The notes: generated from the sequence alone by a model not told the origin. 64,000 nucleotides of DNA from Setoptus koraiensis (GCA_048013815.1 CM106585.1:2976001-3040000); one strand, 5' to 3'. Shown: positions 1-64,000, counted from the first letter of the stretch. Program-made: numbers and translations.

Positions 1-3000
1 AGACAATTCACTGGTATGCCATTCCATTTAGTTTGAAACATAGGGCCGCCCGGATTCATCATGGCTAAAACTTTTCTAGGATCTATGTGACGATGCCTCT
101 GTGTAGGATTGACAAGACCAGCCTGAAATAGTGCGGCCGTTTTAGAGATTTGCTCCTGTTCACTTTTATCCATTTTATACTTGAAGACAAAAATGACTAT
201 TATAATCATCGACATGATGGCGATTACTCCAGTTACAACGCCCACTATTATCATATCTATTTCGGTCAACCAGTTACTAGGTATCCGCGCCATAGAGCTA
301 CCAGAGGCAACAAGCTTTGTTGTCGTTGATCTCTGTTGTATCGATTTACTTGAAGGAGAACGGGAGAACGAAGTCAAAATGAGGTGATCGTCTAGGAAAT
401 TCATATAAGTTTGCCCATTATCCTCACTCTTCAATAAAATATTTTCTTGTTCTTTTTGTTGTGTGGCACAAATGAGATCACTATAGCTGATATCCAGAAG
501 GCGTTTGTCGCGACTCTTGAAAGGAAAATGACATCTAAGATCTTTTGTTTGTAGAACAATCACATTGTTGAGCTTGTTTCGCTGATGTCCATAATATAGA
601 TTGGCATCAGCCGTGGCCAGTGAATGATGACGGCCAGCTAATTGCTCATTGTTGTCAATAATGTTGTAATCTTGTTGCTGGTGGGGATGCTGACGGTCGA
701 CAGGCAACAACAGATTATTATATCGGCTGTCGATTAATGTTATCGAATCGTTTAGCCAGTTCCAGAATGGTCGCATGTTGCAATCACAGTTGATCGGGTT
801 TTGGCCCAATTCAACAGAGGAAATCCTGAGCAAATCTTGATCCAGCTTATTTGATTGAATTGTTGTAATTAAATTGTGTTCTACATTTAAATCTATGATA
901 CTGCTCTTTGGTAGGTAGTGCGCCAATTGTCGAAGTGGTATCTGTGACAATGATGTGAACGTTATTGTCAACTTGAATCCATTAGTAGCCGTTAGTCCCT
1001 GGAATGCTCCTCCTTTAATTTCCATCAAACTCTGTCCAGTCAACGTCAGGCGATTCAATTTGGGTGATGCCAATCCCGATAAAACTAGCTGATTGTTTAA
1101 TTCTACTGCATTGTTTCTGGTAAAAGTGGAGGAATTATCATCATTAGATTTACCCGAAAGATTTGCGGGTATTTGTAGATCGTAAACTTCTAAATGAACA
1201 TCAGCTAATTGGTGTTTTATGGTGTGGATTTGACCCTCTACTTGCGATTGGTAACAGTCAGAGGCCAACAAAGATAGAGGTATCTTTTGTTGTAGCTGTC
1301 GCTTACGGCTGGCTAGACTTGCTGTCACTAGACTAGGATAATTGAACATACTGATGGATTTTAATTGTTTCAAATTAGACAAAAACCTGCAATCCAATTG
1401 TGCCAACATTAATAAATTGTTTAATTTGAGCGATTGAAGCTGTTGCAGGGGTGCAAAGTCGAGCTCGTCAATTTGACTCCAATGATTATCGCTGAGATAC
1501 AAATTCTCCATTGTTGTACCAATACTGGCCCATAGACTGTTGTATAAATGTAGCCTTGTTAATAGATTGTTGCTGAGGTCTAGTTCTCGCAATCGGTGTA
1601 TTTTATCAAAGGCTCTTGGTGCAATCCACTGCAAATTATTTGACGACAAATTGAGACTAATTAAATAGGGAGCCTCGATGGGAGTGGTGATAGAATAAAC
1701 GTCAATTGGTTCCTGAGGTTTACTGATACCCTTGCTTCTAGTGCTGTTTCGTAACTGTTTTGATTGTTGATTTGAAACTTGTTGCAGCCTGGACAAATAA
1801 GTTGCAAAGTTGCGTGTAGAGGCCAGATTCAAATAACGGACACTCTTTGATTCTCCAATAAGTAGATTGTTTGACTCCACATTAAAGGGATTGTGGGCCA
1901 CGTTCAATTGCTTGATATTGATCAGTATATTAGTGTTCGGTGGCAAACGTTGCATTCTGTTGTGGCTGATATCGACATTTTCCAATGATGAATAATGATT
2001 GTTCAATAATTGATGCGGAAACTCGGTCAGTTTATTATAACTTAAATCTAGGGACTCTAAACGGAGAGCAAATATTAAATGATAATTGGACTGAATCAAT
2101 TTTGTATAGAATCCAATTGGAAGGTCCTCGATGAAATTATGGCTCATGTTCAAATTCAATTGAGTGATGGACGACAGCTCGTTGAGAATAGTTTGCTTCA
2201 CTGATGTAATCTGATTGTAGGCCAGATTCAATGATCTCAAGCGAGATAGTGCCGGCCATTCGTTTGTTGGTATCGACTGGCTAGGATTTCCATCGATCAT
2301 CATGTGAGCGGTCATATTCTTCGAGCCAGCTTGGCCGGAGCGAGTTGCTCCATCTTCTAGAAAATCCTTCCTTATGATGTCTCTACCCACAGATTGAAGT
2401 TCATTGAAACTAAAATCTAATGATCTAATTAGACGAGCTTGTTTGAACTGAATATTATCCAATATTTGCAGACGATTGTGAGATACATCCAGTTCTTCCA
2501 ATTTAAACGAGACTTGTCTCACATTGGAGCTGAATAGATCATTTGGAATGAATGCCAAACGATTATGGGCTAAATTCAATTTTTTCAAATTGACATGCAA
2601 ACTGAATGAATGTGGGCGCAAATGACTTATGTGATTATGGCTGAGATCCAGTTCAATCAAATTAGATGTTGTCATGGGAGAATACTGAAAGTAGTCCTCC
2701 TTCCAAATAGTTAGCTTGTTGTTGTCCAATTTCAGTCTCTCTAGCTTGACTAAAAAACTGAAAGCCTCATTCTTGATACTTTCCAATTGATTGTGACTCA
2801 TATCAATGAATAGTAATGATGCCATCGATTCAAATGTCTTCCTTTGCAATTCACGCAATTTATTCCTACTAATGTGCAATTGTTTCAATTTGTCCACTTG
2901 ATTGTAACTGAATGAACCCAAATCAATTTTGTGCAAATGATTTGAATTTAAATTTAATATTTCTAATTTGTTTGCATACTTGAACCATTCTGAGTGAATT

Positions 3001-5873
3001 TTTGTGATGAAATTGTAACTCAAATCCAGCAATTTTAATGATTGCAGGAAATTGAGCTGATCAAATAGGACTGTAACATTGCTTAGTTGATTGTTGGCTA
3101 AATTTAGTTCGCTCAAAGAGTCCATCGGCTGCTGTAATAGTGCCGGCCAATTAGTGAGTCGATTAAATGATAGGTCTAGTATCCTTAGTGACTTTCGGCT
3201 ATTCTCAAATAAAACATTCAATGGTGCTATAGATTTCAATCTATTATTGTTCAACGACAACTCTACCAGACGAGAAAAGCGACGCAGAGATTCAACGGGT
3301 AGGGTCTTGATTAAATTGTGATTAATAGATAACTTTACGAGTGCCACCAAGCTACTCATTGATTGTTCCGTAAGCGTCTCAATAGAGTTAAAATCCAAGT
3401 TGAGCTCCTCTATGGTATTTTGGCTCAATGTATCATGCTGTTGTTGTATGATATTGGATGTCTGTGTTTCATTGTTGGTGCTGTTGCTCAGTAATGACGA
3501 CAACTCCGTCGGCGTATAAGGGGATTGTGTCTTGATAATTGGTACTGTTGTTAAACGATTGTCGCTTAAATCCAACAGTTTTAAATTTGAGCTCAATTCG
3601 GATAATTTTATAAGCAAGTTAGCTTTATTGTTATCACTGAGCTGACTATTGTGCGACATTTCACCATCCAGTTGATCCGTCTCCTCATCTAGATAATCAT
3701 TGTCTTGTCCAGTCGGTATCGACCTATTGGCTTGTATTGTCAAAAGGTTAGGACTAAGACGATTGACACCCAATTTGAGCACCTCCAAATGATTGAGGCC
3801 AGCAAAGGCACCCAATCTAAATGTTGACTGGTGCTTTATGCTGTTGTGATCGTCATCTATCTTGCCAGTGTTGTTGTTGTTGATGCTGTTTTGAAGTCGA
3901 ATTGTTGTTGCAGCTCTGTTTAGATGCAACAAATTGCCAGTCAAATCTAAATATCTCAAATTGTCTACCAGATTATACACCGAACTAACATAGCCTTCCT
4001 CTATATGACTAATGCGATTGTAGGCTAGATTGAGATGGCTCAATTGATGAAAATTCAGCAACACGTCACCGGGAAATTCATCTAATAGATTGTGTGACAA
4101 ATCAAGTGTAAATTGACTATTATTGTCGAGCTTCATGTTTGACAATGACTCAAATGATAATTTTGTCAATTTTCTAATGTTGTTGTTGGATAGTTTTAAT
4201 ACTTTTAATTGTTGCACTTGTTGCAGCATTTGAGTGTCTTTGATTGTAGATAATAGATTGTTGCTTAAATCAAGCAATCTCAGATTCATAGGTAATAAGC
4301 ATTGTTGTTGGTGTTGCTGATGATCCAACGTTATTAGTCTGTTGCCGCTTAAATCCAGATAGACGAGACTCTTGAGAGGAAACAACAGATCCAGTGGAAC
4401 AAACTGAAATAGATTATCACTAAGATCTAAATATTTCAATTTTTGCATTGTGTTCAGCAGTTTGTCCTCTATTAATCTGAGCTGATTGTTGGCCAAACTA
4501 AGCCACTCTAATTTTGTCAATCGCCTAAGTTCATCCGTGGACATAATACTGCTGGAACGGCTGTCACCTAATAGATTGTGGGCCAAATTCAATCGTTTTA
4601 GTTTGTCTTCTAAACCGTGAAAAGTGTCACTCATAAACGCTCTCAGTCTATTATGTGACAGGTCTATTTCTTCCAAATTGATTAGATTTAATGAGAATAA
4701 TTTTTGAGCTTGAATAGTCTGCAATGCTGAATATCGTTGACTGTATATTTTGATATTGTTGCCATGACTAAATTGCAGACGCCTACTACTAGCACCGTTA
4801 ATACCAGGACTATCACTGGTGCCATTAACTGACAATGATGATGATGACCCATTAGATTGCAATGATGAAGGCGACACGGGCGATTCGAGGAAACTAATTG
4901 AGTCTAATTGATTAGAATCGACCAGTTGTACATAGTCACAATTAAGATGCACACCGCCATCTGATAACGATCTGATTGCATCATCTAAATAATCGTCATG
5001 AAAATGATTTTTTGAGGCCAATGTCGCTTGCCGTCCTTTGCTTGTCTCACATAAACAGGGCAACAGTGGGTTAGGATTGAATAGTAAATGATCACAATTT
5101 AGATATTGGTTATCGTTGTTGTTTTTTGAGGCTGACTGATCTTGTTTATTGGGTTCAATAGGTTGTTGTGACGATGAGGGATCTTCGTTGCTGCTCTTGT
5201 GTTCGATAACAACGGGTGGAACTATTACTGTTGTTGGCACATTGTCAAACATTTGACCATCTATGACCATGGCCGTGGTATCACTCAGATTTTGTCTAAC
5301 ATTTTGCTGTTGCTTGAGTATTTGAGCTCGCATTTTCAACTCCAATTGTCTCTCTTGTTCTAGATCTAGATATTTTTTGCTCAACAAAGAAGCAACTTCC
5401 TCTAGACTGGCGCGCGTCGGCGTTAGTGTTGTTGCTGTAACATTCATGTCATCTTGCAATGACTTGGTGCTATTTAGTATTATGTCACTGTTATTAACAT
5501 CAGCAACATTAGGCTGTGTGAAATTGGAATCACAGCTAACAATTAGCGTGGATCTATGGATAACGTTGATAGGATTTAACAATGTCAACATTGTTGTTGC
5601 GATCATAATATACAGTGGTAACGTTCTGATTTTAAAGTTGTTGCTATTGGTATCATAATTCAGCATGATTTTTCTTCTGAATAAATGGCTCTTGTTGGCA
5701 TTGTTGCAATGAGCAAAGCGACCATAGCAAACTTCATTGATGGGCTTCATTGTGAATTTTGGTTGTTGCTGCTGCTGTTTCAATCTTGGGGGCTTTCTAG
5801 GTGGTTTCAACATGTCGTTGATGAAACACAAATTTTGTTTAAAATAATCTTGGTGTGATGGTGATACGAGCAT
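1..5873 (-). CDS. Large leucine-rich-repeat single-pass membrane protein (chaoptin/artichoke/Toll-ectodomain-like), ~1957 aa visible, 3'-partial (runs off the window start)
   Basis: Manual minus-strand translation gives one open frame from ATG 5873 to base 1 with no stop, which is probably why the ORF track omits it. It has dozens of LxxLxLxxNxL repeats (LEEIDLSHNRL, LKYLDLSDNLF, LRILDLSFNRL, LESLDLSYNKL), an LRRCT cap (NPINCDCNMRPFWNWL...LRCHFP...LIC) and a TM helix MIIVGVVTGVIAIMSMIIIVIFVF near 190-260. The hydrophobic stretch LPLYIMIATTMLTLL follows the in-frame ATG at 5666, which may be the true start. Confidence 0.9.
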   Translation of the reverse strand, partial: MLVSPSHQDYFKQNLCFINDMLKPPRKPPRLKQQQQQPKFTMKPINEVCYGRFAHCNNANKSHLFRRKIMLNYDTNSNNFKIRTLPLYIMIATTMLTLLNPINVIHRSTLIVSCDSNFTQPNVADVNNSDIILNSTKSLQDDMNVTATTLTPTRASLEEVASLLSKKYLDLEQERQLELKMRAQILKQQQNVRQNLSDTTAMVIDGQMFDNVPTTVIVPPVVIEHKSSNEDPSSSQQPIEPNKQDQSASKNNNDNQYLNCDHLLFNPNPLLPCLCETSKGRQATLASKNHFHDDYLDDAIRSLSDGGVHLNCDYVQLVDSNQLDSISFLESPVSPSSLQSNGSSSSLSVNGTSDSPGINGASSRRLQFSHGNNIKIYSQRYSALQTIQAQKLFSLNLINLEEIDLSHNRLRAFMSDTFHGLEDKLKRLNLAHNLLGDSRSSSIMSTDELRRLTKLEWLSLANNQLRLIEDKLLNTMQKLKYLDLSDNLFQFVPLDLLFPLKSLVYLDLSGNRLITLDHQQHQQQCLLPMNLRLLDLSNNLLSTIKDTQMLQQVQQLKVLKLSNNNIRKLTKLSFESLSNMKLDNNSQFTLDLSHNLLDEFPGDVLLNFHQLSHLNLAYNRISHIEEGYVSSVYNLVDNLRYLDLTGNLLHLNRAATTIRLQNSINNNNTGKIDDDHNSIKHQSTFRLGAFAGLNHLEVLKLGVNRLSPNLLTIQANRSIPTGQDNDYLDEETDQLDGEMSHNSQLSDNNKANLLIKLSELSSNLKLLDLSDNRLTTVPIIKTQSPYTPTELSSLLSNSTNNETQTSNIIQQQHDTLSQNTIEELNLDFNSIETLTEQSMSSLVALVKLSINHNLIKTLPVESLRRFSRLVELSLNNNRLKSIAPLNVLFENSRKSLRILDLSFNRLTNWPALLQQPMDSLSELNLANNQLSNVTVLFDQLNFLQSLKLLDLSYNFITKIHSEWFKYANKLEILNLNSNHLHKIDLGSFSYNQVDKLKQLHISRNKLRELQRKTFESMASLLFIDMSHNQLESIKNEAFSFLVKLERLKLDNNKLTIWKEDYFQYSPMTTSNLIELDLSHNHISHLRPHSFSLHVNLKKLNLAHNRLAFIPNDLFSSNVRQVSFKLEELDVSHNRLQILDNIQFKQARLIRSLDFSFNELQSVGRDIIRKDFLEDGATRSGQAGSKNMTAHMMIDGNPSQSIPTNEWPALSRLRSLNLAYNQITSVKQTILNELSSITQLNLNMSHNFIEDLPIGFYTKLIQSNYHLIFALRLESLDLSYNKLTEFPHQLLNNHYSSLENVDISHNRMQRLPPNTNILINIKQLNVAHNPFNVESNNLLIGESKSVRYLNLASTRNFATYLSRLQQVSNQQSKQLRNSTRSKGISKPQEPIDVYSITTPIEAPYLISLNLSSNNLQWIAPRAFDKIHRLRELDLSNNLLTRLHLYNSLWASIGTTMENLYLSDNHWSQIDELDFAPLQQLQSLKLNNLLMLAQLDCRFLSNLKQLKSISMFNYPSLVTASLASRKRQLQQKIPLSLLASDCYQSQVEGQIHTIKHQLADVHLEVYDLQIPANLSGKSNDDNSSTFTRNNAVELNNQLVLSGLASPKLNRLTLTGQSLMEIKGGAFQGLTATNGFKLTITFTSLSQIPLRQLAHYLPKSSIIDLNVEHNLITTIQSNKLDQDLLRISSVELGQNPINCDCNMRPFWNWLNDSITLIDSRYNNLLLPVDRQHPHQQQDYNIIDNNEQLAGRHHSLATADANLYYGHQRNKLNNVIVLQTKDLRCHFPFKSRDKRLLDISYSDLICATQQKEQENILLKSEDNGQTYMNFLDDHLILTSFSRSPSSKSIQQRSTTTKLVASGSSMARIPSNWLTEIDMIIVGVVTGVIAIMSMIIIVIFVFKYKMDKSEQEQISKTAALFQAGLVNPTQRHRHIDPRKVLAMMNPGGPMFQTKWNGIPVNC

Positions 5874-7355
5874 CGTTGACAAACGCTAACACAATTTATC
5901 GGTTGCGCCGCTGATTAATGGTGATGATCACATGTAAATGATTATTATTATTATTAATTATAATTAAATTGATTGTGGCAAGATAAACCAAAAAGTTGCT
6001 GGTACAACTCATACAACTGACTCGATTCACTCATAACTCATAACTGTTGCTGTGAACTCTAGCAGTGAGCAGGCTGGCTTTGAATATTTTAATTAGTTGG
6101 TCATTTGTTTGTTGGTAATGACACCAGTTGTCAGTGGACACACACAAACGCACACACGCCCCATAAACACTTTTAACTGATTATGTAACCGATGAAGATT
6201 GAATGTAAGCGATTTCTAAATCTGTTTGCAGTGTGCAATCGAGTTGCATACCTTCCTAATAGTGGTTGTCAAGAATAGTTATGTTACCATGTGATGTGAT
6301 TCGATTTAGTTTAGTTGGATTTAGTTAATTTAATTTAATAGTATGAGAATGAATAAAAGTTTGGCGAATAAGTTTGCCGAAACTGTTGTGACTCGAATAC
6401 GCCAAACGCATACACAGCTGAACAATCTAATAATCTTCTTTGCTTACACTTTGACTTTGCTATGTGTGTGTGTGTGTGTGTGCGTGTGTGCCAATGGTCG
6501 AGCCGAAGTGACTGCGAAAATTCGCTGGCAAGCTAGCTCGTTGCTGCCAGTTGACCGTTACCTTTCATGCTTGTTGCTTCGAATGATAGCGCTAGTTCAT
6601 TCTGGTTCATTTATCATTCTTGTCGCTTTGCTCGCAGTGGTACCAGTAGTGGCTGTCCGTTTGTTTGTCTCTCCCTCTCCCTATCTCTCTCTCTCTCCCT
6701 GCCCGAGTCTGTGTGTGTAGCTTGCCGGCCGGCCGGCCGGTCGACCGACTGACTGACTGGCTGGCTTGCTAGCTGATGCAAGCTGAACAAAACTGAACAA
6801 TCATCAAATAAAGAGTGTGTGGCGTAACTCGAAACTTGTGTCAGTTGGTCGGTGTCAGTTAGTCGGTGTTAGTGAGTAAAAGTAAAAGTTGACTCAAACT
6901 CGACGACTAAATGTTGACTTCTAAATCAATGATAATGAGTTTGCTGAACTTGTTGTTGTTGCTGATCGCGTCCCATCATCGTAGCTGGATGGCGCATAAG
7001 TCGTTGCTGTCGTTGCTGTTGTTGCTGTCGTTGCTGTTGTGGTCAATGTGCCACAAAACACACACACACACACACTGACACACAGAGGAGACTTATTGAA
7101 AGTTGAATCAATTAGATGAGTTAAAAAGTGAAAAAATAAACATAAATAATCAACGGTGACAAGCGACTCTGTTTCGTTATCGCTCACCTAGATTAACTTG
7201 ATTTAGCATGGCGATATCATGACGACGAGGACGACGATGATGGTCATCGTTTGTTCACCTTTGCTGTTTATTATCGCTGATTATTGTTGCTGCTGGTTGG
7301 TGTTGCTGTCAATTTGCTTATATCGGGTCATGACAACTAACTTGTTGGCGTGAGG

Positions 7356-7388
<33 letters not shown>

Positions 7389-10300
7389 GTGTTGCAAGTT
7401 ATCAGTCAGTTCGCTTGGAGGCGAGTTTAAGTTGGTAAATTGGTTTAAATTATGACACCGTATGAGTTTTAGTGTGTGCAGTCAGTTTAACAAGCTAATT
7501 ATGTTGTATTCGTGGGACGAATTTGTGTGTGTGTGTGTTGCGCGGGAATAAACATACACTGACACTATGATACGACAACAGGTAATGCAACAACAAGCAC
7601 CTGTCGCATATATGAAATAATCTTCAATTTGCGCCCGTTGCCCAGACTGTAACTGTTGCTTATTGCTTATTGCCTCATCATCCATCACAATCATGAATCT
7701 GGCCTTCTCTCATTTAGGCATGTACACTCTTAGAAACTGCAACACACACACACCAATCCATAAATCATCATCATGATCATCTTATTACATCATCGTTCAA
7801 TAGTTGAGTAGTGGCAGCTTGAGTGAAAAAATGAAAAAGAAGAGGAACGAGAAGAAAAAGGTTACACACACACACACACACACACACAGGCAATATTGGC
7901 AAGCTACTTTTACATTGGTGATGATTAACATTGGCCACATACTAACAACCGCAAACTTATTGGCACCATACTTAGTGTTTAGATTGTTATGCATTTGCTC
8001 TTTTAATTTTCGTTTTAGCTCGCCTCTCTCACTGCATGGCTCACTGGCTGGCTGGCTGGCCAAGTGGCCAGTTCTGTCTGGCTAGTCATCGACTTTTGTG
8101 CGGATGTTAGCTCGGATTTATGCAAAACATCGCCATCACTATCGACGACACCGTCGACAACAACCCCAACAACAGCAACAACAGCAGCGGCAGCAACAAC
8201 AACGTCGACAACATCAACGACGCAAGTGAAACAACCATTATCGTTATCATTACCATCATCATTATGATCATCACCACCGGACAAAAAAAAAACAACAACG
8301 ACACTCGATGGGACTACTACTTCAAGACAGATCTCTATCTGTGTTGAAGTCTGGGAGACGGGCAGCCACAACCAGTTTGGTCTAACCATTTAGTTGTTTA
8401 AGCGTATCATCATTACTTCCTATTGATATTCATTGTTCTTTTTGGTGGCGCGCATCACAACCAATTGCCTGTCTATTAGTTGGCCAGTCGGAACTTTGTA
8501 AACTTGAACCCTTCGTCGGTGCATTGTGACCATTCAATGATACACTGACAACAAGTGTAATGATGATACTCTTGAGTCAAGAGTCTTGACGATGCTGTTT
8601 GTTTGTTTGTCTGTCTATTCCGTCGATTTGCTGCACAGTATGATGTTACCATCACCCGTATATGCAAAAAGTGGCCACTCAAAAACTCGCATGATCGGTC
8701 GAAATTAGTGTCGTCGAGTCAACCTATTGATTGCTCATGCAAGTCTCTGTATCGTTCGCATCTCTGTATATATGTGAATAAAGAATGTTTGCCATTAAGA
8801 GAGAGGAAGTATCTACTTGAGTGTTTCATTGTTTGTCAATTGCATTGCATTGATTCGGGCAGTGATGAGTTAGCATGCAGCAGTCTCTCTAAGGGCCTGA
8901 GGACAGGTAGTACTGAGTTAAGCTGTTATGTAGTAACATCATCACCGCTCTCATCTTTAGATAACATTCGGCATAAGGGGACGCTTATGAGATTGAAGCA
9001 CGCATAGTTCCAATAAAGGGCCTGCCCGTTTCTTGTACCAATAGGCTATAACTCAATTCTACAACTTTTTATCTCATCATGTGGTTACAATACAGATTGG
9101 TGGTCAGCCAAACTCGCTTGTTGAAACACTTACACTGGCATTATTATCATTTTTACAGTAGACTGGTCAGCAGTACTTTTATTATCACTTTGATCATTGC
9201 AAACTATACAGATAACATACAGTTACATAGTAAGATGGTCGCTTCCTTAATGGCGATCGATGATCAGTTATAAATATGATTACGTTTATTTATTTCTATA
9301 TATGTATTATTGATGGAGCTAATACTTGATTTGTGCAATACTCTGTAATGGTATCGTTGATGGTAGTGCAATTGATGATCATTTGCATAATGAAAATCAG
9401 TAAGTTGCGCTAGAACTGTATGTGTTACAAAATAACAACAACAATATTCAACTTTTCGCTAACGACTTGTTGCCACTGCCTGCCGGTCAATAGTGATAAT
9501 GGTGGCAAAGACATTTCATTTTCTTATTGTTGATTATCACTACAACGATCATCATCAACTCATAATTATCAAGTGGCCTTTAATTAACTACGACATGCCA
9601 ATACAAAACATAAACTCGCTCTCCGCCGCTTGCATTTGTCGATTTGCACAAATGTTACATTGTTACACAAGCGTTTATATAGTAATAAAATAAGCGATTC
9701 TCTTCTTGTCTTGTTGTCCGTTAACCACTCATCTCATTGTCAACTCATTACCAAACAGGCAAGACTGGTGCCGACTGACAATGCCAAATGGCTACCTTCA
9801 ACAATCATGATAATGATCTCCATCAGTTCTTTCAGTGAATTCACATACACCTGCTGCTGACCAATGACTAATTCTCTTATCTCTGTGGTCATCTTACAGT
9901 CTCCAGCTTCTCAAATTTCTCTTCTCTTCTTTTCTCTTCCTTTCTTTTCTTGTTTTTCTCATTTTTCTCGCATCCACCAATCTCACACAGCAATAACAAC
10001 CTTCTCTCATCTTGTTATAAACAAGCAAGCGAAAAACATTATTGGATAGACACGCATATCAAGTCCGACAGCAGCATCAGGTTGTGGTTGCCTTTACTAT
10101 TGTTGTGTGAGTAATAATAATAATAATAACCCGTCGCTGGCTAATGCCTCTGTCACAATCTGATGATGCTGTTTGTAGTTCTCTGTTATATTATTATTAT
10201 TGTTATTATTATTATTACGTAAGCACCGTCCACTTGGCTAGCGAGTCTTGTTGAGGTTGCTTAACTCAACTAGCTTAGTTAATGTTAATTCTGGTTTTAC

Positions 10301-12282
10301 TAAAGCAACTTCTATTACCAACCATCTTTGGTTTTACTTTTATCCCCCTAACAAACATTTCCTTTTATTCAGGAATATGCTATCCCTCTGTTTTATAACT
10401 CTCAAAACTCGGCCACTTCTGTACAATCACTTCTGTAAATGGCCATTGAATAATCGAACGACAGATACAATCAGTTTCTCTTTGAATTTCTCATACACTT
10501 TTTCTTGCATGTACTGCGATGTCTTTAATTTCAAATCATTAATTTTTGTTGTTTCTTTTTGTTTCTACACGAACACTAAGGTGCCGCCACAACTTAATTT
10601 CCAAATTGATCCACACTATTGAAGATTATTGTTTGACAATAGATATTCAATAATGGAGGAGAGATCTCGTTATCTTCATATTTTCACGAGATCAACAATC
10701 AATGATAGTGCCAGTTTCCTGTCAAACAAAAAACTCCCCAGATAAGTCAATTTTCTGACACTCTCCCTCTCAAATTCAGTTGTAACATTTGTTTGGTTGG
10801 ATTGGCTAGCTCAGTATTGCTAGTTATTTCCAATAAGACAATCTGCTTATTGGCGTGAATCGCTTGATTTCTCTTTGTCATGAGATCGCTCTTAGTAATC
10901 GGAATTGTTGCTCTTGTTCTCGCAAGAGCAACAATAATAATTGCACTGGCTAGGGGGCAAAAGAAGTGCAAAACCAATGAACCACAACAATACAAAGGGC
11001 ATCGATTAATAAGAACAATTATATTATGGTACACATATTGTGTCATCGTTATCCAAATTTAATTTCTAAACGTTTCAAGCGAATCCTCTGTGCTAGCTTT
11101 CAGTCTATCAAACAAAAATTCCAATCAATGTTAAGTCAGGTAAAAATATGAATGATGATTGGTATGCAGGGAGAGAAAACAGGTAGTAGAGTAACAACTA
11201 TCGTCATTTGTACCTCACTGTTGTATATGTAATGCCAAAACAACTGTGACCGGCTAAATCAAGTATTAGTGATTTACATAAAGTTGTCTTAATTTAAGCT
11301 TTAATAATAATAATAATTATATATATTGAATAAGTCGTGGTGCTTGTTTGCTCACATTGACAAACTTCCTTTACTGGCGCTTTAGTGTCTTGCTTGTTCT
11401 TACAGTTCGCATGCTTAGGTGTGTCATTTTTATTAGAACACAAACATGATAATAATAATGATTACATAAGCTCATTTCAACTAATCTTACCTAAGCTCTC
11501 TCTCTCTCTCTCTCTCCCTTCCTCTCTCTTCGTGTAGTCTTAGCTGGGCAAGCGTTGTTATCTGAATAGTCAATATTCGCACCTTTGTTGGTCACAAGAT
11601 TTGTTATATAAGCTGTATCACAACAATAGATTGAATTGGATTCTTTTCACTGAGATAATCAAATAAACTAATCTAAGATCCATAGTTGATATAGACATGC
11701 ATAGTCTCGTCTCTATTGGTAAACAACTATGAAGAAACATGTCCAAATAAAAGGCTAATTGATCGTCTTAATCGTACCTTTTTTAGTGCCACGAACTGTT
11801 TGTTTGCCAACAGTGATTATTTCTATAGTAATCATGATCAGATAATTATTCGAAGTGAGAAAATAGCCACAAAGTTTTACTTTAACCATAGAAAGCTGGC
11901 ACTAGCTATCTAACTGATTGTATATATATGGTTGGACATTTGGGCGGTTATGACCATAACCAGGAGCCTCGTTGTTATTGACGAGCCATTGAAGATAAGT
12001 TTCCATCTGTAAAAGTTCGCTCTGTCATGTGCATTTTTCTCATGACTGACATAGTATATTGTGAATGAGTCAGCAATATCAGACTGATGAAGACGATAAA
12101 GTGATCTCAATTATATCTGATTGAATAAAACAGATAAATCAAATGTATCAGCTAGATGCTCATGTTATCAGGTTCTGAACATATATTTTGATGGTTCTGC
12201 TAAAACGCAACGGTGCAATCGCCGATACAACACTCTTCCAAGCTAGATCATCAAGAACGAATTTGGATCCAAGAGAATATCG

Positions 12283-12890
12283 ATGGCAGGACTCCCGAGG
12301 TTAGTGCCAGCTAAATGCATTCTCTAGCTAGTTTTTAGAAAAGAAGAAATAGCTCATTATCTTCTATCATAATATTCTGAAAATATTCAGGCTGCTCGGC
12401 ATTGGGTTTGTAGGTTCATTGGCCGTAACATTGATGTTACTAGGTTGCATTCTACCAGGGTAATACAATGATGTCTAACTGGTTCTGCTCAATTTTATAA
12501 TCAACTACACACTGACTCGATTATTCTGATCGCTATTGTTTCATCCATCACATATATGTCAAATTTAACGTCAACGTTATAATGAATAGAAAATGGTGGC
12601 CATTACTAGTGATTGTATTTTATATATTCACTCCTTTGCCATTATTATTTGCATTAAGGACAGGCTATGACCCGATAGACGGAGATTCACCAAGCAAAGC
12701 TAGAGATCTTGCAATATTTTGTTGCACAGGCATGATTGTTTCAACGTTTGCATTTCCCATCTTGTTAACCCGAGCACCCATAGACAACCCGCGCCTAGAT
12801 GCAACTGGTTGCATTTTCACTGAATTGGCAACAATTTGTGTCTACGTGACATGCGGTTTATTTGCTGTTTCAATTAACGAAGAAGATTAG
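12283..12890 (+). CDS. Vps55: Vps55 / leptin receptor overlapping transcript (LEPROT/OB-RGRP) family protein; exons 12283-12299, 12391-12459, 12590-12890
   Basis: GT-AG introns (gttagt...ttcag; gtaata...aatag) join in frame to give MAGLPRLLGIGFVGSLAVTLMLLGCILPGKWWPLLVIVFYIFTPLP...ARDLAIFCCTGMIVSTFAFPILLTR.... This matches the family pattern MAGIK.L..L...G.....LGCAL....WPL.V..FYI..P.P and ELA.F.TTG.VVS.F.LP. Confidence 0.92.
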
Positions 12891-12911
12891 TAAATTACCA
12901 CATGATGCGTT

Positions 12912-15749
12912 TCAAGCAGGCATCGGACTATCACTTTGTAACAAACAATCCCAATCTATGTTTCTTCCCAGTACCTCTTCTTTTAACCAAAATTCATAGT
13001 TATCGATAAAAGTTTTCGGTAGCGCATAGGGTCGATTCAAAACTGTAGCCAAGTCTTCGGGTTCATTTAGTAATATGTTATTTAAGTCAGTGGCCAGCTC
13101 TCCAAGTATTGTGGATGACTGATTTGGCGATGATTCATTATTGTTTTCGATCCAATTAGTTCCCAGTGTACTGAGCAATAGCATTTTACCTTCGTATCTT
13201 CTCTGGTGGAACTTGTTTATGCTACCTTGCAAGGCGAATTCTTCCGCCTGAAAGTCCCAAGGACGTGCTTCCATATCATTGCCATAGGCCCAGTCATCTG
13301 ATAGGCAAAATTGGAAGAAACGGAAAAGAAAAAGAATGTTAGTTGAATTTCAATTTTCTTTTAAATTGTTATATGACAGGAAAGTAAGTGCGGGTAAGGG
13401 AGAAAATAATTTACCTGTGAGCCTATGTCTAACTTTCTGATATATAGCACTGAGCAATTTCATATTAGTTTTTCTCCATTGTCTTCCTAAGAATTTTGCT
13501 TGCATTTTGATAAGTTTTAGAATGTAGAGTTGAAAAGTTGCTTGTCTCACGCTCAAGGCTCTTTTCAATGTCGGGGTAGACTTGAAAACCACTAGCATCA
13601 TGATCCTTGAGTGCTTCCATTTTGTCAGCTTATTCAATATCCTGACTAGATTAATGAAACTGAACATGTTTCGCCAACAGTACGGCTGAAATGAGCATAA
13701 CTCGAGCGTTTCAGTTGTGAACTCTGGCTGCTCACCAATAACACAAGCAGGAAACTCTATAGCTGATATTGTACTCTTCGATGAAGTTATACATTCATTG
13801 ACTTCTTGGTTAAGAAATTTCAAAATGAGGGGTATGCAATTAGCAAACATCAATTGTTGACTCATATATTCAAATTGATAGATATGGTTGACTTTGAAGT
13901 GCTTCAGTAGAAGAAGTAATATAGCTGAAATCGCTTTGATAATAATCTCTTTGTGCCGATTAGCGTCCACTCTTAGTTTCATTGATTGTATGATTGTCAT
14001 GGGCATCTCTTCCGGGACCATTTCCGACATAATATTGATAGATTCACTTTTGGTTTTTGACGTTGGCGCAGCTGCAAGTAATATTTTCAGCAGGGCTATG
14101 ACGTATTGTGGTAAACGGTATAAAATAGCTTTGTATATCCTTTCGACTGGTGTATTTAAAGTTTGATTGTCAAGTTCATCATGAGTTAGGGGGCATTGAA
14201 GCAATTCCGCCTCTCTCTCGAGTTGCTTGTCTGCTAGTGAGCAGTATAGGTGTTTCTGTAAAACCTTGAGTCCTTCCTTGATGGGCTCAGGTAACCCAGC
14301 AGTAGTGATCCGATCATTCGGAATGGTATAACCCAAAAATTTCCTTCTTATACTAGATAAATGTAAATCTATATCTTGCTGACGAACTTTTGGGGTCCAT
14401 GGAAGGCCCCTATCCAATTCATTACTCAGTATCGATTGATTGTCTTCATTTATGTCAGGTGCAATATGCCTATTCGGAGCGAGGCCGGTATTGTGATCGG
14501 GACCTTTGGTTGTAGAGTTAGTGGATGATTCTTTGGGCCAAGTATTGATAGAAATGTCATTTAGAGAATCGTTTTGAGAGAGATCTTTCGTTTCAGGTGT
14601 GCTCTCATCATCTTTCTGAGAAGTTGGCGCTTTCGCATCTGTCGAGGTAGTTTCATCAGATACTTCAGAATTTATGTCACAAGGGAACAGATCAATATTG
14701 TCATCTTTGCTGCTTGAACGATCCTCTTCATTGCGCTCCTCCGTAGAATCATCATCACCTTGCTCATTTTCACCATCCATGTCAAAGTTATTGTTGATGC
14801 ACTGTTGTAAAGCTACCATCGGATCATCGATTGCGGGCTGCTTGAAAACTCTTCGCCGATTTGAGTGTAGAGTTTTCTTTGGTTGTCCATCGTTGTTACC
14901 CTGCACTGTTGGAGGAGAACAAGGTCGTAGAGTTCGAGCAATATCCATTGTGTCTCCTGGAGCGGGCGCCAGTTTAGCGTTCATTCTTCTCAATTGGCGA
15001 AGATTTTTCAACCGATCGGAGCCACCAAGCGTCAAGAGAATCGTTTTCCAAATTAACAATGAGATCTTCTTGACTGGGTAATGGGGAGCAAGTCCGTTGC
15101 AAAAATCGTTCAACATTCTGAATAAAGTGATGACAAGAAACTCTCCTTTATCATCAACTCCGTCGTGTCCAGACGGTTCCTGTAGTTCGCTGATGAACTG
15201 TTCACGAAGATCTAGCACCACTTGGTCGTTGGCGTGAGTGGTCTTAGCTGAGTACATTGTTTCTGCAAACGTATAAAGTACGGACAGTATTAATCGTAGC
15301 TCGGATGATTCGCTTAAACCGGCTGCTGGAGGTCTAGGTTCAGGATTCCAACCAAGATCGGCTTCTTTGTGAAGCATCTGTACGAACACTTGAAATACTC
15401 CATGCACGTATAAGACAAAAACGTTTTGTTGGGCACTCTTAGCTTGTTCCTCTAATGTCAGGCATTCTCCAAAATTCCCTTGTGTCAGATATGCTAATGC
15501 TCTTAGTGATTTCAACCTAACAGGACGCGACACAACATCTACAGTTTGTAACAGGTTTGACAGGGCTCTGGATTTTTGTTCCTGACTCATCTGATACCAA
15601 GACAGGGGCAGGCCATAATCCTCCATGAGTTCCTCGAATGAGTTTCTGTTTGCGAAAAATTCATATTCCTCGCTGTATGAGTATAATTCACTGATTTCAT
15701 TTTGATAGCTATCCGAATCGGTATAGACAAAATCTATTTGATCGGCCAT
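12912..15749 (-). CDS. Strip: Striatin-interacting protein (STRIP1/2, FAM40; STRIPAK subunit), 906 aa; exons 15749-13415 and 13297-12912
   Basis: Contains N1221-type motifs (DFVYTDSD...EISELYSYSE, HYPVKKISLLIWKTILLTLGG) and DUF3402-type motifs (LPQYVIALLKILLAAAPTSK, DANRHKEIIIKAIS, WKHSRIMMLVVFKS). A 117-nt GT-AG intron (13414-13298) restores the conserved KVRHRLTDDWAYGND.EARPWDFQAEE. Joined length is 2721 nt. Confidence 0.95.
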
Positions 15750-18261
15750 GGCTTGTTTTAAATTATGTTACGTTGTTGTGTGACAATAGTGATCGACTGA
15801 CACATTTGGGTTCCAAATCGGAAGACAAATAATGACGCTAGGGAACAATTGGTGTGAGGAAAGAGACGATATTTACACTTTTTCCAATCTGCTTGGCGAA
15901 GTCATCATTTTTATTGGTCGTTGCTCTAGCATAAAAAGTTGTTTATTTTGATTCTATTGAGCATTTATTCAAGCAGATGGAAGTACGTGTTTCTCGACGT
16001 GAGGTGGCGCATCGTCTGTTCATATTATTCTGCGCGATCCTGCAGATACGACGAGTACCTGCTACTCGCCGACACTGCACATGAAAATCCAAGTGCCCCG
16101 CCCTGGCGGACTCACAATGAAATACGCTAATGCTGATCTTGTGAAAATTGACTTGTTAAGTGCGCCGTATATTGTGAAAATAACGTCTGTTTACACAGGA
16201 CTTTTCACAAATAGTTCGCAATAATAGCGCCAAATTCAAAGTCGAAAATTGCAAAGATATTCATCGACGACCACATTTCATCGACGGCTTGCCAAACTTG
16301 TTATTGAGTTTGCTTTTGATGTTTAGCACTGTCATCTACACATAGGAACATCATCACAAATGCTAATGAACACCTGTACTGGTCAGCGAATGGCGAACTC
16401 CAAACAGTGAGACATGTCCATGTCTCACAACTGGACCCTTTGTTTTGTGATACCTTCAAGACAAGTTAGCTTGGAAGTTGTTTTATGTGTGTGTCACTCT
16501 CACATAAAAGCTGCTTTTCTAATTACCTGCATCTATCTAGAGAGTACAATAATCATGTGCGAATGTCTAGCAGCGTTTTGTATTCTTGTTTGCTGGTCCA
16601 GAGAAGAGATGCCTCCAAGGAATTGTATGACAAGTTGATAGGAGACTAACAAGGTAATAATGAGACAAAGAATTTTGTAAAACACACGAAAAACTCATTG
16701 GGAATAAGTTGGTTGTTGATATTGTTTTGTTTGTTGCACACTTCTAGAAATAGATAGATGCTCTCCAGCAGACTATTACATAAAAAGTAATCTGTCTATG
16801 TAAGGTGATGGCTGTTGTTGCGCCATTTAGTCCATGCGCGAAAGACTTGAACAGTAACAACAACAACAACGGCAGAGAATTGATGACGACGACGACGACG
16901 AGGCGTAACATCTTTCGAAGCCTCGGAATGCACTCCATTTCGATTGTGTTAACAAGAATGCATTTAGGTTAAGTGCAGTGTGAGGCACATTCTCGGCTTC
17001 TTTTATGCACATTCTGGCGTGGCTCTGCTGCATTACATAATGTTTTATGCTCAAAACCACCGACAACAATATTGGACAATAATAAAAAAAATCGGTCAGC
17101 TACAACAATACATTTATTTATTTATGACCATGTAACAACTCACCATCAAATATATCTATCCGAGAGAGATAGTACATGATAAAAAATATTATCAGTTTGA
17201 TTCTGGCTGTCTGACTGATTGACCAAAGCACATATACAAACGATAAGCACACTCTAATATGCTCAAGAGAGAGCTCTTGAGGGTACTTCACGTATGTGTG
17301 TCGTCAGACAGATTAGCTCAAGTCGAAATGTAATAAGTTGTGTCAGTGCATGACTCAATTAATTTAGCTTTATCAGTCAAGTGAGAAAGAATATAGTATA
17401 TACAGGAAAAATGTATTATCATTACAAGCATTTAGAAAGGAGAGAAAGCTCAAAACAGAGATAAACTTGGCCAGTAGTATCAACTTGATGGCAATCCACG
17501 CAAATATTATTATTTGCTATATTTACTCACTGTTTTGATAAGATAGCAGAAGCAACATCGGCGGCATCATCTTAAAGTTCAATCAAGTTTATACAAACAA
17601 CGTTACGTCTATTTTGAGACACACACACACACTACGCTTTTATTTATTTATTTACATGTGTGAATCACAACAAACAACATTCTGGCAATAGATAATGATA
17701 ATTATTTCAATCATCTAACTATCCAAACATCCCACAAGACACTTATATATTTCAGATAACACATGTACTGTAATGTAGACCATATACAGAACAACAGTGT
17801 TTTCGAGATACAGTAGTCTAAATACATCCCATGAGTTGCAAAAGGAATGAAGCGTGTCACAGATAAAACAAACCAACGCTCATGTGGAAAACAGCAGGAG
17901 CCTTCATCTCAAAAATCCGTGTTCCAATGCTGACAAATCTATGCAATTATCACAACGCTGCAAAAACATTTCAATTGAACAACGACTGCTCATTTATAAA
18001 AAGTGCCATATCACCACTGCTACCACTCTTCTATACATTACCAATTTACATGTTAAACAATCAGTTCAATTCTAGCTCTACTGTTATCTGATTAATTCAC
18101 CACTAAAGGACCAGTTATATTTGTAATTACCATAATTGGCTATTGAAAGCGCTGATTTCTCTTTGAACAGCAACTACCAGGTTTTATAAGAGCTTATTGT
18201 CATCAAATCAATTAAAGGTTTAAACCAATAATAATCACAAACAGAGACCACATTATTTGCG

Positions 18262-18525
18262 ATGACTAAAATCAACAATCTACAGGCAACAAAACCAACC
18301 ATAGATGACAATCCTACTCAGACCGATCTTCGACCTGAAACAAATTACGCAATCAAAACGAACAAGCAATCTCCTTCATCTGAAACCTTGTCCACGGGAC
18401 AACAACAGCAAGTATCCGAGAAAAAGCAGTACCCTCCGACGCCAGCTTGGTTTTTCACATTGGGAAGCAAACCAGACGCGTGGGGTCCATGTCCAGGGCA
18501 CATGTTTAAAGAATCTGAGAAATGA
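18262..18525 (+). CDS. Putative small orphan protein, 87 aa (or an upstream exon/uORF of the BTB gene)
   Basis: ATG-initiated ORF whose T/Q/N/S-rich composition resembles the real genes here, with a complex C-terminus (YPPTPAWFFTLGSKPDAWGPCPGHMF). No family recognised. Confidence 0.3.
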   Translation: MTKINNLQATKPTIDDNPTQTDLRPETNYAIKTNKQSPSSETLSTGQQQQVSEKKQYPPTPAWFFTLGSKPDAWGPCPGHMFKESEK

Positions 18526-19067
18526 AACTGGGAGGTGGCTATTGAAAACAGTTCCAGTTCATAACGCACAAGTTACAAATAACTAGCTGGGAAACGATCA
18601 CATTATAACTACAATAATGAAATAATATATATATCTATTTACTTATGATCGATCGTAATCATCATCTCAATTATTACCAAACGAGGTAGTAATCATTTTT
18701 TCCGATGTAACTTTCATAGTCTGATTCAGATATAGTCTCACAACAACATTTGTATTGCTACAGAATCGAATTCCACTATCAACCAACGTCAACCATCGAT
18801 TGTTCGAATTTTGCAATCATTCTTGCCGAACTTCATTAATTGCAATCTTACATACTGTCGCTTTGTACCTGTATATTGGTATATACTATCAGACATTCAC
18901 AAATATATCTCATAGTTTACATATGTCAACATAAATATATACATTTATATATTTGTTCTCATCAAACTAACATATTATAGCACGTACACATATGGCAAGC
19001 GTATCTAAAATTTATCATCGGACATTTAAAGCAAAAAGATTGATCACGACACTCATGGACGTAATTG

Positions 19068-22000
19068 ATGGCGGACAGTAGTACATCGAATTGTCATTAT
19101 AACTTTATTACTGATGCCTTCGAACAACCTAAATCCACAACATTATCTATGAATGCAGCAAACCAACGCAATCACTTCAAACCTACTAAAGCTTTCCTGG
19201 ACAAATGTGCAACCAGCCAGCAGACTCTTCTCGATCATATCACGTCTCAGTATCATGAAGAATTGAGAAGTTTATACCAAAGTGAACTAAATGCAGATAT
19301 CATTATCAAAATAGGAGAAAACTTTAACAAGTCTCTACATAGATGCATTCTAGCCTCAAGAGTTTATAAATTCTACAATACCTTGAGGTTATTTACAGAT
19401 GACAATACATTTAATCAGGATAATTCATCCATAACAACAGGACAGGAAAATTCATTGTCCCTGGGTACCTCTTATAGCGAACCAAATTTCGTCTTTAAGA
19501 AACAAGTCTATTCTATACCATCCGAATTGATTAGCCCGGAGCTATTTCAAAATTTTGTCAGGCGAATCTACCTTGATGTGGATGTACATGAAGAAGAATT
19601 AAGACTGACAACTAAATTTGGCGATTGGCTCAAGTTGAATAGGCCCCATCTTATAAGAAACATTCCAAAAAGATACTCACCCAATCACAAATTAACTTTT
19701 CGTACAATCATACCAGATTTTGATGTCAGCGATCCTGCCCCTTTGACCAACATTGCTACAGCAAGGCCACCAACAATGTCTACACAGTCAGATAGTATAG
19801 AGAGCGGTACAACCAGCAATAATAATAACAATAAGATGGATTCTTTGGACAGGATATCGAAACCATTAATTGGTGTACCAAAGGATGAAGAGCAACAATT
19901 AATTACAGAGCGTAATGATGGAAGAGAACAAGAGCCCGTGTCAGAGCTTGACGGTGTTACACCATCCCTTACCCGTACTGATACTTTTGAAAGACTTACA
20001 CCATCAACTAACAAATTAGAAAAGACTGACTCCGATGCTCAACTAAGCTCAATGGACAAGACTGTCACAGGTGAAACTCAAAAGAGCGATGATAAAGTCA
20101 CTAGTATGGATAGTAATCAATCATCAGGTATGAATGCTCATTTAATTTCTAGTCAAGATGATGACAGGAGCGATTATGGAGCAGACGTCTCTAGCGTAGA
20201 TGGATCTAATGCACCCACGCCAACATCCAATGCTCAATCATCGAGCTTGTTGACATCATTGTCGTCAGCAAAAGATCCGAGCAGTGCAAAATCAAATTCA
20301 TCATCACAATCGACCCAAATCGTACCTAAGCAAAGGACTAGTACAATACAAGCATCATCATCAACATCGTTACGTCAATCTCTTTTACAGAACAACAATG
20401 AAACTTCTAGCAAGAGTAAAAGCAACATAGCGAGTAATTCAATAACGGCAAATAAATCTTCGGTCGGTAAGGGGCAAGATTATCAACCTGTAGCTCAAAA
20501 AAGGGTCAACGCTGTATGCAAAGCACCGGCAGCAAATCGCGTGACTTCAACGGTGAAGCCCACTGTACAGCAACAGTCGCCAACAAATCCTATAGTCACT
20601 CGTGCTAAACCAATCTCTTTAGAGCGAGCTCAATCACCGATACTGGTGGGCAAACAATCTAGGCACCAATTCAAATCGTCAGGTAATAGTCAAATAAAAT
20701 CTGTTGGCCAGGATAGAAAAACAGCAGGCACCCCTCAACAGCAAACTGATTATGAATCGGAAACACTTGGCTCCGAAATCAATGACTCCGGCTCTTATGC
20801 AATCGATGCATCATCATCTGGTCCAGGTGGATATGTATCAATAGATAGGCACACTCTTGCCTCTTATTCGAGACTGGCCGAAGCAATGACGAGGATGTTC
20901 CTCGAAGAGATTGAATCGGACGTGATAATCAACGTTGGTGCATCGAAACAGATAAAAGCACACAAGTGTATTCTTGCCACTAGATCGGCTTACCTGGCGG
21001 AGGCGATTGAAAAACAACACGTTCTGCTGTTGGAAAATATCACAGCCGGTCAAGCAACAGCTGTTCAACAACAAAACAGAGACGATGACGATAATTCCAA
21101 CAATGACGAATCTTCATCAGCAGAATTAGCGACAGCGCGTAGAGTAGAGGATGACATGAAAACGAAACAAGTTTACATAAATCTGACTGATTTCTCTTAC
21201 ACAACTGTTCATTTCGCTGTTTTACATTTATATTCGGGAATTGTCAAAGTTTCAGATGAACTGGAATTAGAGGAGCTAGCCAAACTCACCCATCTATTGC
21301 ACGTGGGAACTTTACGTCAAGTTTGTCAACACAATTTGCGTATGACTTTTTGCCATTTTTTCCATAAGCCTTGTAATATTTGCACACTTGGCGTACTAAA
21401 GACATTACCGCTAGCCTGGCGATACGATTATTCCGATCTATACACAAAATGTCTGCAATGGATTGGAACGCATTTCGCGCAAATATTCTGTTTGAAAGAA
21501 TTCTCTGAATTGCGACCAACCGACCTGATCGAAGAATGCTACGCAGCGACACTCAATCAATTGCAACCGGACAACATAATACAGCGTACCCTGGAATGCC
21601 AAAAATTATTGAAGAGCCTGCCCAGAGTTAAGTGGTCAGAAACTATAGTGGGTTTAGTAGGTCGACAACTTGAGGATTTCTGTCACTATGTCGCCGAAAA
21701 CTACGACAAAATCATACAAACAGAATCATTTATGAGCTTAGGTAAAAATTGCTGGGAATGTGAAATATTGGAAGAGAATCTATTGGCTGCCATGAATCAT
21801 TTAAAGCCAGACATGGGATGTAAATGTCTTGTTTTATTGCACAAAATAGAGTGTTCCAACGAAACATTCAACGATGATTCCTCTAACCATGTTAGTGAAT
21901 CATTTGCAAACTTAGTTTGTAAGATGCGCAAATATTGCGAACGATATCTGATTCGCGAAGCGGCACAAGTTGTGCATTGCTCCTCTTGGAAACAAATGCC

Positions 22001-22383
22001 TCTATCGCTGCAACGTAAAATCAAGGATCAGGCCCTAATAACTGTTGATTTTGACGATCCAACCCGTCATTTAAGCACCAAGCCAAAGTTAACCTCCAGT
22101 ATGAATAGAAGAATCAATCAGCAATCACCATCGCAACATCATCATCATTCCGGCCAAAATAGTAGCGGGGACGACGGAAACAAATCGTCATCGATAGCAA
22201 AATCGAGTCCAAGTGCCGGAGCACAGCTACCACCGATGAAAAGCAAAAAAATTGTATCTCGCCACGTCAAAGTGTAAGTATTTTGCTAGACTAACACATT
22301 CGCATCGCTTGACTTTTAACTGGCTAGATAATTGATTTTTACCACCTTTATCATTATTTTCTTTTGTCAACAGGCTGAAATAA
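19068..22383 (+). CDS. BTBD8: BTBD8-like protein with two BTB/POZ domains and a BACK-like helical region, ~1070 aa; exon 19068-22273 plus probable terminal exon 22374-22383
   Basis: BTB1 reads LYQSELNADIIIKIG...LHRCILASR and BTB2 reads IESDVIINVG...IKAHKCILATRSAY. These are followed by FCHFFHKPC...KCLQWIGTHFAQIF, which resembles BTBD8 (YCNFFQKP...CMKWIVKHFA). First ATG is 19068 (in-frame TAA at 19062). A gtaagt donor at 22274 and cttttgtcaacag acceptor at 22373 give C-terminus RHVKVLK*; the unspliced frame stops at 22277. Confidence 0.8.
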
Positions 22384-22645
22384 TGATTCACCTTATCATA
22401 AGCCATAGTTATTCCGTCAAGGATGACAGATCAGGATAGGTCAAGTCATCGGATAGAGACTTAAATAAACATTGACAGTTTCCTAAATAATGCCGATTCT
22501 ACTATTTATTGCTCTCAATAGATATTTTCTGATTTGCACCTCTACATGGGTTTACGCTCTCATTTTAGCAATAAATGGTACACAGCAAGACAATTTACTT
22601 GCGGAGAAGCTAGTGTTACAATAAACAATATGATATCAATGCATT

Positions 22646-23145
22646 NNNNNNNNNNNNNNNNNNNNNNNNNNNNNNNNNNNNNNNNNNNNNNNNNNNNNNN
22701 NNNNNNNNNNNNNNNNNNNNNNNNNNNNNNNNNNNNNNNNNNNNNNNNNNNNNNNNNNNNNNNNNNNNNNNNNNNNNNNNNNNNNNNNNNNNNNNNNNNN
22801 NNNNNNNNNNNNNNNNNNNNNNNNNNNNNNNNNNNNNNNNNNNNNNNNNNNNNNNNNNNNNNNNNNNNNNNNNNNNNNNNNNNNNNNNNNNNNNNNNNNN
22901 NNNNNNNNNNNNNNNNNNNNNNNNNNNNNNNNNNNNNNNNNNNNNNNNNNNNNNNNNNNNNNNNNNNNNNNNNNNNNNNNNNNNNNNNNNNNNNNNNNNN
23001 NNNNNNNNNNNNNNNNNNNNNNNNNNNNNNNNNNNNNNNNNNNNNNNNNNNNNNNNNNNNNNNNNNNNNNNNNNNNNNNNNNNNNNNNNNNNNNNNNNNN
23101 NNNNNNNNNNNNNNNNNNNNNNNNNNNNNNNNNNNNNNNNNNNNN
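22646..23145. other. Assembly gap (500 N)
   Basis: Exactly 500 N, a fixed-size placeholder. ORF-track entries spanning it are artefacts. Confidence 0.99.
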
Positions 23146-24187
23146 AGCATGTAGTGCGCGGCTTTTAATGTTTACGCTCAATCAATACTGCACCTTTAAC
23201 TATGGAGAGATACACGCAGACAGAAGAGTTGTTTGTGCGCCTGTTGTTGTTGTTGTTGTTGCTGTTGTTGTTGTCTTGTTGTCGTCTTGTTTATTCACTT
23301 GTGTGTTTGTGTGTTGTTGTTTTTGCTGTGTTGTTGTTGTTGTTGTTGTTTGTGAATGTCTAGTGAGTTATTACCATCTCCCCCGTCTTCTCTTCTTCCA
23401 CACACCATCACCGTCTACGTCATCACCGTCACCGTCGTCGCCGCTGCCGTCGGCGCCGCTGGTGTCGCCACCACCGCGCCACCAAGCCATTGCATAGTTT
23501 GGGGTGGTTGCGTGAAGAGACAAGCGAGCGAGCGAGCGAGCTAGCGAGTCCTCCTACACTCAATGTGTCTCCTGTGTCTGCTGGGCGTAACGTCATCGGC
23601 ATCCACATTTGTAGTTGGAGAATCGCACTGCAGGCGGCGCACTTCATTGCGACAACCGCGCCAGTACAATGGTAGCGCCATTTGCCAATCCCTCTATGTG
23701 TGTTGCAGGCAGTTATTTAGTTTGCAACGCGCACATACGCACCGCGCAAGTGCCCAGCATCGGCAGCAGCACAATCAGGTCAGCGACACCCTGTGCCGTG
23801 TGCGCCACGCGTCAGCCGGCTCACTCCAATTGACCGTGCATTGAATTTATGCGCCGGGCACGTTTCTTGTTCCGACTACTGTGCGCCGCGACATGTTGGC
23901 GCGCTACCCCACTGTGCCCATGCGAATACGAAGCGTGTATGAGATGCTTGTAAATCTACTGACAAATCCACTGCAGTCTGCAGACTGCAATGAATGCCGC
24001 AGCAGCGCATAGTAACCTTTTTTACGCTGATTCTAATGCCATGCACCATCGGAGCAATGCACCTCGCAGCAGCGCACCTCGCAGCACTCGAGCGCACTCG
24101 CATTGGTGCAATCCACTTATTGCTGCAATGTGGTGCAGCATTGTGACTCACAATCTGTGACTCACTTGATTGTTAATTCTGTGCGGC

Positions 24188-24376
24188 TCACCGCCTGCAC
24201 CACTTGCACCGCCTGCACCACTTGCACCGCCTGCACCACTCGCACCACTCGCACCACTCGCACCACTCGCACCACTCGCACCACTCGCACCACTCGCACC
24301 ACTCGCACCACTCGCACCACTCGCACCACTCGCACCACTCGCACCACTCGCACCACTTGCACCGCTTGCATCACTC
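24188..24376 (+). repeat. 9-bp minisatellite (GCACCACTC)n, ~21 units with variant flanking units GCACCACTT/GCACCGCCT
   Basis: 13 perfect GCACCACTC units at 24233-24349, with degenerate units on both sides. This explains the six repetitive ORFs in the track. Confidence 0.97.
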
Positions 24377-25023
24377 AAACCGAATGCACCAGTTGGACAG
24401 TTGCGCAGAAAATAGCGCAAATGATGTCCAACTGGTGCACCGGCTGATAAGGTGCTCGGACCAAAGAACTGTCACTTGCTGACTAATTGTCAGTTTATTG
24501 CGCCGCCCTCTGACGCAACCACCAGCCATATCAGTAACTATATACATGTGTATATATATATAATATAGCGACGACTATATACATACTTGCATTTATGGTG
24601 CCATTGCTAGAAGCGAAGACGCAAACGCAGTTGTAATACTATTACAAGTAAACTCAATAATAACAATAACAACAACACAATAATGACAGCCAGCGAATTG
24701 GTATTAGCTTATTAGTCGAGCTAACTAGCTTGGCGGCGGGAATCGGCTGGCATTGGTTTTATTCATTGTTGTGATGCATCGATTGCATGATATGGCGGCA
24801 AGAGTGTGGGTTGTTTATCATGGTGCAATATCATGCTCATCATAAGCAGCATTCGTGATGTTGTTTTGATCTCACACAAACACAAATGATGTTGACACAA
24901 ATAACAATAACATCATCAGCGACAACAACATCAACAACAACAACGTCGGCTCGTGACGACTAGCTCGACACAATAGAAACCATTTGTTGGCAACAATGTG
25001 TTGCGAGCGCCCATGTGACCGCT

Positions 25024-25090
25024 CTCTGACAGCGACTCTGTTTGGGAGTCTCTGTCAGAGTCGCTGTCAGAGTCGCTGTCAGAGTCGCTG
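25024..25090. repeat. 17-bp perfect inverted repeat overlapping a 12-bp tandem repeat (TCAGAGTCGCTG x3)
   Basis: CTCTGACAGCGACTCTG (25024-25040) is the reverse complement of CAGAGTCGCTGTCAGAG (25056-25072), with a 15-nt loop. Confidence 0.9.
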
Positions 25091-26527
25091 TAACAGGTTT
25101 CGACTATCCGACCAGCCGAGTAGCCGATTAGCCAACTGTCGACTGGTGACTGGTGACTGGTGAATCAGTTGTGACTCAGTCGGGCTGATATTCTAATCGA
25201 CCCGACGTGCGTCAAACGGAATGTGCCTAGTCACATTCATCCCTGTCAACAGCCAACTGCTGGAAAATCCATAATTGTCATTATTGTCTATTGGCGTGTC
25301 ATTGTTGAGTTGCTGCTGGCGCTGCTGCTGTCAGAAGCAGCAAGTCACTCGATTGGGGGCCCACACTGACACACAAGGGATGAGCGAAAAAGATAAACGA
25401 CACTATTCCAGGGGAGCCATTTGCCTGAATCGCTGTCACAGCCGCTCGTCGTATAATACCCAAGTATTATATTATATATAAGTATAACTATTACACGCTA
25501 TGTATATACTATGTATACATATGTACGTATGTATATGCACCATGGCAATGGCGCGAATAAACAAAAACACCATCAACTTTCAGCAGTTTGCATTAGGCAG
25601 CTAGATACACAAATACAGTGTGTTCATTTGCAAAAACTAACGCTTTAAATAGATATAATAGATAGGTCAGATTAACAGTTTGTTAGTTGAGCATGGAATT
25701 TAGTTGTTGTTTACTTGTTTGTTTGTTTACTTCGTGTCACTTCTTTCCATATAGCTCCGACACAAATCCACTTGACACCACCTAGCAGTAGTTTTGGGCA
25801 TTGTTTTTGACTTTCTCTCTCGGTTAGCCTAGTTTGGCTAGTATTTTTCCAAAGTAACTTGGTAAAACGACACACACAGTAGCAACGATGCCTCAACGAC
25901 TCAACCATCAAAGCCACGGTGATGATCGTATAAACCATAAAGATCCATAGCAACATGATGCAGACTATGCGACAGGGCACGCTTACGCAATCGCTTTGCA
26001 ACCTACATTTTGCAAAGCTGTAATCGCTGTTGTAGTTGTTTGTCTTTGTATAGGTGCCGCTATTGTTGCTTGCACCAACGATGACATATAAACAATAAAA
26101 TATTTATACAATGATAACAATGTATACATAATACGATACGTACGATATTGGTGCATACAAATAGATAGACCTAATTGGGTGACGAACGAAAGACGAGCAA
26201 TCATTTGATGCGTCCCATTTGTTGTTGTTCCTGTAACAAGCCATCGTTTGGCAGCTCTATTTTGTGCTGCCACTGTGTAGGGTTTACATACTTTCGTTTC
26301 GGTATATTTCTGCATATTGCCATAGAAGCTCCATGATAGACCAACGATTTTGACAGGACACAACAACGTGGATCAGACGCTGAGAGCATGACGCCATGTA
26401 TGTAATTGCCAATGTAAACTATTAGCTATTATTATGGTAGCTAATAGCAAATGTACATGATAGGTATATCATAAGCAGTATGTGTATCGTATTATATACA
26501 ATTAGTCGCTAAAGGCACAGAGGGAGA

Positions 26528-26532
<5 letters not shown>

Positions 26533-26574
<42 letters not shown>
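26533..26574 (+). repeat. (AG)n microsatellite
   Basis: Uninterrupted AG run. It is one of many (CA)n/(CT)n/(TTG)n tracts in the window. Confidence 0.95.
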
Positions 26575-26577
<3 letters not shown>

Positions 26578-27450
26578 ATAACTAGATTACTATTTAGATG
26601 GCATTACTGGCTGACATTGCCGCTGATGCAATAAATTGACGTGGACGGAATAGAGCGTCAGTCATGTTGTTTGACCACTCTTGTCAGGTAATGGCAACCA
26701 CTCAGGTAACAACTACTCCATTAATCACACACAAACTGGCCAATACTGGCAACAACTGCCACTTATTCCAGTTCTTCTGGCACCACGAGAACTAAGGTGA
26801 TGTTCACAGCGTACCTCTGGCTGTTGTTGTTGTTGTTGTTTTTCCATCTCTTCGTCGACTTGTTACGTCTTTTGGTTTCTTTCGACTTCTTTCTAATATC
26901 TACTCGCTGGCTGTTATGTTGCTGTGTGCCGACGCGAAGGATTTCTTTTCACTCGGCTTGAACTTGAATTCAAGCATGTCTCGTCTCATAATCACCGTCA
27001 GCGTAACCTTCGCTCTTGTCGCTGCTGTTGCTGTCGTTGGTGTTGTTGTCGTTGGTGTTGTTGTTGCTGCTGCTGTTGCTGTCGTCGTTGGCTGATACTG
27101 ATATTTTGCTGCCGGTGCGTCTGCAAATACGCTCACTAGCTCACACAACAAACGCTCAGATATTGTTGATTGGTCGGCAAGTTACCGTGAACTCATGAGA
27201 ACCAGGTCGCTTCGAACACAAGTGATAAGCTCGCACACGAAAACACATGACTTAATACTTACATAATCACTAGTCGCGTATAGTGTTAATGGAAGCCGTG
27301 GTAACCAATTCAAGTTCATCATCACAAGTTTATTTATCCATCTTTTCGATTCCCGGAACGCACTCACTCTTTAAGCACTGCCATATGAAGCTTGTTAGCA
27401 CGGCGAAAAACGAGTGGTTGTTGCCACGAGTCATCACTGGCTGTCTGGTG

Positions 27451-27483
<33 letters not shown>

Positions 27484-28273
27484 ATTGCTGTTGTTGTTGC
27501 TGTTGTTGTTGCTGTTGTTGTTGCTGCACACAACTGCCGCAAACAGATAACAAAATCAAAGCAATTGCGCAATCATCGGGGCCGCAAACGCCACAAATGA
27601 TACCTATGACTATGTGAGGCACGTCACATATCTAAATGCTGCTCTGTTGTCGACCCCACAATCGCAGCACAAGTTGATTATGCTCACGTCTCAGCACACT
27701 ACAAACAGATGCAGTTGGCAAGCCTAATTTAGCAAGCTCGCAAATATTCGCCGGTGTCTTTCTCTCTCTCTCTCTCTCTCTAACTCTCGCTCTATCGGCG
27801 AGTCTCACGAGCGACGGATTGCTCAGATTCTCATTAGGATGCAAAGTAAACATAACAGAGTGTGTCAGTGTTGCATAATTACTTCTTCTTCTAACCCCCT
27901 GTGTCACACACAAAATGATGATTACGTCACACATTATACTGGCGCTCGCGTATATAGAATTGCTGGTTATTCTAGGTCTGGTCGCACTTAAATAGAAATA
28001 AATAAATAAAAAGAGAGAAAGAAAAAAATAATATTTGCCATAACACAGCAGGCAGTTTGTTTAGCGCGCAATTTTACATTAAACTTTACTTTACTCAATC
28101 AATTGAATCACTCCGCAAACCAACGGAAGCGCCCCCTGAGAACAAAAATCAATATCACTGTCAACTTTGGTCATCTCGTTAACGAGACAGGTTCAACAAG
28201 CAGCCAGTGAATTCGTCCGCGATCGATCAATGTTATCATTGACGAGATAAGCGACTTGCTCAACGTTGGTGCC

Positions 28274-28287
28274 GTTGTTGTTGCTGT

Positions 28288-28340
<53 letters not shown>

Positions 28341-28343
28341 TTG
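28274..28343 (+). repeat. (GTTGCT)n / (GTT)n compound microsatellite
   Basis: Direct reading; it produces the low-complexity ORFs at 28171-28459. Confidence 0.9.
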
Positions 28344-29706
28344 TTTGTTGCATGAGTATCGTCATGAGCATCGCCTACAGCATCTTGGCCAAATCTCGGC
28401 AACAGATTAACACACAGATCACTCTGACGCAACGTAGGGATCAAGTTGAACGATCTTGATAATCTGTCTTATCACTATCATCACCACTGCCATCCGCGTG
28501 ATTATTATTATTACTGCTCATGATGCTATAACTGGTGCCATTATTATTACAACTAATGCTGGCCACATATATAATAACTCATGATTATATATATATATGA
28601 ATATGTGATATTTTGATTATACGATTATGATGATAATACACACCAACACAAACGAGCCATCATCACCTGTGAATCACTAGCTAGTGTGCGATAGAGCCGA
28701 GTCATGTGACCCCACTCATATATGCACATGCCATTTCGGGAGAACCGCGATCATTATTCAAATTTTGCCAAAGTCAGCCGACGATGATGGATGGCAGCAT
28801 CCTTTCTCCTGCTGCTGCCGCTGCATTCAATTTATATAATATATAATGCACATTATATAATATATTGTGTGGCATTATATAATGTGCCGATTATATAATA
28901 CCACCGGTTAGTCACAAGACAATTAATTAGCAGCATGAACCTTCACTATTATGCGGCCACTACAACTAATAGCTGGCAACTGTTGTGATAGCAACAATGT
29001 GGCCAGCTTGTGTGTGTTCTTGGCGCAACTTGTTGATTGGCGCCGATTAGACCAACAACAACAACAGCAATGCCAACAGCAACATGAAATCATATGAATA
29101 TTGCGACCGGTCTAACCGCTGCGAATGACCAATAATTGTGCTTACGTTGACTAGCATTAGTTTACTTGTTTGTTTATCAGTCAGTGTTTGCTGATAACAA
29201 CTAATCAGCTACCGGGCGCCGGCCGGCTTATGTAATAAACACGCCGCAAGAAATATCTTGGGGCCACAACGCATGGCGTGCTGTCGCTGGCACAATTGTC
29301 ACGGAAAGAGCGATTGATCGCCGAACGATTTATGAGACCAGCGACAGGCACGTAGACAGGATAAATAAAACAGAATGAGACAAGCGTCTGACATTTTTCA
29401 ACGCCGGGTCCTCTATTTTTGTGCGTTAGGCCGCCGTTTGGCCTAAAAATAGACGCCTCGCTGCGCACTTGCGACGAATAGACTGTGGATAAATAAATTG
29501 AGAATGGTTCTAAAAATAGCACGAAACATATTGATGCGCAAACCTGCAAAACTTGTCATGTCGCTAGATTGTCGTGTGTGTGTGTGTGCGTGTGTCGGCT
29601 CAGCTAAAAAAGTACATTTTTCCTAGTTAGACGTCGTAATTACAGTATAGCTTTGCTTGATTATCCTAGTTCCTATAGATTAGCATATCATCATACTAAT
29701 ACTACA

Positions 29707-30555
29707 ATGGAGCAAAAAAGAATTGCGTCACTGTTTGTTTGTTTCGTGTCGCTTATTCAGTTATTTCTGATTTGTGCCTCATATACTAATAAGTGTGAGG
29801 CTGCCGAAGTGACTCTCGTAACGAGAGTGTCAGAAGATGGTGTCACATATGAGGAGCTGGCCTTTGAGGCGCCCAAGACGGGTTATCCGAACGCAATGAT
29901 CAACACCTATTGTGCCGCTATGAAGGTCAGACTGTATTGGAATGAATGGAAACAAGAGCTTCAGAAGGGTCTGAGAAGATCCGAGGCACTGAAACAAATG
30001 GGCAAAATGGCGCTGATGTTGTTCAGTGATATACAGGGCATTGATGACAGAATTGAGGGAGGTTCTGGCGACAATGCTGACACCAACAACGACCCCGAGG
30101 ATGATGCTGAAAAAATAACAGACGACAGCGTGCCGGAGTCGGTCATCGAGAAAGACGCACCCAAAGTGAATAGTGACAAGGCCTTGGAGGAAATACAAAA
30201 CTCTGACGCTTTCAGAGAATTGTTCAAACAAACAGGCAGCGCAGCCATAGATGTGATCAAAAAATGGGTGCCAATTGTGAGCAAGGGCGTCAGAATCAGA
30301 TACATGTCCGCCTGGTGGCTCATGATGAGTTGCATATTTGTCAAATATTATCTCTACGATCCAGCCTTGAGCGAATGGTTGAATCTGCAGAGATGGATGC
30401 CGCAATATCCCGACTTTCAGGAATTGCAATTGAAAAATCAAAGCTGCAAACCGGTGCGATTCTTCATTCGTTTGTTGGACGTGTGCAAAATAATCAATCC
30501 TCTGTTCAACATAAGCTTGGGCCAATTCTCTCTGGATCACATGATGAAATACTGA
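29707..30555 (+). CDS. Secreted orphan protein, 282 aa, intronless
   Basis: The track ORF starts at a non-ATG codon; the first ATG is 29707. MEQKRIASLFVCFVSLIQLFLICASYTNKCEA looks like a signal peptide. It is followed by a helical-looking N region, an acidic linker (GGSGDNADTNNDPEDDAEK) and an aromatic-rich C region. AATAAA x2 at 30769-30778. A long antisense shadow ORF indicates strong codon structure. Confidence 0.85.
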   Translation: MEQKRIASLFVCFVSLIQLFLICASYTNKCEAAEVTLVTRVSEDGVTYEELAFEAPKTGYPNAMINTYCAAMKVRLYWNEWKQELQKGLRRSEALKQMGKMALMLFSDIQGIDDRIEGGSGDNADTNNDPEDDAEKITDDSVPESVIEKDAPKVNSDKALEEIQNSDAFRELFKQTGSAAIDVIKKWVPIVSKGVRIRYMSAWWLMMSCIFVKYYLYDPALSEWLNLQRWMPQYPDFQELQLKNQSCKPVRFFIRLLDVCKIINPLFNISLGQFSLDHMMKY

Positions 30556-31015
30556 TATTACTTATACTACTGACATATAGTATAATAATAAGTATAATAT
30601 AGGACAGATAGAGTGACAATGGCGCCGCATAGGTTTTCGAATAATAATTAATAACTCGAGAGTGAGATTATTGGACAAGTTATGCAAACCGGCACTTGTT
30701 ACTTGTAACCAGTGACCAGTTGACGCAAACAACAATCAAAATCACTATCGCACTGGATGTTCGAATACAATAAATAAACATTATAAAATAGTCCAGTTGT
30801 GCAGGGCAACTAGACACACTTTATCCCGGAATTTCTGTTTTTTGCATATCTACGCTTCGGAGTATCTTTGCTTCTGTAGCCCGCCCCATTTCAAAACGAT
30901 ACTCAGGCATGGTAAGCAAATCACTGATTACCAATTGAGGCGCTAAGTATGAGATTTTTATCGCATCTATATATTTTAATAATAATAAGAGTATCAATGT
31001 TACTAAATTTGCTGC

Positions 31016-31782
31016 TCATGGCGCGATCCGAATGTCGTGGTATAGGCCCCACAAACAAGCTATCGTTTCAGTAAAATCAGTTTGTCATATCGATTTCATA
31101 TAAATACAAGTATAATAAAACGATTGTTTTTCAATTCGAGCTCGGCTTGATGTGGGCCAATCAAATAGGAGCCCGAAATAAGCCCGAATAAAACCTTGAT
31201 GCTCTGACTAGCTCCATCTATCATGGGCCGCTTATCGTGTCTTGAATTTAACAGCTTCTAAACAATTTTTGTCCATGATCAATATCCATAGATAAGTTTG
31301 GAATCATTTCAATTTGAGCAGGTCAGATAATAGCGTCATCATGGTATGCTGTTACAACTTACCATAATAAACTTTCTTGTCCTTGTCTAGACATCGTCGG
31401 GTACATCTATAGTAACATTTTCCGCGTCTGCATCCAGTGAGCTATGTCATGAGGGGGGGGGACGCGAATTTCAATTGCATTGGATTTTTTGATTAGCTGT
31501 GATAATTAGCGACTTGATTATGCGCACACATTGTGCATTACTGGTATTATCAACGACTAACTGGCGGTCGATCAATAATAGACTACATAATAATCTAATT
31601 GATTTTACTGTATTTTCTAATAATACACCTTGCTTTTGGCGCCCTCAGCTGGACGCATTTCTTACCTTTGTTGGACCACATTTTTCGCAATAATCTCCGT
31701 TGGGCATCCTTCTCATCGCTTGGGCCACCACATTAGATACCAACAATGCCGCGATTACCAATAAAATGAGATTGAATTTCAT
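31016..31782 (-). CDS. Secreted cationic cysteine-rich peptide, ~79 aa; exons 31782-31666, 31441-31363 and probably 31059-31016
   Basis: Exon 1 MKFNLILLVIAALLVSNVVAQAMRRMPNGDYCEKCGPTK ends at AAG|gtaaga. Exon 2 follows a C-run and catag acceptor, reads LTGCRRGKCYYRCTRRCLDKDKKVYY in phase, and ends at G|gtaagt. Candidate exon 3 reads ACLWGLYHDIRIAP* with ATTAAA at 30980-30975; an alternative exon 3 at 31257-31232 gives EAVKFKTR*. Confidence 0.75.
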
Positions 31783-34442
31783 TGTAGTGAGGCCAAGTAT
31801 GATGGTCAATGAAAAAATGGTGCTAGTTGCTTGAATTCGCAGTTCACAATAACGATGCAAACTTGTAATAACTCGTATAAAAATAACTACAGTATCGCGA
31901 TTGCACCACGATACTCTGTAGACGGGAAGATAAAATCTCCAAGTTGATGAGGGCATTGTATCATTATCGATCACCTAGCAACTATTGGTTTATTTGGATG
32001 GAAGGAGGCCTCACGCGCGACGATAGAGATAGGGCAAGTAGCAGTAATAAAGTTAAAGTGGCGCCACAAGTTATTGTTGTTATCTATTACATTAACAAAC
32101 AAGTTGCAATACGTGATTCAATAATTGTTGATATTACACAATTGTTTGTGTGCCAATTCAACACAAGTTGCTCACAAGCAGATATTGCAGTTCAGTCGAT
32201 GGTGAACTATGCATTCATTTGTTACACCATTTCAAACAAACATCTTGATATGATTACACAAATCAAACCTCTTTCCAAACAAGACATCACGTCAAACGGC
32301 CATATTAGACAGTGTGACAAATACGAAGCAACTAGTCGCGTTGATTGATTAGATGTGTTTGCTTATGGTTGAGCTTGCATCAGTAATGGAGGATACCCCA
32401 TCTTACAAACTTGCTCATCGCCCAATAAAGTGATGACACAAATGATTAAATCTGATATAGTGACAAGTAGTAGGCATTTAGCAACCGTAGATTTGTTGTT
32501 GTCTCACTGGCGACACTAATTAAGCAATTATATTGACTCAGATTTGTTGTCTACAACGGCGGACAACGAGAGTGAGACGATGCAAAAAGATGATGCCGAT
32601 CTGTTCAATGTCTTTTTGTTGCATAGAAATAAGTTTGTTCGACTTTATGAAAAAGTTTCAACTCTTCACCACAAGAGGGCCCCACACACCTGTCGGGTTT
32701 TCCGCTCGGTCACCGCGCCCTGTTCACGCGCTTATTTACGAGCTATTACGATCTTATCAAGCTCGGATATACCTAGATCTTATATTAGTTATGTAAGTAT
32801 CTGGGAAACTTCCAGAGATTTGCCCATCTCGAGAATTGCAATGATTGTGAGACTGACAAAAAATAAAAATGAAAAAATAAACACGAGCATAACTGACAAA
32901 TCTCGAAGCGAGCCAAACAAACGAAAAAGTGTGTGAGAGGCATATTTTCGTTGTGAGGTTATCGCCAATGCAAGTGCCACGTGAGCAGGTGAATCGCGTG
33001 CATTATCATTATCATTGAGTAACATTTATCGTAAAATTGTGCCAGAGATGTTGCATGAGTTCACGTCTAACAAGTTTCATCGGAACATACAGTCAGCATT
33101 TAATGTGTGGCGACCCGCAAATACCTAAAGATCGGACTGACGTATCTGGACGGGCCATCGCTCGACCTAACGGCGCTCACGAGCACATAATCCGTATGCG
33201 TGGTATTAAGTGACTGACGCGAAAATAAAATTTGATAAATATAAATTTTGATACGCCGTCGCACACAATAACTCGGCTGGATTCTTGTTGGATGAAAAGG
33301 TGAGCCATAAGATGCTCCAATTCCTTGTGTATCACTGACGCATGCTGAAGATTTTCGCCAGGTGACGATGACTAATCTTGTGTGCGACTAACCTTGCGAC
33401 GCGGCAAGCAGAGCGGTCAATGCACAAGATTTTAGTTTATGCCAATTGTCTACCTATTGCCATTTGCAGACGACATGCCAGCGCTGATGTAACAATGTTA
33501 CTTTCTTTTTCATTTTATGATCTAACAAACAAACAGCCTGTTGATGTTGTTGTCGGCTTGGCTGTGGCATACGATAGATGTTGATTCTTATCGCACTAAT
33601 GACAACCTGTCTTATGTCTCTGTAAGCCGACGCCTACAAGTGAGTGGCGAATTCTGGTTTGTTGTTGCAGTTGTTGTCTCAGTTGCTCGGCTGTTTAAGT
33701 TGCTTATGCATTATTCACGAACGCGCAATTCCTGCGAAATTCGGTTGTTGCTTCTATCCAGCAACAACAACAACAAATATCTCTGTATGTGGTTGAATCA
33801 TCATTACGCACAATGGCGCACATTTAATACTACTAATGCTATTAATATTACAAGCCATCACACAAATATAAGAACAAGAACAAAAAAGAATAGCAGCTCA
33901 AATATTTTCTAATTCGCGGAATGAGAGATAAATCGCGTTGCAGTGAGCGCACTCGCAAGCGATGCCACATGCAAGATAAGGTGACATACCTTTGTGTCGG
34001 TGTTGGCATACGAAGTGACCAGCCGCGGCTACAAATACCTCGCGGAATGGCCTGTTGCGGCGTTCGTCGCGGTGGTTGCTGGAGGACATGAGCTAGTTGT
34101 TGGTCGCAAATTTTGTACAAAAGTTCAGGAGCGCCGCGTCACTAAACATGGCGATACGAGCAGAGAGAATAAATGAGAAACAGACAGAGGAATTCTGTTT
34201 GTTTGGTCATGTGTGTGTGTGTTCGACAACACAAGCAAGGTTCGGGAAGTGGCCAATTCGCGCAGTTCTTTTGCCACAAACACACAGTTGACATATTCAT
34301 ATAATTAGACCATTCTCTGGTTTCACTTGATCTCGACTAATTTGTGCCATGTGTGCTTGTTAATTGCAACGCCAATTTTAACTAATACTACAAACTGACA
34401 TTGGCAGTGTCTACCAATTAGCCGTTTGTATTGACAAATGTA

Positions 34443-34473
<31 letters not shown>

Positions 34474-37400
34474 GGACACACAAACGGCAGACAGACGTCA
34501 AATGGCTGCGATACTTTGGACTCGTATATGAGTATAAGTAGGTTAGTTTTTATTCGGGCCCGATGCGTTGCGGCTGTGGCCGTCAATTGAGTCGTGCAGG
34601 CAGCACAATAAATTTCAATACAAGCAAAGTATCAACGTTGTTGTTGACTGAATTTAAATTTAAATTCAAATAGCGCACATCGGACAATTTCGAAAATGAT
34701 AAACATGAGAGGGCAGCCAAAATGATGGCGCTGCCGGGTATATGATCGAATGCACTTCTAATGGGCCGCAGTCAGCGCCGGCTTCTCAAATCGCTTATCT
34801 AATGATGATGATCTATTCATATGTCGCGTTATTGTTGTCGTTATCTCTATATGTCTCTAGTCGCCAGCCACGTCCAGTGTTCTGTCCGGTTGGTCTAGCT
34901 GCATTTGTGGTGTGCGCCACTGCAGCATCACCGTTGGTGCTGTTGTCGTTGCTGTTAGAGGTCATCATGGTCCAGTGAATGACGACAGCAGGGGAGCCAG
35001 CCGATGGGCACCATCGACGCAATAGTTGTGATGTTCCCACAAAAACAGGCCAGTGTGTCCGAGCAGGCAACTGGACCACAGCTAACGGGCAAACAAATAG
35101 ACAACCAATGGATGAGCAAGCGACGCTGTTGCCTCAAGAACATCCCACACTGAGCATATTTCGGCCACCGCCGTTTTCCTGCAATAACTAACGGTACATG
35201 ACGCAACTTGCACGCCACCGCGCATAGATAGGAAGCGGCACAACATGAAGAGAATGCATCGTGTGCACCGAATAATAGTAATAATTGTAATAATGGCCAC
35301 AACGAGTGAGATAGACGATAAAGGGGAGCCTGGATAAAGGAAACCGTGGACCTCATGGTTAATTCATCCTGAATGAATTAACCATGAGCTTCCACAGCCA
35401 ACACGCACACCATACCACGGCATACCAGCTACGGCATACCAGCTATGGCATAGTTGCTGGTACAAATTTCTGGTCGTCGTTGTCGTGGTCGTTGTCGTCG
35501 TGGGTTGTCGCGGACACGCCGAACATTGCGCAAGGCTCCATTAGGCATGCACACGACGCTGGTTTCCGTCGCAGGGGCCGGCCGCGCTGGGGCGCCACCG
35601 GAGCGCCTTTATCAATCTTGCACGCCCCTCCTATTACTGGTTGCACCGGGGCTGGGCAAGCTGGCGGATCGCTCTTGCTTTGTTGTTCTTATCAGGGGAG
35701 ATGTGTCAGGCCAGGGGCCATGCTCGCCGAGGGCTTAGCTGGTGCAATTACTGTAAATAAGTGGAGATATCAAAATGGCTGGTAATCGAAAACACGCGTT
35801 CGAGTGTCAGTTGGTGTCAGCGGGCTGTCAACACTGTTCACACTGACAACTCTCACACACACCCGCACACTCACACACACACACACGCACACCCACACAC
35901 ACGAGCAAATAATCCCGTCTTGTCCATTGGGCTCCAGCGACTGGAGTTGTTGTGCGAACTTGCAACGTCCTTGTCAATCGCTGTCGTGTTGCCTATAGTT
36001 GGCGAGCTGTCTCGACTGTCGGACCCGTGCACCCGTTTGCTATTGAGCCGCCAGGTGCAGAGATTTAAAAAGTGTCGAGACTTGAGCGGCGTGCCTCCGA
36101 CGGCTGCCGGCCCGAGAACGAGCACCGTGTTCGGTGTCATATTGGAATTGAGTGCCGCCTCATTGATTGTTTGCCGCGACTAAACGATACGGCCTGGCTG
36201 TTATTTGAGCGGTGTGGTCAGGTGTCCTTAGGTTGGGCAACAGTAGTACTACTGTTACAACAATGGGCAATGGGCAATGGGCAATGAGCGGCAGCAGCAA
36301 TGACACACACACACACGCAGTGATTGCGCGATGACGGCGATGCTGATGAGCAATTTGATCCGATGAAATGTTGATTGTTCCCCTCGTTGGTTAATCTTTT
36401 GTGTTTGTCCATGTTTGCTGTTCATCTGTTGTGCGCTTTCGTTGCCGTGGTGGCTCTCACATTTAAAAGCATCGCTTGATTGATTATGTAATGCTGCCTA
36501 ATGATGGGCTGGTCGATGGGCTAGTTGTTGCTGCTGCTGTTGCCGGCACTGCACATGCCAGAGTGATGATGAGCGCTGTCGGATCGGCGGCGCGTGTTGT
36601 TTAACTACACTAATCATTATAATAATGGCGCTTTCATTAGTGCTGATGATGATATGTCTGCCTCAATGTCTAGCCATGTATCATGGCTAGTCAAGTATTG
36701 TGGAGGATGTGTTCAAAATAAATAACTAAATTACTGTTGTTGTTGGCCAATTCAACAATACGGCGCACGCAAGACAAACAAGAGTTAACAACAAGGGATG
36801 CCAAATTGGCCTGAAATGTTGCCCAATCACAAGCCCAGCGCACACACTGTAATACAGTGACTGTATGTGTGCAATTGTGCGGCCGCCCACGCGAGACATT
36901 GGCGCTGCGGCCGGCACATCCGATCGGCCAGATCGGCCGGATCGGCCGCGCCAACAAGATGGGTGAGATGGGCCAAAACTAGCGAGATCGGTGCGCCATA
37001 ATGAGCGAGATGCACTCTCGCTGCAATCTATTATTATGCTGGCATTATTACGCTTGCTAGGCGGCGCCAAAGTTGCCTCGGACATACACACATATCGGCG
37101 CGTATGTCCGACGTGCTGGCGCTGGCGTGGAGACAGCTCGTCAAAATTGATGACCAACACAAAATGTTACCAGCAGCGCCAATCAATGACCATGATGCGC
37201 TCATTTGATGATTACCATGATTTGGCCAACTTTCGGCGGCTCGTTGGTTGCGCAATCTGTGTGCGCAACCAGCCACACACTCTTTCACGGTGCGGCAACC
37301 GGCACAGAGTACGCAACACCGAGCAGGCAATAGGCCCAGTGTGCAACTCGGTGTATGCAAAACTGACCAAGGTAAAAAGCGCGATTTCGATCTAATGAGA

Positions 37401-40122
37401 GTCTCTCTCTCTCTCTCTCTCGCGCGCGCTGAGCCATTCATCTGGCTCAGCGGTCAGCAGCTTACGCAATCACGTTGCATCACGTCGCTGGTCGTTAATG
37501 GGCATTTATTTTTGGTTGGCGGGCCATTGGTGGCACCGTCGTTGCGTAATGGCTGCTGTCCAATCGGCCACCAGTGGACCTGCCAGCGAGCCACTCTGGA
37601 CACTATTTGAGCGGTATTAGCTCGACCGCCAGAAGCGTGTGTGTGTGTGTGCGCGCTGTTCTGTGCCCTGTCCGCGGCTCGGCCAGGGGATAGAGGCGAC
37701 AGGCAACAATGTTTGCATAGGCAGCGAAATTGCCTGTCCCCTGGCCGCAGCCGACGGCCGCCCGCCGCCCCCTCGCCCCGGTTGGGCCGTCGGCCGCTGT
37801 CGGCCGCTGTCGGCCGCTATCGGCGATCGCTGTCGCTGGCCCACACTCTCTACTGGAGAGTCTCTACTGGGGTCTCCAGTCGAGTGCCACTATCCACCCT
37901 TCACGTTGGCAACAGCAGTGTGTGTGTGTGTGTGGTTTTGGCCCAACGGAGACACCTAATAACACGCTCTCTTGTTCTTTGCCTGCCCCCCGCACTCTGC
38001 CCCGGCGGCATTCTAGCGGCAGCGCCATTGGACGGAGCTCACACAGTGTGCGCTCCACTATATATAGAACTGTTAGTGCAACAGGAAGCGTGCTGAACAC
38101 AATGCTGCCGCTAGTGCCGCCGCTGCCAGCGCACACAGCAGCCATCGAACGAAAAGACGGCGCGCACAAATCGAACAATTTGCGCAAGTCGAGCCGCAAA
38201 CTCACACATGAAGTGAAAGTGAACGCAGCCAACGCAGCAAACACAGCGAACGAATAACACACGCACTTGCGTCAGCCATAACATGTAACATGGGCCGACT
38301 CGCGCACAAAATGCAGCGCGACATACTGGCGGTGCAGTGTTAGTGGGGTGCGCAAAAGCAACGCACTGCTGGCAACTCGCTAACGGGGGCAAGAGTTGGC
38401 AGCTTGCAATATATTGTTGCCGCTTGCTCCATATACAAGATATATTAACATCTGCATGCTGCACTGCCAGCAAATGCTTGCATGACACAAGTTGCAGAGC
38501 CGCTACTAGCGGCCCACCACTACCGCTGGCGCTAACAGTTCAGCTGGCGCTCGCTAGAGCCCCAACACGCGGGACAACCATTGCTGGCACTGGCATGCAC
38601 AGCTACCATGCAGAGCCGCACTATATGAGAAGATCAGGTCCGCCGGCTGCCTGTATGGCACTGTGTGCAGCGCACGGGCACAAAACATAACATTGCGTCG
38701 CATGTGCTGTGGGCGGTGCGTGTACCAAGCGTGTGTTGCGTCGAGCACAGTGTGCGCAAAACTAGTGCACCACACTGCAAGCGATGCGTCAATGCGCACG
38801 ATCTGTGCTTGCGTTTTGTGTGAACACGCAAGAAGCATTGTGGCAGTGGCAGCGCAGGCAGCAGCTTGTTACACCCTGCACTGTCGCTGGCGAACTATCG
38901 ACTAAATGCTTGCGAGAGTGTGTAGCGCGCGCGTCATTGTCCGCATCGAACAAACTCAGCGCGCCACGTGAAGCAGCACCCTTGCACACATTCTTGCAGC
39001 ACCACAAACACCACCAGCAGCGGCAGCCCCCCCCCCACCCCCAGAAGCCTCAACAGCCCCCACAGCGGCCTCAAGCAGCATTAAAGTCTTACAACTCAAG
39101 CCAGCGAGCTCAGAGGGGCCAATAGCTCGACGCGCACTATTACTGCGCGCAGCGGTTAGGGCCATTTGTAGATCGTAAGCGCCCGATAGAAGCAAAATTG
39201 TGTGTAGTAGCCGCGCGAGAAAGAAAGGGGGCCAAACAGATAAAGGAGTGCGGGTCAGGCTAGCTATATGATCACACGTACACAGTCAGTGGCAGCAGCA
39301 AGCAGCAAGAATAGCCAGCCGTCTGCTGTAGAGTGTCTACAGTACAGAGCGTACACATACACACAATGCCATTTGTTTGATTGAATAACCATCATTATGA
39401 TCACAGAAGCAATAATCGAACTTTCGATCTACGTGCCAACTAAAATGTTCGATCGCTACCGATCGTCTCACATTGTAAACCATCGAATATCATCGTTACA
39501 TCGTCACTATTTATTTTCCATCTAAATTATTATTATTATTATTATTATTGTTTATCCGCCGCGCCAGTTAAATTGCTCCTCACCAAGATTAATATTATCA
39601 ACTAAAACAAAGTAACAACAAAAATGTCGCCGCAATTTCATCCGGATAAGACAGCATTACTAAGATTGTTATTTATTCGACGCAAATCAGACGAAACAAA
39701 CGACGAGAAAAGAAAAACGCGCAATAACAACAGCTCATTGGCAACAGTCGTGTCGTCTGTCGCAACTGTCAGCATCAGCTAATGCATTCGCAGTTATGCT
39801 AATAATGCTAATTTACGCTCTAGTCACCTAAGTGGACACCCCCCTCCAATAGTATTATATATATATATAATTAGATATATTTATGCTAGATTCATCTATT
39901 CCCCGCTGCATCACCAGAACGACAAACAACCTGACATACAACAAATATCATGCTGCCAACTCACACTACCAGTAGCCACTAGCATCATATTTGTTTTTCC
40001 TCACTGCTAGTAGCGGTAGTGGTAGTAGTTAGGTTAGATTGAGACATTTATTCACATATTCTCACCAATCACCATCATCATCATCATATTCATTTGATAT
40101 CACAATCGACAAGCCCACACTG

Positions 40123-43100
40123 ATGTTCAGTAATATGTGCGAACATTCAAACGGTAAGTAGACACTTTCACTTCTAACTCAAGTCAGTCAAAATTGATTG
40201 ATACTCACTCAAATTTCACGAAAGATACATCCGCATTCACCAGTACATGTAAATCGGGCATGCTGATGCACGAGTTGTCTCACGAAGGCTCTGACAATCA
40301 TGTCACACGAAACACAACGAAAAATGCTTTGAAAATCCGATACGAAAAATCCCGATATGTACCCGGCATAACCCATATGCAAACATGCCCGCGCGATGCA
40401 CGTGAACAAGCCGTGAGAGCAAAGAGTTGTATCACCTCCCTTCAACTAATGCATCAACCATATAAACATGAAGAACATCATCAGGTGACTCAATCACTCT
40501 TGAGTCGTTAATTAGCGTTGCTTCATGACGTAACTAGAATCAAAAATAACAAAATAACTCAACTGTTTACTTTCTTATTTTGTACATTTTATATTAACAT
40601 TATATTGTTGTAAAAATCCGCATTCCATCCTAATCATATAACAAAATGATCTCCAGGGTGGCGGCCAGAAGATGGCGTCCCCGATCTGGCTATGATGAGC
40701 GATATCACCGGCGACGGAATCAATGTCAATCTGAGGACTCGCTACAAGAGAAATCAAATATATACATTTGCTGGCTCTATACTCACCGCTGTAAATCCAT
40801 ACAAACAATTAGATATTTACAATGCAAAATGGATTGCCAAATACCGAGCACAAAAACTCGATCATACGGAACCACACATTTTCGCTATGGCAGAGGCCAT
40901 GTATATGAATTTGATTATGCAATTGGACGAAAAACTTTCATTAAATCAAGCGTGCGTTATATCAGGAGAGAGTGGTGCCGGCAAAACTGAAACTACCAAA
41001 TTCATCCTATCCTACTTGTGTGCCGTTACACCAAATAAGTCATCTTGGATGGAACATCAAATATTAGAGGCAAATACTATATTAGAGGCGTTCGGAAATG
41101 CAAAAACTATTAGAAATGATAATAGCAGCAGATTTGGTAAATTTATTCAAGTTTGTTTTGATGGACATTCGCAGATTAAAGGCTGCATTATTCAAGACTA
41201 TCTTCTGGAACAATCAAGGATTACTTTCCAGTGTAAAGGCGAACGCAACTATCATGTCTTCTATCAATTAATAGCAGCGGCACAAACAAATGATGATCTG
41301 GCGAAAAAGTTTCATTTAAAACAATGCCAATTTTACAATTACTTAAATAATTCAAATTGTTACACTATTGATGGTGTCGACGATTGCTCAATGTATGACT
41401 CACTCCGGCTTGCCATGTCAGTTCTTGGAGTGCCTCAAGATAATTGTGATGGAATATTCAGTGTACTAAGCGCAATATTGTTACTCGGCAATCTTGAATT
41501 TGATGATACAGAGACCGACGGAGAGATCTGCAAACTTACTGCAAAAGATAATGAGATAATTGACATTGTAGCCGAGTTGTTATCTGTTGAACGTGGACGG
41601 CTTGAAAAACTTACCTTGAGTAGAGAGATCAACGTTAGAGGCACTGTAACTGCCATTCCATTCAAAGTGAGCGAGGCACGTGATAATCGAAATGGTATGG
41701 CCAAGGCTCTGTATTCAAAAACTTTCGCTTGGATTGTGAATTTCATCAATGCTTCCACAAATCCCGGCAACGATCGCGACCGTTTCTTGGGGGTTCTGGA
41801 TATCTTTGGATTTGAAAATTTCGAAACTAATAGCTTCGAGCAATTATGTATCAATTATGCCAATGAAAAACTGCACCGATTCTTCAATCATCACATGTTT
41901 GCACTCGAGCAAGAACTGTATAAACAGGAAGGTATTGAATTTTGTGATATTAACTATACCGACAACACTAAATGTTTAGAATTGTTGGAAAAACCACCGA
42001 AATGTATACTACGTCTCCTAAGCGAAGAATGCCGAATGCCCGGAGGAAGTGATCAATCGTTTGTCAGTAAATTGCATCAAGAGTTCGGCGGTAATCAAGA
42101 ATCAAGCTCGTCTCACCCATATTATATTCGAGGAGATGACAGGAGAAAGTGGTCCAAAGAATTCTCTGTGAAACATTTTGCCGGTCCTGTGACATATAAT
42201 GTGGAAGGCTTTTTGCAAAAGAATAAAGATGTTCACCAAAGCCAGCTATTTGAGGTTATTGAGAACTCATCGAACCATCATCTTCGCGATTTGGCTAAAT
42301 GTCAGTGGTATTGGAGCGACAGCATCACACTAGTCAATTTTAAGAATCAGAATGGTGCTGCTTCCTTAGCTTCAAGTGATTCAGTATCATCTGGATTGTC
42401 GCAATATTCTAACAGCTTAAGTAGAAAAAATACTCGAACAGATTCACTTGATGAAGATAAAAACCAAAATGTCATTCGTGAAAAACCAAAGCTACGAACT
42501 CAACTGTCATTAAATTCCAATCAGCAATCATCTAGCAATAGTTCTGGAGGAATCTCAATAATACAACAGAGACGAGAATCTCTAACCTCAAATTCGATAT
42601 ACGGTTCTACATGTTCTAATAGCCAACAACACAGTCAGTCTAATAAATCAAAACCCATGGTAGCTGATGCATTCCGATATCAATTATCAGCACTCGTTGA
42701 ATTGTTGAATTCCGCCAATCCATGGTATGTTCGGTGCATAAAACCAAATCTGGATAAATCGGCAGAAGATTATGACGACAAGCAAGTTCTATTACAACTC
42801 AAATATTTGGGTATGACAGATCTGATCAAAATTAGACGTGAAGGTTTTCCAGTTCACTTCACCAAGCACCAATTTGTTTGCCGTTATCGCTGCCTCTTAC
42901 TAAAAAAACTTAGACTAGATAGACAATCAAAAGTTGGAGATACTAAAAATGACTGGGAGCTTAGTTTAGACGAAGAGAAATTGGATGTTACTTGCAAGAG
43001 AATGTTCGATTTGCTAGAATTGAATACAGGCGATTGGAAAATTGGAAAGACTATGGTGTTTTTACGTGATAGCATCCACCAGCCAATGGAAGAGAAAAGA

Positions 43101-45145
43101 AAACTACTTTTTATGAGGCAAGCGACCATCATTCAGGCCAAGTGGCGATCATTCAGAGTCCGAAAAAACTTCATACAAATGCGGCGTGCTGCGATGAAGA
43201 TACAGGAAGCTTTCTTGGCCTTCCGAGGTAGACTGGATTACCTAAGAAAAAAAAGAGCTGCAATAACAATTCAGGCATTTGTACGAGGTATGTTTGCTAG
43301 GGAGATAGCCGGTGCTTTACGAGAAATCAAAAGAGTCGAAGCAGATGCTCTCAGGAAACGTGCGGCAGAACTTGAAAGAAAAAGGCTTCTTGAACGTGAA
43401 AAAGAGTTAGAAATTGAATCTAATCATAAACAAGAAGCACTCATGAATCTTGAAAAGAAACAAGAGTTGTGTAATAATTCAAGTGAGAAAAATTCGGAAA
43501 CTAATTTGGAGACAGAAGATGAAGATACTTCTGCTGAAAATAACCAGGCAAACTATGATGGACGGGGATCATCGGAGCGTTGTTATGAAACCGAGACCGA
43601 TTCTGGAGATAATGATTCTATCCATCGCTCGCATTCCGAGGCCTCCTCTATCATTACTGAGGATGCGGATCCGAAGACAATGCATCCCTCTCTGGGTAGT
43701 ACGAGCAATGAACGATCTGCTCCACTCATAGACGTTGCAGAGGACAAGAATCTCAGGGATAAGCAAGAGATGGATGAGCTAATGCAACTGCTGGAAAAAC
43801 ACGGTATCTCAGTGAATCCGGAAGGTACGAACAACGATTTGTACTCTGATTTCAAAAAGTTGTATGATCTTCTCAACAGTAAATTACAAGCGAAGCAAGA
43901 TGCCCAATCAATCACTTCATCACTCAATGAGGATGATAGATATAGTTACACTAATAGCAATATTGGAGATGGCGACAACGTAAGTCACTCAGATCATAGT
44001 CAGATATCATCGACTATGGCAGAATCAGACATTACACAAACATCAACTCCAGCAGAGGACAACAACAACAATTCAATAATTAATTCCCAGGATGGAACGG
44101 AGAGCGATTCTACTAAAGGCACTGATACTATGAATCATAACTACGAAGTTTTGCAGACAAACGATCGTTGTAACTCAATGGAATCTATACCCTCTATCGC
44201 TAGTACGTCATCATCATTGTTATCCCAGCAGCCATCTAATTTGAACGGTGACAATATTAGCCATAGGCTAGATTCATTCAGACAGAATCAGCGACAAGAT
44301 TGTTCAGAACAACATAATCTAACAAAAAACTATCATATACCTCAAGAACAATTAGCATATAGCCACAATTATGCTATGCACAGTCAACGTCACGAAAAAA
44401 CTGCAGGGATTCTGACTAGAATTGAGGAGGAACCTAGCTCAAGTACAGCAACTACACCCTCCAAAACGCCATTAAAAAGACCTGTCAACTTAGCTAATCA
44501 TATATTATCGGAAATTCATCCATCTATCGAGGATCAACCCGGACAATTTTCACAGTCTGCCGAAATTAAGAGGAGGCGATTTGAGAGACGCACTTACTCT
44601 CAGGTGCAACAGCTACAGCAGCAACAACAAATTCAACAACAGAAAGCTTCCAATTTCGTTAATAATAATCAACCAGTGATGTCTCAGTATAGATCCACCA
44701 ACCAACAAAACGATTGCTCAGAACAAAAGGTATATGATCATTGTTATGGAAAACTCAATAGTGATGCTATTTACGAAACGAAAAAATGCAATATGATTGA
44801 ATTCGCTGAAAAAGTTTTTAACGACCATCCCAAAGATCAATCCACCGGTGGCATGATTCGCACTTTGACGAGAAGAAGAAAAAGTAATGATTCTGCTCCA
44901 GTGGAATGTTTGACGAAACGAGAGATGCTCACGTACACATCTAGTCCCTCAATCACAACCTCTCACATTAAGATGCATGATCCTCACAATGCACAATTGA
45001 GTTGCTCCATGTTCAAAAACCTACGGAAGTATATGACCGGAGAGGGTTTAAAACTGGAGATGGAAGTGCGAATCATCCAGTCTATGATCAGAAATGGCAT
45101 TGAGCGCGTGGAACTACGAGACGAAATCTATGTGCAAATTGTCCG
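40123..45145 (+). CDS. Myo22: Unconventional MyTH4-type myosin heavy chain, probably class XXII; exon 40123-40153 plus exon 40657->45145; 3'-truncated by the gap
   Basis: The motor has P-loop GESGAGKTE, switch I NDNSSRFGKF, switch II DIFGFE and YVRCIKPN. Then come three IQ motifs (IQAKWRSF, IQEAFLAF, IQAFVRGM), a charged helix, a long low-complexity tail and the start of MyTH4 (MIEFAEKVFN...HIKMHDP...ELRDEIYVQIV). A micro-exon MFSNMCEHSNG with donor gtaagt at 40154 splices in frame to ctccag|GG TGG CGG at 40657. The class call is from recalled similarity only. Confidence 0.9.
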
Positions 45146-45645
45146 NNNNNNNNNNNNNNNNNNNNNNNNNNNNNNNNNNNNNNNNNNNNNNNNNNNNNNN
45201 NNNNNNNNNNNNNNNNNNNNNNNNNNNNNNNNNNNNNNNNNNNNNNNNNNNNNNNNNNNNNNNNNNNNNNNNNNNNNNNNNNNNNNNNNNNNNNNNNNNN
45301 NNNNNNNNNNNNNNNNNNNNNNNNNNNNNNNNNNNNNNNNNNNNNNNNNNNNNNNNNNNNNNNNNNNNNNNNNNNNNNNNNNNNNNNNNNNNNNNNNNNN
45401 NNNNNNNNNNNNNNNNNNNNNNNNNNNNNNNNNNNNNNNNNNNNNNNNNNNNNNNNNNNNNNNNNNNNNNNNNNNNNNNNNNNNNNNNNNNNNNNNNNNN
45501 NNNNNNNNNNNNNNNNNNNNNNNNNNNNNNNNNNNNNNNNNNNNNNNNNNNNNNNNNNNNNNNNNNNNNNNNNNNNNNNNNNNNNNNNNNNNNNNNNNNN
45601 NNNNNNNNNNNNNNNNNNNNNNNNNNNNNNNNNNNNNNNNNNNNN
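45146..45645. other. Assembly gap (500 N)
   Basis: Exactly 500 N; it interrupts the myosin CDS mid-MyTH4. Confidence 0.99.
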
Positions 45646-48590
45646 AATGATGGACGAGTGCAAAGCTAGATTTATTATTACTAACACATTCAGTGATTAT
45701 ACAGACAGGTAGAGAGTCGTTATGTGCCATGATTGAGTTTAATTAAGGCTGCTTGTGTGTGTAATTACAGGCACACTAATAATAAAAATATTAAATAAAT
45801 AAGAAGTAAAGACACATTAAGACGATCTAGATAATTAGCATGAGTAAAACCAAAATAACTAATAAGAAAGTTGTGCAGTGAGAGAAGAAAGCCATGATGA
45901 CACAATTACCGCCAACAGTCGGTTGCTACTGTTATTTTTTGATGGGCGCTAAATAATCTGAGTCAGAAGCAACAAAAACTGTTCCAATTGAACTGAAGCC
46001 TTTAATATCGACTTTGTTTACGCATAGATTATAGAGTTTAAATCAAACAGGAGATTAACTTCATTGAATAAATAGAAGGACACATAGAGTTGAATACTCA
46101 GCAAGCCGCCAAGACAGTTAATAGAACACCATCATTATCAATTGTTAAGCAACTGTAGGCACATTAGAATTAAATGTGCTCTATGCTAGATCTAATGATA
46201 ATAATAACAATAATAATAATAATAATGCTTCTGCATAGGTTTAGCATATTATAATGATGCAATAATAAAAAAAAATAAATAAATAATCATAATATTATTG
46301 TTAGTTATAAAACAGCGACTAATGATGACTAATGACACACAAAAGTATTGAGGTGAGATGAGTTGTGTGTCTAAGGAAGATTAAGCACACACATATAAAT
46401 ATTTGGTTAATTGACAAGCAAGTAGCAACAGGTAAAATGTTGCTTCTCGCTATCTCACAAGTATCTTGCCGGGCCAATGTAGTCTCGACAAACAAGAATT
46501 GGCAACTAACAGCGGCAAGCTCAAAAGAAGAGCAATTGACTGTTCATTATAAACAAGTGAAGTGAAATGAAGCGTGAACGGGGCCCTTTTTACAATAATA
46601 GTATGCAAATTGTGAATGTGGCTAAAAGAGTTCACTTTAGAAATTTGTTGTTCAACATGTTGTTGTTGTTGTTTGTCAAAAAAGAAAGAGAATTAGGTTG
46701 TTATGTGTTGTTAACAGGAGAGAGAAGAAGAAAAAGAGACTTCCAACTTTTATACATTCCACAAAGTAATAGTGCCATTTCTGTTCAAAAAAGAACCAAT
46801 TCTATCTACAATTTTACAAAAATAACATGTGTACCATGCCATGATACATGTGATGATGACATAATAGTAGATTGTTGCAGATATATATGTTCAAATGTGA
46901 TGGTATCATCTCTTTCTTTCTCATTGGTTGTTCTCTATACTATAGCAAAAATAACATGAATAATATTTTCATTGTGTGACTATCTATTCTGCTGCCATTG
47001 GCTCACTTTTACTAGCAATAGTTACTAGTCAGTATATTAGTAAATATGCTAGTTTATTCAATGGTGGTCATCGGTGGTGCTCTTAATACTCCAACTGCAC
47101 ACACAAGATGTAGTATGAAGTATAAAGCATACAAACTGTATTTGTTCATTTGAGACTACAAATGAATTTGCATCAAACAAATTTAATGCAGAATTGTTTG
47201 CTTTAGTAACATAAATGTTGCGCTAGCTGGCAGGTTGCGCTGTCGTTGGGTGGTTATGTTGATAGAACTATTTGGTTTAATGACCGACCAAACAATAGTT
47301 TTGGCAATTTCGCCAAAATAATTCATTTGAATTATTTACTAATATTTAGTTAGTTGGACTTAACTCTCACCAGACGACAACTACCAGCAAAACGCACACA
47401 CACACACACACACACAATTTACTAAAACTCATTACTAGATATAACTAAAGGATCATGCTGATTATTACGTCATTAATTGAGAGCAGAGATGAACAGGATT
47501 TGTGTCTTGTGCCCCCGCAAACACAAGCACGCACACACTTTACTTGTTGAGAGTTACCACTGTCATTATTAGGAACAGACAGACATTTAATGAAACTACA
47601 AGTTTTTTGTCTATATATGTGTGTGACAATTCCAGCCAGCTCACATTCAACACCTAAATCACAACGAAAGAAAAAACATTGAAAGATATTCAATTCTTAT
47701 TTTTTTGTCACAATGCTTTTGTCTGCTCTCATATGAATGTAACGGTGTTGTTGTCGCTGGTGTTGTGATGTAACTGTAGCAACAAAAAGAATAGAAATGA
47801 ATGAATGAAAAAGACGTCCAACAATGTGTCATCATTATTATAATGAGTTCGAGCAAGAGAGCTTATTGTCATGTTGCTGCTGGCAGTACCATCATGCCAT
47901 GAGTGTGTGTGTGTGGTATCGTTTGCAAACAACAGCAATTCATTACAGGTGAGCTGGGTTTTATCTTTCTCCATGTTACACCTGTATTTGAGCACTTGTA
48001 TGAATTGTAGCCACCATCGTCATCACTGGCACAAGTTATTTGTTGCTGGTTGGTCGCTGGTTGCATAATTCGTGCATGTAACCGCAACTGTAACCATAAT
48101 TGACGACACAACATGGCCATTTTTCACACTTCCTATCATTGTTTCATCTGCTCTGGCTTTTTATTATATTGTTTTAGCTTATGCAACAACAGTTATCATT
48201 GCTAGAGCAATATTAGAGCGCTATTAATACGGCCAGCAGTGTTTAGTTTGGCTTTGAATTTTCGGGATGATCTCACAAAATGTAGTAAAACTTGAAAATG
48301 ATGATATGAAAAAAGAAATTGTTGCCAACAATGCCAGCTGTTGGTTGTACAAGCTGCGTATGTGTGTATGCCAACAACAAAAGAATATAACAAAAAGTGA
48401 TTTGGGTGACTTAAGCCACTTGTTGGTGGCTTAACAACAATTGTCACATTAATACGGCCAAACTTGGCCAGTGCTCGGCATGATTGACAGAAACAAAAAT
48501 GTCAACTAGAAACGGAAACAGCAACAACCAGTTTCGCAACAGCACACACATACATGCAAGATATGAAGAATGTAATGTAGTGAAACTTAC

Positions 48591-49350
48591 CACTATTCCT
48601 TGCAGCATCTATTATAATTGCTAATGGAGTGAACAAGAAATGGACCAGCTCAGGTGCGTTCGGGTCGTGAATGCAACCTTTTAATTTGGCCAACAAATTG
48701 AAGGCCAATTTAAATTTGCATAATATCTCATAGAAATCATCTTCGTTTGGTCCACGAGCTCTGCTGGCCAACAATCCATCGCCTGGCATTCCGTTAGTTG
48801 ATTTTTGTGTTTGACTTGATCTACGCATATTACGTCTAGTTTGCAATTCACGTTGTGCGGCAGCTGCATGTTGCAAGCGCATTATGAATTTCTCAATATC
48901 ATCAAAACAATGATTCAATACAGATACATAGGATTTGGTAGTTTCTGTATCGTTACTTGCAACCTGTTTGTTGTTGTTGTTTGTTTGTGTCGGTGTGTGT
49001 CCATTTGTAGTGCCAAGTGTTGATTGTCCAGCAGTTTGTAGCGAAAATTCAATTCAAACAAAACCATCAATCATTTTATCATTTCCAGTTTCATTTTTGT
49101 CAGTTTTTTTTTTCAATTTTATCATTTTTTGTTAATTTCATGTTTCAGTGTGTGTTATTATATGCATCAATCAAAATGATTTTGTATTTTGTTTTTTGAT
49201 TGAATAAGAAATGTAAGAGAAGGAGAAGAAAACAGTTTTATTTTGTCAGTAAATTTTGCTTGATTATAGCTCAACAAATGGCAACGATGATCGTCGATTG
49301 ATTATTGTTTGCTGCTAACAGCGCAACTACGACTACGCTTTCTGTCTATA

Positions 49351-49383
<33 letters not shown>

Positions 49384-52300
49384 AACATTATGTAGGCAAC
49401 ATATGCTTGTCAAACACATAATGTATCGAGTAGGATGTAATTAATCATTTAATTAGTGCAAAAAGTCAGTTTAGAGGGAGAGAGCAAGAAAGTAACGGCC
49501 GGTTGTCCTGATAACGGCGCTTGTCGATATCGATTGATTCATCATCACCGTTAGATTCGAAAAGACGACGACAGAGCGAGAGAGAAACTAGAAACTCAAG
49601 AAACGATATTCAACAACTGGGCATAAATCCGTGAATGGTCAAACTCAAAGTTGAATCCCAGCTAGAGACTCCCTAGTAGAGAGAGAGAGAGAACGGGTTT
49701 CTCGATGATGGCCATTTTAGATGATTATGATTGCGCGATTACGTTTACGATGATGATGATGACGATGATTAGAAGTGAGGCAAGCCGGATAGCAGCACAA
49801 GTTGTGTGAGTTTGCAAAGCTAACGGAATCATTTAATCTGATTCCGTTCACTCGTTGTGCGTTGTACTTGTTCTTTCCACTGTTCTCTATAATGTGTTAT
49901 ATGAAAAAGAAGGTAATGACTAAAACCTGACTTTTAATCATTAGTTACCTAATGTTCACCGATTCTAATGCACATCTATTGATACATGCATTAGTATTCA
50001 TGCAAACACTGGCCAAGTGGACGCAGGCGAATGTAAATGGTTCTATTGGTTCTCTCTCTCTCTCTCTCTCTGGTCAACAGCAATGGCTACCCATTGATTG
50101 CATGTTGATTGCTGATCGTTGTTTAATTGAACTCGCAATAAAAGTGATTAGAAAACAAACAAAACTATCGAGCAATTGTTTGGCAAAGAGAGAAATAAAA
50201 GATCAGAAATGGAGGCCAGAGAAGGAATAATTTGCACTTGTATACGATGATGATTCTGGCGAGTAATAATAACAAAGAAATGATCTGATTTATGTGTTCG
50301 TATATAGAGGATGAACCAACTCGAGTATTCATTGTTATTAGATAATCCGCTCTCCTAACCCATTGTTTGCCATGGCAGTTGTTAGTCAGAGATCGAACAG
50401 ATCACACATCTTGGGCTCATTCTCGCACTTCTTCTTATTTGGTGTTTGTATTGGACATTATGTAATTTCTATCTGTTGATCATTGGCCGATACGTTAGGT
50501 GACCCCGCGATTACGATGAACTTGACCATAACTAGTGATACTACTACCTGAAGACATTACACCACATGGCTATCGCAGTTATAGGTCATCATGTATAGTT
50601 GTATCCAGTGGGCAACCTTACATTGTGTCTACACGTACTGATCACTGACTTGTGAGTTCATCAGTGAATTGTTTTTGTTAAAAATTATTCACAACAACAC
50701 ATTACGTCACAAACGCAACGACTGGTTGATTTGTATTTGTGCAACTCATTCATTGGTCAGTCAATAAGCAAGATCGTAACTAATCAATTAAGCATCGCAC
50801 AAACAAAAGAGAATTATATTAATTTTAATTCAATCTGTGCTTTCTAGCCACATGTTGTTCTAATCATGGCCACTGTTAGATAATAGTAGACGCAATTTGT
50901 TTATTGATACGCAACAAATCAAGCAAAAATCTAGTAAGAGACACAAACAGGATAAGAAAGAAAGAGTTCAAGTCCAAACCTTATACATCAGATCAGCATA
51001 AGTAAGGTTACATTTGCATAGCAAATTGGCAACCAACAACAATCGACACTTGTCCAACTTTTGCTTTTCATACTAACTTAACATTCAGTGGCTAGTTTTC
51101 TTAGTTCTACACTATACACTGTCCAAGAGATTGGTCATCCTAGCAAATACTTTTTGTTGTCTATTTCTACCTTAACAACAACGATCAGTATACGATTTCA
51201 TTCGAATGATAAAATGAAATCTTACATAAACTTGGATGAATGGTGCAACTGCACACCCCATTGATAAACTGAATATGGGCGAGCTAATGACAAAAGGTGC
51301 CTCAAAAAGAGAAAAATCCTGATTGATTCAGCGCAGTACTAGTCAATGTGTTTACTATACGATTTACTATCATACCATTGATTGGAAACAAAGACACAAT
51401 TATTATAATTAGTATGATTGTATTGTAATATTGAAACAGCAAGAGCTTTGCTAATTAGTCAATTATGATCATCATTGTTGTCTTAGAGAATAGTTTTTGT
51501 GCGTTCGAATAGTCTGATGTGATATGCATCAGACATAAATGACGACACATAATGTCAACGATCGAAAAATGTTTGCACTTGCAGCAATTTGCAACTTTCA
51601 ACCTTTATTAAGGCTCTATAACACCTGCTGTAGATCAAATAAACTTAATCACTCTTTTGTTTGTTTGTTTATTCGCTAGATCATTTGTTGAATTCATAGT
51701 AAATTATTAGTTGTCAATCGGTTAGCTACTGCAATAGAAACATAAATTAGAGATCAAGGAAAGTCAATATGTAACTTGTGATATCATTGACATAATAAAT
51801 ACAATGCTCTTATGAAAAAAGTGTGCAAACAATTAAAAGACGTCACATTACTATTAGTAAGTAATTAGTGTTGAAACAAAAAAAAGCTGACACGCTACAT
51901 AGCAGCGTGACATAAGATGATGAAAATGATGATCTCTATAGAATATCTATCGATGAGGAAAAGAAGACAATCGAAAGTAGTAATAATGGCAGTAGATAAT
52001 GTAAACATTTGCTCTAGAATATGAATATGTAAAATATTTCAGTATCCCTCATTGGCATTAATTAATGATAATAATGGGAGCAAACTAGTATAAAGGAGAA
52101 ACTTGAGACAAGAGAATGATTAATTGACAATAATCAATCAATGAGTATCAATTGAGCACCCATTTTGGTCAGCTTCATTCACTAAGGTATATTGGATAAT
52201 AAATAAGGCACAATGGTTAGTAGTTTATATACATACAAACTTACAAGCAAGCCAGAAGCTTCAATACCACTGACTTGCCGATGGGCACAATCAACACACT

Positions 52301-55300
52301 ATGCATATCGGAGTTATTGTTGTTTGATATGACAAATAATGAGATAGCATGACAATATCTATGCCATGCCGCCTTTGGTGTTGTTGACCATTAATTGACA
52401 ATCGACAGCAAAGTATTTGTCAAGATATCAGTTTTCGCGCCGACTTAACTTAATGAGAATTCAACAAATCATAAAATTCTAATCAAAATCTGTCGTTTGT
52501 TTATCTCTCTACTATTTTCATTAAACAAAAGACTTCGACAAGGAGACTGGTCACTGTCTATTTGGCGATATCAATGGTGTCATTAGTCATAACAATAGCA
52601 AATGGCCAACGAGGCGGTTGGGGACACGGTGGTCGAAGACACGATAATAATCACAATGACGATCATCACGATGACCACCACGATGACAACCACGATGACC
52701 ATCACGACGATCATCATGACGATAATAATGACGATAATGATGATAATGGTACAGATATACACATTCATGCTCATAAAGGTGATCATGTTCATTTAACAAT
52801 TGACAACGACGATGACGACGACGACGATGATAATGATGATGATCCAGGTGATGATGATGATCCAGGTGATGATGATGATCCAGGTGATGATGATGATCCT
52901 GGTGATGATGATGATGATGATGATGATGACAATGATAACCATCGTCGTCGTCGTCATCGTAGAAGACAGACTATACATATAGATATTGATCATGACGACG
53001 ATCACCACGAAGAACATCATGAGGAACATCATGAAGAAGAGCATCATGAAGAGGAGCATCATGAAGAACATCATGAGGAAGAGCACCACGAAGAACACCA
53101 CGAAGAACACCACGAAGAACAACATCACGATGATAATCATAATAACAATAACAACAATAACAACAATCACCCCAATTGGCCACCTCCGCCGCCTGGACCA
53201 TGGGGACATCCACCAGGAGGAAATGGAGGAAATCACGGCCGTTAAAACATTGATCAATTGTTAGTTAATTGTTTGTCATTTATGCTAATTAATTAGTTCA
53301 GTCGTTAGTACATTGACTCTATGATCCAATAGAATGACGAATGTTTGTCGATTATAAACTGTTATACAAGTTGAACATTAGACTAGAGTAAATTAATAAT
53401 AGAAAAAGTCTCGTGTTAGCCAGCCAATCAAATGAGACTTTAGGCAACAGAACAGTTACAAGCAAAACAATAATTGTTCTACTTTTTTATATTTAACCCG
53501 ACCTATTTCGCAATTTTATAAATTCTAGATCCAAACTTCGAATTATTTATACTTTCGCTATAAAAAAAATATTCGTGATAAGAATATTGTTGTCATAAAT
53601 CAAACAGATAGATAATTCCTAATTCAGAGAGGTGATGACGAATCAATTGTTGTCCTTATAGACTAATGTTTGCATCGAACGGTCATCCAAAATTGACGAC
53701 ATTAATGTTGCATTCATTTTGATAAATGAATGTTGTTAGAATGCAAATGTCAATGTCAAATACGAGCCAGATGAAATGGCACAATCAATGTAAACAATGT
53801 TATATTGTATAATCGTATATATTTTGTATTCTTGTATCTGGCTGAATTGAGATAATTCAGGTAGTAAGAATCTTAACGCTTCTCGACATTACGAAAGAGG
53901 CAATATTTCCACTAAGTGAAAGTGAGAATAAGTTGAGCGCAATCTATATTCTACCTAACTGAAACGTGAGGTAGAAAACGTTCATTCATAAATGGCAATT
54001 ATTTGTTTGTTTCTGAATTACAATATTTAGTCTTGTAGATATAGCATCGTCTTACAGCATCGTAAGCTCTTGCGTAAAATCTTGTAACACAAATGAGACA
54101 AACGTCAATTTCTGGTTAACGGTTAAAACGGCGTTGATTGTGATGGTCATCAGACACGAAAACAATAGTCATCAAAATGATGATTGCGGCTCTCACCAGC
54201 CATCATGCAAAAGACAGTGTCTGTTTTAGTAAAAGCAAGATTAAATTACAGTTTAGTTGTATTTCTCACTCTGGCACTGATTGAAATCTAGTGCTGAGAG
54301 CCATCAGTGACTATCAATTGCAAAAAGGAAATCGTTGCTCTGAGTTAATTGCTGCACATCTCTGATAACTGACAATAATAAAAAAGCTCTCACTAATACA
54401 ATCCAATCTATACGATGTATGGAAGCAACATCGATAAAGAAGGTGATCGTCATCTTCCATTGGTGATGTTGATTCAAGTAATTATCATAGGCAAAAGAAA
54501 GGGGTTCTTCTTTCTTTTTTATCATTTATTTTATGACTACTATCATTATAGTGAAATGCATAAGATGAAATGAAACACTTTCGCCGTTTTTTAGTTCTTA
54601 CTGTAATATATTACAGTAATCGCTTTGGCTATAATAATAAATTTAGATTCAATCAACTTTTTTGCAGAGTTTATTGTAACGTAACATGAACAAGAAGAGA
54701 GTTAATTCTTCTCTTCTTTTATATAATATATAAATGAATATATATTTTACTTTTAGTGAAACAAGTTTAGTGTTGATTGTTGCACTTGCAGCCAGATTTG
54801 AATTGACATTGATTTGACAAGACAATTCACTACACCTTTTCACTATAATTCAAAGAGAAGTCTCCCTCTCTGTTTCTCTCACACAAACACAATCCACATG
54901 ATAGCTGTGTGATAGGTTGCACCCGATAAGCTCATAGTCACCTGTACATGGATTGTGAGTAAGAAGTTTAAATAAGCGAAACAAATTTTAACAATAACTT
55001 TTTGTTGGGGTCGCTCTTTTTGTTCATGCATGCTCTTGTTCAATGTTTGTGGTTCACAATGTTAGTTAGTGTACATGTTGATCATTGAATCATTTAAAAA
55101 AGAATGATGATTTCATTTCATCTTAGTTCGTTTCGATTCAGTTCATTTCATTGAGATCGGATTAAACAGTTTGTTTGACGAGTTTACTTATTACTAACAT
55201 GTAACCAGCGAGAGCTATTCGATTCTATTTATGCATACATTTAAACAACAGGTTGATTTTAAACATGAGATAGGTTGAGAACACATATATTCGTATTCGA

Positions 55301-58300
55301 ACAAGCACAGTTGCTAGCTCAACAACAAAAAGAATACACGTTAGTGTTACAACAAAAATCAAATTTGTGTTCGTTCGGATACTTTCAATATCTGGCAAAT
55401 TGCGCCATATAGCGCGAGTGAATGCATTAAATAAATTGTTCAAAATTCATAATCATCCGGCAATAACAATTTATTGGCAGATGTATTCACTTAGATAATA
55501 TTATGAGGTCATAGAGACGTCAATGTTTTACATTTTAGATAGTCTTCAACAACACGAAGCCATGCTGTTCAGTTTAGAAGGCAACATTTTCAACAATCAG
55601 CAACTGGTTTATTGCAACCATTGTGTCCGTTGACCAGCCGACAAGTTGTTGCAATTTGATTATCATGACAACAAAAACGAAGCAAGAAAACTTGAAAGAA
55701 GAACAAATTATAATTCTTTAAATAGACGAGCCAACAAGCGAGAAAAGAATTCAAACAATATGGCTAATTAGTCGATGATAATTATTAAGTACATACCTGG
55801 TCGGCCATAAAATCTGCTTGCGTAACAGACTGTGGTGATAAACTTCTGCGCGTCGGTCTACTAATAGAAGCTTTCTTAGCACCGTTATTTTCAATAGTTG
55901 CACTAAGATGTGGCATTTGGTGCCGGACATTGATATTTCTGTGATGCTGTTGTTGTTGTGGAATCATTTCTATTGGCATAGCACTAACTTGTGAATTGTG
56001 TTTATGATGATGATGGTGCTGTTGTCGTTGTTGTTGCCCATTAACGGAATTAGCTTGATGATGATGATTGTGTTGTTTGTTGTTTACTGGCATATTGGTA
56101 GCGCTTAGTTGCTGATTGTTGTTGCTAACGGCACCTGTTATGGGCGCCAATAATGCCGAATCGTTAGAGCTATTAGTTATAATGGACGATCGTGAATCAA
56201 GATGATGATCTAAGACAGCGCGAGTGCCATATGGAATTGTTGGCATTTGTTGTTGCTGTTTATTATTGGTGCTGTTATTAGCTGATGATGAGCTAGTTAT
56301 TGGTGATGTTGGGGAGACAGCATGTTGCTGTATTAGTGACTGTTCTGTTGTTTGTTGGCCATTATTATCAGTATTACTATTATTATAGTTAGTTGGAGAT
56401 GCTTGACTACTACGACCACTATTACTACTACTTCTATTACTACTTGGCGTTATTTGCTGTGACGCAACCACATTTGGCCTAGTTGAAGGTTGCACAGTTG
56501 TGGGTGATGTGGGTTTCCTGTTAGTATTGTTATTAGTTCAAGAAGAGAAATAATCGATTAGAATAAAGTCAATAAAAATCGTCGTAGTATTTGTAGAGTC
56601 TTGTTGAGGCCATTCGAAAATACATTAGAGAAAAAAAGCAAGTTATTTTTGCTTGTTTTTGTGTAAAAAAAATATTCTCTTTCTTTGGATGCCAAATCGA
56701 GCACAAAACAATAGAACATTTTGATCATTCTAATACAAAAATCCTACATTTTAACTTATATTGAGCTTATTGACAATAATTCCCATCTAATACTATAATT
56801 AATACTGTAACTGAATCAAATTATTATCCATCCCATAGGGAGTATCTCCGATGATGAGCTTCTTTTCGACACCAGTCTAGCAATAATGCAGATGTGACCA
56901 TGCATCATTAAAAGTCACTACATTATTATTCGAATTTTTATTTATTGCAACTTGCAAATCAAATTCAATCAACAACATTGAACAATTCAACAATAATACT
57001 GGTAACAGTGATAGATCACAAATATAAAGAAGCACGCCACAATGAATAAATCCATGGAAGATAAAGCAAAGTTGGTGTGCATGATGTAATTGTTTTATAA
57101 TAATAGCATTGCATGTTTTCAAAATGTTACTAACTCATTATGCTCGATCATTTTTTCAGTTGGTTTCCATCATGGACACACATATAACATATCACATTAA
57201 TAATGAAAGGAAGTAAGTTAATCGGGCCAAACATCAAATGTATGCATTCTATACTGCTAGAGTTGTTACAAGTGTGTGTCGCTTTTTATCTTTTCAGCCG
57301 AGACTGAAATTGATTTGATTTTAGATGTCAGATTGAAATCAATTCGCAATTGTCAGTCAAACAAAATGCATCCTCTCACATTGCCGATCATAATAGAACT
57401 GAACTGATAGACGAACAATCTGATTAATAATCAGGGAATAATAAACATTAGTTCTTTCTATAATGGCTACTATTAATGTAATAGCATATGTAGGCGACAA
57501 CTTGCTGGTAACAATGAATTTCAAACACATCCACTGTAAATACGCAATTTTTACTTTTCATCATATATTACCTCAATGTTACATCAACAACAGCCTATCA
57601 ATGCTTAAAAACCAAGTTTTACAACTTGTTAGTCGACTAACATCGCAGATACAATACCCAATAGTGGCCCAACCTTTCTGATGATTGTGCGATTAAGTGT
57701 GATATATTCAAAGTGGAATCAAATGGCCACCAACAGACTACCACAAACATCATAGAGCACAATTAACAACCGATGTGTTTGCCATCGAATTAGTTTATCA
57801 GCCCACCAGTTTAGTTTATGATCGGATTAGGGTGTCAACACATACGTATTACGACAATTGGCCACAGATATATCAATGTTTATGCTCGCAATTTACTAAT
57901 GAAGCATAATGAGAGACCTTATCGACTAACAAGGCAATCACCATGTGGACACGGTCGTATCGTAAGCGTATATTTCATTTTCGTACATTTGCTCGGCAAT
58001 TCAGAGAACGGGCTTTTTCCTTGAACTAGCATTTCATGGTCGTACATGTACAATCCAATGCTAGAGATACCTTCATTCATCGCTATGAGAGAAAATGTTA
58101 ATTTTCAGGTCTTTTCTTCAGTGTCGCCAATGAGCATATCATAAAAGATGTATTGAAACAATGGCAACATTAAGCGTCGCAATCCACAAGTTTTGAAGGA
58201 TTCGAAGCTTACTCTGGAAAAACTGTCGTCGGAATCGTTGAAACAAATCTAAGACAACAATGACCGCGCTAGTTTTGTTGGTATAGCCGCATTGAAGAAG

Positions 58301-59094
58301 GTCTTTCAAAAGACAGATTTAGCGAATTACCAAAGATATCACTGAATGCTAGAACGAATGGTCAGAATGCAGTCTGTTCTAATTGTTTAGTAACTATCAT
58401 TCAAACAGCTTGTTTAGCATAGACTATCAGACAACATAGTTGATAGACGCTGCTTCCTAATCGAGATACCCCTCTCCTCCGCCTCAAGCTCATCATATGA
58501 AAGCTCCGGATATTTCAGCTCGTCTTTCATCACAGGATCTCACAGCTCACAATTGCCATCTAGACAGCACACAAGTAACGTCTGCCTAAGACATTTAAAC
58601 CCGATTATATGCAGTGAAAGAGGACCTGACCGTCAATTGCATGGCGATATTAATGTTGACAATTTTGTCCCTAGTAACGATCGCTGTTATTATTGATTTA
58701 TTCATCACACATTTAGTTTGTAGTAAACAACTACAAATATTAGTTCCAGGGTTGGACTTGTTCAATTCAAGATTGCCAATCGGGCCAAACCATCACCTGA
58801 ACAGCAAGGCAATAAGTAGGGCCAACAGAATCGGTTATTCATCATTTATTTTTAGTCGGGTAAATACTCTTAAAATTCATATGTGAGCAAACAATACATA
58901 AATGAGTGGTTCAAGAGACTTTTGTTTCCACCGAAATATCGAAATCATGTATATTTTCTGTGAAGTGTACGCCGATGAAACAACCCAGAGCCCTCTCTAT
59001 GTAATTGAAATGTGCTGTTCAGACCGAAAAGAATCATGCCAACTACTTGTTGAATTCTTCTCTTTTTTTCTCATTGATCCTCTCTCTCTCTCTG

Positions 59095-59155
<61 letters not shown>

Positions 59156-60745
59156 ATTGTTTTCTCAATTGAATTGATGTAAGCGTCTTGGCACTTCAAC
59201 TCACAATCCCACTCTACGAATAAACAAACCAACACATAGACATGAGTGACCTCAACTTGAGCAATCATAACAATCCTACTCACAATAATCACAGTTCATA
59301 AATACAGGTAGTTGACAAATATGACATTCCCACGCACGATGTTGCAATGCACGACCAATGTATCTTGAGTAGGTATTATTACCAGTATTATTCGTTGCAC
59401 AATAAGACACCGTCGACATCAGAGTTATTGAGCATCATCTCTCATGCATCGATCGTATACTACATAGTGTTCACTAAATATACCATAGTCGATTGAAATT
59501 TGTGATATTGGATGTTAAAAGTCGCTGCTTCACATCAGTTGTTTTGCAACAAACCAGACATTCGAAAAAATATAGAGACAGAGACAAACTCAATAGAGCT
59601 CGCAATCACTTTGCCACATAAACTGCTAAGTAAACTAGAGCAAAACAACTACAACTCGGTCTATAAAATGTGGCAATCGTGACTTTCATACGAACATCAC
59701 TGGCAACAAATGGTTGAGTTTCTTCTTATGAAGAAAAACTAATGCAAAACCAACTATCAAAGAGATCAACTCACTCGAGTATTAATAGGTGGTCAACTTT
59801 GTGATGCTGTCAAACTATAACAAAAACTTTAGCGATTATTGTCATCGCCTTGCCTTGTCAAATATTTCACTATATATATATGATTCATACGGTCAAGTAC
59901 AGATATAGAATTAATGATGATACTTACGCTTTTTCCCTTTGAGCCGCTATCTGATTGAAAACATTAACTGTCTCCTTAACATTGACATTAACAACAGGTA
60001 TTTTGTTGTTGTTGTTGCTGTTATTTGCTGTTGTCACCGACGATACTGACGACACTTTTGATGATGATGATGATGTGTTATTAACAGAACTAGACTTGTT
60101 GTTGCCGTTGTTAGTTTCTTTATTATTAGATGTTGGCTGTGATTTATCGTCGTTCTTAGTTGAAGACCAATTATTTGAAGCTGAACAAATTGAGCCGTCG
60201 CTAGTAGTATTCTGATCGTTCGTTCTATCTTTATTGAACGATTGTTTTGAGCCACTATTCCAATTTAAAATATCGTCAACAACCTGTTGGGCCTGGTGTG
60301 ATACACATTGAAATATGTGCAATTCGCCAGGACCATTATCACTGGGATTCTGTATTGTGAATAATATAATATTATTATATATATGATTACTGTGATTGAA
60401 TGCACCGGGTTGTTGTATATATGACATGGGAAATCTTTCAACTGTTGATTCTGTCTCGCAATCAACAATCAGCATATAATTGTCTTTTAATTCAATTTGC
60501 ATTCTTTGGGTCCAAATTCCGGATGATTTCTCCAAATCAAATAATCGCTGAAGAGCCAATTTAGGCGTAGTGGCATTAGCATTGTTGTTTGTGGCAGATG
60601 ACAATTCATCATTGTCGGCATTAGTTTCATCGCGATTGTTGCCTGTTGTCGTATCATTTCGATCAAAACTTAACGAAGAACTTTGAGTAGAGAATGTAGC
60701 AAGATGTTCAACATCATAGACTACATTAGACTCACAAGTTGCCAT
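48591..60745 (-). CDS. Eps8: Eps8 / arouser family adaptor; coding exons 60745-59928, 56517-55797, 48963-48591; later exons (SH3, SAM) not found in the window
   Basis: Exon A is an Eps8-type PTB (YDVEHLATF...GIWTQRMQIEL...VERFP...YNNIILFTI...ELHIFQC). Exon C has the signature LNHCFDDIEKF...[32 protein letters not shown]. Splice phases are consistent: GC|gtaagt..taacag|G, CAG|gtatgt..aacag|GTT, G|gtaagt. A UTR acceptor lies at 60759. Confidence 0.92.
52089..52095 (+). promoter_or_regulatory. Candidate TATA box of the nested His-rich gene
   Basis: TATAAAG about 120 nt upstream of the proposed ATG at 52213. Confidence 0.4.
52213..53245 (+). CDS. Secreted His/Asp/Glu-rich repetitive protein, 238 aa, nested antisense in an Eps8 intron; exons 52213-52215 (ATG only) and 52532-53245
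   Basis: cacaATG|gttagt donor and aaacaaaag| acceptor give MTSTRRLVTVYLAISMVSLVITIANG (signal-peptide-like), then QRGGWGHGG. Ordered blocks follow: (HHDDN)n, IHIHAHKGDHVHLTID, (DDDDPG)x4, RRRRHRRR, IHIDID, (HHEE)n, poly-N, WPPPPPGPWGHPP. Synonymous variation between repeats (GAA/GAG, CAT/CAC) preserves the amino acids. Confidence 0.85.
59079..59152 (+). repeat. (TC)n microsatellite with an internal TGATCC duplication
   Basis: Direct reading, inside an Eps8 intron. Confidence 0.95.
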
Positions 60746-63345
60746 TGTTCTTCAATTTCTATTGATGAAAATAAAATTGAATCTTTGATCTCGGCAAAAT
60801 TAGTAAATGTAATATAATAGTAATATTGTTGTGTATGGCAATAAACACAATTGATGTGTATAGTACGAATGGTGATAGGATGAATAAACTATAATGTTCA
60901 CTTAATTAATATAGTGATGTCTAATTATAACATCGATGAGCTCTGCCGGTGGAAATGGCATGTTTGTTGCGTTGTAATTCCTATAGACGGTATGATTTAC
61001 AACAAAAACAATCGTTCAATTGTTGTCACAAATAACAAAATCAAAAACTGGTATTACAATAATATAAAGATAGGCCTATTGATTTACTCTTGTCTTTGTC
61101 TCTTTTTAGTGAACATTATCAGATGTCTGGTGATATTATTATTACATGCACTAGTGGTATATCGTCAACAGCTAACAATAGACGTATATATATAATAATT
61201 ATATGGTTGTTGCATGAACAATTGTTGTAATGAATCAGCTCTAATTGTAATTGCTACCATATACATTATTAGAATAGCTTGATTGTGATGTAATAGTTAG
61301 TAGCGATATATTGTTGCTTGATATAACATAGATAATTATTGTTGTTTGTGCATAAAAACGCTAAAATGCTTGTGTCAGCTTAATATCATTATCATTATAT
61401 TACTACTAGACTACAACCAAAAGAGATCTCTAATAACGTGATCTATTTAGTCTATGTGAATGGCAATTGTTTCTGTGGCAGTTGTTATTATTGATGTTAA
61501 TTTTGATTTTGATGTCGAGTATTTGCTATTGTTGTTGCTGTCGTTGAGTTGTTGTTGTTGCAAAATTTAGTTTGCAAAGTCGTTAGATTAAAAAAACTAT
61601 TTTAGCTGTTATAGCTGTTCTAAACTGGCCCATAATATGTAAAGGTAACACCTATGACTTGTTGGCTGGTGATGATGGCGTCACATATCATCATCTGCTA
61701 CCTGTTCTATCTGTAACAAATCAGTGTTGTTGCTGTTGTTCTTGCAACTATAAGATCATTCTGTCAGTGTCTTAGCATCGAATCAGCTAGTTTCAGTGAG
61801 TACAGTTGTTTCGAAAGGTCCAAAGTTTAACGTGAAGAGAGAAAAAGAAAGATTCTTGCTCTATTATTATCTGGTCTTGTCTTATGCAGTTAATGTAGCC
61901 AAGTCTTATATTGCTGATCTTATGATATCGATCTGCTGCAATATAAGCTTGCTGTTGTTGCTGTTGCTGTCAGTGTTTGTGAGGCAGTTTGTGAATATCT
62001 ACTCACCTCAACGTAATTCTTTTACTTAAGCGAAGAATTTTACTTTTGAACAACTGTGTGTGTCAGTGAATGCGAGTAGAAAGAGCAAGAAAGAGAGAGA
62101 GAAAGAAAAAAATATGTTAGCTAGAGTCTCTTCTTTTTTCCATTGCTTCTTCTTCTGCTTCTTCTTCATTCGAATGCTGACGTCGTGGCCATGGCCATTT
62201 ATGATTGTGAAGCTACACAACAGGTGAGTTCTCTCTGTGAATCATTGCTGCTGTTGATGTTGCCAAGTGGCTAAACAACAACTGTTGAATGAGAGAGAGA
62301 GAAAGAGAGACTCTGCCTCTGGTCTAATTCAGCCTGAGCTCACTGTTATTGTTACTGTGTTACGTAAGACTCGGCTCTCGCTAACCGGCTTTGGGCTGGG
62401 CTTAGAATTTATTTATTCTATCGCGTTATTTCGTTGGCTCTTTTTGTAGGCTTCGAGAGAACGTTGAATTGAGAACATTAGACTCAAATAATCTAAGTCC
62501 ATGTGATGTTGCCTCTTCATTCGTTTATCGTGAGTGAGTGTTGAATGCATCTGTCCATAGATGATGCAACCGACCATGCCAGTTACCCATTTTAGTACTT
62601 ATAATGACTCGCTCATCAACAACCAACAGAACCAAACTAACCTTACTCATGTGTATGGACTCAGCGACAGCAATAGCAGTATCTATCTGTGATGTCTAGG
62701 TTACTAGCAGTAGTAGTAAGTTAGTATTAGCTGGTGGTAGTATTAGTGGTTATGTATTGAGATGAGATGAGAGGGAGAGAGAGAGAGCAAAACCTAAAAG
62801 CGAAGAGAGTCTTCGAAAACTAACTTGCTGTTGTTTGCTGTTTTAAATGACTTACTGACTAACGTTAGATTGGCTAACATAACATTAGGTTGGGATTAAT
62901 TACAGAGAAATCGTTGAGCTCGCACTATTGAGATGATTGTGTGATGACTAGAATGATGATGCAATTTGCTACTAGAATTAATAATTGGATTTATTTAAGC
63001 ATTGTTTTAATGTAGACTTACAACTTTAATATAAAAGTAGTTGATTGTTGTAGCACCCTAGACTTATTAGAAATCGGATACTATTAGTAGTAATAGTCAG
63101 CTGAATGATTAACTAACTAATGTTTAGCTTTTGTGGATAATCTAATCCTAGCTCGCAGTCATACTTTTGCTCTCAAAAGAACATTGCAGCTTACACAATT
63201 CTTTTCTGATGAATTGCATTAAAATATGATCGTGGGCCATGTTTTACTGTTTTTTGTTCTTCAACAACACCTGGGCATATTTATTTTGGCTTTCACTGTC
63301 ATTCCGATATTCATATTGATCAACACATTTTTTTATGTAGGGCTA

Positions 63346-63732
63346 GGAGGGCGCTTCTCTATCACTCGCTATAGCTACTGTTCGTAGACTTGTATTTGAG
63401 GCAAATAATTCGCAGACTGGCAATCTGGAAGACAAATTTGTTGAAGATTGAATGACTTAATTGAGGAAAATGAGGTAGCTGTTGGGAACAGGAAAAAAGA
63501 AAAAGCGCTTTTATTACGGGGACCACATATTCAAGGAAACTCGTATCGCCATATTTGGCAAATCTGAATTTAGGGGTCGAAGAATCTGGATCTGAAAGAG
63601 AGGAGACCCACATAGATACTAATCAAAAAGTTAAATGTTTTGAAATGCACAGAAATAATTATTACATCTGGACCAGGAGAAACTGTTCTGGTTCCTGATG
63701 ATGTTGATGTTCGGGCTCCAGATCATTTTTAA
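63346..63732 (+). pseudogene. Possible frameshifted coding relic of unknown origin
   Basis: Four protein-like segments join through three apparent single-base frameshifts: SLAIATVRRLVFEANN...KFVED / LNDLIEENEVAVGNRKKEKALLLRGPHIQG / LANLNLGVEESGSEREETH / IITSGPGETVLVPDDVDVRAPDHF*. No family securely recognised. Confidence 0.25.
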
Positions 63733-64000
63733 ACAACTTCAAACAATCGGTCATCTCAGAGCGAATGGTGAAATTGCAGTGGCAATCAACCAATTACTAT
63801 TAGAATTTTATATAAGAACTCTTTATAATAATCAGTTGTAATTATATGTATATACATATGCCGTTGATTCCGTCAAACAATCCTCGATTGCCTTACTACC
63901 ATTGATAGTATGGCCCCAAACAATGAGACAGAAAAACGGCCTTCATATCTGACTACTGGAGGTTGCTTAAACTTCAATCAAACTACTCTTGCGACATTAG

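Follow-up and report, generated by a model that had tools for sequence, protein, structure and literature searches.

A candidate gene for a secreted, block-structured His-rich acidic protein, on the antisense strand of an Eps8 intron in a probable eriophyoid mite

A large intron of an Eps8 gene carries, on its opposite strand, an open exon whose translation falls into blocks of His, Asp, Arg and Glu, which raises the questions of whether so repetitive a stretch is a gene at all and, if it is, what its product might do. Our preferred reading, held with evenly balanced confidence, is that this is a lineage-restricted protein-coding gene of a probable eriophyoid mite, nested antisense in the Eps8 intron and encoding a secreted, disordered, metal-binding polyanion that is a diverged copy of a small orphan family. 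The nested position, already proposed in a preliminary description, is borne out by the host-gene exons that we located on the minus strand of the window, by which we mean the whole 64-kb stretch of DNA analysed:

48502-60745, minus strand: host gene Eps8, with exons for the PTB domain, a next exon and the EPS8 spectrin-like domain
59924-60745, minus strand: Eps8 PTB exon
55785-56495, minus strand: next Eps8 exon, with donor GTATGT
48502-48918, minus strand: Eps8 spectrin-like (EPS8) domain exon, with its acceptor near 48964

The intron that hosts the candidate spans about 6.8 kb, roughly from 48964 to 55796, and no Rfam family was found within it. A transposon origin of the candidate gene was ruled out by its single-copy flanks and lack of terminal repeats. 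Positions 52532-53245 on the plus strand form a 237-codon open exon, antisense to Eps8, and translating them reproduced exactly the blocks that had first been listed, which we place as follows:

52532-52606, plus strand: hydrophobic leader of 25 residues, with basic RR, an 18-residue hydrophobic core, then A-N-G (-3/-1 rule), then Gln
52607-52639, plus strand: first 11 mature residues, QRGGWGHGGRR, with a W..HG-RR motif common to the probable paralogs described below; G-R-R is a possible dibasic/amidation site
52640-52747, plus strand: His/Asp/Asn block of HD and HHDD-type repeats, 12-nt period, with synonymous CAT/CAC and GAT/GAC mixed inside units
52748-52807, plus strand: non-repeat alternating hydrophobic/His segment (IHIHAH, HVHLTI), with an NGT sequon just upstream and a low-confidence 3-residue strand at 86-88
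52808-52942, plus strand: poly-Asp block with (DDDDPG)x4, 18-nt period, 98% matches
52943-52966, plus strand: Arg cluster RRRRHRRR, in which two R-x-[KR]-R motifs of convertase type overlap
52967-52999, plus strand: second alternating segment, QTIHIDIDHDD, with a low-confidence strand at 148-150
53000-53140, plus strand: His-Glu block of nine HHEE(E) units, 12/15-nt periods
53141-53167, plus strand: poly-Asn, 9 codons, AAT/AAC mixed
53168-53245, plus strand: Pro/Gly/Trp tail, which contains a second WGH motif and closes with Gly-Arg and then TAA

The length of this reading frame is by itself weak evidence of coding, because the 176-codon repeat core is open or nearly so in four of the six frames (0, 2, 1 and 1 stops). 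The coding frame is the only fully open one and runs on for about 80 non-repeat codons past the repeats, an openness for which we estimate a chance of about 0.003 at a stop density of 7%, and the leader, three different repeat types and the Pro/Gly/Trp tail all share this frame. His is encoded by 25 CAT and 20 CAC codons, with no TAY codon (and no Tyr) present; C/T transitions occur freely at codon position 3 but never at position 1 (Fisher 1e-7, for sites that are not independent of one another), and the differences between HHEE units are all synonymous. What lifts the frame above chance is its open non-repeat flank codons, its leader and the asymmetry between codon positions. Spacing of the repeats by multiples of three was left out of the coding evidence (trinucleotide arrays yield such spacing automatically). 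Genome-wide DNA matches to the ORF consist of GAT-type tracts only, about 30 others of which occur in the genome.

From the stop at 52472 up to Met 52574 the frame contains no ATG, so that a full leader needs a very short upstream coding exon, and the gene model that we propose has the following 5' elements:

52089-52094, plus strand: TATAAA, a possible TATA box, 124 nt 5' of the proposed ATG
52213-52215, plus strand: proposed first coding exon, a single ATG codon, with A at -3, G at +4 and the donor GTTAGT directly 3'
52216-52531, plus strand: proposed 316-nt phase-0 intron, with donor GTTAGT, a pyrimidine-rich 3' end and AG at 52530-31 after a 72-nt AG-free zone

The sequence features behind the TATA-like box, the ATG-only exon and the 52215^52532 junction are thus where the preliminary description had put them; the use of this promoter and these splice sites is predicted, and other first exons are possible. 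The ATG has a good Kozak context, its donor carries an unusual T at +3, and both Eps8 acceptors in the window are likewise preceded by AG-free zones, of about 95 nt or more. Joined to 52532, the ATG gives a leader whose length and register equal those of the two probable paralogs. TATAAA occurs 28 times on the plus strand of the window, one so near being a roughly 5% chance event, and lends weak support to a promoter element at 52089-52094. If transcription begins about 30 nt 3' of it, short upstream ATGs at 52117 and 52142 would fall within the leader RNA. Poly(A)-like hexamers, too, carry little weight as signals in AT-rich DNA.

The N-terminal leader is the only hydrophobic segment of the protein, with mean Kyte-Doolittle hydropathy of up to 2.6 compared with -0.2 or less elsewhere; it carries an A-x-G cleavage motif, and its residues 3-25 are a helix in the AlphaFold model. 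By the -3/-1 rule it may be a cleavable signal peptide or, given its long core, a type II signal anchor, and the predicted cut would leave an N-terminal Gln.

With the exon-2 protein as the query in all searches, no known family was found in Pfam, NCBIfam or the PDB sequences. In Pfam-A, hmmscan with matches allowed to E 10 returned only one sub-threshold FAM176 match (E 0.25), exhaustive phmmer against 1.84 billion protein representatives gave 0 matches at E<=0.001, and neither the whole protein nor its residues 1-40 found anything in a word-index search; family scans and exhaustive search alike revealed no identity with a described protein family, in keeping with the novelty suggested earlier. 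The phmmer database lacks this genome's own proteins, since the paralog L011, run as a non-repetitive control query, failed to match even itself, so only cross-species relatives could surface there. The hunt for orthologs and paralogs that had been proposed gave a divided outcome, with no ortholog among the 1.84 billion proteins and two probable paralogs in the same genome:

L011 1486-1944 and L014 1501-1965 (G000 contig 2, near 4.955 and 4.969 Mb): probable paralogs, tandem secreted orphan genes, with leader and W..HGRR motif in register

These two genes, the only probable kin of the candidate, match it at a genome-wide E of 0.05 and at 6e-8 in pairwise BLASTP, and hhalign pairs residues 5-37 with residues 5-37 (88%, E 3e-6). 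Relative to shuffles, the alignment of the leaders reaches z 6, and the collinear global alignment beyond the leader reaches z 4.1 for L011 and 2.4 for L014, with local scores of only z 1.7-2.4. All three proteins share LA..MV.LVIT.A....W..HG.RR in register across the leader and first mature residues, a weak collinear similarity through the acidic middle, and a C-terminus of Gly plus a basic residue (Gly-Lys in the paralogs). Unlike the candidate, the paralogs are 153-155 aa long, carry four C-terminal Cys and Trp-rich motifs, lack the His/Asp/Glu repeat blocks, and have their ATG inside the same exon as the leader. Similarity to the paralogs at the DNA level was not significant across the 5' region and leader DNA, and an apparent 5'-UTR homology was dropped on that ground. 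Searching the genome's own proteins with the whole protein and with its C-terminal 40 residues returned only the candidate gene itself, and a profile built from all three leaders recovered no further member in this genome. One further secreted ORF with a His/Glu-rich tail (L016) was not homologous after composition correction.

How far do these data speak for a working gene? It is unlikely, at a level that still deserves attention, that the exon is not a gene and consists of intronic simple-sequence DNA (GAT/GAC/CAC/GAA-type trinucleotide arrays) that is open by chance beside a chance hydrophobic stretch. Such DNA would account for a repeat core open or nearly so in most frames, for the other GAT-type tracts in the genome, for an exon that has no start codon and no homolog in the word-index search or exhaustive phmmer, and for TATAAA and poly(A)-like signals that are weak in AT-rich DNA; it sits poorly with one frame running through leader, three repeat types and tail, with the open non-repeat codons, with free C/T changes at the third codon position and none at the first, with the AG-free zone at the acceptor, and with the in-register match of the leader and following motif to the N-terminal ends of two secreted ORFs. 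A different prospect, very improbable in our judgment, is one in which the locus is a decaying copy of the L011/L014 type that lost its in-exon start, grew its acidic middle by slippage, and is still open owing to recent loss or to composition. The same-exon ATG of L011 and L014 is indeed missing here, as are their Cys and Trp-rich parts, but an ATG with a donor and a good acceptor are in place upstream, and the synonymous sites look well mixed, with replacement changes confined to Asn, which argues for long-term constraint.

On the preferred reading of a coding gene, the mature protein would comprise 212 residues (~25 kDa) with 45 His (21%) and 81 Asp+Glu (28% Asp, 10% Glu), a pI of 4.5 and a computed net charge of about -65 at pH 7, and with neither Tyr, Ser, Cys, Phe nor Met; Gly makes up 8.5%. 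AlphaFold gives a mean pLDDT of 52 and two low-confidence strands of 3 residues each, and so predicts an intrinsically disordered protein. From composition, which is what suggests metal binding, cleavage and site of action, the candidate would most likely soak up divalent metal ions, a role that is chemically reasonable. The product would enter the secretory pathway via its ~26-residue leader, and the mature protein would then bind or buffer divalent cations at high capacity, either outside the cell or in a luminal compartment, with paired His-His next to carboxylates holding Zn, Ni or Cu and the Asp/Glu runs holding Ca. Because the His residues titrate, charge and binding would switch steeply between pH 5.5 and 7, over which the computed net charge moves from about -31 to about -65. 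The earlier idea of a convertase site is consistent with the two overlapping R-x-[KR]-R motifs and with G-R-R, and the central Arg cluster would be a likely site of furin-type cleavage, which would yield an Asp/His half and a Glu/His half.

The preliminary description had preferred a structural or hardening material. On such a reading Zn/Cu would cross-link the secreted His-rich protein in stylets, cuticle, eggshell or spermatophore. Nereis jaws and spider fangs are hardened by cross-links between His and metal, and both this precedent and the 21% His of the mature protein speak for the idea, as do alternating hydrophobic/His segments predicted as two paired mini-strands. We nevertheless consider it improbable, and no finding supports a stylet or cuticle role: Pfam scans detected no chitin-binding or other cuticle domain (arthropod cuticular R&R chitin_bind_4 and CBM14 were absent, and phmmer gave no relatives), the protein lacks Tyr, Ser and Cys as well as any Ala-rich or Gly-rich matrix, its Gly content is low for such a role, and its extreme charge would oppose packing unless fully neutralised. 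Self-assembly into Zn-bound beta-sheets fares no better, as the strands are few, short and of low confidence. The chance is slight that the protein is a processed peptide precursor, with acidic/His blocks as spacers and with two active products, an N-terminal peptide running from pyroGlu to a Gly-amide cut at G-R-R and a C-terminal Pro/Gly/Trp tail that would be amidated once the final Arg had been trimmed off. Gln does stand directly after the predicted leader cut, residues 34-36 read G-R-R, the R-x-R-R motifs fall within 138-144 and the chain ends in Gly-Arg, WGH occurs in both end segments, and the paralogs, whose own ends are Gly-Lys, retain HG-RR in the equivalent position; these motifs are short and common, however, no known peptide family was matched in the Pfam scan or by phmmer, and 45 His in ordered blocks are far more elaborate than usual spacers.

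A metal-binding polyanion of this kind has partial counterparts elsewhere. Like HRC of the sarcoplasmic reticulum, a luminal vertebrate protein with a signal sequence, acidic tandem repeats that each set a His-rich stretch beside Asp/Glu runs, and a Cys-rich C-terminus, whose Ca binding combines low affinity with high capacity and which also binds Zn, the candidate places His-rich stretches beside acidic runs after a putative signal sequence; HRC is much larger, and its repeat profile was not matched in hmmscan against Pfam-A at E up to 10. The Ca-binding shell matrix proteins Aspein and Asprich have a signal peptide and long poly-Asp runs broken by small dipeptides, a punctuation comparable to (DDDDPG)x4, but they lack His blocks and act in CaCO3 mineralisation, a process not known from eriophyoid mites, and no homology to them was found. 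By language-model features (ESM Atlas), the nearest cluster is that of the Sp185/333 (SpTransformer) immune proteins of sea urchins, at a score of 0.77, which is below the level separating true from chance matches. Those proteins are secreted and disordered with a His-rich region, as is predicted for the candidate, yet are Gly-rich with RGD, whereas the candidate has no RGD and no HMM or BLAST relation to them was found.

Arthropod saliva also contains secreted His-rich acidic repeat proteins, which are thought to be Zn chelators (PMC3285218). Black flies (Simulium) have H-rich acid salivary proteins, and mosquitoes and midges have related HP/HHH-rich salivary peptides; they have no known function, and the suggestions of those who described them are Zn chelation that acts against microbes, or binding to a matrix (PMC3285218, PMC1790711). 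These proteins share with the candidate a signal peptide, putative in the candidate, and His-repeat blocks in an acidic, low-complexity, lineage-specific arthropod protein; they differ in their repeats (HG/HPH/HKPED/QPE vs HHDD/DDDDPG/HHEE) and in that their salivary expression has been shown, and neither a word search nor phmmer (0 matches at E<=0.001, 1.84 billion) found any sequence relation. Quite unlikely, and offered as speculation, is a more specific role for the candidate as an effector that a plant-feeding eriophyoid mite would deliver in its saliva or by another external route, and which would strip Ca2+ and Zn2+/Cu2+ from the punctured plant cell or apoplast, damp wound and ROS signalling, and switch between a soluble polyanion and a metal-bridged condensate with pH or metal load, a small Cys-containing secreted protein having been rebuilt into a block polyelectrolyte by codon slippage and an antisense copy of its own acidic tract.

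No major open question is changed by the candidate gene, whose function we only infer. If expressed, it would offer a clean example of the poorly understood lineage-specific, secreted, His-rich acidic low-complexity proteins of arthropods, from the eriophyoid mites, a group that manipulates crop plants through secretions of which very little has been characterised. Its cleanly divided His-Asp, poly-Asp, Arg and His-Glu blocks would also make a convenient natural test object for how the patterning of His and carboxylates governs metal selectivity and pH switching.

As to its origin, the candidate would be a highly diverged copy of the small secreted orphan family to which the tandem pair on the other contig belongs. 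Codon repeats would have expanded in frame, and a single inverted duplication would have converted poly-Asp DNA into the Arg cluster. A 20-nt piece of the poly-Asp tract recurs, exactly reverse-complemented, in the DNA that encodes the Arg cluster:

52809-52828, plus strand: left arm of a perfect 20-nt inverted repeat, coding for an Asp run (0/100 shuffles give 2 matches)
52941-52960, plus strand: right arm, the exact reverse complement of the left arm, reading (H)RRRRHR in frame

This antisense relation is a small, concrete case of how a block of opposite charge can arise in one step, and at the RNA level the region 52795-52975 is predicted to fold into a 21-bp stem (-62 kcal/mol, z -5.1).

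The candidate gene occupies the plus strand and, in keeping with the preliminary description, lies antisense to Eps8; the minus-strand exons and splice sites of this host gene place it within an intron of about 6.8 kb.

59924-60745, minus strand: Eps8 exon encoding the PTB domain
55785-56495, minus strand: Eps8 exon ending in a GTATGT donor
near 48964, minus strand: Eps8 acceptor leading into the spectrin-like domain exon
48502-48918, minus strand: Eps8 exon encoding the EPS8 spectrin-like domain

Elsewhere in the window, an unconventional myosin exon (40692-45145, plus strand) stays uninterrupted for more than 1,460 codons, encodes a myosin head (E 4e-206) and an IQ motif, and abuts 500 Ns (45146-45645); another 500-N run is found at 22646-23145.

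Reading 51900-53500 and translating exon 2 (52532-53245, plus strand) reproduced the previously described block architecture residue for residue, with the following blocks in order on the plus strand.

Leader: 25 residues, with a basic RR, an 18-residue hydrophobic core and A-N-G, then Gln
Short Gly/Trp/His segment: directly after the leader, ending G-R-R
His/Asp/Asn block of HHDD type: after the G-R-R segment
First alternating hydrophobic/His stretch: after the HHDD-type block, non-repeat
Poly-Asp block: after the first alternating stretch, including four DDDDPG units
Arg cluster RRRRHRRR: 3' of the poly-Asp block
Second alternating stretch: between RRRRHRRR and the HHEE(E) units
His-Glu block: nine HHEE(E) units, after the second alternating stretch
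Poly-Asn: nine Asn, after the HHEE(E) units
Pro/Gly/Trp tail: C-terminal end, closing with Gly-Arg-stop

Tandem Repeats Finder reports periods of 12, 15 and 18 nt in the ORF. After the predicted cut, the mature protein would have 212 residues, with 28% Asp, 21% His, 12% Asn and 10% Glu and not a single Tyr, Ser, Cys, Phe or Met, giving a computed pI of 4.5 and a net charge of about -65 at pH 7 and -31 at pH 5.5. An AlphaFold2 model built with no alignment (mean pLDDT 52) is compatible with an intrinsically disordered protein, predicting a helix for the leader and no order beyond it except two strands of three residues each, one in HVHLTI and one in IHIDID, paired at low confidence. These strands lend only faint support to the earlier suggestion of beta-sheet formation.

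Because the 176-codon repeat core is open or nearly so in four of the six frames (0, 2, 1 and 1 stops) and GAT-type tracts are common in the Setoptus koraiensis genome, the length of the ORF is unconvincing alone, and non-coding simple sequence is a serious rival explanation, albeit one that we regard as unlikely. Against it, the only fully open frame is that of the candidate, which extends beyond the repeats by some 55 codons upstream and 25 downstream (chance ~0.003, our estimate at ~7% stop codons per triplet), and the sole hydrophobic segment in this frame lies exactly at its N-terminal end. The 45 His codons (25 CAT, 20 CAC) show the C/T transition well mixed at position 3, whereas no case occurs at position 1, where it would give Tyr (Fisher 1e-7, a value that overstates significance because repeat amplification makes codon events non-independent). 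The nine HHEE units differ from one another solely by synonymous GAA/GAG and CAT/CAC changes; in the His-Asp block, replacements are confined to Asn. A mobile-element origin was rejected because the flanks are single-copy. We think there is a good probability that the candidate is a real coding gene; the preliminary observation was correct, and the gene that it proposed is plausible.

Twenty nucleotides of poly-Asp DNA (52809-52828) reappear, perfectly reverse-complemented, in the Arg cluster (52941-52960), an inverted pair found in 0 of 100 shuffles. Since the antisense of Asp codons, read in this frame, encodes Arg and His, a small inverted duplication of the acidic block is the most likely origin of the basic one. 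In RNA, the two arms would pair in a predicted 21-bp stem (-62 kcal/mol, z -5.1).

All searches for relatives used exon 2 as query. No signal above noise was obtained from Pfam, NCBIfam or PDB sequences, and a word-index protein search with the whole protein or residues 1-40 gave no match. Likewise, phmmer returned 0 matches at E <= 0.001 among 1.84 billion cluster representatives, although the HMMER composition correction penalises sequences of this kind. As a control, the non-repetitive paralog L011 had no match in the same collection, itself included, indicating that proteins of this genome are absent from that database. The candidate is an orphan, with probable distant paralogs in its own genome.

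Within that genome (48.7 Mb in two contigs), the whole protein matches only itself, and residues 1-40 align, at 52% identity and a genome-wide E of 0.05, with the N-terminal end of a secreted ORF of 153 residues located on the other contig. This ORF, L011, has a tandem neighbor, L014.

L011:1486-1944 (G000 contig 2, ~4,968,590-4,969,048): secreted orphan, intronless
L014:1501-1965 (G000 contig 2, ~4,955,179-4,955,643): secreted orphan, intronless

The two lie 13 kb apart, are 74% identical and encode proteins of 153-155 residues that carry acidic SxE-rich and Trp-rich motifs plus four C-terminal Cys, and that end in Gly-Lys; neither has a Pfam family or a match in the word-index search. About 430 nt upstream of the secreted L011 gene, at L011:1000-1060, is a long (GA)n/(GACA)n simple repeat. 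Pairwise BLASTP between candidate and paralog gives 6e-8, and hhalign aligns residues 5-37 with 5-37 of a two-copy L011/L014 profile at 88% probability. Against shuffles, the leader alignment reaches z 6 and global alignment of the remainder z 4.1 and 2.4; the acidic middles are collinear and all tails end in Gly plus a basic residue. DNA similarity between candidate and paralogs is not significant, and searching the genome with a profile built from the three leaders revealed no fourth member. An old paralogy is probable, in which expanded codon repeats would have replaced the Cys and Trp-rich parts of the copy that became the candidate.

No in-frame ATG is present from the stop at 52472 up to Met 52574, and a start at the latter would keep just an 11-residue stub of the leader. 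A decaying paralog lacking a start codon is very improbable in our judgment. In the model proposed previously, an ATG at 52213-52215 abuts GTTAGT and is spliced to 52532. In its favor, this ATG has a good Kozak context (A at -3, G at +4), and the intron would be of 316 nt and phase 0. The acceptor AG is preceded by 72 nt of pyrimidine-rich sequence without any other AG (chance ~0.02 at the window AG frequency of 0.053), paralleled by at least ~95 nt without any AG ahead of both inspected Eps8 acceptors (48964-49060 and 56520-56620, minus strand). Weak points are the T at +3 of the donor and the TATAAA at 52089, a chance event at ~5%; if transcription begins ~30 nt past this box, two short upstream ATGs would fall in the leader RNA. 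Alternative first exons are possible, in particular 51812-51856, whose GTAAGT donor is perfect, and the register of the paralog alignment favors the one-codon ATG exon.

We propose that the candidate may be a disordered polyanion, secreted or luminal, with a high binding capacity for divalent cations: His-His pairs beside carboxylates would suit Zn, Ni and Cu, and Asp/Glu runs Ca. Charge and metal affinity should shift steeply from pH 5.5 to 7, the range in which the 45 His titrate. The structural, metal-hardened material envisaged earlier is less likely, given the absence of a chitin-binding domain and of Tyr, the low Gly content and the very large negative charge. Convertase cleavage in the Arg cluster, at its two overlapping R-x-[KR]-R motifs, could yield one Asp/His and one Glu/His half, and further processing or amidation may take place at the G-R-R that follows mature residue nine and at the C-terminal Gly-Arg; that the product is a peptide precursor seems highly improbable.

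The histidine-rich Ca-binding protein of the sarcoplasmic reticulum and the Asp-rich shell-matrix proteins are functional analogues, but the candidate belongs to neither by sequence. Lineage-specific secreted His-rich acidic repeat proteins are already known in arthropods; the new details are the block architecture and the likely antisense origin of the Arg cluster. The H-rich acid salivary proteins of black flies, proposed to chelate Zn (PMC3285218), and mosquito salivary peptides with an HHH motif (PMC1790711) are also analogous in function but not of the same family by sequence. In the same genome, a 292-aa signal-peptide ORF (L016:1555-2430; G000 contig 2, ~6,112,054-6,112,929) has a Gln/Asn-rich middle, a His/Glu/Lys-rich C-terminal third and no Pfam family; it is not homologous to the candidate after composition correction, and its tail indicates that secreted His/Glu-rich tails recur in this genome.
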